Shown piece by piece: positions 1 to 64,000 of a stretch of DNA of 64,000 nucleotides. Every line of letters begins with the position of its first letter. Positions within the stretch are counted from its first letter, which is position 1. A program made the translations under genes and the position numbers. The stretch is taken from assembly GCA_038212275.1 (NCBI GenBank), contig JBBQUR010000002.1, positions 64,001 to 128,000 of the forward strand. The letters are read 5' to 3'. The notes under the pieces were generated by a model. It was not told the DNA's origin, searched no databases, and saw nothing but the letters and a program-made list of their open reading frames with translations. Origin of the DNA: Planctomycetota bacterium. GTDB taxonomy: Bacteria; Planctomycetota; B15-G4.

Positions 1-1544
1 AGGATGTCGGGCGAGCGCAGCGCACCGGCGATCTGCGCGCCGAGCCGGTCAAAAAAGCCCGACCCGACGTCATCGTCGATGTCGGCCGCGCTGCCGACGA
101 GCGCAAAGCTCTCCAGCTTGGGATCGAGGTTGTGGACATTGAAGGCGGCGATCGAGAGCTGGGCATCGCCCGGAACCGGGGCGGGCACCGGCTCGGCGGT
201 CTCGGGCTGCAGCCCCGCGTGCTTCACCACGAAGGGCTGCGTCGCCAGCACCTCGTAGTTGCCGAAGGAGTACGAGACCACGCCCACGACATCGCCAAGA
301 GAGTCACCGGTGCTTACGGCCGGATCGAAGCCCGGAGTGAGCTGCTCGTCCAGCTGCACCTGGATCCGCTCCGGGTTGGAGTCCGCGGCGGTGAGCGTGA
401 GCCCCGAACGCGCGTTGAGGTGCGTCGCGGCACGCCCGCCGTTGCTGACGGTGACGATCTCGCCGAAACCATTCCTCGCGCTCACGGCCAGCGCCCCGCG
501 GATCAGCACGCGCATGCCCTCGAGCGTCTCGAAGAAATCGATCCCGTCGCTGGCCGGGTCGAAGTCCGAGAAGCCATCGTCGTCGATGACCTCGGTGGGG
601 CACAGCGTGCCGGCGACGCCCACGACGACCGGCGCGGGGAACTCCCCCACGGCGCGCAGCACTGTGACGTCAGGCTCGGCGAGCTCCGTCACGCTGAGGT
701 TCTGCGAGCCGGCGCCGCCCGGCTGAAACTCGCCCACGACGCCGACGACTCTCACCGCATTGCCCGCCACCACGCCCGGCGCGGAGGCCGTGAACACGAA
801 GAGCCCGTCCGAGGTCGCCGGGTCGCGATCACCCACGGGATCCTGAAGATAGAAGCCGTGCGAGTCCACGGCCGTCACCGTGCCCGTCGTCTCCACGAGC
901 ATGCCCGCGACGGGCGACACGTGCCCGGCGCCCTGGATCTGCGGAATGGCGAGCGCCTTCGCGACAACCTCGGGGTCGGGGTAGGTCCCGAGTCCGGAGA
1001 AGGTGTCCTCGGTCAGGCCCTGCCACTCGATCGCGGGATCGAAGGCATCGCTTCCGTCTGCATCACCGGCCGTGACGCGGGAGCGCCGACGCAGCGTGTG
1101 ATCCGCCGTGGTGATGCCGCCGACGCCCCACGCCACACCCGGATCGAAGCCGATCTGCCCGACGACGTCGAGCAGCACGCCGCTCCGCACGAGGGCAACG
1201 GCGTCGTCGCCGTTGAACCAGCTTCCCGTGACGGTCTGGTCCGCCACGGCCAGGATGTCGTCATCCGCCGCGCCGTGCGCGATCACGAACACCTCGCCAT
1301 CCGCCAGCGTCCCGGAGAGAGCGGTCGTGAGCCCGGGCGACGAGCTCCCGTTGAAGTAGCAGCGCACCTGGCAGGTGGAGAGATCGACGCTGCCGCCCGT
1401 GTCGTTGAAGATCTCGAGCGCCTTGTTGCTGCCGCTCCCTTCGATGTATTCCGTGAAGCGCAGGCCGCCCGCCAGCGCAACGTTCAGCACGCCCAGCGCC
1501 ACGTGCGCCACGACGACCGCAAGCCACGCGCCCGGCCGGCTCAC
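1..1544 (-). CDS. ExeM/NucH-like extracellular endonuclease (lamin-tail domain + OB-fold + start of EEP domain); 3' end runs off the window
   Basis: Manual translation from GTG at 1544: MSRPGAWLAVVVAHVALG.. signal-like, FTEYIEGSGSNKALEIFN (LTD), IQGAGHVSP..GFYLQDPVGD..SDGLFVF (OB-fold), FFETLEGMRV, YSFGNYEV, AFNVHNLDP (EEP start). Absent from the ORF track because it has no stop in the window. Confidence 0.85.
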   Translation of the reverse strand, partial: MSRPGAWLAVVVAHVALGVLNVALAGGLRFTEYIEGSGSNKALEIFNDTGGSVDLSTCQVRCYFNGSSSPGLTTALSGTLADGEVFVIAHGAADDDILAVADQTVTGSWFNGDDAVALVRSGVLLDVVGQIGFDPGVAWGVGGITTADHTLRRRSRVTAGDADGSDAFDPAIEWQGLTEDTFSGLGTYPDPEVVAKALAIPQIQGAGHVSPVAGMLVETTGTVTAVDSHGFYLQDPVGDRDPATSDGLFVFTASAPGVVAGNAVRVVGVVGEFQPGGAGSQNLSVTELAEPDVTVLRAVGEFPAPVVVGVAGTLCPTEVIDDDGFSDFDPASDGIDFFETLEGMRVLIRGALAVSARNGFGEIVTVSNGGRAATHLNARSGLTLTAADSNPERIQVQLDEQLTPGFDPAVSTGDSLGDVVGVVSYSFGNYEVLATQPFVVKHAGLQPETAEPVPAPVPGDAQLSIAAFNVHNLDPKLESFALVGSAADIDDDVGSGFFDRLGAQIAGALRSPDI

Positions 1545-1782
1545 GCCGCCCCACCGCCGACCTGCGTCGCGTCCCGATCTGATGTCATGGCTTGCCCCCG
1601 CGGGCCTCCGCGCCGTCCGCGACGACGTGGCCCCGTGCATGAGGACGCGGGACCGGCCCGTGCGTTACATCAGCCGCCCGGCCACGCCACGCCCAGCCTC
1701 CCGGCGTGGCGACGCGCCCGCGCGGCACTCAGCGCGACGCATCGTGTCCGCGCGGCACTCAGCGCGGCACTCAGCGCGGCAC

Positions 1783-4206
1783 TCAGCGCGGCGCGTCGGC
1801 GCCTCCGGCGGTGTCTTGCGCCTCGGCTCCCGGCGCGGCGTCCGGGGCGTCGGGGCCGGTGGCCAGCAGCGCGAGGGCGTAGCAGGCGAGGGCAAGCACC
1901 GCGACCGTCGTGAAGCCCGTCTCCATCGCGACGATGATGGCGAGCACCGACGCGATCACGCCCGCGCCGCCGTTGGCGCCGATGGCCCAGGCGACGAGCT
2001 CCGGGTTGACTGCGCGCAGGCGCGCCAAACCCTGCGGGAAGGGCAGGCCCATCATGAAGTTCATCGGCGCGAGACAGCCGACCGCGACCGCGATGCGCCA
2101 GGCGAGCGGCAGCCCGAGCAGTTGCGCCGTCACGACATCGAGCAGCAGCGTGAAGGCCGCGATGAGAAGCACGAGCACGGCCAGGGCCATGCGCGTCTGC
2201 CGGGCACTGCCGCGCAGGAAGCGCCCCGACCACAGGCTGCCGAGTCCCGCGAAGAACAGGAAGCTGAACAGCACCACGGTGAGCGAATAGGTCGGGTGCC
2301 CGAGGAAGAGCGCCAGCCGCTGCACCGAGCTGATTTCCAGCAGCATGAAGCCGGCGCCGACGGCTGCGAAGAACGTGAGCTGGCGCACCGAACCCGCGCT
2401 GCGCAGACCCCTGCGGCGCCGAAGCCAGAGCGGCAGGACGACGAGCAGCAGCACGAGCACGGTGCACTGCAGCAGCAGCGCGCGCAGGATGCTCGGCGCG
2501 ATCGGAATGCGCGAGTCCATGGCGCGCGCATACGCCGAGTCCTCGGTGTCACCCGCGTCCCAGACGTGGTGGAAGTTGAAGAAGAAGGGCGAGTCGTCGT
2601 CCACCGGGCGCACGTCCACGCCGTAGTTTGCGAAGAATGCGTCCTCGGTGTGGTGGTCGATCGCCTCGGCGAGTCGCGTGAACTCGTTCGGATGCGTGGC
2701 GCCGGATCCGGGCAGGTAGATCACCGAGTGGAGTCCGGCGGTTTCGCTGTCGGCGATGCGCTGGTAGGCGGCGATGTCCTGGGCCGACAGCGGCTCGACG
2801 GAGAAGAGCGTGCCGGCGGCCCAGGCGGCCCGGATCACCGCGGCGTGCTCCGACGGCCGCTCGACGCCGCGACGCCGCAGCTCGAGCAGCGCCATGCCGA
2901 AGAAGCGCAGCGTCTCGCGGTCGGGCTCGTCGAAGGCGCGGATGACGCCCAGCGTGCCGCCCGGGTTGAGGTGATCGAAGTAGTCGCGCACCGCCTCCGT
3001 CGTGTAGAGGTACGACTCCGAGAGCACGAAGGAGCCGATCATCCCCGCGGTGTAGGTGTCCGCGCCGGCCAGCTGGATGAGGTCGAAGGTCCGGTCGAGC
3101 CGGCGCAGCGTGCTGCGGCCTTCGCCCTCCATGACCGTCACGCCGGGCTGCTCGAGCAGGTGGCCATTGAAGTCCGCGAACTCGCTCCGCAGCAGGTCGA
3201 TGATGCCCGCGTTGATCTCGATGCCCAGCACGCTCTCGGCGCCAAACGCCATCGCCTGGCGGAGGTCGGTGCCGCCGCCCACGCCGATGACCAGCACGTT
3301 CGGCCGGACGCCGGTGTCCTTCAGGCGGCGCAGCAGCGGACCGTAGGCCACGGCATGCGTGTCGAGCAGCGACGGCACATCCCAGTGATCCTTCGAGAAC
3401 ATGAAGGTGCCGGCCGCGCCGTCCTGCAGCAGGAAGAGCGCTTCACGGTCCGCCTCCGGCGCGCCGTAGAGGTCGAGACGGCAGAGCGGCGTCCAGTGCC
3501 GCGCGACGAGCTCGCCCTGGATGTGACGGCGCTTGCCGAGCCCGAGCTCGATGGACATGTGCTGCTCTGCGCCGACGAAGAGAAAGGCCGCACCCACCAG
3601 GCTGAGCGCGGCGACCGCGCGCGGCAGGCGCGCCTTGCCGGCGAAGAAGAGCGCAGAGAACGGCCCCGCGGCGGCACAGAGCACGAGCAGCCGCTCGCCC
3701 TGCAGCGGACCGATCAGCGCGATGAAGAGCCAGGCGCCGAGCGCGCTCCCGAGGAGGTTCACGAAGTAGCGCGCATGGATCTTCCCGCCCGTGGACAGCG
3801 CAAGCGTGACCACGATGCCGCCGAGGATGTACGGCACCATCAGCAGCGAGAAGGCGATCGCGAGCAGGCCGAACTCGCCGCCCGCCGACACCGTCGTGAC
3901 CGCGTCCGCGGTCCGCGTCAGCAGCAGGTGGCCCGCCGTGACGGCGAAGCCGAACAGCGTGGCCGCCCAGGCCATCGTCGCGCCCACGTTGCCACGCGTG
4001 AGCCGCGGCCAGACGGTGACCAGCGTGCCGGCCGCCGCGAAACCCAGCATCGCCATCGTGACGACCACGAAGGCGTGGTGGTACCACATCTGCACCGAGA
4101 GCACACGGGCGTGCAGCACCTCGAGCGCGAGGATCGCCGCGGAGAGAATGAACAGCCCGAGCTTGATCGGGAGGTCGGGCCCCGTGGTCTCCCCCGAGGC
4201 CGTCAT
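1783..4206 (-). CDS. Multi-pass membrane protein with central spermidine-synthase-like SAM-binding domain
   Basis: N- and C-terminal TM bundles flank VLVIGVGGGTDL, GIEIN, EGEGRS, FDLIQL and LYTTEAVRDYFDHLNPGG. Start chosen at MTASG. Confidence 0.85.
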   Translation of the reverse strand: MTASGETTGPDLPIKLGLFILSAAILALEVLHARVLSVQMWYHHAFVVVTMAMLGFAAAGTLVTVWPRLTRGNVGATMAWAATLFGFAVTAGHLLLTRTADAVTTVSAGGEFGLLAIAFSLLMVPYILGGIVVTLALSTGGKIHARYFVNLLGSALGAWLFIALIGPLQGERLLVLCAAAGPFSALFFAGKARLPRAVAALSLVGAAFLFVGAEQHMSIELGLGKRRHIQGELVARHWTPLCRLDLYGAPEADREALFLLQDGAAGTFMFSKDHWDVPSLLDTHAVAYGPLLRRLKDTGVRPNVLVIGVGGGTDLRQAMAFGAESVLGIEINAGIIDLLRSEFADFNGHLLEQPGVTVMEGEGRSTLRRLDRTFDLIQLAGADTYTAGMIGSFVLSESYLYTTEAVRDYFDHLNPGGTLGVIRAFDEPDRETLRFFGMALLELRRRGVERPSEHAAVIRAAWAAGTLFSVEPLSAQDIAAYQRIADSETAGLHSVIYLPGSGATHPNEFTRLAEAIDHHTEDAFFANYGVDVRPVDDDSPFFFNFHHVWDAGDTEDSAYARAMDSRIPIAPSILRALLLQCTVLVLLLVVLPLWLRRRRGLRSAGSVRQLTFFAAVGAGFMLLEISSVQRLALFLGHPTYSLTVVLFSFLFFAGLGSLWSGRFLRGSARQTRMALAVLVLLIAAFTLLLDVVTAQLLGLPLAWRIAVAVGCLAPMNFMMGLPFPQGLARLRAVNPELVAWAIGANGGAGVIASVLAIIVAMETGFTTVAVLALACYALALLATGPDAPDAAPGAEAQDTAGGADAPR

Positions 4207-4517
4207 GACGCGAGCACCGCGCGCCACGCACGGCACGCAGGCTGCATCGCCGTGCCTCCGGACTGTCGTCGCGTGCCGCTCATGCTTCTCTCTCCGGACG
4301 TCCGTCTGCCCGCGCCATTCAGCATGGCTGCGGGCATGTCGCCGTCTTGCATCTCCGTCGCACGTCGCCGCCACGCGTCGCCGCCACGCGTCGCCGCCTT
4401 GCACCGCCCCCCTTGCACCGCGAGGCGCCCGGCCCGCCGAAGAAGGGCGCGGCATCCTATCTCAGGCTGCCGGCCTGAGGTAGGCTCGCCGCCCATCACC
4501 CCCGGCGAACGGAGCAC

Positions 4518-6320
4518 ATGAGCGACAACGAGCCTGAAGATGGTGTCGAGATGGTGCCGGGCGTGAAGCCCGAGGGCATCAACGAATTCACGCTGCGCAG
4601 CGTGCTGGTCGGGCTGCTCGTCGCGGTGGTGATCGGCGCCTCGTATCCCTACGTCGTGATGAAGCTCGGCTTCGGGCCGAACATCTCCGTCGTGGCGGCG
4701 TTCTTCGGTTTCCTCGCGCTCGGGCTCGTCTGCAAGACCTTCAACCGCTGGGAGAACAACATCGTCGAGTCCGCGGGCACCGCCGCGGGGCAGACGGCCT
4801 TCCTCTGCACGCTGCTCGTGGCCTTCGACCTGCTCGACCTCGACAAGTCGCTCGGCATCGACGTCCACCTCGGCACGATGCAGATTTTCCTGTGGTTGAG
4901 CATCGCCGGCACGATGGGCGTGCTGCTCGCCGTGCCGATGCGCCAGCACTTCGTGGTGGACGAGAAGCTGCCCTACGCCGACGGCATCGCCGCCGCGCAG
5001 ACGCTCATCATCCTCGACAGCAAGGGGCCGCAGGCCAAGCTCTCCGCCTTCGCGATGGTCGGCGCGGCCGTCGTGGCGGGCGGGCACTTCCTTCTCAAGA
5101 CTTATCACTTCGCGCTCGAGGCGCTCTCGCCCGCCGGCCTGCTCAGCGCCGGGGCCACCGGCGCCGGCACCGTCGCGAACGCGGCCAGGGTCGGCGTCGG
5201 CATGTCGCTGGGCCTGCTGTCCTTCGGCTCCGGCATGATCATCGGCGTGCGCATCTGCCTGAGCATGCTGCTCGGTGGCACCCTGGCCTGGGTCGTGGCG
5301 ACCAACTGGCTCGTCGGCACGGGCGGCCCCGGCGGCGCGCCCTATCTCGTCGGCGACTGGTCCAAGAGGGAGGTGCTGCTCTGGGTCATGTGGCCCGCGA
5401 CCGGCATGCTCACCGCGGGCGGACTCACCTCGCTCGTGCTCAAGTGGAAGATCCTGAAGAAGAGCTTCCGTTCGCTGACCGGTGCGGGCCAGCAGGAGAG
5501 CACCGACTTTCCCATCCGCTGGGTCGGCATCGGACTCGCCGTGCTCACCGTGGCGCTCGTGGTCTTCCAGAAGGTCAGCCTCGGGCAACCGTGGTGGGTC
5601 ACGCTGCTCGCGCTGCTCTTCAGCCTGCCGCTCGTGCTCGTGGGCCTGCGTGTGCTGGGCGAGACGAACTGGGGCCCGATCAGCGCGCTCTCCAATCTCA
5701 TGCAGGGTGTCTTCGGGATGATCCAGCCGGGGAACATCGCGGCCAACATGACGGCCGCCGGCGTGACAGGATCGGTCGCCTCGGAGTCCGAGGGCCTCAT
5801 GCAGGACTACAAGGTCGGCCACATCCTCGGCACGACCCCGCGCTACCTCACCTACATGCAGCTCATGGCGGTGCCCGTTGGCGCGGCCACCGTCGCGCTG
5901 GTCTATCCGCTGCTGCGTCCGCAGGTGCTCGAGGGCACGCTCACCAGCCCCATCTCGCAGAAGTGGGTCGGCTTCGCCAAGATCCTGTCCAAGGGCGTCG
6001 ACGCGGTGCCAGCGAGCGCGCTCTACGCGCTGGTCGTCGCCACGTTGCTCGGCATCGTGTTGACGATCCTCGAACAGAAGCCGGCAAACAGGAAATGGTG
6101 CCCGTCACCGACCGGAGTCGGCATCGGCATGCTCGTCCCCTTCGGCGAAGTCGCCGTGATGTGCGTCGGTTCCTTCGTCGGCGCAAGCTGGCTGAAGCGG
6201 AGCCCGGAAACCGCCAGGCACTACCTGATCCCGGTCGCGTCAGGCTTCATCGCCGGCGAGGCGCTGCTCGGCATCGTGGTCCCGGCGCTCGTTGCGGTCG
6301 GCTGGATCGCCGCGCCGTAG
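4518..6320 (+). CDS. OPT family oligopeptide transporter
   Basis: EFTLRSVLVG, ENNIVESAG, LPYADGIAAA, GETNWGPIS, LMQDYKVG, ASGFIAGEAL; many TM helices; RBS GGAG upstream. Confidence 0.9.
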   Translation: MSDNEPEDGVEMVPGVKPEGINEFTLRSVLVGLLVAVVIGASYPYVVMKLGFGPNISVVAAFFGFLALGLVCKTFNRWENNIVESAGTAAGQTAFLCTLLVAFDLLDLDKSLGIDVHLGTMQIFLWLSIAGTMGVLLAVPMRQHFVVDEKLPYADGIAAAQTLIILDSKGPQAKLSAFAMVGAAVVAGGHFLLKTYHFALEALSPAGLLSAGATGAGTVANAARVGVGMSLGLLSFGSGMIIGVRICLSMLLGGTLAWVVATNWLVGTGGPGGAPYLVGDWSKREVLLWVMWPATGMLTAGGLTSLVLKWKILKKSFRSLTGAGQQESTDFPIRWVGIGLAVLTVALVVFQKVSLGQPWWVTLLALLFSLPLVLVGLRVLGETNWGPISALSNLMQGVFGMIQPGNIAANMTAAGVTGSVASESEGLMQDYKVGHILGTTPRYLTYMQLMAVPVGAATVALVYPLLRPQVLEGTLTSPISQKWVGFAKILSKGVDAVPASALYALVVATLLGIVLTILEQKPANRKWCPSPTGVGIGMLVPFGEVAVMCVGSFVGASWLKRSPETARHYLIPVASGFIAGEALLGIVVPALVAVGWIAAP

Positions 6321-6606
6321 CGCGGCGTGGCGGGGGCGTCCGGAGAACCGGAACCCTGCCACCCACGACGGGATCTGGACGACCTGCGCGCCCCGCTACA
6401 CTGCGCGCGATGAGCCGCCCCTCCCACGAGACGGCCCGTCCGTCCGCTCACGTCCCGCCGACACAGGGTCCGCGCATGCACCTTCAAGCACCCGGAACGC
6501 TCAGCCGCGCGCAGCCGCGCGCCGCGTCCACCGTCCCCACCGTCTCCGCCGTCTCATCCGTCTCCGCCGTCTCCTCCGCATCCTCCGCTTCAGGCCGATC
6601 CGCCTC

Positions 6607-8229
6607 GTGTTGAAACGCCTGCTGCTCTCGGTGGTTGTGACGCTCTGCATGCTGCTCCTCGTGGAGGGCGCGCTCTCTCTGGCGACCGGCGGCAGCCTGC
6701 GCTCGCGAGCCCGCGGCGCGATGCCGACCACGATGACGACCACGATGCCGACGACGATGCCGGGCGGCGGCGACGCGACCGCGGCGGATGCCGCGACGAT
6801 GCTGCGGCAGCCGGCTACCGACGCCGAGCGCCACGACGCCGGCTCCTCGAGCAAGGGCGTCTACCAGATGCACGAGGATGCCCGCGTGCGCTACGTGCTC
6901 AAGAGCGACGCCGAGCTGCCCTTCGTGAGCAGCCGCACGCACACCGATCACCTCGGCATGCGCGTGCGGCCCGGGCCGCCGCCGGCCGCCGACGCGCTGC
7001 GCATCGCGGTCGTCGGCGACTCGGTCGCCTTCAGCTACGGAGTGGACGACGACCAGACGATCGCGGCGCACCTCGAGCGCCTGCTGACCGACGTGCGTGG
7101 CCCGCTGGCGCGCCCGGTGGCCTGCTACACGGTGGCCATCCCGAGCTGGAACCACCGCAACGCGCTGGCCTTCCTCACCGATCACTGGGACCAGGTGCAC
7201 GCCGACATCGTGCTGTACCTGCCGATCCCCAACGACCTCGGCGACACCGGCGCGCTGTACGAGTCGGGCAAACTGCGCGTGGAGCCCGACCCCTTCCAGT
7301 CCGACCCGCTGCTCGTCGTGAGCCGCAGCCTGCTCGCGGCCATCGAGGGCAACATCGACGCGAAGACTGCGGGCCACGCGCTCGACATCAGCTTTCTCGG
7401 CCCGTACGCCCTGGAGTCGGACTTCAGCCCGGAGAGCACGCGCCGCTACGACGACAACGCCCTCTCGATCGCGCTCATGGAGGACATGCTGGCCGCGCGC
7501 GGCGCGCGCCTGCTCGTCGTGCACACCGACCAGTCTCAGTACACCTGGCATCTGGACACGCGGCTGCAGCGGCTCGCGCCCGAGCTGCCATTCCTCTATC
7601 TCGAGCGCTTCCTGCCGCCGGAGTTCACGCTGGGCGTGGACCCTCACGCGAATGCCGCAACCTGCAATGCCCGCGCCAACTGGATCGCCGCCGACCTGCT
7701 CGCCCGCGGCTGGGTGGACCGCGGCGCCGATCTGCCGCTGCCGGAGGTCCCCGAGCCGCACACGCGGCTGCTCAGCCCGCAGCACACGCCCGAAGAGGTG
7801 CGCGGCTATTCGGCCGAGTCACGCGACCGGATGCGCGAGACCGTGCTCGACGAGATCGACTTCATCACGGGCAAGGGCCTGCGCCAGGTCATCGGCGGCT
7901 TGAACATCGACCGTACGCTGCGCATGCACGGACTCTTCCTGCTGAAGGCGAACGGCCCGAACGTGCTGATGGAGCTCGGTCCGCTGCCGGGCCGGCCGGA
8001 CCTGTATCCACTGGAGGTCGGCGTGGAGCTGGGCGGCGTGCCCGCAGGGACGATCACCGTCGGCGCGCCGGAGAGCACGGTGGTCAGTGTGCCCCTGCCC
8101 CCGTCGGTGACTCCGGGCACGATCTTTGAGGTCAAGCTGTTGCCCGTGACATGGTGCGTGGACGCGGCAAACGACCGCTCGCAGATCATCTCGCTGCGTC
8201 CGCTGCGCATCGCCTGTCCCGCTCCCTGA
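6607..8229 (+). CDS. Membrane-anchored SGNH/GDSL-hydrolase-like protein
   Basis: N-terminal TM helix LLLSVVVTLCMLLLVEG, block I AVVGDSVAFSYG, NDL, GVDPHAN. Start uncertain (GTG 6607 chosen). Confidence 0.65.
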   Translation: MLKRLLLSVVVTLCMLLLVEGALSLATGGSLRSRARGAMPTTMTTTMPTTMPGGGDATAADAATMLRQPATDAERHDAGSSSKGVYQMHEDARVRYVLKSDAELPFVSSRTHTDHLGMRVRPGPPPAADALRIAVVGDSVAFSYGVDDDQTIAAHLERLLTDVRGPLARPVACYTVAIPSWNHRNALAFLTDHWDQVHADIVLYLPIPNDLGDTGALYESGKLRVEPDPFQSDPLLVVSRSLLAAIEGNIDAKTAGHALDISFLGPYALESDFSPESTRRYDDNALSIALMEDMLAARGARLLVVHTDQSQYTWHLDTRLQRLAPELPFLYLERFLPPEFTLGVDPHANAATCNARANWIAADLLARGWVDRGADLPLPEVPEPHTRLLSPQHTPEEVRGYSAESRDRMRETVLDEIDFITGKGLRQVIGGLNIDRTLRMHGLFLLKANGPNVLMELGPLPGRPDLYPLEVGVELGGVPAGTITVGAPESTVVSVPLPPSVTPGTIFEVKLLPVTWCVDAANDRSQIISLRPLRIACPAP

Positions 8230-8248
8230 AGCGTGATGCCCGGCGGCG

Positions 8249-10099
8249 CTACAGCGTTCCCGTCGCCGCAAGCGTTCCGGCCGAGCGCGTGTCGACGCGC
8301 ACGCGAAAGGCGCCGCTGCCGCGCACGATCCAGCGCAGGCGCACGCTGCCGTGGCCGGGGATGCCGCCGTCGAGGCGCAGGCGCGCGGGCTCGTGCTCCA
8401 CGGCGTCGAAGCGCGTGAGGTCGAAGAGGTCCGCGCCGGTGCCGCCGGCAATGACCTCGAGCGATTCGCCTTCCAGCGTCACGAGGTCCGGGCGGCCGAT
8501 GCCCTTGTCCGCGGCGAGCGCGGTGCGCGTGGGGATCCAGCGATCGTTGGAGATCTCCACCGTGATCACCTGCGTGCCGTCGGGACCGGGCGTGACCTCG
8601 GGTGCCGCGATGGAGAGACGCGGCAGCTGCGAGGCGTGATAGATGCAGAAGGCCGCGTTGCGATGCAGCATCTCCTCGATCATGAAAGCGGGCGGCACGC
8701 GGCGCGTCATCTTGCGGAAGCCGCCGACCTCGACCTCGCCGTAGAGCGGGTGCTGCACCGGGTGCCAGTCCACGAAGGTCTCGCCGAACATGAGCCGGTC
8801 GTCGAACTCCAGCTGCTTCAGCGTGTCGGCGTTGCGGCCGGCACGGCCTCCGCGGCCGCCGCCTGCGCCGCCGCCGCCGTCGGCCGCGCCGGTGCCGTCC
8901 GCGAAATACTGCCGGTCCTCCCACATCTCGTTCGTGAACGAGATGATGCCCAGCCCTTCGGCGGTCCAGTTCACGAAGCCGCCGTGCACGTCGTAGAGAT
9001 CCTTGTAGATCACCAGCGCGCGGTAGAACGGGATGATCTGCACGCCCTCGTCGGCGATCGCGTCGTACACGCGGCGGTCCGCATCCGGATAGAAGCCCTC
9101 GCGCGCGCGACTGCCGGGTCCGCGCAGGATCATGCCGCCGGAATTGTGGAAGGACTGCACGGCCGCGATGTTCGGGTGCGCGAGGATGAAGGCTCCGATG
9201 GCCGCGCTCTCCGGATGGCTGAAGGGATAGTCGCCCGCGCCGAACTGGATGTAGTCGGGCTGCCAGTCGGAAGGCCAGTTGCGGTTGAGGTCGTAGCCGC
9301 CGATGCCGTCCTCGTTCACGCGGCCGTCGCCGTCGTTGTCGAGGCCCTCCTGGCCGAGCATCAGGTAGTCCGCGCCATACTCCACGCGCTTGTCGGCGGG
9401 CACGAACTCCAGCACGCGCGCGTCGTCGGGCGAGATGCGGTAGCTGCCCGTGCCGGGCGCCACGCGCTTGCGCATCATGAGGATCTCGCCGTCGCCATCG
9501 AGGTCGTCGGGGCCGTCCTCGTCGGCCACGCCGTCGCGGTCGTTGTCCAGCGGCGCGACGCCGCTACGCGAGCTGCTCGACGTGTTCGGGTCGTCGAACC
9601 AGTGCTGCCGGCCGTCCGGATTCACAGTCGGAAGGATGTAGAAGACGTTGCGGTCCAGCAGCTCCGTGAGCTCCGGCAGCTCGCCGTGGCGCTCGAGCAG
9701 CAACCACGCGAGGTAGAGCGCGGCCTCACTGCCCTGCACTTCGTTGCCGTGCACGTTGCCGTCCACCCACATTGCGGGCTTGCCTTCGGCCGGCCCGGTC
9801 TGCGGATTGGACAGCGTGAGCAGCGGCATGCGCCGTCCCTCGTGGCTGGCGCCGATGGAGGACAGCGTGCACAGCTCGGGGCGACTCGCCGCAAGACGCT
9901 CGCAAAGCTCGACGAGGCCGTCGTAGTCGTAGAAGCGGTCCCACGCGATGGCGACGCGCGGCGTGCGCACCGACTGCGCGGAGACGCTGCCTGCGAGCGG
10001 CGCGGCCACGAGCAGCGCGAGCAGCGCGCAGGCCGGCGCGAGCCGCCCCGATGCGGATGCCAGCGTGTCGGCCCATCGGTGGAGCGGGCGTGTCGTCAT
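8249..10099 (-). CDS. Secreted M14 zinc carboxypeptidase-family protein (intact zinc motifs)
   Basis: Signal peptide, IGASHEGR, VDGNVHGNE (HxxE), NPDG, DLNRNWP, SFHNSGG, FTNE. ATGA overlap with the upstream gene. Confidence 0.9.
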   Translation of the reverse strand: MTTRPLHRWADTLASASGRLAPACALLALLVAAPLAGSVSAQSVRTPRVAIAWDRFYDYDGLVELCERLAASRPELCTLSSIGASHEGRRMPLLTLSNPQTGPAEGKPAMWVDGNVHGNEVQGSEAALYLAWLLLERHGELPELTELLDRNVFYILPTVNPDGRQHWFDDPNTSSSSRSGVAPLDNDRDGVADEDGPDDLDGDGEILMMRKRVAPGTGSYRISPDDARVLEFVPADKRVEYGADYLMLGQEGLDNDGDGRVNEDGIGGYDLNRNWPSDWQPDYIQFGAGDYPFSHPESAAIGAFILAHPNIAAVQSFHNSGGMILRGPGSRAREGFYPDADRRVYDAIADEGVQIIPFYRALVIYKDLYDVHGGFVNWTAEGLGIISFTNEMWEDRQYFADGTGAADGGGGAGGGRGGRAGRNADTLKQLEFDDRLMFGETFVDWHPVQHPLYGEVEVGGFRKMTRRVPPAFMIEEMLHRNAAFCIYHASQLPRLSIAAPEVTPGPDGTQVITVEISNDRWIPTRTALAADKGIGRPDLVTLEGESLEVIAGGTGADLFDLTRFDAVEHEPARLRLDGGIPGHGSVRLRWIVRGSGAFRVRVDTRSAGTLAATGTL

Positions 10100-12099
10100 G
10101 GCAGCGTGAACTCCACGTTCGTGGCGGGGACGGAGGCGCTCTCCAGGCTCAGGGTGACGCGCTGGCCGGGTGCGCCGGCGAGCACCCAGCGCAGCGTTTC
10201 GCGCCCGCCGCCGCCGTCGAGCCGGTCGATGAAGACGTGGCTCTCGCCGTGCAGGCGCGTGGCGCCGTCGGGCAGCCCCAGCGTCACGTGCAGCGGTCGC
10301 GAAAGCCGCGCAAGCGCCGCGAGCCGCGACAGCGTCGGCAGCACGCCGCGGTTGACGACGGAGACCTCCACGTTGGCCACGCCGCCCGAACCCGTCACCT
10401 TCAGGTCCTCGAAGGCGACGCGCGGCAGGCAGTCGAGCAGCGTCAGCGCGTAGGGCGCGAGCAACGCGGAGAGCGCGTCCACGTCGGCGCTGCTTGCGGC
10501 GAAGAGCGTGCCCGGCGCGAGGCCGCCCAGCTGCACCGGCCCGAGCGCGTCGTGCTGGAAGGCATGCCACGGGACAAAGCCGGCGCCGTCACGCTCGGCA
10601 TCGAGCCACGCCAGGACGGCCGCCGGCGCGGGACTGTCCGCGTCGCTCGTCGGCTTGTCGTCGTCCTTCGACTTGTCGTCATCCTTTGACTTCTCGTCGT
10701 CCTTCGGCTTGTCGTCAGCCTTTGACTTCTCGTCGTCCTTCGGCTTGTCGTCAGCTTTCGATTTCTCGCCAGCATTCGGCGGCTCGTCAGCCTGAGGTTT
10801 CACATCGTCCTTCGGTTTCTCGTCGGCCTTCGGCATGTCTTCAGCATTCGCCTTGCCTTCAGACTTCGGCTTGTCGGCCTTGGGAAGTTCCGTCGGCGGG
10901 CTCCAGGTCTTCAGCGCGAGCGGCCAGCGGCCGGCCTGGTGATAGGCCCATGCGAGGAAGCTGCCGCCGGTCAGGCCGTCGCCCTTCACCGCGTGCTCGT
11001 GCTCCTGCGACTTGCCCAGCGCGACGAGGCGCCGCTGCAGCTCCTTGAGGCTGGCGACATCGTCAGCGTGCACGCCGTCGAGGGCCGCGCTGAAGTTGCC
11101 GTCGGCGGGCGCGTTGCCGGCGGCCTTGGGCAGCGCGACGAGCGTGTCCTGCGCGCCCAGCACGAAGACGGCCTGCAGTCGCGGATGATTCAGCACGAAG
11201 TCCGCGAGCGCGCGCGACTCCGGCTCGCTCAGCGGATAGCGGCCGGCGTCCGGCGCGAACTCGCGCCATCCCTGCGGGAAATTGCCGTCGGGCTGCACGC
11301 CTTCGGTGCCGTCCTCGTTCTCGTCGCCGTCGCCGTCGTCGTCGCGGCCCTCGAGCAGCAGGCGGTGCGTGCCGCGCTCGCCGCGCTCGGTGCGCGCCTT
11401 GCGCAGCGCGCGCGGGTCGTGCTCGTCGAAGACCCACGGGCCCTTGCCGTCCGGCACGGCCATCCACGTGATGAGGCCGTCACCGTCGAGGTCCTCGGGG
11501 CCGTCCTCGTCCTGCCGGCCGTCGCGGTCGCGATCATCGGGCCGCCCGTTGCCGGCCTGCTCGCGCCGCACGACGGCATCGCCTCCCGCTGCGGCGCCGT
11601 ACGTCAGCAGCTCCGCGCCGTCGGGATTTGCTCTCGGTACGATGACCACGGCGGCGTCGCCGAGCCGCTCGTGCAGGTCGCCGGTCGCGTCCGCGAGCAG
11701 CGCTTCCGCCACGCCGAGCAGCACGTTGGCGTCCGTCGCGCGCCGGCCGTCGAGACCGCCGACGAACAGCAGCCCCTGGCGGTCGCGCAGCGGCGCGTCG
11801 CCCGCCCCGATGACGAGCGCGAGCACCGGCCGACCGCCGAGCGTGATGCCCAGCGTGTCCACGCGTGCGAGCTCCGCGTGTGCATCGGCCAGCGCGGCCA
11901 GCCTTGCGCCCACGGCGTCCGCGTCGAGCCATGCCGCAGGCACTGAAGTTTTTTCCGGAGCGGCCGGCGCAGGCGCGGACACCGCGGCGATCGCTTCCGC
12001 CGGAGGCGCATCGGCAGGCGCCGTGCCGGCATCCTGAGCCGGGATTTCCGCGCACATCAGGGACAAGGCGGCGCAAACCGCCAGCACTCTGCTGCTCAC
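10096..12099 (-). CDS. Secreted M14-fold paralog lacking canonical zinc ligands, with K/D-rich insertion
   Basis: LGITLGGR, FVGGLDGRR (in place of HxxE), ANPDG, DGNFP, YPLSEPES. Collinear with the downstream M14 gene; GTG start with GGGAG RBS. Confidence 0.75.
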   Translation of the reverse strand: MSSRVLAVCAALSLMCAEIPAQDAGTAPADAPPAEAIAAVSAPAPAAPEKTSVPAAWLDADAVGARLAALADAHAELARVDTLGITLGGRPVLALVIGAGDAPLRDRQGLLFVGGLDGRRATDANVLLGVAEALLADATGDLHERLGDAAVVIVPRANPDGAELLTYGAAAGGDAVVRREQAGNGRPDDRDRDGRQDEDGPEDLDGDGLITWMAVPDGKGPWVFDEHDPRALRKARTERGERGTHRLLLEGRDDDGDGDENEDGTEGVQPDGNFPQGWREFAPDAGRYPLSEPESRALADFVLNHPRLQAVFVLGAQDTLVALPKAAGNAPADGNFSAALDGVHADDVASLKELQRRLVALGKSQEHEHAVKGDGLTGGSFLAWAYHQAGRWPLALKTWSPPTELPKADKPKSEGKANAEDMPKADEKPKDDVKPQADEPPNAGEKSKADDKPKDDEKSKADDKPKDDEKSKDDDKSKDDDKPTSDADSPAPAAVLAWLDAERDGAGFVPWHAFQHDALGPVQLGGLAPGTLFAASSADVDALSALLAPYALTLLDCLPRVAFEDLKVTGSGGVANVEVSVVNRGVLPTLSRLAALARLSRPLHVTLGLPDGATRLHGESHVFIDRLDGGGGRETLRWVLAGAPGQRVTLSLESASVPATNVEFTLP

Positions 12100-12206
12100 G
12101 AGCGGTGATCTCCCGGGATTGCAGTGCGGCCAACGACCACTGGATGCCGATGGATGGGCGCGGCATCCTACTGCCCCCTCACGCCCGGCCGCCATCGCAG
12201 ATCGAC

Positions 12207-14369
12207 ATGAACACCCACATCCCCACGCTTCCCCCGGATCACCAGGACGTCCCCGAGCCGCTCGGCCGGCTCCTCGACCTGGCCTACAACCTCTGGTGGA
12301 CCTGGCACCGCGAGGTGCGCGCGCTGTTCGAGCGCATCGACCCCAATCTCTGGTCGCGCTACCGCAGCCCGGTGCGCGTGCTGCTGCTGGCGCGACGCGC
12401 GCGCCTCGCGGAACTCGCCACCGATGAGTCGTTCCTCGCAGAGCTGCGCTCCGTGCTCGCGCTGTTCGATGCCGACACGGCCGGCCCCGCCGATCGCAGC
12501 CAGCCGGTGGCGTACGTCTCGGCCGAGTACGCGCTGCACGAATCGCTGCCCATCTACTCCGGCGGCCTCGGCGTGCTCTCCGGCGACCATCTCAAGGAAG
12601 CGGCGGACATGGGCCTGCCCTTCCTCGGCGTGGGCCTGTTCTACCGCCGCGGCTACTTCCACCAGAACGTGGACGCGGACGGCTGGCAGCAGCACAACTA
12701 CCCGGACCTCGACGCGATGCGCCTGCCGATGCTGCGCGTGCGCGGCCCGGACGGCGACACGCTGCGCGTCAACATCGAGCTGGGCGATCGCAACATCTCG
12801 CTGCGCGCCTGGTGCGCCTTCGTCGGGCACGTGCCGCTGCTCCTGCTCGACAGCTTCACAACGCACAACCCGCCCGAAGACCGCTTCATCACCAGCCAGC
12901 TCTACGTGCGCGGCCGCGACATGCGTCTCGAGCAGGAGCTGGTGCTGGGTCGCGGCGCCGTCGCGGTGCTCTCGGCGCTGGGCATCCGCCCGCGCGTCTG
13001 GCACATGAACGAGGGGCACTCGGCCTTCCTCGCGCTGGAGAACGTGCGCCTGCGTCACGGCCTCGCACGGCTGGACACGCAGACCCCGCAGGCTCGCGAT
13101 GCGGGCAATCACACCGGTCGCGGCATCGTCAGTCTCGACGACGCCATCGCCGAGTGCCGGCCGCTGCACGTCTTCACCACGCACACGCCCGTGCCCGCCG
13201 GCAACGAGGTCTTCTCACGCGACAAGGTGCGCCCGTATCTGCAGGCCACCGCGCGCGACCTCGGCGTGGACACCGAGGCGCTGCTCGCGCTGGGCGAGGC
13301 CTCCGGCGCCGGCTTCGAGCCCGGCTTCAACCTCACGGCCCTTGCGCTGCGGCTTTCCTGCAAGGCGAATGGCGTCAGCCAGCTCCACGGCCGCGTGAGC
13401 CAGGACATGTGGCAAGGCTACAGGGTCGGCGCGATCACCAACGGCGTGCACGTGCCGACCTGGCTCGGCCGCGAGATGGCGCGCGTGCTGCACGCCGCCC
13501 ACCACGACGATCCCTTCGAGCTGGCGCGCCGCGCCGGCGAGCTGAGCGACGGCGTGCTCTGGGCCGCGCACGTCGCGCAGAAGCATCGGCTCATGCGCTT
13601 CGTGCGCGTGCGCGCGCTGCGCCAGGCGGCGCGGCACGGTCATCCGCCCGCGATGCTGCGCCACATCGAGAACCTGCTGAATCCGTCGGCGCTGACGCTC
13701 GGCTTCGCGCGCCGCTTCGCGCCCTACAAGCGCGCGGACCTGCTGTTCTCGGACCCCGGTCGCCTCGAGCGCCTGCTCTGCAGCACGGATCGCCCCGTGC
13801 AGCTCATCATGGCCGGCAAGGCGCACCCGGCCGACCGCGCCGGCCAGGAGATCATCCGGCGCATCTTCGAGCTGACCGGCGGCGAGCGCATGCGCGGCCG
13901 CATCGTCTTCGTCGAGGACTACGACCTTGCCACGGCGCGCCTCATGGTGCGCGGCGTCGACGCGTGGCTCAACACGCCGACGTGGCCGCTCGAGGCCAGC
14001 GGCACGAGCGGCATGAAGGCCGCCGCCAACGGAGTGATCAACGTGTCGGTGCCTGACGGCTGGTGGGCCGAGGGCTACGCGCCAGGACTCGGCTACGCCA
14101 TCGGCGAACAGCGCGCGCCCGACGACGGCCGCGACGCGGACCTGCTTCTCAACATCATCGAGCAGCAGCTCGTGCCGCAGTTCTACGAGCGCGGACCCGA
14201 GGGACTGCCGCGCCGCTGGACCGCGATGATGCGCGCGTCGATGGTCGCGTTCCTCGGACGCTTCTCGACGCGACGCATGCTGCGCGACTACTGCCGCGAG
14301 ATGTACGAGCTGCCCGAGCACTCCGACGCGCTCGCAGCGCCGCGCAGCGTGCAACCCGCCGCGCGCTGA
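12207..14369 (+). CDS. glgP: Alpha-glucan (glycogen) phosphorylase
   Basis: LAYNLWW, YSGGLGVLSGDHLK, HMNEGH, FTTHTPVPAGNE, ARRFAPYKR, AGKAHPAD, EASGTSGMKAAANG (PLP lysine). Confidence 0.95.
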   Translation: MNTHIPTLPPDHQDVPEPLGRLLDLAYNLWWTWHREVRALFERIDPNLWSRYRSPVRVLLLARRARLAELATDESFLAELRSVLALFDADTAGPADRSQPVAYVSAEYALHESLPIYSGGLGVLSGDHLKEAADMGLPFLGVGLFYRRGYFHQNVDADGWQQHNYPDLDAMRLPMLRVRGPDGDTLRVNIELGDRNISLRAWCAFVGHVPLLLLDSFTTHNPPEDRFITSQLYVRGRDMRLEQELVLGRGAVAVLSALGIRPRVWHMNEGHSAFLALENVRLRHGLARLDTQTPQARDAGNHTGRGIVSLDDAIAECRPLHVFTTHTPVPAGNEVFSRDKVRPYLQATARDLGVDTEALLALGEASGAGFEPGFNLTALALRLSCKANGVSQLHGRVSQDMWQGYRVGAITNGVHVPTWLGREMARVLHAAHHDDPFELARRAGELSDGVLWAAHVAQKHRLMRFVRVRALRQAARHGHPPAMLRHIENLLNPSALTLGFARRFAPYKRADLLFSDPGRLERLLCSTDRPVQLIMAGKAHPADRAGQEIIRRIFELTGGERMRGRIVFVEDYDLATARLMVRGVDAWLNTPTWPLEASGTSGMKAAANGVINVSVPDGWWAEGYAPGLGYAIGEQRAPDDGRDADLLLNIIEQQLVPQFYERGPEGLPRRWTAMMRASMVAFLGRFSTRRMLRDYCREMYELPEHSDALAAPRSVQPAAR

Positions 14370-14481
14370 GCGTCTCGCGCAGAGTGCCGCGCGCATGCAC
14401 ATCGCTGCATGCCACGTGTTGCGCCGTTAGTCGCGCGACTCGTCGTCGTCTTCACGCTGCCGGCTCCCCGAGACGGTGCGG

Positions 14482-14919
14482 ATGGGAAGCGGAGAGGACG
14501 CATTGCTCGATGCTCGTTTCCGCCGGATCTGGGACTCGGCGCGCTTGCCCGAGCCAGCCCGGTTCGACTGCGCGAACGACGCGCACGTCGAGGAGCTGGC
14601 CTGCCTGCTGCTCGAGCGATTCCGCAATCACGGTGACGCCGAGGCCTTCGCGCTCCTCTTCCAGTTGACCGGTCCGAGGCTCGAACGCATCGCACGACGC
14701 CTGCTCGACCGACACGCCCGGGCGCTGCAGGCCCCCGACGTCGTGGAGGCCTTCAAGCGCCAGATCTTCCTGCACGGTCCGGAGTCGCCGGTCCGGCTGA
14801 TCGGCAGCTTCCTGGCCCTGGCCCGCAGTCACATGGAGCATCGCCTGCGGATGCCGTCGCAACCCCCGAGACCACCCCGCCCCCCAGGACGCCCCCACGG
14901 AGATCGCCACCGGACCTGA
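14482..14919 (+). CDS. Sigma region-2-only protein, paralog of the two downstream ECF-like sigma factors
   Basis: FDCANDAHVEELACLLLERFRNHGDAEAFALLFQLT aligns by eye with the N-termini of 15170-16819 and 17695-18516; no region-4 HTH. Confidence 0.65.
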   Translation: MGSGEDALLDARFRRIWDSARLPEPARFDCANDAHVEELACLLLERFRNHGDAEAFALLFQLTGPRLERIARRLLDRHARALQAPDVVEAFKRQIFLHGPESPVRLIGSFLALARSHMEHRLRMPSQPPRPPRPPGRPHGDRHRT

Positions 14920-14992
14920 GACCTCCTCCCCGAGTCGCCGCCGCGCGTTGCGCCTTGTGTCGGCGCACGCAGACAACGGCTCGCCGCTGCAC

Positions 14993-15108
14993 TTATCCAC
15001 AATTCGACGGCGGCCGAACCTGCCCGAAAACCACATCCACTGGAGCCTTCGCGGGTCATATGCACCGCGGGGTTGGATAGTTCTCCATTCCGGGGTTACT
15101 TTTCCACA
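14993..15108 (+). promoter_or_regulatory. DnaA-box-like motifs in a lower-GC intergenic region
   Basis: Perfect TTATCCACA at 14993-15001 and one-mismatch TTTTCCACA at 15100-15108. Confidence 0.35.
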
Positions 15109-15169
15109 GGCACGTCGTCGTGTCACCAGCACCCGTGGACCAGCGGGTGCCTGTCTCCTGAGGGAGGAG

Positions 15170-16819
15170 ATGGAGGGCAGGTTCTTGGACGTCAGTCATT
15201 TCTCAGCGCGCTTGATTGCCATGCCGGGAGCGGCATGTCTCGAGCACCTGGGGCCATTCGACCCGCGCGAGGACGCGCATGTGGACGAGGCCGCGCGATT
15301 CCTGCTGGATCGCTTCCGGCAGCACAGCGACTTGGAGGCCTTCACGCTCCTTTTCGAGCTGACCCACTCCAGGCTGGCCAGTTCGGCGGATCGCATCACC
15401 CGCAAGCTGGCCCCCGCGGTGCAGGCGGACGACCTGGCGGCGGCCTTCATGGCCCGCCTCTTCGCCGACGTCCGGCACAAGTCCAGCGAGCCGGTGCGCC
15501 ACTTCCTCGCGCTGGCCCACACGTCGATGCGGAACGACCTGCTCGACCAGCTCCGGCAGCACAAGCGCGCCGCTGCCAACGGCCGCGGCTACCACTCCAC
15601 GCTCCGCGCCCCGGCCGATCCAGCCGAAGAGCTCGCCTCGATGGAGGAGGAGCACCTGCTCCTCGGGTTCGGACGCGCGGTCCTCAGGCTCACGGCCGAG
15701 TGCTTCCAGGAGCTCGACCCGCGCGATCAGCAGGTGCTCGTGGCGCGCGAGATCGTGCGCCTGCCGTATGACCGCGTGGCCAGCATGCTCCAGCTTTCTA
15801 CTGATCAAGTGGGCATGATCATTCGCAGAGCGCGCATGCACCTGGTCAATCGCATCGTAGCCCGCATGCCCGAGGCGGCAGCCAGCGCGGACGTGCCCTT
15901 CGACGCCGGTCAGCTCCAGTCGCTGCGCGACATGGTGGTCAGCAATCTGGGCAGCAAGGAAAGCACGCGGCACGTGCAGGCGCTCATGCAGCGCATGCTC
16001 GACCTTTCCGCGGAGGCCGGCCGCCGCAAGCTGGCCGACCTGATCTACGAAATGGCCAAGGCCTGCCTCGTGGTGGCTCCGGGCTTCACCACCCGCACGC
16101 TGATCGCCGCCGAACCGCGCCGCAGCGGCGTGGTGGGAGGCGACCTGCGCCAGATGGCAAGCCGGCTGGCGGGCGTGGCCGGTGCACCCGACGTCGCGCG
16201 CCTCGCCGACACGCAGCCCGAACCCGGCACCGCGCTCGACGACGCGCACGCCTGCCTCACCAAGCTGGCCGAGATCGAGGGCACGTCGGGCCGGCAGCAG
16301 GTCGCACTGGCCCTCGCACACATCCACGGCGGCAAGCCGACCGACGCGGAAGGCATCCTGCGCCCGCTGCTCGATCGCGAACTTCCGGCCCGCACGCGCC
16401 AGAACGTCTCGCGCAACCTCACGCTGGCCCTGCTGCGCCAGAACCGGCACGCCGACGCGCTGGCCACCGCGGAAAGCGCTGCCAGCGAATGGCCTGAAGA
16501 TCCGGTGCGCGTAATGAACCTCTGCTACGCCTCTGCCCGCCTGGGCGATGCGTCGCGCTTTGCCCGGTACGCGGCCGACCTCACGACGTTGTACCGGCAC
16601 ACCCCCAGCGATCGTGTGCGCGCCTGGCTCGACACCGAGTTGCCGAGCCTCGCCGCCGAGGTGGGCCTCAGCCACCTGCTTCCCGACGTGCCCTCGCCGG
16701 TCCCGCCCGAGGCGGAACCGCCCGAGACAGAGACGTTCCGCGCCGCCTTCACCACGGCGCGCTCGTCCGCAGCCTCCTCAGCCACCGTCCTGCCCGATCC
16801 CGGTCACAGGGACCTCTGA
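15170..16819 (+). CDS. ECF-like sigma-70 factor with long C-terminal helical/TPR-like extension
   Basis: Region 2: EAFTLLF..ADDLAAAF..FLALAHTSMRNDLLDQLR. Region 4: ELDPRDQQVLVAREIVRLPYDRVASMLQLSTDQVGMIIRRAR. TPR-like RNLTLALLRQNRHADALATAESA..WPED near the C-terminus. Confidence 0.75.
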   Translation: MEGRFLDVSHFSARLIAMPGAACLEHLGPFDPREDAHVDEAARFLLDRFRQHSDLEAFTLLFELTHSRLASSADRITRKLAPAVQADDLAAAFMARLFADVRHKSSEPVRHFLALAHTSMRNDLLDQLRQHKRAAANGRGYHSTLRAPADPAEELASMEEEHLLLGFGRAVLRLTAECFQELDPRDQQVLVAREIVRLPYDRVASMLQLSTDQVGMIIRRARMHLVNRIVARMPEAAASADVPFDAGQLQSLRDMVVSNLGSKESTRHVQALMQRMLDLSAEAGRRKLADLIYEMAKACLVVAPGFTTRTLIAAEPRRSGVVGGDLRQMASRLAGVAGAPDVARLADTQPEPGTALDDAHACLTKLAEIEGTSGRQQVALALAHIHGGKPTDAEGILRPLLDRELPARTRQNVSRNLTLALLRQNRHADALATAESAASEWPEDPVRVMNLCYASARLGDASRFARYAADLTTLYRHTPSDRVRAWLDTELPSLAAEVGLSHLLPDVPSPVPPEAEPPETETFRAAFTTARSSAASSATVLPDPGHRDL

Positions 16820-16820
16820 C

Positions 16821-17465
16821 ATGAAGCCCTCATCCAAGCACCTGCTGAGCCGTACCGCACTCGCCTTGCTCACACTGTTGGGCGGCGCACCTTCGGCCTC
16901 GCTGTCCGCGATGGCTGGCGTGTCCGAACGGCCCGGCCGCCCGGCGCAGCTCGGCAACGACGGCGTCGGCGGCATCGAGAAGACCGGCGGCGTCGGCCCC
17001 GCGGGCAGCGGCCCCGGGGGCAAGGTCGGCCCCGGCGGCACCGGTGGTTTCCTCCCCGGCGGCCCTGTCGGTTCGACCAGCTCGGCCAGCCCCTCGGCCT
17101 GGCACGACCTTGGCGAAGCCCTCGGCACCACGGCCGTGCTCCCCACACTCGAGGGTTCGGGCACCGGCGAGGCGGGGACGCTGGTGGTCCTGTCGCTCTC
17201 CGACGCCAGGCCCGGCGCGGTAGCTGCCCTGGTCATCGGAATCTCCACGCTGAACGCCCCGTTCAAGGGCGGGACGCTGGTTCCCACGCCGATGCTCATC
17301 ATTCCCGGCCTGCCGGTGAACGGCGCGGGGACGCTCGATCTTCCCGCATTGCTCCCCGCGTCGGTGCCGTCGGGCCTCTCGCTCTGCATGCAGATGTGGA
17401 TGACCGACACGTCGGCCGCGAAGGGTTTTGCGGCAAGCAACGCGCTGGAGCTGCTCGTCCCCTGA
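16821..17465 (+). CDS. Small secreted protein: signal peptide + Gly-rich linker + 'PFKGG' C-terminal domain
   Basis: MKPSSKHLLSRTALALLTLLGG; starts 2 nt after the sigma gene stop; domain at 17097-17465. Confidence 0.8.
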   Translation: MKPSSKHLLSRTALALLTLLGGAPSASLSAMAGVSERPGRPAQLGNDGVGGIEKTGGVGPAGSGPGGKVGPGGTGGFLPGGPVGSTSSASPSAWHDLGEALGTTAVLPTLEGSGTGEAGTLVVLSLSDARPGAVAALVIGISTLNAPFKGGTLVPTPMLIIPGLPVNGAGTLDLPALLPASVPSGLSLCMQMWMTDTSAAKGFAASNALELLVP

Positions 17466-18428
17466 GCCCTCCCCTGAGCCCTCCCCGGAGCCCTCCCCTG
17501 ACCGGCCCCTAGACCGAAGCCGGCACCGAGGCCGGCACCGAAGCGGGCAAGCCTGCGCGGCGTCGGGTCAGCTCGGTGGCGTCGGTGCTCGCCCGACACG
17601 GGTGCCGGTCGGTAAGCTCCCTCACGGGCAGTTCGGACGCAGGGCGGTCAGGCGCACGGGAGCGCCCCGGCCGTCGGCGGAAGATGAGCAGGGAGTGCGC
17701 TTGGACAAGCCGGCGGACGACACCGACTTCCTCGTGCGCAACATCCGGCGCGTCTGCGGGCAGCCGGATCTCGTGCTGCCCGAGCCCTTCGATCCGCGCG
17801 ACGACCGCCACGTGGATCTCGCGGCCTGCGTGCTGCTGCACCATTTCCGCGAGCACGACAGCGCCGATGCCTTCACCGTGCTGGTGCAGCTCAGCCAGAT
17901 GCGCACGTCCGCCATCGCACGGCGCATCACCCGACAGCTCGGCCTCGCGGTGGATCCCGACGACCTCGTCGCCACTTTCTTCGCCAACCTGTTCGTGGAC
18001 CTGGTCAAGGACCAGCCGCTGGTGCACCGATTCCTCGGCTTCGCCCACACCGCGATGCGGCACGAGGCGCTCAATCAGCTCCGCCAGTTCCGGCGCGCGC
18101 AGGCCCGGCACATCATCTGGGGGCAGCGCTTCCTGGGCGGCTCGGCCGACCCGTCGACCGTCATCGCGGAGCGCGAGGAATGCGAACTGCTCGAGCGCAG
18201 CGGCACGACCTTCCTGCTCGTGGTGAATCAGTGCTTCCACGAGTTGTCCGAGCGTGACCGGCGCGTGCTGCTCGCGCGCGAAGCCGACGGCCTTTCCTAT
18301 GACGACATCGCCGTCCGGCTGGACCTGCCGCGCAACCAGGTCGGCATGATCCTGAAGCGCGCGCGCACGCGCCTGGCAGGGCGCATCGACGACAGCTTCG
18401 CGCGCCTGACCGAGGCGAGGGCCGCCGC

Positions 18429-20035
<1,607 letters not shown>

Positions 20036-20042
<7 letters not shown>

Positions 20043-21172
20043 GATCCGGCCAGCTCTCCGCTCGAGGTGCCCGTCGCGCGGCGATCGAGCGCGGCGGCCG
20101 CACGGTTGCCGACGCCAGACGCAACCGCCTCGCGTGCGCTGGCCTGGCCGTCGGACGCAAGACCTGTCCCGGCCACGTGCGGCGCGGCGTCCGCAGCCAC
20201 CAGGGCCTGCTGCAGCGGCACGAACCACTCCGGGTAGCGACGCGCCGTGAGCGCCAGCGCCGAGGACACGCGCTCCGCGCCGCGCGCACCGATGGGGCCG
20301 AGCGGCGCGCGCACGCCCGCATCGCACGCGCCGAGCTGCGAGAGCGCGGCCTTCAGCGGGACGGGATTCCTGCTGCGCTGCGGCACGGTGCGCCGTTCGC
20401 CGCGCACGGGCAGGTCTTCCTCGGTCGTGATGCTGGCGAGCCCGAAGAGCAGCGACAGGGCGTCGTGCAGCTCGCGTGCCGCCGCGGCGCGTCCCGCGCG
20501 TGCGGCGTCGTACAGCGCACGCATGGCCGCCGGCGCAAGATTCGTCGTCGAGGCGACGGCGCCGTCGGCGCGGATGTGCGGGTCGAGCAGCGCGTCGCGC
20601 AGCATGAGGTCGTCGCCGCACAGGATGGCGAAGTGCTCGCCGCACAGCTCGCGCACGCGGCCCATCCGCGCGAGCCGTCCCGTCGCGTCCTTCACGCCGA
20701 CGACGTTCGGGCAGTCCTCGGCCAGGCGCGCGAGGTCGTCGGGCAGCAGCTCGGTGCCCGTGCGCGAGGGCACGGCGCAGGGGAAGAGCCGCGACTCGGG
20801 CAGCGCGCGCGCCACGGGTTCGTGCCACTGCGTGCGCAGCGCAGAACTGCTCGCGCCGCTGTACGGAGCATCCGTGAGCAGCAGGTTCCGCACGCCGCGC
20901 GAGCAGGCCTGCCGGGCGCGTGCCAGGACGGTGGACAGCGTCCCCTCGCCGAGCGCCACCATGACCTGCTCGGGGCGCGCCACGCCGAGCACCGCGTCGA
21001 GCAGTCGCTCGCGCTCGTCGTCGTGCAGCGCGCTGCCTTCTCCCGCGATGCCGAACAGCAGCACCGCATCGCAACCGTGCGCCAGCTGGAAGCGCGCGAA
21101 CGACGCGGCAGCCGGCAGGTCCGGCGCGCCATCGCCCGCTCGAAAGGGCGTCACAAGCGCAGACACCAGCAT
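20036..21172 (-). CDS. Dihydrodipicolinate synthase (DapA) family protein with non-canonical active site
   Basis: ALVTPF, FGIAGEG, VPSRTG, NVVGVKDATG, CGDD, NPVPLKAAL; overlaps the aspartate kinase start. Confidence 0.8.
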
Positions 21173-21220
21173 GATCGTCGACTCCCGCAGGCCACCACAG
21201 CCGCGCGACACTCTATCAGC

Positions 21221-21343
21221 CGACCTCGCGGCCGTGCGAGACGGCCTCGCGGCCGTGCGAGACGACCTCGCGGCCGTGCGAGACGACCTCGCGGCCGTGC
21301 GAGACGACCTCGCGGCCGTGCGAGACGGCCTCGCGGCCGTGCG
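21221..21343. repeat. 21-bp tandem repeat, about 6 copies (CGRCCTCGCGGCCGTGCGAGA)
   Basis: Read directly; no unique spacers, so a VNTR and not a CRISPR array. Confidence 0.95.
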
Positions 21344-21447
21344 CGGCGCCGGCGCGGCTGGCGTGCCGCGACGGCGGTGGTGCAGAATGCGCCTGCTCCT
21401 CGACTCGCACCGATCCCGTGGTCGGCCGCCCTCATGAGATGCCCGCC

Positions 21448-22296
21448 ATGCGTTGCCACCTCGTCGTCGCCCTCGCGCTCCCACTGCTGGCCTTGCCGCT
21501 GCTGGCCACGGGTTGCGCGCAGCTCCAGAACATGCTCGGCAGGCCGAGCGCCAGCGTCGACAAGGTCTCGCTCAAGGACCTGGACCTGGCGGGCGTCGAC
21601 ATGCTCTTCGACGTGTCGGTGACCAACCCGTACGCGGTGGCGCTGCCGATGTTCGGCCTCGACTACGACATCCGCCATGCCGACACCAGCGTGCTGCGCG
21701 GCAACCTCGATGCGGACGGCATGATCCCGGCCCACGGCACGCGCACGGTGCCGGTGCCGGTGCGCCTCGACTTCGCGTCGCTGCTCGCGCTCGCGAACGA
21801 CATCACGCCCGGCAGCGTCGTGGAGTACGTGGCCGACATCGGCATCACCGTGGACGCCCCCGGCTTCGGCAACATGCGCCTCCCCATGGAGCACTCGGGC
21901 AGCTTCCCGGTGCCGGCCGTGCCCGAGGTCGCGCTCAACTCCGTGCACTGGGACAAGCTCTCGCTGACCGAGGCTGCGGCCGTGCTCGACATCGGCATCC
22001 GCAACACCAACGCCTTCGCGGTGGACCTGTCGCACCTCGCTTACGACCTCAAGCTGGGCGGCACCTCCGTCGCGTCCACGGGCGTAGACCAGGCGCTCTC
22101 TCTTGCCGCGGGCGCACCCGGCGCGCTGAAGCTCAAGCTCTCGCTGAAACCCGCCGACCTCGGCATGGCAGCCTTCAACATGCTGACCGGCAGCAGCTCG
22201 ACCTACGAACTCGGCGGCCGCATGACGCTGGGCACGGCCTTCGGCCCGCTCGACCTGCCCTTCAGCCGGCAGGGCAACGTGCCGTTCAGCAGGTAG
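21448..22296 (+). CDS. Lipoprotein with two LEA_2/WHy domains
   Basis: Lipobox LATGC; VTNPYAVAL..LDYDI and IRNTNAFAVDL..LAYDL. Confidence 0.85.
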   Translation: MRCHLVVALALPLLALPLLATGCAQLQNMLGRPSASVDKVSLKDLDLAGVDMLFDVSVTNPYAVALPMFGLDYDIRHADTSVLRGNLDADGMIPAHGTRTVPVPVRLDFASLLALANDITPGSVVEYVADIGITVDAPGFGNMRLPMEHSGSFPVPAVPEVALNSVHWDKLSLTEAAAVLDIGIRNTNAFAVDLSHLAYDLKLGGTSVASTGVDQALSLAAGAPGALKLKLSLKPADLGMAAFNMLTGSSSTYELGGRMTLGTAFGPLDLPFSRQGNVPFSR

Positions 22297-22305
22297 ACGG
22301 TCCGT

Positions 22306-22878
22306 TCAGCGCCTCGCGACGGCCTCGCGCACGGGCACGAGCAGCATCGTCAGTTCGTGCGGTGTGCCGGCGGCCGACGACTTGCTGCGGATGAAGATCT
22401 CCGAGATGGCGTCGAGGTGCGCGCGCACCTCCGCGTGGCTGGCCGCGTCGAGACGACTGTGCAGACGCGCGACCACGGGAGCGGTTGCTGCCTGCTCGAC
22501 GCCCGGGTCGCGGCCGATCGCGCGGCGCAGGTTTGTCTCGGCGTCGCGAAGCATGTCCAGGCTCGTGCGGATGACAGCTTCCGCGCCGGCGCCGGCCTCA
22601 TCCTCCACCGCAAAGGTCAGGCCCTGAGCCGAGAGCGCCAGCACGACTTCCTCGCGCCGCCCCGCCGGCCGCGTCCCGACTCGCTCGAGCACGCCCACTT
22701 CGAGCAGGCGCCGCACGTGGTAGTAGAGGGAGTCCGCCGAGCGGCGCATGTAGCTGGAAAGTTCCCCGACGGTGCAGCGCTCGTGCGACTGCATGTGCCG
22801 GATGATTTCCATGCGCACCGGAGAGGCGACGGCCTCGACTTCGTCACGGGTGGTCAGGGAGAGACGCTTGGTGGTCAT
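22306..22878 (-). CDS. ArsR-like winged-HTH transcriptional regulator
   Basis: ASPVRMEII..CTVGEL..SLYYHVRRLLEVGVL. Confidence 0.8.
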   Translation of the reverse strand: MTTKRLSLTTRDEVEAVASPVRMEIIRHMQSHERCTVGELSSYMRRSADSLYYHVRRLLEVGVLERVGTRPAGRREEVVLALSAQGLTFAVEDEAGAGAEAVIRTSLDMLRDAETNLRRAIGRDPGVEQAATAPVVARLHSRLDAASHAEVRAHLDAISEIFIRSKSSAAGTPHELTMLLVPVREAVARR

Positions 22879-23110
22879 GGCGCAGAGTCTCGTGGGTTGA
22901 AAAGAACGGCGCCCCCGACGCGGGGCCGGAGGAACCGGGAACCACGGGCGCGGCGTGGAGAGTCCGCACGAGCTCCGGAATGCGCGACCGTTATCACGGC
23001 CACGCATCGAGGCAACGTAGCCGCCGTCGCGCCGGGCAAGTGGAGGCCAATCGGTGGCGAAACGGGCTCGGGGCAGCAGCGCCTCCGGTTCCGGAGGCGC
23101 GGTCACGCAC

Positions 23111-24637
23111 TCACGGCGTCACACCCTGCAGCGCATGGCTGAGCGCGAAGCCCTTCACGCCGGACGCATCCGCCACCACGGCCTGCACGAACAGATCGGT
23201 GCCCGAGGGCACTCCGGCCGGGAAGGCGCCGGCGACGGCGAGGCCACCCGCGCCGCTTGTCGCGAGCACGATGACGACGTCCGTCTGCGGGACCAGCGTG
23301 CCGCCCTTGAAGGGGGCGTTGATCGTCGTGAGGCCGAAGACCACCGCAGCCGCGGCGCCGTTCGCTGCGCCGGACAGCGTGATCGACACCGGCGAACCGG
23401 CCTGCAGCGTGCCCGCACCGGCGAGCGACGGAATGCCCGCGACGCCGGCGAGACCGCCACCGAGGTTCGTGAAGGCACTCCCCTCGTTCAGGTTGATCAG
23501 CAGCGAGACGCTGGCGCTGCCGGTGTTCGCCGCCACGAGGTCGAGGCTCCCGTTGCCGTCGAGATCGGCCGCGGTCACGAAGGACGCCTGGCTGCCCGTC
23601 GCGAAGGGCGTGGCCGTGCCGAAGCTCCCCGTGCCGCCGTTGGCGAGCACCGAGACGTTGGCGCTGTCCTGATTCGCGGTGGCGACGTCGAGATCGCCGT
23701 CGAGATCCCAATCGCCCGCCACGATGGAGACGGGGCTGACTCCCCCGGTCGCAAAGCTCACGGGTCCGGCAAAGGCGCCCGCTCCGAGGCCCGCGCCGAC
23801 GTTCAGGAAGCGTGCGACGACGTTCAGGCCGTTGCCCGAGGCCGCCACCGCGAGGTCGGTGTCACCGTCCGCATCGAGGTCCGCGGCGACGATGCCGTCC
23901 GGCCGGAGTTGCGCGCCCAGCGAGACCGTGCCTGCCGCGCTGAAGGCCCCTGCGCCGTTGTTCGCGAACAGGTCGAGGCGGCGGTCATCGTGCGCCGTCG
24001 CCACGAGGTCGAGGTCGCCGTCGCCGTTCAGGTCACCCACGTTCACGTCGCGCACGTCCTGGCCGGTGGCGAGCGTGGTCGCGGTGAAGCTGGCCGCGCC
24101 GGCATTCAGCAGCACCGTGACGCTGTTGCCCGAGCGGTTGCCGCTGACGAGGTCCGGCAGCCCGCCGTTGAAGTCGGCCACGCGCAACGCGCGCGGCTCG
24201 GCGCCGGTGGCGAACAGGCCGCCGAGGCTGAACGCGCCTGCGCCGTTGTTGAGCAGCACGCGCACCGCGTCGGCATTCTGCAGCGAGACGGCGACGTCGA
24301 TGTCGCCGTCGCCATCCAGATCCGCTGCCACCGCGGTGTGCGGCCCGGTGTTGGCACCGGTCGCGACGGACACGGCGCCACCGAAGCCGGCCTTGCCATT
24401 GTTGAAGAGAAAGACGACGCGGTCGGGCGCATCGACGGGCACGGCGAGATCCGCATCGCCGTCGCCGTCCCAGTCGCCGATGGCGACGGAGTCCGGTGAG
24501 GCGCCGACGGGCAGCGCAAGAGCCGTCGCGAATTGCGCGGCCGCCGCACCGGAGAGCGCAACGAGCGTGGCGCCCGCCGCGAGAAGGGACGTGGCGCGCG
24601 CGCCGCGGAAAGACTGGAGAGAACGCGTGAAGAACAT
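23111..24637 (-). CDS. Secreted FG-GAP/VCBS-repeat beta-propeller + 'PFKGG' C-terminal domain
   Basis: About 7 repeats of (G/A)DxDGDGDxDLAV; signal peptide; domain at 23111-23476. Confidence 0.9.
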   Translation of the reverse strand: MFFTRSLQSFRGARATSLLAAGATLVALSGAAAAQFATALALPVGASPDSVAIGDWDGDGDADLAVPVDAPDRVVFLFNNGKAGFGGAVSVATGANTGPHTAVAADLDGDGDIDVAVSLQNADAVRVLLNNGAGAFSLGGLFATGAEPRALRVADFNGGLPDLVSGNRSGNSVTVLLNAGAASFTATTLATGQDVRDVNVGDLNGDGDLDLVATAHDDRRLDLFANNGAGAFSAAGTVSLGAQLRPDGIVAADLDADGDTDLAVAASGNGLNVVARFLNVGAGLGAGAFAGPVSFATGGVSPVSIVAGDWDLDGDLDVATANQDSANVSVLANGGTGSFGTATPFATGSQASFVTAADLDGNGSLDLVAANTGSASVSLLINLNEGSAFTNLGGGLAGVAGIPSLAGAGTLQAGSPVSITLSGAANGAAAAVVFGLTTINAPFKGGTLVPQTDVVIVLATSGAGGLAVAGAFPAGVPSGTDLFVQAVVADASGVKGFALSHALQGVTP

Positions 24638-24712
24638 GGGCAACCTCTTCGTGTGAAAAGCGGATCAGCAGGGAACGGCGCGAGTCACGTCGACTCGCGT
24701 GAGCCACGACAG

Positions 24713-24728
24713 AGCGAAGTGCATGCCA
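24713..24728 (-). promoter_or_regulatory. Putative sigma54 -24/-12 promoter
   Basis: TGGCATGCACTTCGCT (GG-N10-GC), about 75 nt upstream of the FG-GAP gene start. Confidence 0.55.
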
Positions 24729-24876
24729 GTGCGCGCGGCCTGCGCGCGGCCTGCGCGCGACTGGCGCGCGACTGGCGCACGGCGTCGCGTCGCTCGCGTG
24801 TCGCGATTCCGGACACGCATGTCCAGCACGCCCGACACGAACGACCTGCGGATGGCATGGCGACGGCGCCGACACG

Positions 24877-24914
24877 AAAAAGAAGGAGGCCGCCCTTGCG
24901 GGCGACCTCCTCCT
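24877..24914 (-). terminator. Rho-independent terminator downstream of 25024-26604
   Basis: Minus strand AGGAGGAGGTCGCCC-GCAA-GGGCGGCCTCCTTCT-TTTT. Confidence 0.75.
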
Positions 24915-25023
24915 GCCGAAGCGTGGTGTCAGCGATGTGATCGCTGCAGCGCAGGCGACCGCTTGAGGGCGGAGTGCCGAGGGGGGCGGCCCCTCCGCTG
25001 CGCCGTCGTCGCGCAGCCCGCGC

Positions 25024-26604
25024 TCACGGCACGTCGATCACGGCCTGCAGCACGACGACGTCGCTGCTGTCGGTGAGCTGCACGAGCGCACCGACCGGGT
25101 CGAAGTCGAGCAGCAGCTTGCTGCCCTTGGCGACGGTGGCGAAGGTCAGCTTGCCCTTTCCCGATGATGGCTTCGGGGACACGGTGAGCACGGACGTGCT
25201 GGGCACGCTGTTCACCACGACGCCGTAGTCGCCGGCCGGAAGATCCTTCACCTGGATCTGCAGCTCCTGTTCGCCGTTGCCCTTGAGCTTCCAGCTCAGC
25301 GTGCCTGTCGCGTCCAGGTCCGCACCGGCGTTGATCAGGTTGACGTTCACCTTGTTGGACTTGAACGTCTCCTTCTTGTACTTGCCCAGCGCCGACTGCA
25401 CGGACGTCGGGAAGACCGTGCTGAGGATCACGTCCGCGCCGGACTTCACCTCGATGAGCTGGCCCTTCACCTCGAAGGTGAGCAGCATCACGCCGCCGCG
25501 CGGCGACGTGCTGTAGTTGAGTTGCGCGTGCCCCGTGGAGTCCGCGGACAGCGTGCCCACCGGAGTGCCGTTCACGGACAGCGGGTAGTCGCCCGCGGGA
25601 ACGTTCTCGATCTCGACCTCGAACTCGGTCTCACCGGTCTGCGTCAGCTTGGCCTTGCCGCTGGCGCCGGCCTGCACGCCGCTGTTCGCGAGGAAGACGA
25701 GCAGCTCGTCGCCCTTCGTCTTGCCCAGATCCTTCGCGCCCTGGCTGCCCTTGTTCGGAGCCTTCGTGCCGGTGGACGTGTCCGAGCCGGACAGCACGCC
25801 GGTCAGGTAGGTGGTGCCGTCGAGCTCGACGTCGATCTGCGCGCCGAGCGGATCGAAGTTGAGCAGCGTCTTGCCGGCCTCGACGGGGTTCTGGAATTCC
25901 AGCACCACCGACGCGGAGCTGACGGTGGTGATCTGCGCCACGGGCGTGCCGGCGACGAGCAGCGTGTACGTGCCCGCGTCCAGCTTCTCGACCTCGATCG
26001 CGAACTTGGTCTTGTTGCTCTTGATCTCGTACTTGAGCTTGCCCTGCGCGTTGATGTCGGGGCCGACGTTGACCATGTACACCTCCGTCTTGGTCTTGTC
26101 GCCGCTGTTGTTCCCGCTGCCGCCGCTGCCCCCGTTGCCACCGCTGCCGTTCGCGCTGAAGGTGTCGGTGAAGAAGATCGTCGCGCCCTGGCGCACCTCG
26201 ACAACCTGGTCGAAGACCTCGAAGTCGAAGAGCGGCTTGGGGCTGTCCAGCGGCGCCTTGAACTCGATCTCGCCCTGGCCGGTGCCGCCCACTGAGATGC
26301 TGCCCTTGGACAGATCGAGGTCGGTGACGTACAGCTCGTAGCTGCCGGCATCCATGTGCTCGAGTTCGACGCTGAAGTCGAGCGAGCCATCGCCCTTGTC
26401 GCGCCAACGGGCGCGCGCCGTGCCGTTGCCGTCGGCGCCGGTGCTGGCCAGGAACTGGAGCACTTCCTGGCCGTCATTGCCGCCGCTCTTGGCGGACGCG
26501 TCGCCTGGCAGGAAGCCCGCGACCAGGGCGAGGGTGAGGGCGGAGCCGAACAGAGCCAGAGGACCGTGACGGCCGGAAGACGTGGATTTCGTAGTGGAGT
26601 TCAT
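25024..26604 (-). CDS. Secreted protein with four ~100-aa beta-rich internal repeats, unknown function
   Basis: Signal peptide ending ASA-K; repeated L.N.G...A.G...F.VE.E.L.AG.Y.L.V...LL.FDP.G..I.V pattern. Confidence 0.8.
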   Translation of the reverse strand: MNSTTKSTSSGRHGPLALFGSALTLALVAGFLPGDASAKSGGNDGQEVLQFLASTGADGNGTARARWRDKGDGSLDFSVELEHMDAGSYELYVTDLDLSKGSISVGGTGQGEIEFKAPLDSPKPLFDFEVFDQVVEVRQGATIFFTDTFSANGSGGNGGSGGSGNNSGDKTKTEVYMVNVGPDINAQGKLKYEIKSNKTKFAIEVEKLDAGTYTLLVAGTPVAQITTVSSASVVLEFQNPVEAGKTLLNFDPLGAQIDVELDGTTYLTGVLSGSDTSTGTKAPNKGSQGAKDLGKTKGDELLVFLANSGVQAGASGKAKLTQTGETEFEVEIENVPAGDYPLSVNGTPVGTLSADSTGHAQLNYSTSPRGGVMLLTFEVKGQLIEVKSGADVILSTVFPTSVQSALGKYKKETFKSNKVNVNLINAGADLDATGTLSWKLKGNGEQELQIQVKDLPAGDYGVVVNSVPSTSVLTVSPKPSSGKGKLTFATVAKGSKLLLDFDPVGALVQLTDSSDVVVLQAVIDVP

Positions 26605-26725
26605 GGGAGTCGGATTCCGGGAGGTATTCGATCGGGAGGAAGAAGCAGAGGAGGGACCGAGAGTGATTGCCAGACAAAGGCACAGCCGTTCCTGGAGTTC
26701 AGCTCGCGGCCGGGAGGGCAAACAC

Positions 26726-26742
26726 AACAAGCGCCATGCCAA
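26726..26742 (-). promoter_or_regulatory. Possible sigma54 promoter (GT variant at -12)
   Basis: TTGGCATGGCGCTTGTT upstream of 26604. Confidence 0.45.
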
Positions 26743-26914
26743 ACCAGGAAACCGGCCCGCGATGGCGTTTCCGGACCTCGGTCCGCACGAGCCGGGCCGG
26801 TCCAGGTCCCAAATGACCAGATTGTGGATGGCGCGTCCGGATCATGGGCAGCACCGCGACCGCCCGCTCGGACCGAGGGACCGCGAGACAACCCAGGACT
26901 CGCCTGTCACGGCC

Positions 26915-26930
26915 CGGCACGGCCCTTGCT
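26915..26930 (+). promoter_or_regulatory. Putative sigma54 -24/-12 promoter
   Basis: CGGCAC-GGCCC-TTGCT matches the YGGCAC-N5-TTGCW consensus. Confidence 0.7.
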
Positions 26931-27028
26931 ACTTCAGGCGCAGTAGACTCTCTGTCCCTCGAGTCGCGCGATTCCGGATGACACTGCTCAGCATGCTCGA
27001 CACCTTGAAGCCTCGCCTTGTCCTGCGG

Positions 27029-28789
27029 ATGCCCCGGCTGCTATGCCGGCTGGCCGCCATGCTGCTGCTGGCCGCCGCGCTCCCTGCCCAGTCGGCCACG
27101 ATCGCCCGCGCCGATGGCACCGGCGGCTACGAGCTCTGGTCGGCACTGCCGGGCGGCCCGGCCCAACTTCTCGGCGGCAGCGTGCACTTTCTGCCACTCG
27201 ACCTCGCGGGCGACACCTTTCGCGATCACCTGCGCCTCGACCTGCCGGTCGTCGCGGGGGCCGATTCGCCCGCGCCGCACATCCGCCTTCCCGGCGGCGG
27301 AAGCCTGTTCCTGATCGACGCCTCGGGCGCAACGGCGCTGCTGCGCATCGCCGCGGACGGTTCGCTCTCGGTGCCCTTCGCCGTCGCCGCGGGCGATTTG
27401 CAGCTTTCGCTGGCAGTCGCCTCCGACGGCAGCCGCGCGCTGCTCGCCACGACGCAGGCGGCCGGCGGTGACGTCGTGCTCGTCGACCTCGAGCCGAACG
27501 CTTCGGCGCCGCCGCTTGTGCTCACGGCCGCTCAGGCCCCGCTCGCCATCGACGCTTCCTCGCTGCGCACCTCCGCGGAGCGCTCCTTTTTTGTCGCCGG
27601 CAACGGGCTGTGGCGCGCGGACCTCACGGCCGTCGGCCCGGCCTCGCAGGCCCTGCCGGTCGCGTTGCCCGTCGGGCCAGGCGACACGCTGCTGCCCGAG
27701 ACAGTCCTCTCCGCCGACGGCCGCTCGCTCGCGCTGCTGAGCCGCGACCCGTCGACGCAGAGCCAGCTTCACGTCGTGACACCCTTCGGGGTGCCGGTGC
27801 TGCTGAATGCGGTGCCGGCTGCGATCGATGCGCCCGCGCTGCAAAGCCCGATCGGTCCGTTGCTGGCGCTCTCGCCCGACGGCACTCTCGCCGCCTGGCG
27901 CCAGACCATCGGCCCGAGCAAGGAGGTCTTCCTCCAGGCCGTGCCGCAACCAGGCCCTCCGCCGCCCGCCGCGACGCAACTCACGGCCGACACCTACTTC
28001 ATCGACACGCTCGACAGTGCGGGGATTCTCGGCTTCGTGAACAACGTCGTCCTGAGCTTCGTCGCGGGCGAGGCGGGCGGGCAGGCCGTGGGCGCCGCGG
28101 ATCTCTTCGTCGCGCAGCTTGGCGTGGGCGGCGGCGGTCCGGCGCTGCAGAACGCGACGCTCACCTCGGGCGTCAGCCTGCCTCCGTTCCTCGTGCCGGG
28201 TGACCTCGAGATCAGCGCCGCCATGCTCGATGCAACGAGCACGCGCATGCTGTTCATCGTGGATCCGCACGGCGGCGACGCGGCGCTCTTCTCGACCGCC
28301 GCGGATGGCAGCGGGACCCCCGCGATGCTGCTCCCGACACTCCAGCAGGACCCGGTGCTCGTGCGCGCGGGCCAGAGCGTGCTGGTGCAGTCCGTGCCCG
28401 AAGGCCCCGGCGTGCCCAAGACGCAGCTCCACCTGCTGCGGCCGGCGGGCGTCGCACCGCTGCTGCTCGGCACGCTGCCGGCCGGCACGCTGCTCGACCG
28501 CTTCACCGACAGCGCCGACGGCACGAGCGCGGCCTTCGTCGCGCACGCGGGGCCGCTCGCGCCCATGCTGCAGCTTCCCGTGCGCCTCGACACGAGCACG
28601 GGCGCGCTGCTCCCGGCGTGGAGCCAGCTCCTGCAGGTGTCTCCGCTCATGGCGCTGCCGCCGTCGGGCGCTCTCATCGCGGGCGTCGGAGCCGCCGGCG
28701 GCCCCTACCTCAGCGTCGCGTTCACCGGCTTCGAGCAGGGTTCGCTGCTGAAGGTGCCGATGGGCTTCACCTTCCCGCTGCCCTACTGA
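27029..28789 (+). CDS. Secreted hypothetical protein, beta-propeller-like
   Basis: Signal MPRLLCRLAAMLLLAAALPAQ; blade-like VASDGSRALL, LSADGRSLALL, LSPDGTLAAW, SADGTSAAF. Alternative starts 26978/26993. Confidence 0.65.
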   Translation: MPRLLCRLAAMLLLAAALPAQSATIARADGTGGYELWSALPGGPAQLLGGSVHFLPLDLAGDTFRDHLRLDLPVVAGADSPAPHIRLPGGGSLFLIDASGATALLRIAADGSLSVPFAVAAGDLQLSLAVASDGSRALLATTQAAGGDVVLVDLEPNASAPPLVLTAAQAPLAIDASSLRTSAERSFFVAGNGLWRADLTAVGPASQALPVALPVGPGDTLLPETVLSADGRSLALLSRDPSTQSQLHVVTPFGVPVLLNAVPAAIDAPALQSPIGPLLALSPDGTLAAWRQTIGPSKEVFLQAVPQPGPPPPAATQLTADTYFIDTLDSAGILGFVNNVVLSFVAGEAGGQAVGAADLFVAQLGVGGGGPALQNATLTSGVSLPPFLVPGDLEISAAMLDATSTRMLFIVDPHGGDAALFSTAADGSGTPAMLLPTLQQDPVLVRAGQSVLVQSVPEGPGVPKTQLHLLRPAGVAPLLLGTLPAGTLLDRFTDSADGTSAAFVAHAGPLAPMLQLPVRLDTSTGALLPAWSQLLQVSPLMALPPSGALIAGVGAAGGPYLSVAFTGFEQGSLLKVPMGFTFPLPY

Positions 28790-28799
28790 ACGCGCGGCG

Positions 28800-31700
28800 T
28801 CAGTCCGCGCTGTCGGGCGCGAGGCCGAGGCGAGCGAGCTTGGCATAGAGGCCGGCTCGGGAGATGCCCAGCAGCCTGGCGGCCTGATCCTTGCGGCCGC
28901 CCGCGGCGGTGAGCGCGCGCTGCACGGCCACGCGTTCGGCATCCTCCAGCTTGAGCGACGCGGACGTGCTGGCCGGCATCGCGTCGCTGCCGCCGTCCCC
29001 GACGCCGCGTCCCGCGTCGGCGGGCTCGCGCACGAGGGAGGGATCGTCGATCACGTCTCCGGACAGGAAGTAGAGACGCGAGACCTCGTTGGCCAGCTCG
29101 CGCACCTGGCCGGGCCACGCGCGCCGCGCGAGCGCACGCAGGACAGGCTCGCGCAGCGTGCGCGCCGTCCGGTGCTTGCCATTGAGCAGCGCCAGGAAGT
29201 GCGCCACCAGCAGAGGCAGGTCGTCGAGACGCTCGACCAGCGACGGCAGCCGGATCTCGGCTCCGTTGAGGCGGTAGTAGAGGTCTTCGCGGAAGGATCC
29301 CTCGCGCACGCGCGCCGGCAGGTCCCGGTGCGTCGCGGCGACGATGCGCACGTCCACGCGCACGTTGCGGCGACCGCCCACGGGCCGGTACTCGCCGGAC
29401 TCCAGCACGCGCAGCAGCTTGGCCTGCAGCTCGAGCGGCATGTCGCCGATCTCGTCCAGGAAGAAGGTGCCGCCGTCGGCCTCGGCGAAGAGGCCCGGTC
29501 GGTCGCGCTCCGCTCCGGTGAAGGCGCCGCGCACGTGACCGAAAAGCTCGCTCTCGAGCAGCGTGGGCGGCAGCGCCGCGACATTCTCGATGACCAGCGG
29601 CTTGTCCGCGCGCAGGCTTCGCGCGTGCAGCGCGCGCGCCACCAGGTCCTTGCCCGTGCCTGACGGCCCGGTCACCAGCACGGGCAGTTCCGTCGGGCCG
29701 AGGCGATCGATGAGCATGTAGACGCGCTGCATCGCTTCGCTGTCGCCCACCATGCCCGGCGCGGGCGAGACGCTGCCGCGCTGGCGCAGCAGGGTCCGCG
29801 CGGTGACGAGTTCCTGCTCCTGCACCTGCACGCGCGCGGCGAGGCGGGCATTGAGCGACTCGATCTCCGCACGCTGAGCGAGGAGCTCTTCGTGGCGCGC
29901 AGCCAGCTCGGCCGCGCCGGCCTGAAGCTCCGCACGCCGGCGCAGGTTGGCGATCGCAAGGCTGGCCTGGTCCGCGAGCCAGCCGGTGCGCTCCGCGTCG
30001 GTGTCGTCGAAGACCGATGCCTGCTGGTCGTTGTCGAGGTAGAGCGCGCCGGTCACGGGCCCGGGCAGGCGCAGTGGCACGCACAGCACCGAGCGCAGCC
30101 CGAAGGACTCGATGCTCTGCGTGCCGCGGAAGCGGCTGTCCGCGGCGGCGTCCGTGGTGACGACCGTGCGCCCCGACGAAACGGCATCGCGCACGACGGT
30201 GAGCGAGAAGCGCGCCTCTTCCTCCGGCATCGCGGCGCGGTCCATGCCGCGCGCGGCCTGCACGGAGACCGCGTCGCCTTCCAGCAGCACGAGCAGGCCG
30301 CGGCGCGCGCCTGTCAGTTCCAGCGCGCTGTCGACGATGCCAAGCAGGAGGCCGGCCAGGTCGTCCTCGGCCGCCATGCGACGGTTGCACGTGAGCAGCC
30401 AGGTGATGTCGAGCCCTGCGGGCGACTGGCCGGCGCGCGGCGTGTCAGTCGAGGTCCCGCTGTCCGGGCCTTCGGGAACACCGCACAGCAGGTGCGTCAT
30501 GCGCTCGAGTGCTGGCTGACGTGCGGCGGCGGGCAGCGTTTCGACCAGCGCGTCCGTGGCCTCGGCAGCGCGTGCCGACGCGCGGCGACGCGTCGACTTG
30601 TCGCCGGCCGCGTCCGCGACGTGCGCAAGTCGCTGCGCCACGACGCGCACGAGATCCGTGCGGCCCGCCTGCTCGAAACACGTGAGCAGCTCCTGCAGGG
30701 CCTCCGACGACAGCGACTGCCGCGCGGCGATGCGCCAGCGCAGCTCCGCCGCGCGCACCGGTGAACCGAGTTGATCCGCGGCTCCGCGCAACATCGTCAC
30801 CGCGTCGTCCGCGTCGGGCGACAGCGCCACGAGCAGCGCCGCCGCGCGGAACAGCTCGGCGACATCGCCGTGGTCCTGCGCGTGGCGGCAGGCTTCGCGC
30901 GCCGCAAGTCGCGCGCCGGGCAGCTCGCCGGCGCACGCGCGGACGAGCGCCGTGGCGCGCGCGCGAAGCGCCGCATGCTGGTCGCCGGGCGCCGACGACG
31001 CCGGCACCAGCGCGCCGGCCGCATCGACGTGGCGACCTGCGAGAGCGAGGGCCATCGCGCGGTGCAGCTCGAGCACGACCGCCTCGGGCGCGTAGGTGCT
31101 GCCGGTCAGCCGCGCGCGTGCGGTGTCCAGTTCCGACAGGGCCGCGCCCACCTGCCCCGCATCCAGCCGCAGCAGGGCAAGGCTTCCGAGCGTAGGCAGA
31201 ATGCCGTGCGTCTCGCCCGTGCGGCGCCTCAGGGCGAGCGCTTCCTGCAGTAGCGCCCGGGCGGCGGTGAGGTCGCCGAGATCGCGGTGCAGCACGCCGA
31301 GATTCTGCAGCGCGAGCGCGCGGCCGCTCACGTGACCCGCCGCGTCGAAGCTCGCTTCCGCACGCTGCAGGGCTGCGACGGCCTCGGCGCTGCGCCCGCG
31401 GCGCCGGTCGAGGATCGCGCGGTTCAGCTCGGTGCGCGCGCGCGCGAGCACGAGCGATGAGCCGCCCGCCTCGCACCGCCTCAACGCGTCCGAGAAGCAG
31501 GCCTCCGCCTCCGGCCAACGCTGCAGTCGTACGCACGCGACGCCCCGCAGGTTGAGCAGAGCCACGGCCGGACCGTCCGGGTCATCCTCGCGCGGCGCGT
31601 CCGCGATGATGTCGAGGCAGTCCTGGCTTCGACCTTCGAGCCACGCCGCGTAGCCCAGACCTCGCAGCGCATCGAGCTCCTGCGCGCGCCCTGCCGGCGC

Positions 31701-33941
31701 GTCGAGCACGCGCTGCAGCCAGACCCGCGCCTCGTCGCGGCGACCGGCCAGCTCCGCGGCCTCCGCCGCCGCGAGCAACTCGTCGGAGGCGGCGCCGGAC
31801 AGGTCGTCGCCGAAGCTGCGCTGCAGCTCCGCCAGCGCCTCGCGCGCGCGACCCTGGACGAGTTCGAGCCGCGCGGAGAGCAGCGCGAGGCGACGCGCCA
31901 CGGACGGCGAGGTCTCGGCGCGCGCGACGGCCTGCGCCAGCGAGCGCGCCATCGGCACGTGACCATCGGCGAGCTCGAGGTCGGCGCTGTCCAGCACCGC
32001 AAGCCACTCGGCGTCGCTGCGTGCCACCGTGGCGGCCAGCGACGCCCACGTGGCGCGGCGCGACGAGGCGTGTCGATCCTCCGTGGCGGGAAGCGACGCG
32101 CCGGGCCGTCGCAGGACCTCCATGCAGCGACGCGCCCACGACTCCCTGCCGGCGGCCTCGAGGTCGTGGCGCGCGGCGTCGAGAAGGCGCGGATCCGTGG
32201 CGGCGTAGCGCGCCGGGCCGTCGTGACGCAGCAGGCCGCGTGCGAGCAGGGCGCGCAGTGCTGCCATGCCTTCGTCCGCGACGACCTCGCGAAGCACCTC
32301 GCCGTCGGCCGGAGAGCCGAGCACGGCCAGCGCGCCGAGCAGCGCGCGCTGCGCCTCGGGCAGGGCGCCGAACTCGTCGGCCAGCGCGGCCTCCGGCGCG
32401 AAGGACGCCGGCCAGTCGGCCCGCAACGGCGTGTAGAGCGCACCGTCGGCGCGCAGCACGCCATCCTCCACCGCGCGGGCGAGCAGGCGGTTGAGGTCGG
32501 CGCGTCGGCCCGCGGTGCGTTCGTGGCCGTGCGCGGCCAGGGCGGACGCCATCTCCGGCGATGCATTCCCGGTGAGGCGACGCAGGTGCTGCTCGAGCGC
32601 GCCGCGCGGCACGGCCGGCCACGGCACGAGCGTGAAGTTGCAGAGGTCTGCGCCCAGTTCCCGCTCGCGGATGACCGCGCCCAGCGCCTGCACCTGCTCC
32701 GCGCTGCCGAGCGCGAGGAGCCGCGGTGCGCCGTCGTGCGCCGCCAGCAGCAGCGCCAGGGCCCGCTCGATGTCGGCGGCATCGGCCAGCACGAGCACGA
32801 CGGCATCCGGCGCCGACGCGCGCACGCGCGCCACCATGCGGTCGGGTTCCTCGGCGTTGCCGACCCGGGCGACGCGGCGCCCCGCCACCGCGACGGCCAG
32901 CTCGAGTTGATCGGCCAGCTCGGGCAGTTCCTCGGGATCGCGCACGCTGACGAGCGCGCTCTCCGGCTCCCTCCCGCGGCTCGTGAGCGCCACCAGCCGT
33001 GCGAGAGCCGCCTCGCGTCCGGCGAGAAAGGGCAGCTCGCGCGGGGACTCGGCTGTGGCCGCCGACGGCTCATCCCCCGGGTCGAGCAGCGCCTGAGCTG
33101 CGCGCGCCGAAACCGGCCGGTCGTCGGGGTGGCGACGCACGAGCGCCTGCACGAGCGCGGACAACTCGGGCGGCAGCAGCGCGGCGTCGAGCCCGGAGGC
33201 CTGCCAGAAGGATTGCCCGGGAAACCGGCCGTGGAAGGCGGCCGAGGGCTCGCCGCAACATGCGAAGGCGACCATCGCACCCACGGAGAAGAGATCGGAG
33301 CGCGGCGTGTGCGCGTGGCCGAGCAGCACCTCGGGTGCGATGTGGAACGGCGAGCCGGCACCCGCCGCGGCCGGGCCGCCGGCAGCACCCGCGGCACCCG
33401 TGGCACTGGTGGCACTGGTGGCACTCGGGAAACTCGCGGCACCGAAGGCTTCGGCTGCACCGACGAGATCCAGATCCACGAGGGAAGTGCTCTCCGCGCC
33501 GACGATCACGTTGGCCGCCTTGATGTCGCGGTGCACGAAACCGGCTTCGTGCAGGGCCGCGAGTCCGTCGAGCAGTTCGTGGAGGCGCGCGGCGGCGAAG
33601 CCGGCGGGTCGTTTCTCTCGCAGTGCTGCATCGAAGGGCAGGCCTTCGATGAAGGGTCGCAGCAGCCAGCTGCGGCCATCGTCGGCGCGGCCCCACGCCG
33701 TCGGCGCGACGAGTCCGCGAGCCGCGACGCGCGCAAAGAGCGCCACCTCGGCGTCCGTTGCCGAGCCTGCCTCCAGCCCGCCGAGACGCAGCACCGCATC
33801 GTGCGGCTCGCGGTCCTGGCGCACTCGGAGCACGTGGGCGCGCTCGGAGCGGCTGAGTTCCGCAGTGACTCGCAGGCCGGAAGGCAGCCCGGCCGGCAGT
33901 TGCACTCGCGGTGGTTTCGAAGCGGGCGGCACGGGGCTCAT
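28800..33941 (-). CDS. Ser/Thr-kinase-like + TPR + GAF + sigma54-activator (AAA+) + Fis-HTH fusion
   Basis: [27 protein letters not shown] helices; [16 protein letters not shown] (GAF); [54 protein letters not shown]. Confidence 0.92.
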
Positions 33942-34217
33942 GGGCTGCCAAGCCTAACCCGGTTCCACGCGCGTGTCTGCTGGCCGTCCAAGCTGCGTAC
34001 GACATTCGGACATGAGCGTGCGACCCGGCGGATGGACTCGGAACCCGCGCCGGGGCCATGAATGGCGGGACAGAGGCGAAGCATTTCGTGCCCGGACTTC
34101 GCGTTTCGCAGGCCCGCTCGGCCACTACCGCCCTCACTTCGCGATCCGGATCCCCAGGTCCCCTGCCCCCTGCCCTCTGCCCGCCTGCCCCCTGAACCCC
34201 CAAGGAGAACTCGCACC

Positions 34218-35228
34218 ATGTCCTTCGACATCGCTCTTCGGTCCTACAGCATCTCCGCATCCCCGCGGACCCGTGGCGCTGCGTCTGCCGCCGCCGCCTG
34301 GCTTTTCTTGTCCGGCGCCGCGCTCGCGCAGAGCTTCAACGTGGACTACGGCTCGAGCACTCCCGCTCCCTCCGCCTCCTACGGCGCGGCCGCAGAGCAG
34401 CCGGGGCCGTGGAATGCCATCACCGGGCTCGAGGACCGCGCCGTCGCGCTGGTGGATGTCGCGGGGCAGCAGACGGCCGTGACCATCAACCCGGACCTGC
34501 CCTTCGGCCCCGCGGCCTTCAATCACCCCGGCACCTCCGGCGACGCCGAGGCCTTGCTCGACGACTATCTGGACCTGCACTCGGTGCCGGCCGCCTTTCA
34601 TGTGGACGGCCTGCAGCCGGGCACTTACGTGGTCTACACCTACGCGTGGGCGCCGGATGAGGCCGCGTTCAAGACCTTCGTCACCGTGAACGGCGCCGAC
34701 ACGCAGATTGTCGGCGGCAAGTGGCCGGGCGGCCTGCGCAAGAGCATCACGCACGCGGTGCACGTCGCCGGCATCGCCGAGGGCGAGTCGCTGGACATCC
34801 AGACCTTCGGCCTGGGAAAGGGCACGCTCAACGGCCTGCAACTCGTGCGCATGGACACGGCCTTCACGGATCTCGGCGGCGGACTCGAGGGCGAGTCCGG
34901 GCGGCCGGAGTTCTTCGGGCAGGGAGCGCTGACGGCGGGCACGCCGGTGACGCTCACGATCTCGCGTGCGGCGCTGCTCACGCCGGTCACGCTGGTGGCG
35001 GGCTTCGCGCGCGTGGACCTTCCGTTCAAGGGCGGCGTGCTCGTCCCCTCCCCCGACCTGATCCTGAGCCTGGGCACGACCAGCGAAGAAGGCACGCTCA
35101 CGCTCGTGACCACCTGGCCGGCCTCCGCGCCGTCGCAGACGGAGCTTTTCCTGCAGTGCTGGTTGCCGGACGCGGCCGCCATCCAGGGCGTCGCGGCGAG
35201 CAACGCGCTGAAACTCTCGGTGCCGTGA
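34218..35228 (+). CDS. Secreted jelly-roll-like domain protein + 'PFKGG' C-terminal domain
   Basis: RBS AGGAGA; ALA-QSFNVDYG, GLQPGTYVVYTYAW, LNGLQLV; domain at 34860-35228. Confidence 0.8.
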   Translation: MSFDIALRSYSISASPRTRGAASAAAAWLFLSGAALAQSFNVDYGSSTPAPSASYGAAAEQPGPWNAITGLEDRAVALVDVAGQQTAVTINPDLPFGPAAFNHPGTSGDAEALLDDYLDLHSVPAAFHVDGLQPGTYVVYTYAWAPDEAAFKTFVTVNGADTQIVGGKWPGGLRKSITHAVHVAGIAEGESLDIQTFGLGKGTLNGLQLVRMDTAFTDLGGGLEGESGRPEFFGQGALTAGTPVTLTISRAALLTPVTLVAGFARVDLPFKGGVLVPSPDLILSLGTTSEEGTLTLVTTWPASAPSQTELFLQCWLPDAAAIQGVAASNALKLSVP

Positions 35229-35278
35229 TCCGTCCACCCCGAGGCTGCCGCACACTCCAGGGCGCCTGGCGCCACCCG

Positions 35279-35680
35279 TCAGGCGTGCAGCCCGCCCACG
35301 CACAGGACTGAGGCGCCGACGAGATCGTCGAAGGCATTCTCGAAGGGAGTCGCGCCCATGTCGGCGGGCGTGCCGTCGGAATCGTGCGGACTGGCCGGGT
35401 TGCCGGCATCGATGCATGGCGAGGCGGGGAGCAGGCGGTCATCGTGGTTCGCGGCGCCCGAGAAGGTGCAGCCGGTGACGGCGGCGAACCCGTCGTTCAC
35501 CACCATGCCGCCGCCGCGCGCGGCGAGCGAAGCGCCCACGGAGTTCGCCGCGACCGTCCTGCCCTGCGCGTTCGCGTTGATCGTCGTGACAGCGGCGCCA
35601 CCGGTGCTCTCGATCACGAGCTGCTTGCCGAGCAGGGCGATGGTCTCGTCGTAGGTGCCGAGCGCGACGAGAATCGTGTC
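35279..35680 (-). pseudogene. Internally deleted remnant of a parallel beta-helix (pectin-lyase-fold) secreted protein
   Basis: DTILVALGTYDETI.LLGK.LVIES..GAAVTTI, GGGM, LLPASPCIDAGNP..DSDGTPADMGA compressed into ~130 aa with no credible start. Confidence 0.6.
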
Positions 35681-35860
35681 GGCGCGCAGAGGCGCGTGGC
35701 GCGAGCGATGATGACCGCGTGTTGCAGCGCGAAACTGTCGTGCTCGACGCAGGCGAAGAACGCTCGCTGCGTTGGCCCGCCGGCGAGCCGTGAAGCCGGG
35801 CCCTGCTCCGGCGGGCCGCTGCATGGCGGCCCCCGCGCATGAACGCTAGAGTGTCCTCCG

Positions 35861-35975
35861 TTCGCTAGGGGTGTGAGCCACGGGCAGCGTCGCGCGGGAA
35901 GGCGTGGCGAGGGCACGCGGCGCACTGAGATCAAACCCTTGGAACCTGATCAGCGCGAGCTGCGGAGGGAAGCGG
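35861..35975 (+). ncRNA. TPP riboswitch
   Basis: AGGGGTG...CTGAGA...ACCCTTGGAACCTGATC...GCGGAGGGAAG directly upstream of thiC. Confidence 0.9.
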
Positions 35976-36044
35976 GCACGGACAGCGTGCGGCGTTCCCT
36001 CCTCGCGTGCCGATCAGCGCACGCCGTCACGGAGCACGAAACCC

Positions 36045-37892
36045 ATGTCCATCGAATCGCTGCCGCGCACTCCCTCCGCCGGGCCCAAGGCTTCTGACCT
36101 CGCCGCGCCGGCGCTCCCCGCCGGCCTCCCGCCGCTCGGCGACAACCCGTCGACGCAGCGCCAGGGCACCTCGCCCGGCAGCTTTGCGAACAAGGGCCGC
36201 GTCGGCACGGCCTGGACTTTCAGCTCGCCGGACACGCCCGGCATGCCGCAGCCGTCGGAGCAGACTGCGTGGAACTTCATGCCCGCGGACTGGACCTGCC
36301 TCGTTGACGACGCTGCGGCCGTCGCGACGGGCGCTCATGGCAGCCGCGACCCGGCGGCGCTGGCCGCAGCGCGCGCGCGGCCCTCCGCCTGGCGCGCGCC
36401 GGCCGACTTCGTGCCGCGCACGCAGCTCGAGCATGCGCGGCTCGGGACGATCACGCCGCAGATGGTGCGCGTCGCGGAGCGCGAGGCGCACCTCACGCCG
36501 GAGCAGGTGCGCGACGAGGTCGCCGCGGGGCGCATGGTCATCCCGGCCAACATCAACCACCTGAAGTGGGCGCTCGACCCGATGGCGATCGGCCGCGCGA
36601 GCCGCACGAAGGTGAACGCCAACATGGGCGCCTCGCCCGTGAGCAGCGGCACCGAGGAGGAAGTCGAGAAGCTGCGCTGGGCGGAGCAATGGGGCGCCGA
36701 CACGGTGATGGACCTCTCCACCGGCGGCGACCTCGATGCCTGCCGCGCCGCGATCGTGCGCGCCAGCACGGTGCCCATCGGCACGGTGCCGATCTACTCG
36801 ATGATTCTCGGGCGGAAGATCGAGGATCTCGACGAGGAGACCGTGCTGGCCAGCCTGCGCCACCAGGCCGAGCAAGGCGTCGACTACTTCACCATCCACG
36901 CAGGAGTGCGGCGCGCGCACCTCGACCTCGTGCGGCGGCGCCTCATCGGCATCGTGAGCCGCGGCGGCGCGCTGCTCGCCAAGTGGATGCTGCATCACGG
37001 TCGCGAGAACCTCATGTTCACCGCGTGGGAGCGCATCTGCGACGTCCTGCGCGAGCACGACGTCACCTTCTCCATCGGCGACGGCCTGCGCCCCGGCGGC
37101 ACCGCGGATGCGACCGACGCCGCGCAGCTCGCGGAGCTGGCCACGCTGGGCGAGCTCACCGAACGCGCCTGGCGCAAGGGCGTGCAGGTCATGGTGGAAG
37201 GCCCCGGCCACGTGCCCTTCGATCAGATCGAGTTCAACATGAAGCTGCAGCGTCGCCTGTGCCACGGCGCGCCCTTCTACGTGCTCGGGCCGCTGGTCAC
37301 GGACATCTTCCCCGGCTACGACCACATCACGAGCTGCATCGGCGCGACGGCGGCGGGTTACCACGGCGCCGCGATGCTCTGCTACGTCACGCCCAAGGAG
37401 CACCTCGCGCTGCCGAAGAAGGACGACGTCAAGCAGGGTTGCGTGGCCTACAAGATCGCCGCGCACGCGGCCGACGTGGCGCTGGGCATCCCCGGCGCGC
37501 GCGACCGCGACGACGAACTCACCAAGGCGCGCGCCGCGCTGAACTGGGAACGGCACTTCGAGCTGTCCTTCGATCCGGAGCTCGCGCGCCAGTACCACGA
37601 CGAAGACCTGAAGGTGGACACGGACTTCTGCGCGATGTGCGGGCACGACTGGTGCTCCGTGCGCATCAGCAAGGAGATCATGGAGTTCGGCAGCGGCAAG
37701 GATCGCGACGCGCAGCCGGAGCAGCGCACGCGGCCGTCGCCCGCGGTCGCGGCGGAGCGCGAGGCGCTCGACGCCCGCGCGCGTGCGGCGGCCGCCGAGC
37801 ACCACAAGCTCGGCTGCCACAGCGATGTCGTCGCGGACGACGGCGCGGCGAAGCGCCTCCAGGAACAACTGATCTCCGTGCCCCGACCGTGA
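36045..37892 (+). CDS. thiC: Phosphomethylpyrimidine synthase
   Basis: [64 protein letters not shown]. Confidence 0.97.
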
Positions 37893-37942
37893 CGGCCGCC
37901 CCCCCGCGCCGGCCCCACCGCGCCGGCCTTGGACATCTCCGC

Positions 37943-38296
37943 ATGACCCCAGCTGAATCCGCCCTGCCCCTCGCCGACCAGGAGTGCGTGCCCTGCAAGG
38001 GCGGCGTGCCGCCGCTGACGCCCGCGCTTCTCGAGCCGCTCGCGAAGCAGCTCCCCGAGTGGACGCTCGTGAAGGCGCACCACCTGGAGCGCGAGTTCGG
38101 CTTTCCGGACTTCGCGTCGGCGCTGGCCTTCGTGAACGAGATCGGCGCGGTGGCGGAGAAGCACAAGCATCACCCCGACCTGGAACTCGGCTGGGGTCGC
38201 GTCGGCGTGACGATCTTCACGCACAAGATCGACGGCCTCACGCAGGCCGACTTCGTGCTGGCCGCGAAAATCGACCGCCTGCAGCTTCCCCGCTGA
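37943..38296 (+). CDS. Pterin-4-alpha-carbinolamine dehydratase
   Basis: CVPCKGG, AE..KHHPDL, THKIDGLTQADFVLAAKID. Confidence 0.92.
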   Translation: MTPAESALPLADQECVPCKGGVPPLTPALLEPLAKQLPEWTLVKAHHLEREFGFPDFASALAFVNEIGAVAEKHKHHPDLELGWGRVGVTIFTHKIDGLTQADFVLAAKIDRLQLPR

Positions 38297-38352
38297 CCGC
38301 CAGCGAGTCCCTCGACCTCCCCCCATCTCGTCGCACCAGCGCACGGAGTCCC

Positions 38353-38751
38353 ATGCCCGACAGCAGTCATCCCCACTTCAACGACCGCGGCACTCTCGCC
38401 TGGCACGCGACGTTCGACGAGGCGCTCGCCGCGGCGAAGCGTGACGGCAAGCTCGTGTTCATCGAGATGGGCCGTGAGCAATGCAGCAACTGCCGCTCAC
38501 TCGTGGAGTCCGTCGTGACGCAGGCGAATGTCGCGAAGCTTCTGCAGGATGGTTTCGTCGCGGTGGCCTCGGACATCGACGACCCCGAGCCCGCCGTTCT
38601 CGACCTGGCCATGGCGAACCTGCCCGATGCGATGATGCTGCCCTTCGTGCTCTTCACCGACGCCGAGGGGAACTTCCTCGCCGGTGGCCACGGCGCCGTG
38701 AACCCCTCCGCCTTCGCCAGGACGCTGCAGACCCTCGCCGAGAAGCGCTGA
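38353..38751 (+). CDS. Thioredoxin-family protein
   Basis: W..FDEALAAAKRDGKLVFI..CSNC..LPFVLFTD; RBS GGAG. Confidence 0.85.
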   Translation: MPDSSHPHFNDRGTLAWHATFDEALAAAKRDGKLVFIEMGREQCSNCRSLVESVVTQANVAKLLQDGFVAVASDIDDPEPAVLDLAMANLPDAMMLPFVLFTDAEGNFLAGGHGAVNPSAFARTLQTLAEKR

Positions 38752-38863
38752 CACCCCCGGCGTGAGCAGCGCCCTCGGCGTGAGCGGTGCGAGCGAGACA
38801 ACAGCTGCCAGAAGTCGCGACGAGGCGTCGCGACACCTCATCACGCGGCTCGCTCGGACACCC

Positions 38864-38896
38864 GTGTGATGTTGAGGCACTGCCTCTACATCACAC
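38864..38896. promoter_or_regulatory. 33-bp near-perfect palindrome
   Basis: GTGTGATGTTGAGGCA-C-TGCCTCTACATCACAC; 15 of 16 arm positions match. Confidence 0.6.
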
Positions 38897-38917
38897 AGGC
38901 CGCGTGAGAAGGGTTCG

Positions 38918-39156
38918 TGAGAGCTGTCGAAGGTGTCCCGGTCCTGGCACCTGGGGTTGACGGGTCACCCCGGCAGCGGTCACTCCGGCTGCGAGCCATA
39001 CGGTGAGTGGGCCGGAGGGCAAATAATTCTGGAGCCGTCCCACCGGCTTCGAGAACAGGGGTAGACTCAACATCCACAAGCGTGCCCCGAATGGGCACAC
39101 CGAGAGGGCGGAGGCCCCCAAATGGCCCGGGAGCTGCTATCCCGGGCCATTGCTTT
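38918..39156 (+). ncRNA. Candidate structured non-coding RNA, family not recognised; strand inferred
   Basis: Lower-GC intergenic stretch with four hairpins, possible long-range pairings and a final 12-bp stem. Confidence 0.5.
39121..39156 (+). terminator. Terminator-like hairpin
   Basis: AATGGCCCGGGA-GCTGCTA-TCCCGGGCCATT followed by a weak GCTTT tract. Confidence 0.5.
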
Positions 39157-39215
39157 GGATGGCGCCGCCCGCTTCCACTCCTTCTCCTGCCCCTCTCGAC
39201 CCGAAGAAGGCCACG

Positions 39216-41798
39216 ATGCCCCCGCTGCCGCGATTCCCGTTGCCGCTCCGCAGGTCTCGCACCGGGCTGACTGCCTTGCTCGTGACGTGCTGTGCGCTTG
39301 CGATGTCGACGCACGTGGCGGCGCACGTGCTGGTGCAGGCCGCGCGGCCTGGCAGCGGCCGAGTCGCCCCGCATGACGTGCTCGACGCGCCCCTCCGGGA
39401 AGCGCTGGCCGCCGCACGCAGCGTCGCAGCGCCGTCGCAACTCCCGGTCTATCTCGTGATGGTTGAGCAGCTCGACGGTGGGCGCGTCGCGGAGTCGCTC
39501 GGCGGCGTGCCGCAGAACGCGCGCCGCGCCGCCGTCATCTCGCGCCTGAAGCAGCACGCGGCGACAACACAGTCTGCCGTGCGTGCGGCGCTCGCCTCGG
39601 CGCAGGCGGCGGGCCGTGCGGGCAGCGTTCAGTTGCTGTGGATGGGCAACGCCGTGGTCTTCACCGCGCAACCCGACGTCATCGAGGCCCTGGCCGCACT
39701 GCCCGGCGTCGATCGCATCCGCCTCAACCTGGATCCGGACCCGTCGCAGGTGCAGGACGCCGTGTCGACGCCGCTCGCTGCCGCACCGGCCCGCGCGCCG
39801 ATGCCGGGGCCTGCGATCGCGCCCATGCCCGCACCGGCGCCCATGCCCGCACCGGCGCCTGTCGCACCGGCGGCCATCGCGGCGACGCTGGGGACGGCGC
39901 CCTATCCTTTTGCCGACGACTTCGAGTCGGGGACGCTGCAGCCGTGGTGGACGGTGGCGACGACGGGCAGCGGCTACGCGACGGTCAGCACGGCCAACGG
40001 GCCGGTGAACACCTGGCATGTGCTCATGGCCACGTCGGTGGACGGCGTGGATTCCACCGCGAGCCTCACGCTCTGCCTGAACCTGCTGGGCCAGTCCGAC
40101 GTCGGCATCCGCTTCCAGCACAAGTCGTTCAACGACGACGCCGACGCGCAGGACGGCGTCTTCGTCAGCACGGACGGCGTCACCTGGAAGCTCGCGCTCT
40201 CGCTGCAGAACGGCACGGCGACGTACTCGCCGAAGACCATCAACCTCGACGTGGTCGCGGCCTCGCTCGGCCTCTCCTACACGAGCAGCTTCTTCGTGCG
40301 CTTCCAGTGGCACGACAACTTCAACATTCCGTCGGACGGCTTCGGCTTCGACAACTTCGAGATCGGCCCGGGCCTCTACGTGCCGCCGCCGGCGCTTCCC
40401 GAGGCCAACCTCGTCGCGCTCCAGGCCCCGCAACTCTGGGAGCTCGGCTATCGCGGCGAGGGCGTACTCGTCGGCACCATCGACTCGGGCGTGCTCATCA
40501 CGCACCCGGACCTCGTGCACCGCATCTGGAACAACCCGGGTGAGATCGCGGGCAACGGCCTCGACGACGACGCCAACGGCTTCATCGACGACGTGCACGG
40601 CTGGGACTTCATCAACGGCACCGGCAACGTGGTCTCGACCGACCCGCACGGCACGAGCACGGCCGGCATCGTGGTGGGCGACGGCGGCGGCGGCAAGGCC
40701 ACCGGCATGGCGCCCGGCGCGACGCTGCTCGTCTGCAAGGTGCTGAGTCAGGCCAGCTACTGGCTTGCACAGCAGTACTGCATGCAGGAAGGCGTGGGCG
40801 TCATCACCTCCAGCTACAGCTACAAGTGGGCCGACGTCCCGCAGCCCGACTACCACATGTTCCGGCAGCTCACGGAGATGGAACTCGCGGCCGGCGTGAT
40901 CCACGCCAACTCGATCGGCAACCAGGGCTCGCTGCTGTCGAGCTACCCGGTGCCGTTCAACATCTCGACGCCCGGCAACTGTCCATCACCCTTCAGGAAC
41001 CCGCTGGACGTGGTGGGCGCACAGAGTTCCGTGCTCGGTTGCGGCGGCATCCAGCTGCCGCTGGACAGTCTCTACCTGCCTTCGGGCCGCGGCCCCGCCG
41101 CGTGGGACAACATCACGCAGTACAACCCGGCCTACGCCTACGCGCAGAACAGCGCCTCCTGGGATTATCCGTACGGCGGCTTCTCCGGCACGGGCCCCGG
41201 CCTGCTCAAGCCCGACCTCATGGCCTACGCGACGAACGTGACCACGGCCACCATCAGCACGACGTACACGATCTTCTCGGGCACGTCGGCGGCGACGCCG
41301 CATCTGGGCGGCGCGCTCGCCCTGCTCCGCCAGGTGCAGCCCGCGGCGCTGCCGCGCCACCTCGCCGCCGCGCTCGAGCTCTCCGCGAAGGACCTCGGCG
41401 TACCGGGCAAGGACAACCTCTTCGGCTCGGGCCGCATCTCGGCCTTCGACGCCGCGCGCCGGCTGCGCATTCTCGGCCGCATGAGCGACATCACGCCCGC
41501 GCTCGGCCACTCCGTCACTCTGGAACTCTTCGGCTACCCGTCGGCGCAGCTCTACGGCTTCTTCGCCGCGTCGATCTTCGACGGGGCCGGCGCCTTCAAC
41601 CTCTTGGCGCCGTTCTTCGCGCTCGGCCTGCCGCCGCTCGGGCCGGCGGGCACCGCGTCGGTGCCGCTGCTGCTGCCCAATGACCCGATCCTGGTCGGCG
41701 TCACCGTGTGGTTCCAGTTCGCTGCCAAGAACAATGACGCGACGTGGGGCAGCGGCGCGCTCATCTCCGTGCCCGAGGCGATCACGATCAAGCCCTGA
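39216..41798 (+). CDS. Secreted S8 (subtilisin-like) serine peptidase with accessory domains
   Basis: Triad motifs IDSG, HGT, FSGTSAATP; DDDANGFIDDVHGWDF; LKPDL; propeptide and Pro/Ala linker. Confidence 0.92.
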   Translation: MPPLPRFPLPLRRSRTGLTALLVTCCALAMSTHVAAHVLVQAARPGSGRVAPHDVLDAPLREALAAARSVAAPSQLPVYLVMVEQLDGGRVAESLGGVPQNARRAAVISRLKQHAATTQSAVRAALASAQAAGRAGSVQLLWMGNAVVFTAQPDVIEALAALPGVDRIRLNLDPDPSQVQDAVSTPLAAAPARAPMPGPAIAPMPAPAPMPAPAPVAPAAIAATLGTAPYPFADDFESGTLQPWWTVATTGSGYATVSTANGPVNTWHVLMATSVDGVDSTASLTLCLNLLGQSDVGIRFQHKSFNDDADAQDGVFVSTDGVTWKLALSLQNGTATYSPKTINLDVVAASLGLSYTSSFFVRFQWHDNFNIPSDGFGFDNFEIGPGLYVPPPALPEANLVALQAPQLWELGYRGEGVLVGTIDSGVLITHPDLVHRIWNNPGEIAGNGLDDDANGFIDDVHGWDFINGTGNVVSTDPHGTSTAGIVVGDGGGGKATGMAPGATLLVCKVLSQASYWLAQQYCMQEGVGVITSSYSYKWADVPQPDYHMFRQLTEMELAAGVIHANSIGNQGSLLSSYPVPFNISTPGNCPSPFRNPLDVVGAQSSVLGCGGIQLPLDSLYLPSGRGPAAWDNITQYNPAYAYAQNSASWDYPYGGFSGTGPGLLKPDLMAYATNVTTATISTTYTIFSGTSAATPHLGGALALLRQVQPAALPRHLAAALELSAKDLGVPGKDNLFGSGRISAFDAARRLRILGRMSDITPALGHSVTLELFGYPSAQLYGFFAASIFDGAGAFNLLAPFFALGLPPLGPAGTASVPLLLPNDPILVGVTVWFQFAAKNNDATWGSGALISVPEAITIKP

Positions 41799-41807
41799 CG
41801 GCGCCTC

Positions 41808-42710
41808 TCAGCTGGCGGCGGGCGGAGCCTTCACGGCGAGCACCGCGCAGGGCGCCAGCCGCACGACCTTCTCCGCGGTGCTGCCCAGCAGCAGGTGCTT
41901 CATGCCGGTGTAGCCGTGCGTGGCCAGCACGACGAGGTCGGCGGACTCCTGCTTCGCGAGGTCGCAGATCCGTGTCGCCGCGTTGCCCGCGTCCACCAGC
42001 GGGCGCGCCTTGATGCCGCGCTTGACGAGGCCGTCGATGAGAGGCGCCAGCGCATTGACCGCGCTGGCGCGCGCGCCGTCTTCGAAGGCCACGGGCGACA
42101 CCGGAGGCATGCCGTAGGCCACGGGATACAGCACCGGCTCGACGATGTGCGTCACGATGAGCGTCGCGTCGAAGCGGCGGGCAAACTCCTCGGCGTTCTC
42201 CAGCGCCGCACGGCTGCAGTCGGAAAAGTCGATCGGGCAGAGGATCGTGCGGATCGAGACCATGGGTGCGGCTCCTTGGTATGCGGCGCCGTCCGGGACG
42301 TCCGCGGGCTTGAGATCGGGGGATCGGACAGTGAGCACCGGACACCCGGCAAGGTTCACCACGCGCTCGGCGACGCTGCCCAGCAGCACGTGCGACAGAT
42401 GGCTGCGGCCGACAGTGCCCAGCACGATGAGCTGCGCGCCGAGCCGCTTCGCCGCTTCGACGATGCCGAGCTCCGGCGCCACCGCGCGCACCACGCTTCG
42501 GCTGGCGACGACGTCGTCCAGCTCGGGGGGCACCGTCAGCGGAAGTTGTCGCTCGGCCTGCGCCCGCTCGAGTTCATGAAGCGGCACGCAATGAATCACG
42601 TGCAGCCGGGCTCCGCTGCCCGAGCAGCGCGCGAACTCCACCGCCCATGCCTGCGCGCAGGCCGCCGGAGCCGAAAAGTCGGTGGCCATCAGAATGATGG
42701 AAGGGAACAT
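41808..42710 (-). CDS. Tandem universal stress protein
   Basis: Two USP units: ILMATDFS..LLGSVAERVV and ILCPIDFS..LLGSTAEKVV. Confidence 0.92.
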   Translation of the reverse strand: MFPSIILMATDFSAPAACAQAWAVEFARCSGSGARLHVIHCVPLHELERAQAERQLPLTVPPELDDVVASRSVVRAVAPELGIVEAAKRLGAQLIVLGTVGRSHLSHVLLGSVAERVVNLAGCPVLTVRSPDLKPADVPDGAAYQGAAPMVSIRTILCPIDFSDCSRAALENAEEFARRFDATLIVTHIVEPVLYPVAYGMPPVSPVAFEDGARASAVNALAPLIDGLVKRGIKARPLVDAGNAATRICDLAKQESADLVVLATHGYTGMKHLLLGSTAEKVVRLAPCAVLAVKAPPAAS

Positions 42711-42783
42711 CAGGCATGCTCTCCGGCGAGCCGATCGGCAGCGGGAGCACCCCGCGCCGGGCCCGCTCGCCCCGAGGAATCAT

Positions 42784-42799
42784 TGCAATCAGCGTGCCG
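42784..42799 (-). promoter_or_regulatory. Putative sigma54 -24/-12 promoter
   Basis: CGGCAC-GCTGA-TTGCA, about 75 nt upstream of the USP start. Confidence 0.7.
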
Positions 42800-42842
42800 A
42801 TGCGGCACGGCCGACGCCAGTGCGGGCCCCCCGGGGGCAGCG

Positions 42843-44468
42843 TCACGGCACCTTGCTGGTGATCGCGTTCGTCGCGGAGTATCCGTGCGGCGCCGCACGG
42901 TCTTGGACCCAGGCCTGGTAGGTGATCGGGAATCCGGACGGCACGCCACCGGGCCAGAATCCCTGGAGCGCCAGCGCGCCCGAGGCGTCGGTGAGCAGGC
43001 CGAGCAGCACGAGGTCCGGTGCGGGCACGAGCACGCCGCCCTTGAAGGGCAGCTTGATCTGCACGAGCGAGATGCACACGGCCAGGTCGGACTGCGGCTG
43101 CGCATCGTCGATCTGCAGCGAGAAGCCCGAGCCCGTGGCGAGCGCGCCGGAACCGACGAGGTCGGGCGCCCCGAGCGCGCCGGCAAAGGCGCTGCCGACC
43201 CAGGTCCACGCCGCCGGCTGCGTCTTCACGACGCAGGTCGCGCCCTGCACGGCGAACGAACCCACCTTGTTGTTCGGCGCGCCCACGAGCATGAGCGCTC
43301 CGTCCAGGCCCAGCGTGGCGCCGAACTGTCCGGCGGGGCCGATCTCGGCCGGCGCGGCGAGCTGCTCGCCGGCCCAGGAGCCATTGCCGAATCGGAAGAG
43401 CCACGCCGAGCCGACATCGATGCCTGACGTGCCGACATCGTCCCTGGGCGCTCCCACGACGATCACGTTGCCGTCGACCTCGACGCTCGTTCCGAAAGCG
43501 TCGCCCGGAAGGCCGTCCCCGGCGAGCAGCGTCTGCTCCTGGACGAAGCTCGTGCCGTGGTCGCGATAGACCCAGGCGGTGCCGCGGCCGAGGTTGCCGA
43601 ACGGCCCGGCATCCGGTGCGCCCGCGACGATGACCGGCCCATCGACGGCGACCGAGGTCCCGAACGAATCCAGCGACATGCCGCCGGAAGGCAGCAGCTT
43701 CTGGCGCTCCACCCACGCACCCGCCACGCGGCGGAACACGTAGACCGCGCCGTTGTCGGTCGCGCCGTTGCTGTCTTCTTCCGGCGCGCCGACGACGATC
43801 ACGTCGCCATCGATGTCCACGCTTGCGCCGAAGCGGTCCCCCGCGAGGCCGTCCGACGCGAAGAGCTGCTGCTCCAGCACGAAGGAGCTGCCGTCGAAGC
43901 GATACACGTAGACCTCTCCCTGCTGGCTCTTCAGCGCGACGTCCTTGGCCGCGACGCCGACCACGATGCGGTCCTGCGTCAGGGCGAAGCGCCCGCCGAA
44001 GACGTCGAAGGAGGCGGCGTCCACCGCCGTCAGGGTCTGGCGCCACGTCCACACGCCGTCGATGCGGCGGTAGATCGCGATCGCGCCCGCGGAGTTCTTG
44101 AGGAGCAGCTTGCGGCCCGGCACGCCGACGACGCACAGGTCGCCACGCAGGCCGACCTGGCTGCCGTAGGCATCGAGCGACACGGGATCCACCAGCGTGA
44201 GCTTCTGCTCGGACTCCCAGGAGCTGCCATCCCAGCGACGGACGTAAGCTGCACCGCCGTCCGCAGCGAGGCCGATGTTCGCGCCGCTGGCGCCGATGAT
44301 CGCGGCATCGCCGTCGAGGCTCACGCTCTGCCCGAACTTGTCGCCGCCCGCTCCGTCGCTCGCCGTCAGCGTGTCCGTGGCCTGGGCCCGGACCGCCGGT
44401 GCGCCGAAAAGCAGCACCGCAGCCAGGGATGCGCCCAGCATGGGCACGAAGGAACCGGCTGAAAGCAT
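42843..44468 (-). CDS. Secreted FG-GAP (integrin-alpha-like) repeat protein + 'PFKGG' C-terminal domain
   Basis: Repeated L.ASDG..GD.FG.SV..DGD.IVVGA..GAVYVF; domain at 42843-43211. Confidence 0.9.
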   Translation of the reverse strand: MLSAGSFVPMLGASLAAVLLFGAPAVRAQATDTLTASDGAGGDKFGQSVSLDGDAAIIGASGANIGLAADGGAAYVRRWDGSSWESEQKLTLVDPVSLDAYGSQVGLRGDLCVVGVPGRKLLLKNSAGAIAIYRRIDGVWTWRQTLTAVDAASFDVFGGRFALTQDRIVVGVAAKDVALKSQQGEVYVYRFDGSSFVLEQQLFASDGLAGDRFGASVDIDGDVIVVGAPEEDSNGATDNGAVYVFRRVAGAWVERQKLLPSGGMSLDSFGTSVAVDGPVIVAGAPDAGPFGNLGRGTAWVYRDHGTSFVQEQTLLAGDGLPGDAFGTSVEVDGNVIVVGAPRDDVGTSGIDVGSAWLFRFGNGSWAGEQLAAPAEIGPAGQFGATLGLDGALMLVGAPNNKVGSFAVQGATCVVKTQPAAWTWVGSAFAGALGAPDLVGSGALATGSGFSLQIDDAQPQSDLAVCISLVQIKLPFKGGVLVPAPDLVLLGLLTDASGALALQGFWPGGVPSGFPITYQAWVQDRAAPHGYSATNAITSKVP

Positions 44469-44577
44469 GGGAGCAGAGAACTCCTGGTGCTGATCTTGAG
44501 GTGGGCGCCCGAACGCGCCGGGGAGACTACTTCGATATCGACCGTCGCGCCAGCCACCACATCAGGCAATTCCTGGA

Positions 44578-47262
44578 TCAGCGTTCCGCGGAGCGAAGGC
44601 GGGTGAGCCGTCCCCAGCGATTCCAGTCCATCACGTAAAGGTTGCCTGCGTCATCCCAGGCGGCGGAGTGCGGTGCGAGGAATTGCCCATCCACCCACTT
44701 CTCGCGCGGGACGCCGTTTTCTGCGCGCAGTGCCTCGTCGGGGTTGTCACCCAGCTGCGCGACGACCCGGTTGGCGCCATCGAGCACGGTGACGCGGCCC
44801 GCGAGGTCCGGCACCACGAGGAATTCGCCGTGCTGCTGCAGCTTGCACGGGCGGCGCAGATCGGGCGCGGCGGCGACGACGCCGAGCGGCGTGCCGTCCA
44901 GGCCGAAGCGCTGGATGCGGTGATTCTCGCGGTCGGCCACGAGCAGCGTCGGCTGCTCGCCGCGCGCCGCGCCGCGCGTGTCCACCCACACGCCGTGCGC
45001 GCAGTTCAGTTTCCCGACCTCGCTGCCCGGCCCGCCGAAGCACGAGCGCCAATTGCCCTCGCGGTCGTAGACGTGGATCCAATTCCGGCCGTAGCCGTCG
45101 GCGACGAAGATCGTGCCGTCGGGCGCCACCGCGATGCTCGTCGGCGCGAACTGCTCCGCGCTCTCGTACTTGCCGGACTTCATGGGCGCGCCGCGCTGCA
45201 GGAGGGTCGTCCCGTCCAGCGTGGACTTGAACCACTCATGCCGCGTGAAGTGCACGAAGTAGAGCCGCTCGCTGCCGGGAGCATCGGCCGTGCGCACTGC
45301 GCCGGGCGCGGCGTCCTCCGTCGCAAGCGTCATGCCGTGCACGCCATTGCCGAGGTCGTCGCCGAAGGCGGAGACCGGCGTGCCGTCCGCGCGGAAGGTG
45401 CGGATCGACGGCGGCGTGTCGAAGCTGATGTGCAGCAGGCCCGCGCGGTCCACGACGATTTCGCCGTGCGTGTTGCCCCACTCGGTGCCTGCCGGCGGCG
45501 CGAAGGCGCCGTGCATCCACTCGTAGGTGTGGGCACCGGAACCGAGCAGCACCCGCTCTGCCGACGCGGTGCCGCTCGCGCCGGCGGCCTTTGTCGCTTC
45601 GGCAGCCCCGGCGGCTCCGGGCGCTCCGGCCGCCTCGGCGACTTGGGCCGCCTGAAAGGCTTTGGCTTCCACGGGCTCCGAAAACACCTTGCCTGCAAGG
45701 CCCGGATGATCCTTCGCGATCCGCGTCGCGCGGAACAGCGCGTGCGCCGGCGCCCTGCCGCCCTGTGCGCTCGGCTCGATCTCGCCGCCGAGCGGATTCT
45801 CGAACTCCCACACGGCGTGACCGTCCGGCGTGACCTCGATCACGCGCCCGGTCTTGCCCTCGCAGATGAGCGTGTGGCCGTTCGGCAGGCGCTGCGCGCC
45901 GGAGATGAATTCCGAGAAGAAGCCCGGCGGGTCCTTGCAGATCCACGCCGGCGCGTCCGGTCCGAAGGGCCAGTCGCCATCGAGCAGGAAGCCGCGCGCG
46001 GGATCGAAGGGCAGCACGAGTTCGAGCACTGCCGAGGACGTGGCGCCGCGCTCGCTGAAGTTGTCGTACACGAGCACGCGCAGTTCGCCGGGTCTGCTGC
46101 CCGGCACCCACGTCGGGTTGTGCTGGTAGAAGAGGCGCTCGCCTTCCTTGTCGCCCTTGCCCCAGTTCATGGGGTTGCCCCAGCGGTAGAGCAGCGCGCC
46201 GCCATGGCCGCGTCGGCCGCCGGCCTCGCCCGCGGCCTGCTCCGTGGTCGTCGAGTGATCGATCACGAAGAGCTCTCCGGCGTGCGGCGAACTCAGCACG
46301 ATGAGGTCTTGCTCGGGGTGGTAGTCGAGGCCGTTGGTGTGCAACCAGTCGGCCTCGAGCTTCGGGCCGGCCGGTGGTGAGCCCGGTGTACCCGGACCGC
46401 CCGATGCGCCTGGCGACGGTGCGCCTGGCGGCGGCGCGCCGTGCGGCGGTGCTGCCGGCGCCGCCGCGGTGCCGCCCACGTAGCCGAGCGCGGCCATCTG
46501 CTCCTCGCGCTGTTCGCGCGCCACGCGCTCCTCGTCCGTTTCCGGCGCCTTGGCGATCGCGTCGAAGTTGATGTCGAGCCGGCCCGGGTGCTCGGACGGG
46601 TCGCCGAAGTGCGGCAGCGAGGCGTCGCGATGCTGCACGAGGTGATCCCACATGCGCCAGCGCCACACGACGTCGCCGCCGGCGGGGAGCACGGGCGCGA
46701 CCTCCTGCACGATGTCGCACCAGAAGCCTTCTTCCGGGAGGAAGGCCGGGTCGCGGCCCGCCGCCAGCGCCTCCTCGCGCGAGTGGTATTCCCACGCGAT
46801 GACGAGCACGTGCCCGTTCGGCATGAGGTGGATGTCGTGGTGCGCGGTGAGCTTGTCGTTGGCGAGTTCGTAGTCCCACACCACGGAACCGTCCCACGCG
46901 AGCTGCTGGATGCGACCGCCGATGCCGCCGCCGTGGAAGCGCGGGTTGGCATCCTGCATGCCGCAGCGCAGCAGGTCGCCGTTGTCCATCAGATATGTCG
47001 CGGCGCCGGGCGCGAACTGCGTCCGCCACGTGTGCACGACGTTGCCGTCCATGTCGATGAGATGGATGGACTTGCTGTTGAGCGGCGCGAGCAGCGTGTA
47101 GCCGCCCGAGGCCTGCGGCGTCGAGAGCGTCAGGCCGCGCGGTTCGGGTTCGGCCTGAGCACCGGGGGCAGGGTGCCCCTGCGCGTGGAGCGACGAGGCA
47201 GACAGAAGGATCGACAGCAGCAGTGCGCCTGCCGACAGGAACGCGTGGTGAGTTTTCAGCAT
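44578..47262 (-). CDS. Secreted arylsulfotransferase-like domain fused to NHL-repeat propeller
   Basis: GYTLLAPL..LIDMDGNVVHTW, HHDI, WLHTNGL, QHN, ISGAQRLPNGHTLICEG; then APTSIAVAPDG..ADGYG, AHG.WVD, VADRENHRIQ, APHSAAWD. Confidence 0.8.
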   Translation of the reverse strand: MLKTHHAFLSAGALLLSILLSASSLHAQGHPAPGAQAEPEPRGLTLSTPQASGGYTLLAPLNSKSIHLIDMDGNVVHTWRTQFAPGAATYLMDNGDLLRCGMQDANPRFHGGGIGGRIQQLAWDGSVVWDYELANDKLTAHHDIHLMPNGHVLVIAWEYHSREEALAAGRDPAFLPEEGFWCDIVQEVAPVLPAGGDVVWRWRMWDHLVQHRDASLPHFGDPSEHPGRLDINFDAIAKAPETDEERVAREQREEQMAALGYVGGTAAAPAAPPHGAPPPGAPSPGASGGPGTPGSPPAGPKLEADWLHTNGLDYHPEQDLIVLSSPHAGELFVIDHSTTTEQAAGEAGGRRGHGGALLYRWGNPMNWGKGDKEGERLFYQHNPTWVPGSRPGELRVLVYDNFSERGATSSAVLELVLPFDPARGFLLDGDWPFGPDAPAWICKDPPGFFSEFISGAQRLPNGHTLICEGKTGRVIEVTPDGHAVWEFENPLGGEIEPSAQGGRAPAHALFRATRIAKDHPGLAGKVFSEPVEAKAFQAAQVAEAAGAPGAAGAAEATKAAGASGTASAERVLLGSGAHTYEWMHGAFAPPAGTEWGNTHGEIVVDRAGLLHISFDTPPSIRTFRADGTPVSAFGDDLGNGVHGMTLATEDAAPGAVRTADAPGSERLYFVHFTRHEWFKSTLDGTTLLQRGAPMKSGKYESAEQFAPTSIAVAPDGTIFVADGYGRNWIHVYDREGNWRSCFGGPGSEVGKLNCAHGVWVDTRGAARGEQPTLLVADRENHRIQRFGLDGTPLGVVAAAPDLRRPCKLQQHGEFLVVPDLAGRVTVLDGANRVVAQLGDNPDEALRAENGVPREKWVDGQFLAPHSAAWDDAGNLYVMDWNRWGRLTRLRSAER

Positions 47263-47405
47263 GCATCCATGCTGACAGCCCGGCGGGGCGGACGGCAACC
47301 GCTCCCGCGAGCGCCGGGCGGTTATGCTCCGCGCCCCCGCGTCGGCCCCGCTTCGGGGCGACCCCGCGACGCGGCGACCGCCGGCTGCTCCGGGAGCGCG
47401 CGCAC

Positions 47406-50400
47406 ATGTCCACGTCACGCCTTCCGTTCGCGCCGCAGCTGCGGCTTCACGTGCTCCTGCAGTCGCTCCTGCAGTCGCTGCTGCTGTCGGTGCTGCTGTC
47501 GGTGCTGCTGTCCTCGGCGGCTGCGCAGGCCTCGCCGCAGGCGGGTGTTCCCGCGGTGGACGCGCAGTCCGTCCCGCAGGCGGCGCTCGCCGCGGCGGCC
47601 GTGCAGCCGCGGTCCGCCACCGAGGTGCTCCGCGCAGGCGACCGCATCTGCCTCGTCGGCGGCGCGCTCGCGGAGCGCTTCCAGCACGACGGCTGGATCG
47701 AGGCGCGGCTGCAGTGCCGGCTGCCGGAGCTGGGCCTGTCCTTCCGCAACCTCGGCTTCACGGCCGACACGCTCACCGTGCGCCAGCGCACCGACGGCTT
47801 CGGCACGCAGGACGAGTGGTTGACGCGCTGCCGCGCGAGCGTGATCTTCGGCTTCTTCGGCTTCAACGAGTCGTTCGCGGGCGAGGCCGGGCTGCCGCAG
47901 TTCCGCACGGACCTCGCCGAGTGGTTGCAGCACGTGCAGGGCCAGCGATACGACGGCGTCGCCGCGCCGCGCGTCGTGCTCTTCTCGCCGACGCCGGCCG
48001 AAGAGCTGCACGATCCGCACCTGCCGACGGCGGCCTCGCACAATGCGCGTCTCGCGCCGTACGTCGCCGCGATGGCCGACGTGGCGCGCGAGCACGGCGT
48101 CCCGTTCGTGAATCTCTTCGCGCCGCTGCGCGACGGCTTCGCGCTGAGCCTGCCGCCGCCGGTCGGCGCCGACGGCAGGCCCGGACCGGAGCACCTGACG
48201 ATCGACGGCATCCACCTGAACGAGCGCGGCAACGAGTCGCTCGCGTCGCTCATCGAGTCGGCGCTCGTGCCGGCCACGCACGAAGCGTCGTTCGCGCCGG
48301 ACGCCGCGCGGCTCGCGTCGGTGCGCGCGCTCGTGCAGGCGAAGAACGATCTGTGGTGGAACCGCTACCGCGTCACCGACGGCTACAACGTCTACGGCGG
48401 GCGCTCCGCGCTCAGCTACGACGGCCTCACCAACTTCGTCGTGCTGCAGCGCGAGCTGGAAATCCTGGACGCGGAAACGGCTCAGCACGACGAGCGCATC
48501 GTGGCCGCGGCGCGCGGCGACGCGCAGCTGGCGTCCTCGCCGGCGGGGCGCGGCGACATCGCGGTGCCCGAGCCCATCCCCGTCCCCACCAACCGGCCCG
48601 GCGAAGGGCCCGGCGGCAGGCACGAGTTCCGCGACGGCGAGTCGGCCATCGCGCTCATGACGCCTGCGCCCGGCATGGCGGTGAATCTCTTTGCGGACGA
48701 GGCGCGCTTTCCCGAGCTGGCCAATCCCGTGCAGATGGCGTGGGACACGCGCGGCCGGCTGTGGGTCGCCGCATGGCCCACGTATCCGCACTGGGCGCCG
48801 AACGATCCGACCGGCGACCGCCTGCTGATCCTGGAGGACGAGGACGGCGACGGCCGCGCCGACACGTGCAAGGTCTTCGCCGACGACCTGCACAATCCGA
48901 CCGGCTTCGAGTTCTGGAACGGCGGCGTCTTCGTCGCCGAGGCGCCGGACCTGCTCTTCCTGAAGGACACCGACGGCGACGACCGCGCGGACTTCGTGGA
49001 GCGCACGCTCGGCGGACTTGCGTCCTCCGACACGCACCACTCCGCCAACAGCTTCGTGCTCGGGCCGGACGGCGCGCTCTACTTCCAGGAGGGCATCTTT
49101 CACCAGACGCAGATCGAGACCGTGTACGGCCCGGTGCGCAATCACGATGCCTGCGCGTGGCGCTACGAGCCGCGCACGCGGCGCGTCGAACGCTATGCCG
49201 CGTACGGTTTCCTCAATCCGCACGGCCACGTCTTCGACCGCTGGGGCCAGGACTTCCTCACCGACGGCACGACCAACGAGAACTTCGTCGCGGGCCCGAT
49301 GGCCGGCTACGTGGAAGAGCCGCGCAAGCATCCAGGCACCTTCACCTTCTTCGCGCAGCGCAGCCGCCCCGCCGCGGCAACGGAGATCCTGAGCAGCAGC
49401 CACTTCCCTGCCGAAAACCAGGGCAACTACCTCATCGCCAACGTGATCGGCTTCCAGGGCATCTTCCAGTACCGCCTCGCGGACGATGGCGCGGGCTTCT
49501 CCGCCACCGAGGTCGAGCCGCTCGTGCACAGCGCCGACCCCAACTTCCGGCCCGTGGACATCGAGGTCGGCCCCGACGGCGCGGTCTACTTTCTGGACTG
49601 GCAGGCGCCGCTCATCGGGCACATGCAGCACCATCTGCGCGACCCGAGCCGCGATCACAGCCACGGACGCGTCTATCGCGTGACGTGCATCGACCGGCCG
49701 CTGTCGGCGCCGGTGCCGATCGCGGGCCGCCCGATCGAGGAACTGGTCGCGCTGCTGGCAAGCCCGGACGACCGCGTGCGCTACCGCACGCGCATCGAAC
49801 TCTCGGCGCGCGACAGCGACGAGGTCGTGTTCGCGGCGCGCGCGTGGGCCGCCGCCGTCCTCCGCACGGATGCCTACTCTGGACACGCCGCAGGCCGCGA
49901 GCACGATCTGCTCGAGGCTCTGTGGTTGCAGGAGCAGCACCAGGTGCTCGACCGCGAGCTGCTCATGCGCGTGCTCGCCTCGCCGGACGCCCATGCCCGC
50001 GCGGCCTCGGTGCGCGTGCTGCGCCATCTGCGCGCGCAGTTCGCCGCCGGCGTCGGCCTCTTTGGCTCGCAGCCCGGCGCGCCTGCCTGGGTGCCGTCCG
50101 TCGCGCATGCCACTCCGCTCATCGATGCGCCGGGCGCGCTGGACCTGCTCGCGAAGGCCGCCACCGATCCCGAGGCCCGCGTGCGGCTCGAGGTCGTCGT
50201 CGCGTGCAGTTTCTTTCCGGAGGCGCGCGCGGCGGAGATCGCGCTGACGGCGTGGCGCGCGGGTCACGACCGCTTCCTCGACTACGCGCTGGACGAGACG
50301 CTGGCCACGCTTGCGCCGCAATGGCGCGCCGCGCTCGCGAGCGGTCAGCCCCTCGCGGCCAATGACCCCGAAGCGCTCGCGCTGCTGCTCGCGCGCCTCG

Positions 50401-52832
50401 ACCTGTCGGAGCTGGCCGGCGTGCGCGAGAGCGATGCGCTCTACGTGGAACTTCTCGGCCGGCACGGCCAGAGTACGGACCGTTTCGTGGCAGCTGCTGC
50501 GAGCCTCGCGCGGCGCCGCGGCACGACACCCGCGCAGGAGTTGCTGGCCGCCATCGGTCGCGCCGACGCGCGCAGCGACGGCCACGCGGACCACCTGCTC
50601 TCCGGACTCTTCGAGGCCGTCGCCGCGCTGCCTGCCGACACGCAGGCCGAGCTCGCCGCGCCGATGGCCGCGCTGGCCACCGACGCCCGCCGGCCGAGCA
50701 CGCGGCGCCTCGCCACGGTGGCCCGCCTGCGCGCCGACGGCGACGTCGAGCGTGCGTGGGTGACGGCCTGCGCCTCGCCCGCCGCGCTCATCGACCTGCT
50801 CGACGCGCTGCCCTTCCTGCACGACCCCGCGCTGGCCGAGGCGCTCTTCCCGCGCCTGCTCGCGTTGCTCGACACGCTGCCGCCGCAGCTCGCGGCGAGC
50901 GGCGCGGGTGCGCCGGCAGGGGCGGGCGGCCATGGCGCAGGTGGCGCAGGTGGCGCAGGTGGCGCAGGTGGCGCAGGTGGCGCAGGTGGCGCAGGCGACG
51001 CAGGCGACGCGGGTGGCGCGGGCGAAGCGGGCGACGCGGCCGCTTCGTTGCGCGGCACGCCGGGCCGCTTCGTCCGCGTGGAGCTGCCCGGCCCGGCGCA
51101 CACGCTCACGCTCGCCGAAGTGCAGGTCTTCTCGCGCGGCGAGAACGTCGCGCGGCGCGGCACGGCGAGCCAGTCGAGCACGGCCTGGGGCGGCGTCGCG
51201 GCGCGCGCGCTCGACGGCAACACGAGCGGCACCTTCGCCGACGAAGGCCAGACGCACACATCCGAGGACCGCCCCGACCCGTGGTGGGAGGTGGACCTCG
51301 GCAGCGAGCAGCCGATCGAGAGCATCGTCCTGTGGAATCGCACCGAGGACGGCGGGCGCTGGGTCTCGCGTCTCGACGGCTACGTCGTGCGCGTGCTGGA
51401 CGGTCAGCGGCGCACCAGCTTCGAGGCGCACGGCGAGCGCGCCACGCCCGAGAGCATGGTGCTGCAGATCGGTTCGCCCGCGCAGGCAGTGCGACGCGCC
51501 GCGGTCGCCGCGCTGCCGGCGCTGGGCGTGCGTGAAGCGGACGCCGTGACCGCGCTCGTCGCGCGCTTCGATGACGACGAGCTGCGCGGCGCGATCGTCG
51601 CGGCGCTGCGCGCCGTGCCCGCGTCGCGCTGGCCCGCGGCCGCGCGCACGGCGCTGGCCGAAGCGCTGCTGGCGGACTTCGCGCGCCCCGATGCCGGCGA
51701 CTTCGGCAGCGACGCCGGCCGCGCGCGTCTCGCACTGGCCGACGAGCTGGCGCCGGCCCTCCGCGCGAACGGCAGTGTCGGCGGCGAGCTGGCCACGCGG
51801 CTCGCGGCGGCGCGCGAGCGGCTCGGGCCGCAGGTCATCGTCATCCGGCCGGTGCCGGACAGCCTGCGCTTCGACCGCACGGAGTTCGCCGTCGTCGCGG
51901 GCCGGCCCGTCGAGCTGGTCTTCGAGAACCGCGACATCATGCCGCACAACCTCGTGATCGCCGCGCCGGGCGCGCTGGCCACGGTGGGCATCGCCGGCGA
52001 GAAGCTTGCCGCCGATCCCGAGGCCGCCGCGCGCGGCTGGGTGCCGGACCTGCCCGAGGTGCTGCACGCCAGCCGCCTGCTGAATCCCGGCGAGAGCCAG
52101 ACGCTTGCCTTCGACGCGCCGGCCACGCCCGCCGACCATCCCTACGTGTGCACCTTCCCGGGCCACTGGCTCCGCATGAACGGCGTCATGCACGTCGTGC
52201 GCGAGGAGGACCTGGCCGCGACGCGCGCCGCGATCGCCGCGCGTGCGGACGTCGCCGTGACGGGCAACGCGCCCTCGCGGCGCTTCGTGCGCCTGTGGAC
52301 ACCGGCGGATTTCGCGACGGACCTGAACGCCGTCGATCACGCCTCGCCGCAGCGCGGGCGCGCGGTGCTGGATGCCGCCTCGTGCCTGCGCTGCCACAGC
52401 ATCGCGGGCGACGGCGAAGGCGGCACCACCGGGCCGGAACTGCGCGGGGCCGTCGGCAGGCATGAGCGGGCCGCGCTGCTCGCGCAGGTGCTGGAGCCGT
52501 CGGCCCTCATCGCGGAGGGCTACGGTGCGGAGCTCTTCTTCCTGCGCGGCGGAGGCGTCGTCTCCGGGCGCGTGCTCGGCAAGGACGGGCGCGTCGTGCG
52601 CGTGCTGGACGACCCGTACGGCGCCACGCCCCGCGAGGTGCCGCTCGATCAGATCGAGGAGCGTCGCGTCTCGGAGGTGTCGATCATGCCCGAGGGATTG
52701 CTCACGACTTTCTCTCGCGAGGAGATCCTCGACCTGCTCGCCTACCTGGAGTCGCTGCGGCTGCAGCCGGCGTCCACGCCGGGAGTCGCGCCGGAATCAG
52801 GACCCGCGCCGGCGACGACGCCCGGGCGCTGA
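47406..52832 (+). CDS. PVC-type heme-binding CxxCH membrane-bound dehydrogenase (GDSL + propeller + HEAT + discoidin/fucolectin + cupredoxin + cytochrome c)
   Basis: FGFNES/DGIHLN; NPVQMAWDTRGRLWV, NFRPVDIEVGPDGA; ALDGNT..PWWEVDLG; MPHN..YVCTFPGHW.RM; CLRCH..GPEL, SIMPEG. Confidence 0.9.
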   Translation: MSTSRLPFAPQLRLHVLLQSLLQSLLLSVLLSVLLSSAAAQASPQAGVPAVDAQSVPQAALAAAAVQPRSATEVLRAGDRICLVGGALAERFQHDGWIEARLQCRLPELGLSFRNLGFTADTLTVRQRTDGFGTQDEWLTRCRASVIFGFFGFNESFAGEAGLPQFRTDLAEWLQHVQGQRYDGVAAPRVVLFSPTPAEELHDPHLPTAASHNARLAPYVAAMADVAREHGVPFVNLFAPLRDGFALSLPPPVGADGRPGPEHLTIDGIHLNERGNESLASLIESALVPATHEASFAPDAARLASVRALVQAKNDLWWNRYRVTDGYNVYGGRSALSYDGLTNFVVLQRELEILDAETAQHDERIVAAARGDAQLASSPAGRGDIAVPEPIPVPTNRPGEGPGGRHEFRDGESAIALMTPAPGMAVNLFADEARFPELANPVQMAWDTRGRLWVAAWPTYPHWAPNDPTGDRLLILEDEDGDGRADTCKVFADDLHNPTGFEFWNGGVFVAEAPDLLFLKDTDGDDRADFVERTLGGLASSDTHHSANSFVLGPDGALYFQEGIFHQTQIETVYGPVRNHDACAWRYEPRTRRVERYAAYGFLNPHGHVFDRWGQDFLTDGTTNENFVAGPMAGYVEEPRKHPGTFTFFAQRSRPAAATEILSSSHFPAENQGNYLIANVIGFQGIFQYRLADDGAGFSATEVEPLVHSADPNFRPVDIEVGPDGAVYFLDWQAPLIGHMQHHLRDPSRDHSHGRVYRVTCIDRPLSAPVPIAGRPIEELVALLASPDDRVRYRTRIELSARDSDEVVFAARAWAAAVLRTDAYSGHAAGREHDLLEALWLQEQHQVLDRELLMRVLASPDAHARAASVRVLRHLRAQFAAGVGLFGSQPGAPAWVPSVAHATPLIDAPGALDLLAKAATDPEARVRLEVVVACSFFPEARAAEIALTAWRAGHDRFLDYALDETLATLAPQWRAALASGQPLAANDPEALALLLARLDLSELAGVRESDALYVELLGRHGQSTDRFVAAAASLARRRGTTPAQELLAAIGRADARSDGHADHLLSGLFEAVAALPADTQAELAAPMAALATDARRPSTRRLATVARLRADGDVERAWVTACASPAALIDLLDALPFLHDPALAEALFPRLLALLDTLPPQLAASGAGAPAGAGGHGAGGAGGAGGAGGAGGAGGAGDAGDAGGAGEAGDAAASLRGTPGRFVRVELPGPAHTLTLAEVQVFSRGENVARRGTASQSSTAWGGVAARALDGNTSGTFADEGQTHTSEDRPDPWWEVDLGSEQPIESIVLWNRTEDGGRWVSRLDGYVVRVLDGQRRTSFEAHGERATPESMVLQIGSPAQAVRRAAVAALPALGVREADAVTALVARFDDDELRGAIVAALRAVPASRWPAAARTALAEALLADFARPDAGDFGSDAGRARLALADELAPALRANGSVGGELATRLAAARERLGPQVIVIRPVPDSLRFDRTEFAVVAGRPVELVFENRDIMPHNLVIAAPGALATVGIAGEKLAADPEAAARGWVPDLPEVLHASRLLNPGESQTLAFDAPATPADHPYVCTFPGHWLRMNGVMHVVREEDLAATRAAIAARADVAVTGNAPSRRFVRLWTPADFATDLNAVDHASPQRGRAVLDAASCLRCHSIAGDGEGGTTGPELRGAVGRHERAALLAQVLEPSALIAEGYGAELFFLRGGGVVSGRVLGKDGRVVRVLDDPYGATPREVPLDQIEERRVSEVSIMPEGLLTTFSREEILDLLAYLESLRLQPASTPGVAPESGPAPATTPGR

Positions 52833-52963
52833 GGCTTCGTTCCGCAGCAGTCGTCTGCGGACTCTGCACGACTCCGACGCGTGCGTCGAGGTGCCGTGCC
52901 GCGTCGGCAGGCATTCGAGAGGCCGGGTAGACTCCCCGGCCCCCCATCCCACGGATCTCAACG

Positions 52964-54475
52964 ATGCTTGCCACCCTCGTGACCCTTGCGGCGACTGCTT
53001 TCGCCACGCTTGCCGTCGTCCCCGCCGCGCAGGCCGCCGACCTCACGCTCTCCAAGGTGGGCGGCGGCGCGCTGCAGACCACGACGCTCACGCTCAAGGG
53101 CAACCCGGGCACCAGATACCTGCTGCTCGTGTCGCCGTACGAACAGGCCGAGCAGATCAAGCCGGGTGTCGTGCTGGAGATCCCGACGGCATTCATCGAC
53201 CTCTCGGTCACGGTGCCGGGCTTTGCCGGCGCGCTCTCCGCGGGCGGCGTCGCGCAGGCCAGCTTCGTGCTGCCGGCGGACCCGGTGATCCTCGGCCTCG
53301 TGCTCTCCTTCCAGGCGCTGGACTTCCAGCCGATCACGCAGGCGTCCAACCTCGTGCGCCTGACGCCGGCGCTGCCGGGCAGCTTCGAGAACACGCTGGG
53401 CGACGCGGCGCTGCCGCTGGCCGGCGGCGCGGCCATCGAGCGGGCCGACGGCACGGTGCTGCTCGTCGGCGGCTCGGGCCCGGTGACGCAGATCTACGAC
53501 AGCAATCGCGAGGAGTTCAGCGTGGGCGGCGCGTCTTTCGGCGTCGGCCTGCTCGGGCAGTCCACCGCGCTGGCGGACGGGCGCATCCTCTTCACCGGCG
53601 GCTTCGGCCTCGACGGCCAGCCGAGCACGGCCGCCGCGCTCTACGACCCCGTCACCGACACGACCACGACGCTGGCCATGCTCTTCCCGCGTGCGGGCCA
53701 CGGCGCGTCGCTCATGCCGAGCGGCAAGGTGCTCATCACCGGCGGTTTCTCGGCCTTCGCGCTGACCGACGTCCTTGCGCTGCTGCAGGGCATTCAGGGC
53801 AGCACGGAGATCTTCGATCCCGCCACGCTGGCGTTCACCGCGGGCCCGACGCTGCTCGAGCCGCGCGCGCTGCACACCTCCACGACGACCTCCACCGGCC
53901 GTGTGCTCATCGCCGGCGGCCTCACGCTGGTGCCCATCGTGAACATCCCGACGGTGTCGGCCACGGCGTACAACTTCAACCCGGCCAACAACTCCTTCGG
54001 CCTGCCGATCTTCTTCTCCGGGGCGCGCCTCATGCACTCCGCCGTCGCGCTGGACAATGGCAAGGTGCTGCTCGTCGGCGGTCTCACTGCGGACCTCGCG
54101 GGCGTGCTCGCCTCGGGCGACCTCACGCAGATCGCGATCGGCTCCGTGGGCAACGGCCAGCTCTGGACGACCAACTTCCTCGGCGGCTCCTTCACCACCG
54201 TGCCGGGCCTGTCCGTGCCGCGTGCCGGCGCCGGTGTCGCCGCGCTGCCGGGCGGCGGCGCACTCATCGCGGGCGGCCTGCAATTCGACCTGTCGAGCGC
54301 GGCCCTCGGCCTCACGCCGCAGACGGCGTGCGACGTCTACTCGTCCGCCTCCGGCTTCGCTTCCATCGCGGACCTCGCCGCCGCGCGCACGCTCCCCGTG
54401 CTCGAGCGCCTCAACGACGGCACCGTCCTGGTGGTCGGCGGCGGCCCGCTGAGCGCGGAGATCTTCCAGCCCTGA
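52964..54475 (+). CDS. Secreted kelch-repeat protein
   Basis: Signal peptide AQA-A; repeats L.DG.VL..GG..AE(I/L)YDP and PR..H.A. Confidence 0.85.
   Translation: MLATLVTLAATAFATLAVVPAAQAADLTLSKVGGGALQTTTLTLKGNPGTRYLLLVSPYEQAEQIKPGVVLEIPTAFIDLSVTVPGFAGALSAGGVAQASFVLPADPVILGLVLSFQALDFQPITQASNLVRLTPALPGSFENTLGDAALPLAGGAAIERADGTVLLVGGSGPVTQIYDSNREEFSVGGASFGVGLLGQSTALADGRILFTGGFGLDGQPSTAAALYDPVTDTTTTLAMLFPRAGHGASLMPSGKVLITGGFSAFALTDVLALLQGIQGSTEIFDPATLAFTAGPTLLEPRALHTSTTTSTGRVLIAGGLTLVPIVNIPTVSATAYNFNPANNSFGLPIFFSGARLMHSAVALDNGKVLLVGGLTADLAGVLASGDLTQIAIGSVGNGQLWTTNFLGGSFTTVPGLSVPRAGAGVAALPGGGALIAGGLQFDLSSAALGLTPQTACDVYSSASGFASIADLAAARTLPVLERLNDGTVLVVGGGPLSAEIFQP
54398..54461 (+). repeat. Direct repeat copy 1 (3' end of the kelch gene)
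   Basis: Near-identical to 57367-57431. Confidence 0.85.
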
Positions 54476-54520
54476 GGCAGGTGCGGGCGGGCTCGCGAGG
54501 CCTGCCGCCCGAGCCGTCAG

Positions 54521-55777
54521 CTACACGCGCAGCAGGCGGGCCGCTTCCTCGGCGAGCGGATGCTCGAAGGCGCTGGCGTATGCAACGAGCGTCGCGGCCT
54601 TGAGGCGCAGTGCGCGGCCGGCGACGCGCCAGCCCGAGACCGCCGTGAACACCTCGCGCAGGATCTGCTTCGCCGTGTCGGCCGGCAGGCCGAAGCGCGG
54701 CGCAAGCGCGAGCGCTCCGGCGATGCTCGGGTCTTCGCCGTCCTCGCTCAGGGGGGTCTGGCCCGCACGCGCCCGCTCCATCTCGGGCACGGGATTGAGG
54801 TCGTAGGCCGGCGAGAGCGCCCAGCGGCCCGCCGCCCGCATGAGGAAGCCATGGTTGCGGAGGTGGTCGTCGACGTTGCTGGCGAGCAGCGAGAAGGCCA
54901 TGCGGCGCCACAGTTCGCGCAGGTCGGCCGCGACGTCGTCGCCGTGCTGGCGGATGCCATCCGCCAGCATCGTGTAGCTGCCGCGGCCGGAGTCCCCGCT
55001 CGTCTCGCGACCGGGAGCGGTCGGCATGCCGAGCAGGCTCGCTCCGGAGAGAAAGGGAGTGCGCTGGCCGCCGGCCCGATCGAAGCGCGTGATGACGGCG
55101 GCGTGCTTGCCGCGCACCGTCGCCAGTCGATGCTCCGCGACACGGATGCCGCACGAGCGTGCGAGGTGCAACGCGAGAATCTCCCCGGCGGCGATGTCGC
55201 GCGTGTCGTCGGGCTTGGGAAACTTCGCGAGGGCGAGATCGCCGCCGGCGAGGCTGACTGCGCACTTGGGTCGTGCGCCGCCCAGCGGCGAGCCGGCGCC
55301 GAGGAGGAAGCGCAGATCGTCCGCGGTGTCGGTTTCCGCGTGGATCGCGTCCGTGGCGGCCAGCAGGGCGGCGAGGCGCACGAGGGGAGGAACCCTGCCA
55401 CCGGTGGCGGCGAGGAAGGGGCTGCCGGCGTCGTGCCGGAAACGGAGCGCCCCGAGTCGCGTGGCGTCGTCGAGCGCGAGCACGAAATCCAGGTCGCGAT
55501 ACGGTCTGCTCTCAAGGACTCTTCTGCGCACGGCGCGTTCGATGAGCACGCGGCCCCAGCGATCGGGACCGCAGTCGGCCACGGCACCGAAGAGCGACGG
55601 CGCATGCTGCGCCCCGGATCGGAGCGGCAGGGAGGTGGGGTCGATCGCGAAGGCGCCCGCGTGCGTGAGCCATGCGCGCGCATACTCGAACGCGACGGAC
55701 GGCCCGCGCTCCGCGGCGTGCAGTCGCCCGACGAGCCGCGTCTCGCCCTGCCAGTCCACGTGCACTTCGACGCTCAT
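54521..55777 (-). CDS. hipA: HipA-family toxin kinase
   Basis: PDRWGR, GSPLGGARPK, LAKFP, RFDR, NVDDHLRNHGFL, LSPAYDLNP. Confidence 0.92.
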   Translation of the reverse strand: MSVEVHVDWQGETRLVGRLHAAERGPSVAFEYARAWLTHAGAFAIDPTSLPLRSGAQHAPSLFGAVADCGPDRWGRVLIERAVRRRVLESRPYRDLDFVLALDDATRLGALRFRHDAGSPFLAATGGRVPPLVRLAALLAATDAIHAETDTADDLRFLLGAGSPLGGARPKCAVSLAGGDLALAKFPKPDDTRDIAAGEILALHLARSCGIRVAEHRLATVRGKHAAVITRFDRAGGQRTPFLSGASLLGMPTAPGRETSGDSGRGSYTMLADGIRQHGDDVAADLRELWRRMAFSLLASNVDDHLRNHGFLMRAAGRWALSPAYDLNPVPEMERARAGQTPLSEDGEDPSIAGALALAPRFGLPADTAKQILREVFTAVSGWRVAGRALRLKAATLVAYASAFEHPLAEEAARLLRV

Positions 55778-56088
55778 GGGCGCGGCCTGCGGATGCGCTT
55801 CGGCAGCCGGAGCTCGTCGAGGCCGAGCGCCAACTCATCGGTCGCGGGTGTGGCGAGGCTCCCGAGCCGATCGTGAAGCTGGAGGATGAAGGCCACCGTG
55901 GCCAGCGTGCCGGTCGCGACCGTCGGGTCGCCGCGCTCCAGGCGCCACAGCGTGTCGCGGCTGACGAAGGCGCGCGCCGCCATGTCGGCCGTGGAAATGC
56001 CGCGCTTGCGCCGGGCAAGTGAGAGGTCACGGCCAAGCCTGCGGAGTGCGTGCACCACGGGCAGCGGATGGGAGGATGCCTTGGACAT
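55774..56088 (-). CDS. XRE/HTH antitoxin (HipB-like)
   Basis: ARRKRGIS..MAARAFVSRDTLWRLERGDPTV; ATGA overlap with hipA. Confidence 0.85.
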   Translation of the reverse strand: MSKASSHPLPVVHALRRLGRDLSLARRKRGISTADMAARAFVSRDTLWRLERGDPTVATGTLATVAFILQLHDRLGSLATPATDELALGLDELRLPKRIRRPRP

Positions 56089-56148
56089 CGACATAATGTC
56101 GGCCATAGCAGTCAATAAATCAAATAACGTTGGATATGACGGTCATAT
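56089..56148. promoter_or_regulatory. Palindromic operators in the AT-rich hipBA promoter
   Basis: CGACAT-A-ATGTCG (56089-56101) and ATATGAC-G-GTCATAT (56134-56148). Confidence 0.55.
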
Positions 56149-56442
56149 GGGATCGCAGATCCCAAGCCATGGAGGGGTGCTTCAGGCGTGATTCGGGACG
56201 CCACCCCACGCGTGGTGATCTGGGCTCAGGCCTGTCCGGCGCCGCGCGGTGGCAGCTCGGTCTGCTCGGCGCGCCAGACTTCCGGGTCGAATTCGCACAT
56301 CAGCGCCACGAAGCCCGTCACCAGGCCGGGCACGCCGGCGACCAGCGTGCGGTTGTGCTCCGAGAGCCTGGATGGAATGAGAAGAACACCCGGCCCGCCC
56401 CCTGCCTGATCATTCACGTCATGAATGATGATCATTCACGCG

Positions 56443-57375
56443 GTGAAGATCATTCCACGGCTGCTCGGAGACGCCTTGCGCGAGCGGCTGCGGGTCATGC
56501 CCGCGGTCGTCGTGACCGGGGCGCTTTCTCATCACGGGCTCAGCCAACCTGCTGCTGATGCGCCAAGTCGGCGAATCAGTGGCCGGCCGTGCGAGCTACC
56601 TCACGCCGTGGCCGATGACGAGGCGCGAGCAGCAGGGCCACGGGCGCTGCGGCGTGTGGGACGAGTTGCTCGCGGCCCGCGACGACGAGTGGCTGGACAT
56701 CCTCGCGGCGCATCCTGACGAGCCGGACGACTGGCGCGCCCTGGCTCGCCGGGGCGGCTATCCGACGCCTTCCATGGAGCTGCAGACCGCCGCCGAGCGC
56801 GCCATCTGGTTCGACGGCTACGCCCGCACCTACCTGGAGCGTGACCTGCAGGATCTCGCATCCATCGCCGCATTGCCCGACTTCCGCCGGCTGATGCGCG
56901 CCGCAAGCCTCAGGCTCGGGCAACTTCTCAATCAGACCGAGCTGGCCCGCGACGTGGCCCTGCCGCAGCCCACCGTGCACCGCTGGCTCAACCTGCTCGA
57001 GACTTCCTGCCTGCTCGTGCGTCTTCCGGCTTTCGCAGTGAACCGCACCAAGCGACTCATCAAGTCGCCCAAGCTCTACTGGAACGACACCGGCCTGGCG
57101 TGATGCGCGTCTCGATCGCGCGGAGCTGAGTTACTGGCGACCGGCGACCGGCGACCGGCGAGGAAGTGGACTTCGTGATCGAGACCGCGGGGAAACTTCT
57201 GCCGATCGAGGTCAAGGCCGCCGCACGCCCGCGACTCGGCGATGCCACCCACCTTCGCAGTTTCCGCACCGAGTACGGAAAGAAGTCCCGCGCCGCGCTG
57301 CTGCTGCACACCGGCAGCACGCTGGAATGGCTCGCACCCGACGTGCTGGCCGCGCCGTGGTGGAGGGTGCTCTGA
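56443..57375 (+). pseudogene. Decayed AAA_14/DUF4143 ATPase
   Basis: PAVVVTGA breaks off mid Walker A; other frames give FLITGSANL..ESVAGR, GGYP, YARTYLERDL, KRLIKSPKLYWNDTGL*, YWR..EEVDFVIE..PIEVK. Confidence 0.8.
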
Positions 57376-57431
57376 GCGCCTGGCCAACGGCTCCGTCCTG
57401 GTGGTCGGCGGCGGCCCGATGAGCGCGGAGA
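57367..57431 (+). repeat. Direct repeat copy 2 of the kelch gene 3' end
   Basis: Encodes ERLANGSVLVVGGGPMSAE versus ERLNDGTVLVVGGGPLSAE in the kelch gene. Confidence 0.85.
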
Positions 57432-57670
57432 GGCGTGCGCCCCGCGTCCAGTCACGCGACGTTTGAGACGCCGCGCCATCCGCGAAGTGCGGACGGCGCG
57501 GCGCGAGATGCGCCCACCGGGAGCCTGTGCAGCGAGGCTGCTGCCCTGGACGCCACACTTTCCCTGGCGAATGGCCGGCCGTGAACTTGGCGTTCAGCCG
57601 ACGCCCATTCTTGCGTTCAGCCGCCCGGCACGGCTTCCACCCGCCATACCCCGGATCGCCAAGCCCTACC

Positions 57671-57776
57671 CCCCGATACCTCGCGTCTCGGCTGCGCGAG
57701 GCTCTTGGCGACACGCCCGCCGTCCTGATCAACGGCCCGCGGCAGAGCGGCGAGCCCACGCTCGCGCGTGCCGTCG
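57671..57776 (+). pseudogene. 5' fragment of a second AAA/DUF4143 ATPase
   Basis: PRYLASRLREALGDTPAVLINGPRQSGEPTLAR (decayed GPRQSGKTTLA). Confidence 0.65.
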
Positions 57777-57910
57777 GCGAGCCGCGCGGGTACCCACCCA
57801 ATCACCCGCAGCGTGTCCCCCCGGTGCCGTGCTGGCCGCGCCCCATGTTGGACGGTGCTCTAAGCGCGGGCCGGTTGACCTGCACGGCTGAAGCCCGGCA
57901 GTGAAGCCGC

Positions 57911-59086
57911 CTACTCCCCCGCCGGCAGCGCGAGGTCCAGCGGATGGACGCCGGGCTTGTGCTTGCCGAAGCCGAACATCGTCGGCTCGTAGCTGCCGAC
58001 GAGGTCCACGTTGCTGCGCTCCGGGATCTCCTGCGCGAGCAGCAGGCACCAGTAGCAGGCATTCACGAGCAGGCGGCGCAGGTCTTCGGACTGCAGGTCC
58101 ACGGAGGCGCCCATGGTCGAGCAGAGCACGCGTTGCGCGCCGCTGCCGGGCAGCGCGATCTCGCGGATCCAGGTGACGGGCATGCGCGGCTCGTTGCGGC
58201 CGTCGGTCACGGGCGGCGAGCTGCTGCTCATGCCGGAGAGCACCTCGCCCTCCAGCAGCACGGTGGCGTCGGGCGGCAGCGGCCCGACGGTGTAGACGTC
58301 GGTCGGGCCCCACACGTCGGAGACGCCGCGCAGGATCGCGTGCGCCGCGACGCCGTCCGGGATCACGCCGCGCGTGCTCTCCTCGCCGTGGTGGCCGTAG
58401 TGCGCGACCCAGGTTTCGCCGAGCACCTGCTTGCCGAAGCCGCCGGGATACGCCGCGTCCGTGCTGTCCCAGCTCCAGCTGGCGTAGGGGCTCTTGCTGC
58501 CCGCGTCGTAGGCGAAGGCGTGCGTCGCGGTGCGCAGGCCGATGACCGGGCGCTTGCTGTTCACGAAGTTCACGAGGTGCGCCATGTCCTCGTCGGGCAG
58601 CTGGCGGAAGCGCGTGAAGAGCACGAGCAAGTCGGCGTGATCAACGGCATCGATGCCGGGGATGTGGTCGCGCGCGCCGGGGTCGATGCTGCCGTCGGCG
58701 GCGGTCGAGAAGAGCACCGTGCAGCGGAAGCCGTGGCGCACGGCGAGGATCTTCGCCAGTTGCGGCAGCGCTTCCTCGGAGCGGTATTCCTCGTCGCCGG
58801 CAATGAGCACGATGTGCCGGCCGGCGCCCGGGCCCGGGCCGGGTTCATAGGTCAGCGCGGGCAGCGCGGCGATCCGCGCGGCTTCGGCAGCGGCAGCCGC
58901 CTGTGCAGCTTGCGCGGTCGCCTCGGCCTCCTCGGCGGCGGCCTGCGCGAGATCATCGGACGCGCATCCCGCCAGGACCAGCGTGCCAGTCAACGCGCCG
59001 GTCAGCGCGCAGGTCAGCGCGCAGATCAGGGCGCAGGTCCGAGCACCGATCCGTGCGCTCGTCGTCGGCATCAGGCTTCGCAGCAT
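57911..59086 (-). CDS. ThuA-like (class I GAT-fold) domain lipoprotein
   Basis: Lipobox LAGC; HIVLIAGDEEYRSEE, FTRFR, GLRTATHAF, LVNACYW. Confidence 0.85.
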   Translation of the reverse strand: MLRSLMPTTSARIGARTCALICALTCALTGALTGTLVLAGCASDDLAQAAAEEAEATAQAAQAAAAAEAARIAALPALTYEPGPGPGAGRHIVLIAGDEEYRSEEALPQLAKILAVRHGFRCTVLFSTAADGSIDPGARDHIPGIDAVDHADLLVLFTRFRQLPDEDMAHLVNFVNSKRPVIGLRTATHAFAYDAGSKSPYASWSWDSTDAAYPGGFGKQVLGETWVAHYGHHGEESTRGVIPDGVAAHAILRGVSDVWGPTDVYTVGPLPPDATVLLEGEVLSGMSSSSPPVTDGRNEPRMPVTWIREIALPGSGAQRVLCSTMGASVDLQSEDLRRLLVNACYWCLLLAQEIPERSNVDLVGSYEPTMFGFGKHKPGVHPLDLALPAGE

Positions 59087-59299
59087 CGCAGTCGGGCTCC
59101 CGTTCGGTGTGACGCAGGACACGTTACCGATTGCCGCCGCCCGCAGGCACCGGCCCGTCCGTGACGGGTGTGGCGAGAGGCACTCCGGGGACACGGCGGC
59201 CTCGTCGACCGGCCCTTCGGCGGCTGCGGCGCGCGCAGGCTCGGTTTGTCTGCGGGCCCGCGCCACGGGTACCGTGCGCTCTTCCCCCGGAGTCCCGCC

Positions 59300-60169
59300 G
59301 TGATCGTGCCCCGCACCACCCGCGACGAGGTCCTGAAGAAGCTGCGCGCCAAGGTCGAGCGGCGCCTCCCCGTGTTCATTGCCAGCGCGGGCAGCGGCCT
59401 CGTGGCGCGGCTGCTCGAGCAGGCCGGCGTGGACTGCATCAACACCTTCAGCGGCGCACGGCTGCGGGCCAACGGCATGGGCACGATGGCCATGATGTGG
59501 CCCATCCTGGACAGCAACGCGCAGACGCTGGACTACACGGAGCAGGACATCCTGCCCGCAATCAAGGGCGACGCCTTCGTGTGCGCCTGCCTCAATGCCA
59601 ACGACCCGCTGCGCGACATGCGCAGCGTGCTGCTGCGCTGCCGCGAGATGGGCGCGATCTCGGTCTCCAACATCGGGCCGTCCATCAGCTATGTGGACAA
59701 GGGCAGCACCATCCGCGCGGTGCTGGAGAAAAGCGGCATCACCTTCGCCAACGAGATCGCGATGCTGGCGCTCGGCCGCGAGCTGGGCCTCGTCACCGTG
59801 GGCCTCGCCTTCGACATGGAGGACAGCCTCGCGCTGGTGAAAGGCGCCCGACCCGACATTTTCTGCTTCCACGCGGGCACCACGAAGGGCGGACAGAGCG
59901 GCTTCGACAGCGGCGAGACCATCGCGCAGACGGCGCGCCGCACGGAAGAGGTCTACGCAGCGGTGCGCAAGCTGGCGCCGGAGACCATCCTCGTCGCGCA
60001 CGGCGCCGCGATGGAGACCGTCGCCGACGCGCAGTACATGCTCGCGCACACCTCGGGCCACGGCTTCTGGACGGGCTCGTCGACGGAGCGCCTGCCGATC
60101 GAACGCGCCGTCCTCGCGACGGCGAAGGAATTCGCCGCGTTGCGCTTCGACGAAGGAGGCCGTCCATGA
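59300..60169 (+). CDS. Phosphoenolpyruvate-hydrolase-like (Tm-1 C-terminal) TIM-barrel protein
   Basis: SAGSGLVA..AGVD, DP.RDM, HAGTTKGG, HG, GFWTGSSTERLPIE. Confidence 0.8.
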   Translation: MIVPRTTRDEVLKKLRAKVERRLPVFIASAGSGLVARLLEQAGVDCINTFSGARLRANGMGTMAMMWPILDSNAQTLDYTEQDILPAIKGDAFVCACLNANDPLRDMRSVLLRCREMGAISVSNIGPSISYVDKGSTIRAVLEKSGITFANEIAMLALGRELGLVTVGLAFDMEDSLALVKGARPDIFCFHAGTTKGGQSGFDSGETIAQTARRTEEVYAAVRKLAPETILVAHGAAMETVADAQYMLAHTSGHGFWTGSSTERLPIERAVLATAKEFAALRFDEGGRP

Positions 60170-61764
60170 AGACAGGGAAGCAGAAGCGGAAGTCCGGGAA
60201 GGCGAAGGCGGCTCATCCGGACGCTCCGGCGCAGGCCGACGCGAAGAAGAAGTCCCGCTCGAAACCCGCGCGCAAGCCCAAGCCCAAGCCCGCACCGAAG
60301 TCGAAGGCCGCTGCGAAGAAGCACGCGAAGCGCCGGGCGAAGCGGGAGACGGCCGAGCGGCGCGAGGCGAAGAAGCAGGCAGGGAAGGTGGCGAAGAAGG
60401 CCCGGAAGGCGCACGAGAAGCAGGAGCGCAAGGCCGCGAAGGAGTTGAAGCGCGCGGCGAGGGAACTCGAGCGCGACGCGCGCCGCTCCGGCGGCGGCAC
60501 GCGGGTGCCGCGCCCGGTCATCGCGGTGCTGGCCACGCTGGACACCAAGGCACCCGAGGCCGGCTACCTGCGCGAGTGCATCGAGGCTCTCGGCGGCGAG
60601 GCGATGCTGGTGGACATGGGCGTGCTCGGATCGCCGGGCGCCGTGCGCCACGCCGCGCCGGACGTCACGCGCGCGGAGGTCGCCGCGGCGGGCGGCTCCA
60701 CGCTGGCCACGCTGCTGGCCGCCCCCACGCGGCAGGCCGCCTCGCCGGTGATGATCGCCGGCGCGACCGCGCTCCTGAAGCAGCGCATCGCGGACGGCTC
60801 CTTGCACGCGGTGCTGGGTATCGGCGGCACGCAGGGCACCAGCAACGCCACGGCCGTGATGCGCGCATTGCCCTATGGCCTCCCCAAGATCATGGTGTCC
60901 ACCGTGGCGAGCGGCGACGTGTCGGCGTTCGTGGACATCAAGGACATCACCATGATGTTCTCGGTCGGCGACCTGCTCGGACTCAATCCGTTGACGCGCA
61001 GGATTCTGGGCAACGCCGCCGGCGCCGCCGTCGGCATGGCGAACTCCGGAACGACGCTCAAGTCGTCACGCGCGGAGTCCACCGACCGGCCGCTCATCGG
61101 CATGAGCAATCTGGGCGTGCTGACGGACGGCGCGCTGCTCGCGCTCGAGCTGTTCGCGCAGCGCGGCTACGAGGTGCTCGTCTTCCACGCCGTCGGCTCC
61201 GGCGGCCGCGCGATGGAGCAGCTCATGAAGGAAGGCGTCATCGGCGCGGTCTTCGACTACGCGCTGGGCGAACTGAGCGACGAGCTCTTCCACGGACTGC
61301 GCGCCGCGAACGCCGAGCGCTTCACCGTCGCGGGCTCGCTCGGCCTGCCGCAGGTGATCTGCCCGGGCGGCAGCGAGCACGTCGGCCTGCTCGTGCCGGC
61401 CAACACGGTGCCCGAGCGCTGGACCGGCCACGCGCACGTCTTCCACAACCCGATCATCCTCGCGCCGCGACTCTCGCCGGACGAGTTTGCGGGCGTCGCG
61501 CGCGAGGCCTGCGCGCGACTGGCGCACACCACCGGCCGCGCGGCCTTCCTCATGCCGCTGCGCGGGACGTCGCGCTACGGCGTGCCGGGCGGCCCGCTGC
61601 ACGACCCGGCCGGCGACGCGGCTTTTCTCGCGGAGCTGCACCGCAGCCTGCCGCCGGGCGTGGAACTCGTCGAAGTGGACGCCGGCGCCGAGGACGAACT
61701 CTTCGTGCGCACCGCGGTGGACAAACTCGTGGCGCTCATCGAAGCATCCGCGCCGACGTCCTGA
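60166..61764 (+). CDS. Tm-1-like ATP-binding (UPF0261) protein with Lys/Ala-rich N-terminal extension
   Basis: LATLDTK, GIGGTQGT, LPYGLPKIMVSTVASG, SVGDLLGLN, VFHAVGSGGRAME; ATGA overlap with the upstream gene. Confidence 0.85.
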   Translation: MKTGKQKRKSGKAKAAHPDAPAQADAKKKSRSKPARKPKPKPAPKSKAAAKKHAKRRAKRETAERREAKKQAGKVAKKARKAHEKQERKAAKELKRAARELERDARRSGGGTRVPRPVIAVLATLDTKAPEAGYLRECIEALGGEAMLVDMGVLGSPGAVRHAAPDVTRAEVAAAGGSTLATLLAAPTRQAASPVMIAGATALLKQRIADGSLHAVLGIGGTQGTSNATAVMRALPYGLPKIMVSTVASGDVSAFVDIKDITMMFSVGDLLGLNPLTRRILGNAAGAAVGMANSGTTLKSSRAESTDRPLIGMSNLGVLTDGALLALELFAQRGYEVLVFHAVGSGGRAMEQLMKEGVIGAVFDYALGELSDELFHGLRAANAERFTVAGSLGLPQVICPGGSEHVGLLVPANTVPERWTGHAHVFHNPIILAPRLSPDEFAGVAREACARLAHTTGRAAFLMPLRGTSRYGVPGGPLHDPAGDAAFLAELHRSLPPGVELVEVDAGAEDELFVRTAVDKLVALIEASAPTS

Positions 61765-61851
61765 GGCGCGATGGACCGCCGGAGACGGGATCGCCACACT
61801 ACGCCGCCCCGTCATGCGCGCCAGCATTCCCCGCTTCACAGAGCTCGCCCG

Positions 61852-64000
61852 ATGCACACACGGACGCTGATCCTCGCGACCTCGCTCCTGGCTTCCTGCG
61901 CGTCGCAGGCGCCGACTGCTCCGACCGCTCTGCATGCGCCGTCGGCGCCGTCGGCGCCGTCGGCAGCGTCGGCAGCGTCGGCCCCGTCGGCCCCGTCGGC
62001 GCTCAGCGCGCCATCGGCGTCACGCCAAATCGCGCCGGCGGACGACTCGCCCGCCGCATCGGCTTCCCAGGCCGCTCCCGACCTGCAGCGCCTCGTCGTC
62101 GTGCAGAACGGCAGGACCGGCGAGGTGCTCACGCTGAGTGAGCTGCTCGATGCGCTCGAGGAGAGCGATGTCGTCTTCCTCGGCGAGTCGCACACGGACG
62201 AGACCACGCACCGCGTGGAGCTCGCGGTGTACGAGGGCCTGCTCGCGCGACGCGACGGCAACGTCGTGCTTGCCATGGAGATGTTCGAGCGCGACGCGCA
62301 GGCGGCGCTCGACGACTACCTCGCGGGCCGCATCGACGAGGCGGCCTTTCTCGCGGCCAGCCGGCCGTGGGGCAACTACCACACCGCGTACCGGCCGCTC
62401 ATCGAGGCCGCGCGCGCGGCGGGCGCGCCCGTCGTCGCAAGCAACTTCCCGCGACCGCTGCGCATGCAGCTCATGAAGGACGGACCCGACACGCTGGCCG
62501 CGCTGCGCGACGCGGGAAGCCGCGACGTGCCCGCCGAACTGCTCCCGAACACCGACGCCTACTGGCGCCGCGTGGACAACGCCGTGCGCGGCCACAAGGG
62601 CATGATGGGCGGCGACGACAGCCCGGAGGCGCGACTGCTCTCGACGCAGTCGCTCTGGGACAACTCCATGGGCGAGTCGTGCGCGCGCGCGCTCGATGAA
62701 CATCCGGGCGCACTGGTGCTGCACGTGAACGGCGGTTTTCACAGCGAATACTGGGACGGCACCGCATGGCAGCTGGCGTTGCGGAAGCCGGACGCACTCA
62801 TCACCAGCGTGGCCATCGTGCCGACGAGCCAGCCCGCCACCGCGGACGTCGGCGGCCTGCCCGCGGCGGACTACGTCGTGTTCGCGGAGCAGCGCGCGGA
62901 GGACCTGGAAGGCGGCATCGGCGCCGTCTTCGTGCCGCGCAAGCTCGAGTATCGCTTCCACCGGCCCGCGGACGCGTCCGCCGATGCGCCCGTTCCGCTG
63001 CTCATCTGGCTCTCCGACGACGGCCTCACCGCCGAAGAAGGCCTGGAGCTCTGGAAGGAGCGGCTGGGCGACGAGGCGGCGATCGCCGTGCTGGAGGCGC
63101 CGAATCTGGAGCTGCAGGCGGACCTCGCGCCGGGCGGACGCTGGTTCGGCGGCGACGACTTCACGCAGGAGGCCGACGGCCTGCGCTTCGCCGTCGAGCG
63201 CGTCGCGGCCTTCCTGTTGCAGCACGAGGCGATCGATCCGGCGCGCATCTGCGTGGCGGGTGAAGGCACCGGCGGCACGGTGGCCGCGGCCGTCGCCCTG
63301 CTGGGCGGGCCATTCGGCGTGCGCGCCGTCGCGCTGCAGCCGCGCGGCTTCGCAAACCTGCGCGACATCCCGCTGCCGCTGCCCGAACTGCGCGGGGACG
63401 AGCCGGCGCCGGACTCGTCGCTGCGCGTGGTGCTTGCCGCGCAGGACGGCTCGCAGCATTCCGGCGCCGCGTGGTGGACGACCGAGCTCGCCGAGTACGA
63501 GGGCGTCGGCCTGCCGGGCCAGCTCGTCGAGGTGAGCGACGACCCGTGGCTGTCGCAGCGGCGCGACGAAAATGAGTTGCGTGCGGCACTGGGTCTGCCG
63601 GTGCGCGAGGCACCGCCGGCGTCGGCTTCGGGCAGCCGGCCATGCGTGCTCGTCCCCGACGACTCGACGCGGGCGCTGCACTGGGCGCGGCTCTTCGCTC
63701 TGCGCGCCGAGGCGCTGTCCGGTCAGCCGGTCGCCGTGCTGCAGGCGATTCCGGCGGGCGAAGCAGCGCAGCCGCTGTCACTGCAGGTGAAGGCCGCGCC
63801 CTTCGCGGCGCCCGACATGCTGCCGCTCTGCCCCGGCGATTTCGGCGGGACGACCATCGTCGTGCTTCCCGCGCGCACGCCGGCGGAAGAGGTCCTCGCG
63901 TGGCAGGCGATGGCCGCGGACGATCCGCTCAACAAGCAGAGCCGCTTCCATCGCCTGCGCGTCGCCACGGCGGAGACCGGGCAGTTGGGCAAGCTCCTGG
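61852..64000 (+). CDS. ChaN/EreA-like lipoprotein fused to alpha/beta-hydrolase-like domain; 3' end runs off the window
   Basis: Manual translation: MHTRTLILATSLLASC; DVVFLGESHTD, LAMEMFERD, WGNY..AYRPLIE, QSLWDNSM, HVNGGFHS; then PLLIWL, IDPARICVAGEGTGG. Confidence 0.8.
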   Translation, partial: MHTRTLILATSLLASCASQAPTAPTALHAPSAPSAPSAASAASAPSAPSALSAPSASRQIAPADDSPAASASQAAPDLQRLVVVQNGRTGEVLTLSELLDALEESDVVFLGESHTDETTHRVELAVYEGLLARRDGNVVLAMEMFERDAQAALDDYLAGRIDEAAFLAASRPWGNYHTAYRPLIEAARAAGAPVVASNFPRPLRMQLMKDGPDTLAALRDAGSRDVPAELLPNTDAYWRRVDNAVRGHKGMMGGDDSPEARLLSTQSLWDNSMGESCARALDEHPGALVLHVNGGFHSEYWDGTAWQLALRKPDALITSVAIVPTSQPATADVGGLPAADYVVFAEQRAEDLEGGIGAVFVPRKLEYRFHRPADASADAPVPLLIWLSDDGLTAEEGLELWKERLGDEAAIAVLEAPNLELQADLAPGGRWFGGDDFTQEADGLRFAVERVAAFLLQHEAIDPARICVAGEGTGGTVAAAVALLGGPFGVRAVALQPRGFANLRDIPLPLPELRGDEPAPDSSLRVVLAAQDGSQHSGAAWWTTELAEYEGVGLPGQLVEVSDDPWLSQRRDENELRAALGLPVREAPPASASGSRPCVLVPDDSTRALHWARLFALRAEALSGQPVAVLQAIPAGEAAQPLSLQVKAAPFAAPDMLPLCPGDFGGTTIVVLPARTPAEEVLAWQAMAADDPLNKQSRFHRLRVATAETGQLGKLL

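Follow-up and report, generated by a model that had tools for sequence, protein, structure and literature searches.

What lies between a thioredoxin-like gene and a secreted protease gene in an uncultured planctomycete, and is it one large structured RNA or something smaller? The stretch of DNA analyzed here, referred to as the window, comprises 64,000 nt (positions 64001–128000 of contig 2) of a 4.65-Mb metagenome-assembled genome that is 91% complete and has a G+C content of 70% and a T frequency of 0.149. On its plus strand, a gene for a 132-aa thioredoxin-like protein (38353–38751; Pfam Thioredoxin_7, E = 2e-12) is followed by a gene for an 860-aa secreted subtilase with a signal-peptide-like N terminus (39216–41798; Pfam Peptidase_S8, E = 1.8e-33). 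The two open reading frames (ORFs) are separated by 464 nt, in agreement with the gap of about 460 nt noted earlier, and the "S8" of the downstream gene stands for the Peptidase_S8 subtilase family and not for ribosomal protein S8. An initial sequence-only reading placed in this gap a single 239-nt, multi-stem and possibly pseudoknotted RNA (38918–39156) that matched no known family, and offered two options for its role: a stand-alone small RNA (sRNA) or a leader for the S8 gene.

Several other features of the neighborhood can be set out before turning to this proposal. Upstream, ORFs 35904–37892 and 37990–38300 resemble by eye ThiC and a pterin-4a-carbinolamine dehydratase, and the many long shadow ORFs on both strands reflect a G+C content of 70%. 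Past the thioredoxin-like gene, 63 nt beyond its stop codon, is a perfect 9-bp hairpin (GTCGCGACG-AGG-CGTCGCGAC; 38814–38834) without a U tract, which may be the 3′ structure of that gene. A 39-nt imperfect palindrome follows at 38861–38899, with 19-nt arms that are 89% complementary; it is a dispersed REP-like repeat found at ~23 places in its own genome in both orientations, and no match to it was seen among the relatives searched.

Extent of the conserved unit

How much of the proposed 239 nt behaves as a structured RNA? Fold z-scores were obtained against dinucleotide shuffles, 200 for each stretch. The plus strand of 38918–39156 folds at −118.9 kcal/mol (z = −3.89) and none of its 200 shuffles does as well, compared with z = −1.75 and 10 of 200 shuffles as good for the minus strand. 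This folding signal resides mostly in the 3′ part: positions 39068–39160 of the plus strand reach z = −5.30 (0 of 200 shuffles as good), whereas the value for 38918–39060 is marginal (z = −2.23, 4 of 200). Most of the stems listed in the original proposal can be found again. The inverted repeats CTCCGGC/GCCGGAG (38983–39017) and GTGCCC/GGGCAC (39082–39098) and a 12-bp repeat, AATGGCCCGGGA/TCCCGGGCCATT (39121–39151), were all detected, and the stem at 39027–39055 is present in the minimum-free-energy fold. The exception is the stem at 38951–38973, which can be drawn but is unused in that fold.

Comparison with related genomes restricts the conserved part further. A BLAST search of 38860–39170 against 40 relatives matched only ~39036–39165. 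Of the family's own genomes, 6 of 15 had this match, and the 25 genomes from other families had none. Covariance models, a first one built from six sequences and a second from twelve, identified one copy in each of 11 of the 16 genomes of the family (the source genome included), none in 26 genomes of the other four families of the class, which is represented by only 42 species genomes in the collection, and none in the 146 genomes outside the family in a sample of the phylum. Two order-level matches (L050 in G016 and L051 in G039; E ~0.006) were dismissed as chance terminator matches, neither having a thioredoxin or S8 gene nearby.

An exact-pattern scan of species genomes returned 17 stretches, of which 8 were judged from their flanks to be true homologues and 9 to be chance, and contributed two new records. 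The same type of scan over metagenome contigs returned 101 stretches; nine of the 80 that were fetched were true according to the model, and since one duplicates the copy in G003, 8 were new. The resulting comparative set holds 20 distinct sequences. Homologues and covariation, by which the sequence-only reading had proposed that its RNA be judged, were found for the 3′ ~90 nt only. One member of the set, L022, carries the full element at 90.5 bits beside a thioredoxin-like gene 59% identical to that of the window, in a record titled as a Myxococcota bacterium metagenome-assembled genome; all other named homologues are Planctomycetota, and the L022 contig or its label may be misassigned.

What, then, of the 5′ two thirds? 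The ~140 nt at 38918–39060 have no counterpart in the relatives or elsewhere in the source genome, and a search with 38900–39030 likewise found no second copy in that genome. Among homologues, the conserved unit begins anywhere from ~54 to 316 nt past the upstream stop codon, and the corresponding spacer shrinks to ~54 nt in G003. Because the 5′ part is unmatched and unique and the spacer varies in length, the possible long-range TCCTG/CAGGG and TGAG/CTCA pairings of the original proposal are partnerless in the relatives. Its first three stems, and the pseudoknot or long-range pairings, are specific to this genome, and one of the stems overlaps a promoter-like block described below. Stems 1 and 2 fall in a spacer (38918–39020, plus strand) that lies outside the conserved unit. 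Stem 3 (39027–39055), whose loop holds a C-rich block, was also considered as a conserved structure, and similar hairpins can be drawn in several relatives; by eye, on an ungapped alignment, they range between 80 and 88 in i+j, and stem 3 was not accepted because the pairing registers differ.

A single 239-nt RNA would account for the stems that do exist and for the z-score of the whole stretch. Set against the unmatched 5′ ~140 nt, their marginal fold, the collapse of the spacer in G003 and a promoter-like block falling inside the proposed RNA, it is hardly credible. The relatives point to a smaller feature, which extends over ~39021–39158 with the promoter-like block included. Its conserved RNA-like part is ~90 nt long (39068–39158) and consists of three hairpins, H1, H2 and H3, that follow a TAnnnT block. 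For the reading of G+C-rich DNA from sequence alone this is a caution, as two thirds of the proposed structure is non-conserved spacer and the key hairpin was missed.

The absence of a known family was borne out. None of the 4227 models of Rfam 15 matched anywhere in the window at the gathering threshold, and in E-value mode only sub-threshold matches appeared, which differed between the window and the homologue in G004, a member of another genus. The best of these weak matches was to BjrC68 (RF02353), an sRNA of Bradyrhizobiaceae, with 19.8 bits (gathering score, 39). BjrC68 resembles the element in having two G+C hairpins, the second of them terminator-like; the match lies on the minus strand (39097–39158) and does not recur in the G004 homologue. 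We rejected BjrC68 as the identity of the element, since the resemblance is one of generic hairpins, below threshold and on the wrong strand. A search of the full-text literature found no planctomycete RNA motif upstream of S8 peptidase genes. To our knowledge, very few regulatory RNAs have been described for Planctomycetota. The element appears, on the genomes compared, to be a new RNA of a familiar kind that is restricted to one family of uncultured Planctomycetota.

Three hairpins and a U-rich tail

The conserved RNA-like part begins with a 5′ tail (39068–39081) that is variable and purine-rich in the homologue alignments. H1 (39082–39098) reads GTGCCC-CGAAT-GGGCAC in the window and is found in the individual folds of all 20 sequences. 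Its pairing is kept while the sequence of the stem and the length of the loop (4–21 nt) are free, and double changes occur at 4 of the 5 modelled pairs. A joiner, ACC..GA (also given as ACC..UGA), leads from H1 to H2.

H2 (39104–39119) is the best-conserved hairpin of the element and was overlooked in the sequence-only reading. In the family form, GGGGC-GGAG-GCCCC, the stem is bordered by an A.C mismatch and one more G-C pair, and this forms a near-invariant core. The window has the same G-C pair and A.C mismatch around GGGC-GGAG-GCCC, so that by eye one G and one C are missing symmetrically. Four of the five H2 pairs never vary and one varies to G.U, with 100% of cells paired across the 20 sequences. 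By eye, the flanking G-C and A.C are replaced in G009 by A-U and A-U, and G010 and L091 have a UGAG loop in place of GGAG. Being invariant, H2 does not covary, and the case for its pairing consists of the hairpin energy of ~−11 kcal/mol, one symmetric deletion and one variant. Variation in H2 is also undersampled, since the metagenome copies were ascertained through the H2 sequence itself. Elsewhere in the source genome, 83 places match an H2-like 12-mer with one mismatch and none has the surrounding architecture, a count that is uninformative because the DNA is 70% G+C.

H3 (39121–39151) is formed in the window by the perfect 12-nt inverted repeat AATGGCCCGGGA/TCCCGGGCCATT. Across the 20 homologues it is a G+C stem of 10–12 bp with a mean energy of −22.0 kcal/mol, and it starts 1–8 nt after the end of H2 without overlapping it. 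Double changes were counted at 7 of 10 pairs, a figure in which GC-to-CG changes are inflated by four rows that are shifted one column in the palindromic stem. Clean compensation is seen for GGCUCGGG/CCCGAGCC, found in both G008 and G009, and for a changing outer pair. The U-rich tail of the window, TTGCTTTGG (39150–39158), closes the element, and over the 20 homologues the 9 nt after the H3 stem contain a mean of 5.35 U, against a genomic T frequency of 0.149. H3 and its tail have the make-up of an intrinsic (Rho-independent) terminator, namely a G+C stem-loop followed by a U-rich tract. A consensus terminator scan called H3 in two of the four loci scanned (L048 and L046) and left it uncalled in L041 and in the window, where the U tail is weak.

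Taken together, 97.0% of the cells of the 20-sequence model alignment are paired, against a mean of 82.7% for shuffled alignments, and 0 of 500 shuffles reach this value. Double changes occur at 11 of 20 pairs, which again 0 of 500 shuffles reach, and controls in which the structure was slid along the alignment give 34–61% paired. The element is assigned to the plus strand because six G.U cells would become A.C if read on the other strand and because the U tail is present on the plus strand only. Folding shows the same contrast, with z = −5.3 for the plus-strand core and −1.75 for the minus strand of 38918–39156. A small ORF starting from an AUG in H3 behind the GGAGG of H2 was also considered. 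By eye, this AUG is present in 13 of 20 rows, and the ORF was rejected because the U of the AUG is one half of a covarying base pair (columns 90/121 read U-A, G-C or C-G).

Could these palindromes act without any dedicated RNA function? H2 and H3 might be DNA palindromes recognized by a transcription factor, or H3 might be the terminator of the upstream gene with H1 and H2 as its 3′ untranslated region. Both hairpins are palindromic and highly conserved in sequence, and at several loci the element begins only 54–62 nt past the upstream stop codon, such that H3 is also the first terminator after the upstream gene. Nonetheless, H1 stays paired despite free changes in its sequence and loop length, a plus-strand RNA is indicated by the G.U pairs and by a U tail on one side only, and a TAnnnT hexamer with blocks at fixed spacing is conserved ahead of the element. 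With these observations, we regard the explanation as highly unlikely.

The promoter-like block and the subtilase gene

Where would transcription of the element begin? A −10-like hexamer, TAGACT (39062–39067, plus strand), lies just ahead of the 5′ tail. The hexamer is TAGACT, TAAACT, TATGCT or TAGGCT in 20 of 20 homologues, 12–17 nt upstream of H1, and as the search pattern required TA..CT this tests its presence and not its exact sequence. Positions T1, A2 and T6 are invariant and the middle varies. When the 12 genome homologues are aligned without gaps on the hexamer, three shared blocks appear at fixed spacing: an A/T-rich block, a C-rich block and CGA..AGG. The A/T-rich block of the window, AAATAATTCT (39021–39030), read from this alignment and its position-specific information content, is possibly an UP-like promoter element. 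The C-rich block, GTCCCACC (39038–39045), occupies the −35 position: all 12 genome homologues have it 17–18 nt before the hexamer. The invariance of T1, A2 and T6, together with the rigid spacing, suggests a promoter rather than RNA structure, and its position would put the start of transcription at ~39073–39075.

This putative promoter agrees with the sigma-70 pattern in one half only. A TAnnnT −10 element is present in 20 of 20 homologues, plausibly spaced from the RNA body that follows, whereas the conserved C-rich block takes the place of a TTGACA-like −35 element 16–18 nt upstream. A sigma-70 consensus scan called no promoter here in the window, in L041 or in L046, because the −35 position is C-rich and not TTGACA-like. 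Across the source genome, a weight matrix of the block scores above 12 at the locus itself and nowhere else, and the block is therefore specific to this locus.

To which gene does the promoter-like block belong? All 14 loci with enough flanking sequence have a same-strand Peptidase_S8 ORF downstream; the other six have only 79–371 nt of flank. Variable downstream genes had been expected to favor a trans-acting RNA, and the outcome is the opposite. From the terminator tail to the first ATG the distance is 16–166 nt across loci, with the reservation that some true starts may be GTG, and it is as short as 16, 20 and 26 nt in L045, L039 and L040, which leaves no room for a separate subtilase promoter. 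Upstream, a thioredoxin-like gene is the neighbor in 19 of the 20 homologous loci. The one exception is L086, a metagenome contig with tandem S8 genes (~39–1115 and 1335–2429 in oriented coordinates) between which the element is found; here the upstream neighbor is a second S8 gene, and the block and three hairpins still precede S8. That the element keeps to the S8 gene when the upstream gene differs also speaks against its being the 3′ end of the upstream transcript.

The family genomes that lack the module provide a further view of the same question. G002 (L055), G005 (L054), G006 (L053) and G013 (L056) give no match to the model and keep the thioredoxin–S8 synteny. By eye, each has a C-run followed ~17–19 nt later by TAnnnT, ahead of other leader hairpins, and the weight matrix gives moderate support, with its best match at the expected place in 2 of the 4. 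Their leaders contain different stable hairpins and no terminator. Of the module, G006 still has an H1-like hairpin (GUGCC...GGCAC) and a joiner (CCCGAG), and G002 and G013 have in common a different conserved leader ending in ...CAGTCTTCATGG.

On the basis of the invariant S8 context, the short spacing, L086 and the module-less genomes, we therefore consider that the promoter-like block belongs to the subtilase gene and that H1–H2–H3 would be a module within the subtilase leader. Synteny as such is weak evidence, since all homologues are fairly close kin. The thioredoxin-like gene is conserved upstream as well (19 of 20), and over such short evolutionary distances this arrangement is compatible with an independent sRNA gene.

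Attenuator leader or small RNA

How might such a module act? We hypothesize that it is a terminator-containing 5′ leader that serves the subtilase gene as an attenuator, yields a small RNA as well and has H2 as its effector site; from comparative sequence evidence we place the probability of this reading at roughly one half, and of the two options offered at the outset, a leader for the S8 gene appears to be the better fit to the context. Transcription would start at ~39074 from the putative TAnnnT promoter (TAGACT, 39062–39067), and the first ~85–90 nt of the transcript would fold into H1, the invariant H2 and H3. H3 and its U tail would then act as an intrinsic terminator that stops part of the transcripts 16–120 nt before the start codon, such that the subtilase mRNA would represent the read-through fraction only and the prematurely terminated product would be a stable small RNA of ~90 nt. 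H2, with its G+C stem, A.C mismatch and GGAG tetraloop, could serve as a sequence-specific recognition site for a factor that sets the ratio of termination to read-through, and a protein is more likely in this role than a metabolite.

The layout of the locus agrees with attenuation: in all 14 loci with enough flanking sequence, the putative promoter, H3 and the S8 start codon follow one another on the same strand. A conserved antiterminator pairing that would exclude the terminator was not found among the 20 homologues. Folds of the nascent transcript pair the 5′ strand of H3 with upstream sequence by at least 4 bases in 16 of 20, yet only 3 of 20 homologues have a 5′ tail that pairs with the 5′ strand of H3 better than its shuffles do (p < 0.05). 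These three (G014, G015 and L084) have duplexes of −17 to −20 kcal/mol with p values of 0.006–0.01, and the window, at −2.9 kcal/mol against a shuffled mean of −4.9 kcal/mol, does worse than its shuffles. We also examined whether the G-rich strand of H2 pairs with C/U-rich sequence past the terminator; the match is striking by eye in several loci and was rejected, the p values against dinucleotide shuffles being 0.11–0.76 over 12 loci.

The same facts bear on whether the element is a small riboswitch, in which H1, H2 and the joiners (ACC..UGA, CC.AA) would form a metabolite or ion aptamer that controls the H3 terminator and with it the secreted protease. Such a riboswitch would be expected in a leader with an intrinsic terminator as its expression platform, the invariant nucleotides are concentrated in and around H2 and include the conserved A.C mismatch, and the pairing of the 5′ tail with H3 in G014, G015 and L084 would be the closing helix of a three-way junction, in competition with the terminator. 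This closing helix, however, is not conserved and is absent from the window, only ~45 nt are available from the start site to the terminator, the element has a single gene context and a one-family distribution, and no Rfam riboswitch model is matched even weakly or consistently. A riboswitch is thus quite unlikely. Riboswitches with intrinsic-terminator platforms share with the element a structured leader and a terminator ahead of an extracellular peptidase gene; one of them, GEMM or c-di-GMP-I, is reported upstream of subtilase genes among others (PMC1950547). The element differs from terminator-platform riboswitches in matching no Rfam model, in having no conserved antiterminator and in the very small size of its aptamer-sized region.

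The remaining option is a stand-alone, trans-acting sRNA gene of ~90 nt with its own promoter and terminator, for which any effect on the subtilase would be incidental read-through. The promoter-like block, the strong terminator, the compact three-hairpin body and the single copy per genome would all suit such a gene, as would the failure to find a conserved antiterminator, and by eye G014 has a separate terminator-like hairpin after the upstream gene and before the promoter block. This was the other of the two roles first offered. It is difficult to reconcile with a downstream gene that never changes (14 of 14) and can lie 16–26 nt from the terminator, with an element that stays beside S8 in L086 despite the changed upstream neighbor, and with module-less family genomes that keep the promoter-like block before the S8 gene. 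Moreover, the best-conserved stretch would make a poor base-pairing seed, held as it is in a G+C hairpin of high stability (~−11 kcal/mol) whose loop is only 4 nt long. An Hfq-dependent sRNA would call for an accessible conserved seed and for Hfq, and no Hfq gene (PF17209) was found in the 91%-complete source genome. We consider the stand-alone gene possible but doubtful. A more specific candidate, a CsrA/RsmA-titrating sRNA of the CsrB/RsmZ type, is unlikely: the element has a single GGA loop, which is UGAG in G010 and L091, and CsrA (PF02599) was not found in the same 91%-complete genome.

Is there precedent for a leader that would be both attenuator and small RNA, as in the reading we favor? 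In the published account of Rli51, a small RNA in the long 5′ untranslated region of the Listeria monocytogenes metalloprotease gene mpl, both attenuation of mpl transcription and action in trans are reported (PMC11394854). The same duality of cis-acting leader and sRNA before a secreted-protease gene is proposed here, with the difference that Rli51 belongs to another phylum, precedes another protease family and, according to that account, has been studied functionally by experiment, whereas the present element is described from comparative sequence data; no kinship of the two in sequence or structure would be expected. For rnTrpL of Sinorhizobium meliloti, a leader transcript ended at an attenuator terminator is reported to persist as a small RNA (PMC6614838). 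The likeness is the release of a leader transcript as a small RNA by an attenuator terminator; rnTrpL requires a leader peptide ORF as well as stalling of the ribosome, whereas our element contains no conserved small ORF.

The module can also be compared with terminator/antiterminator leaders that are operated by proteins. In the PyrR, TRAP and LicT/SacY RAT systems, a short hairpin of invariant sequence beside a leader terminator is the usual layout of a protein-operated attenuator, and the protein site overlaps or competes with the terminator. H2 differs from these sites in that it ends 1–8 nt before H3 and does not overlap it.

Could the element represent a new class of signal-responsive attenuator? 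A dedicated RNA-binding protein, or else a small molecule, might bind H2 together with H1, thereby switching H3 and controlling secretion of the subtilase in this uncultured class of Planctomycetota, and the released ~90-nt RNA might also act in trans; we offer this as a speculative and rather unlikely extension of the attenuator leader. For this uncultured planctomycete lineage, the element is a concrete, compact and testable candidate for the control of a secreted protease, and the unusually invariant H2 hairpin should ease the finding of its effector.
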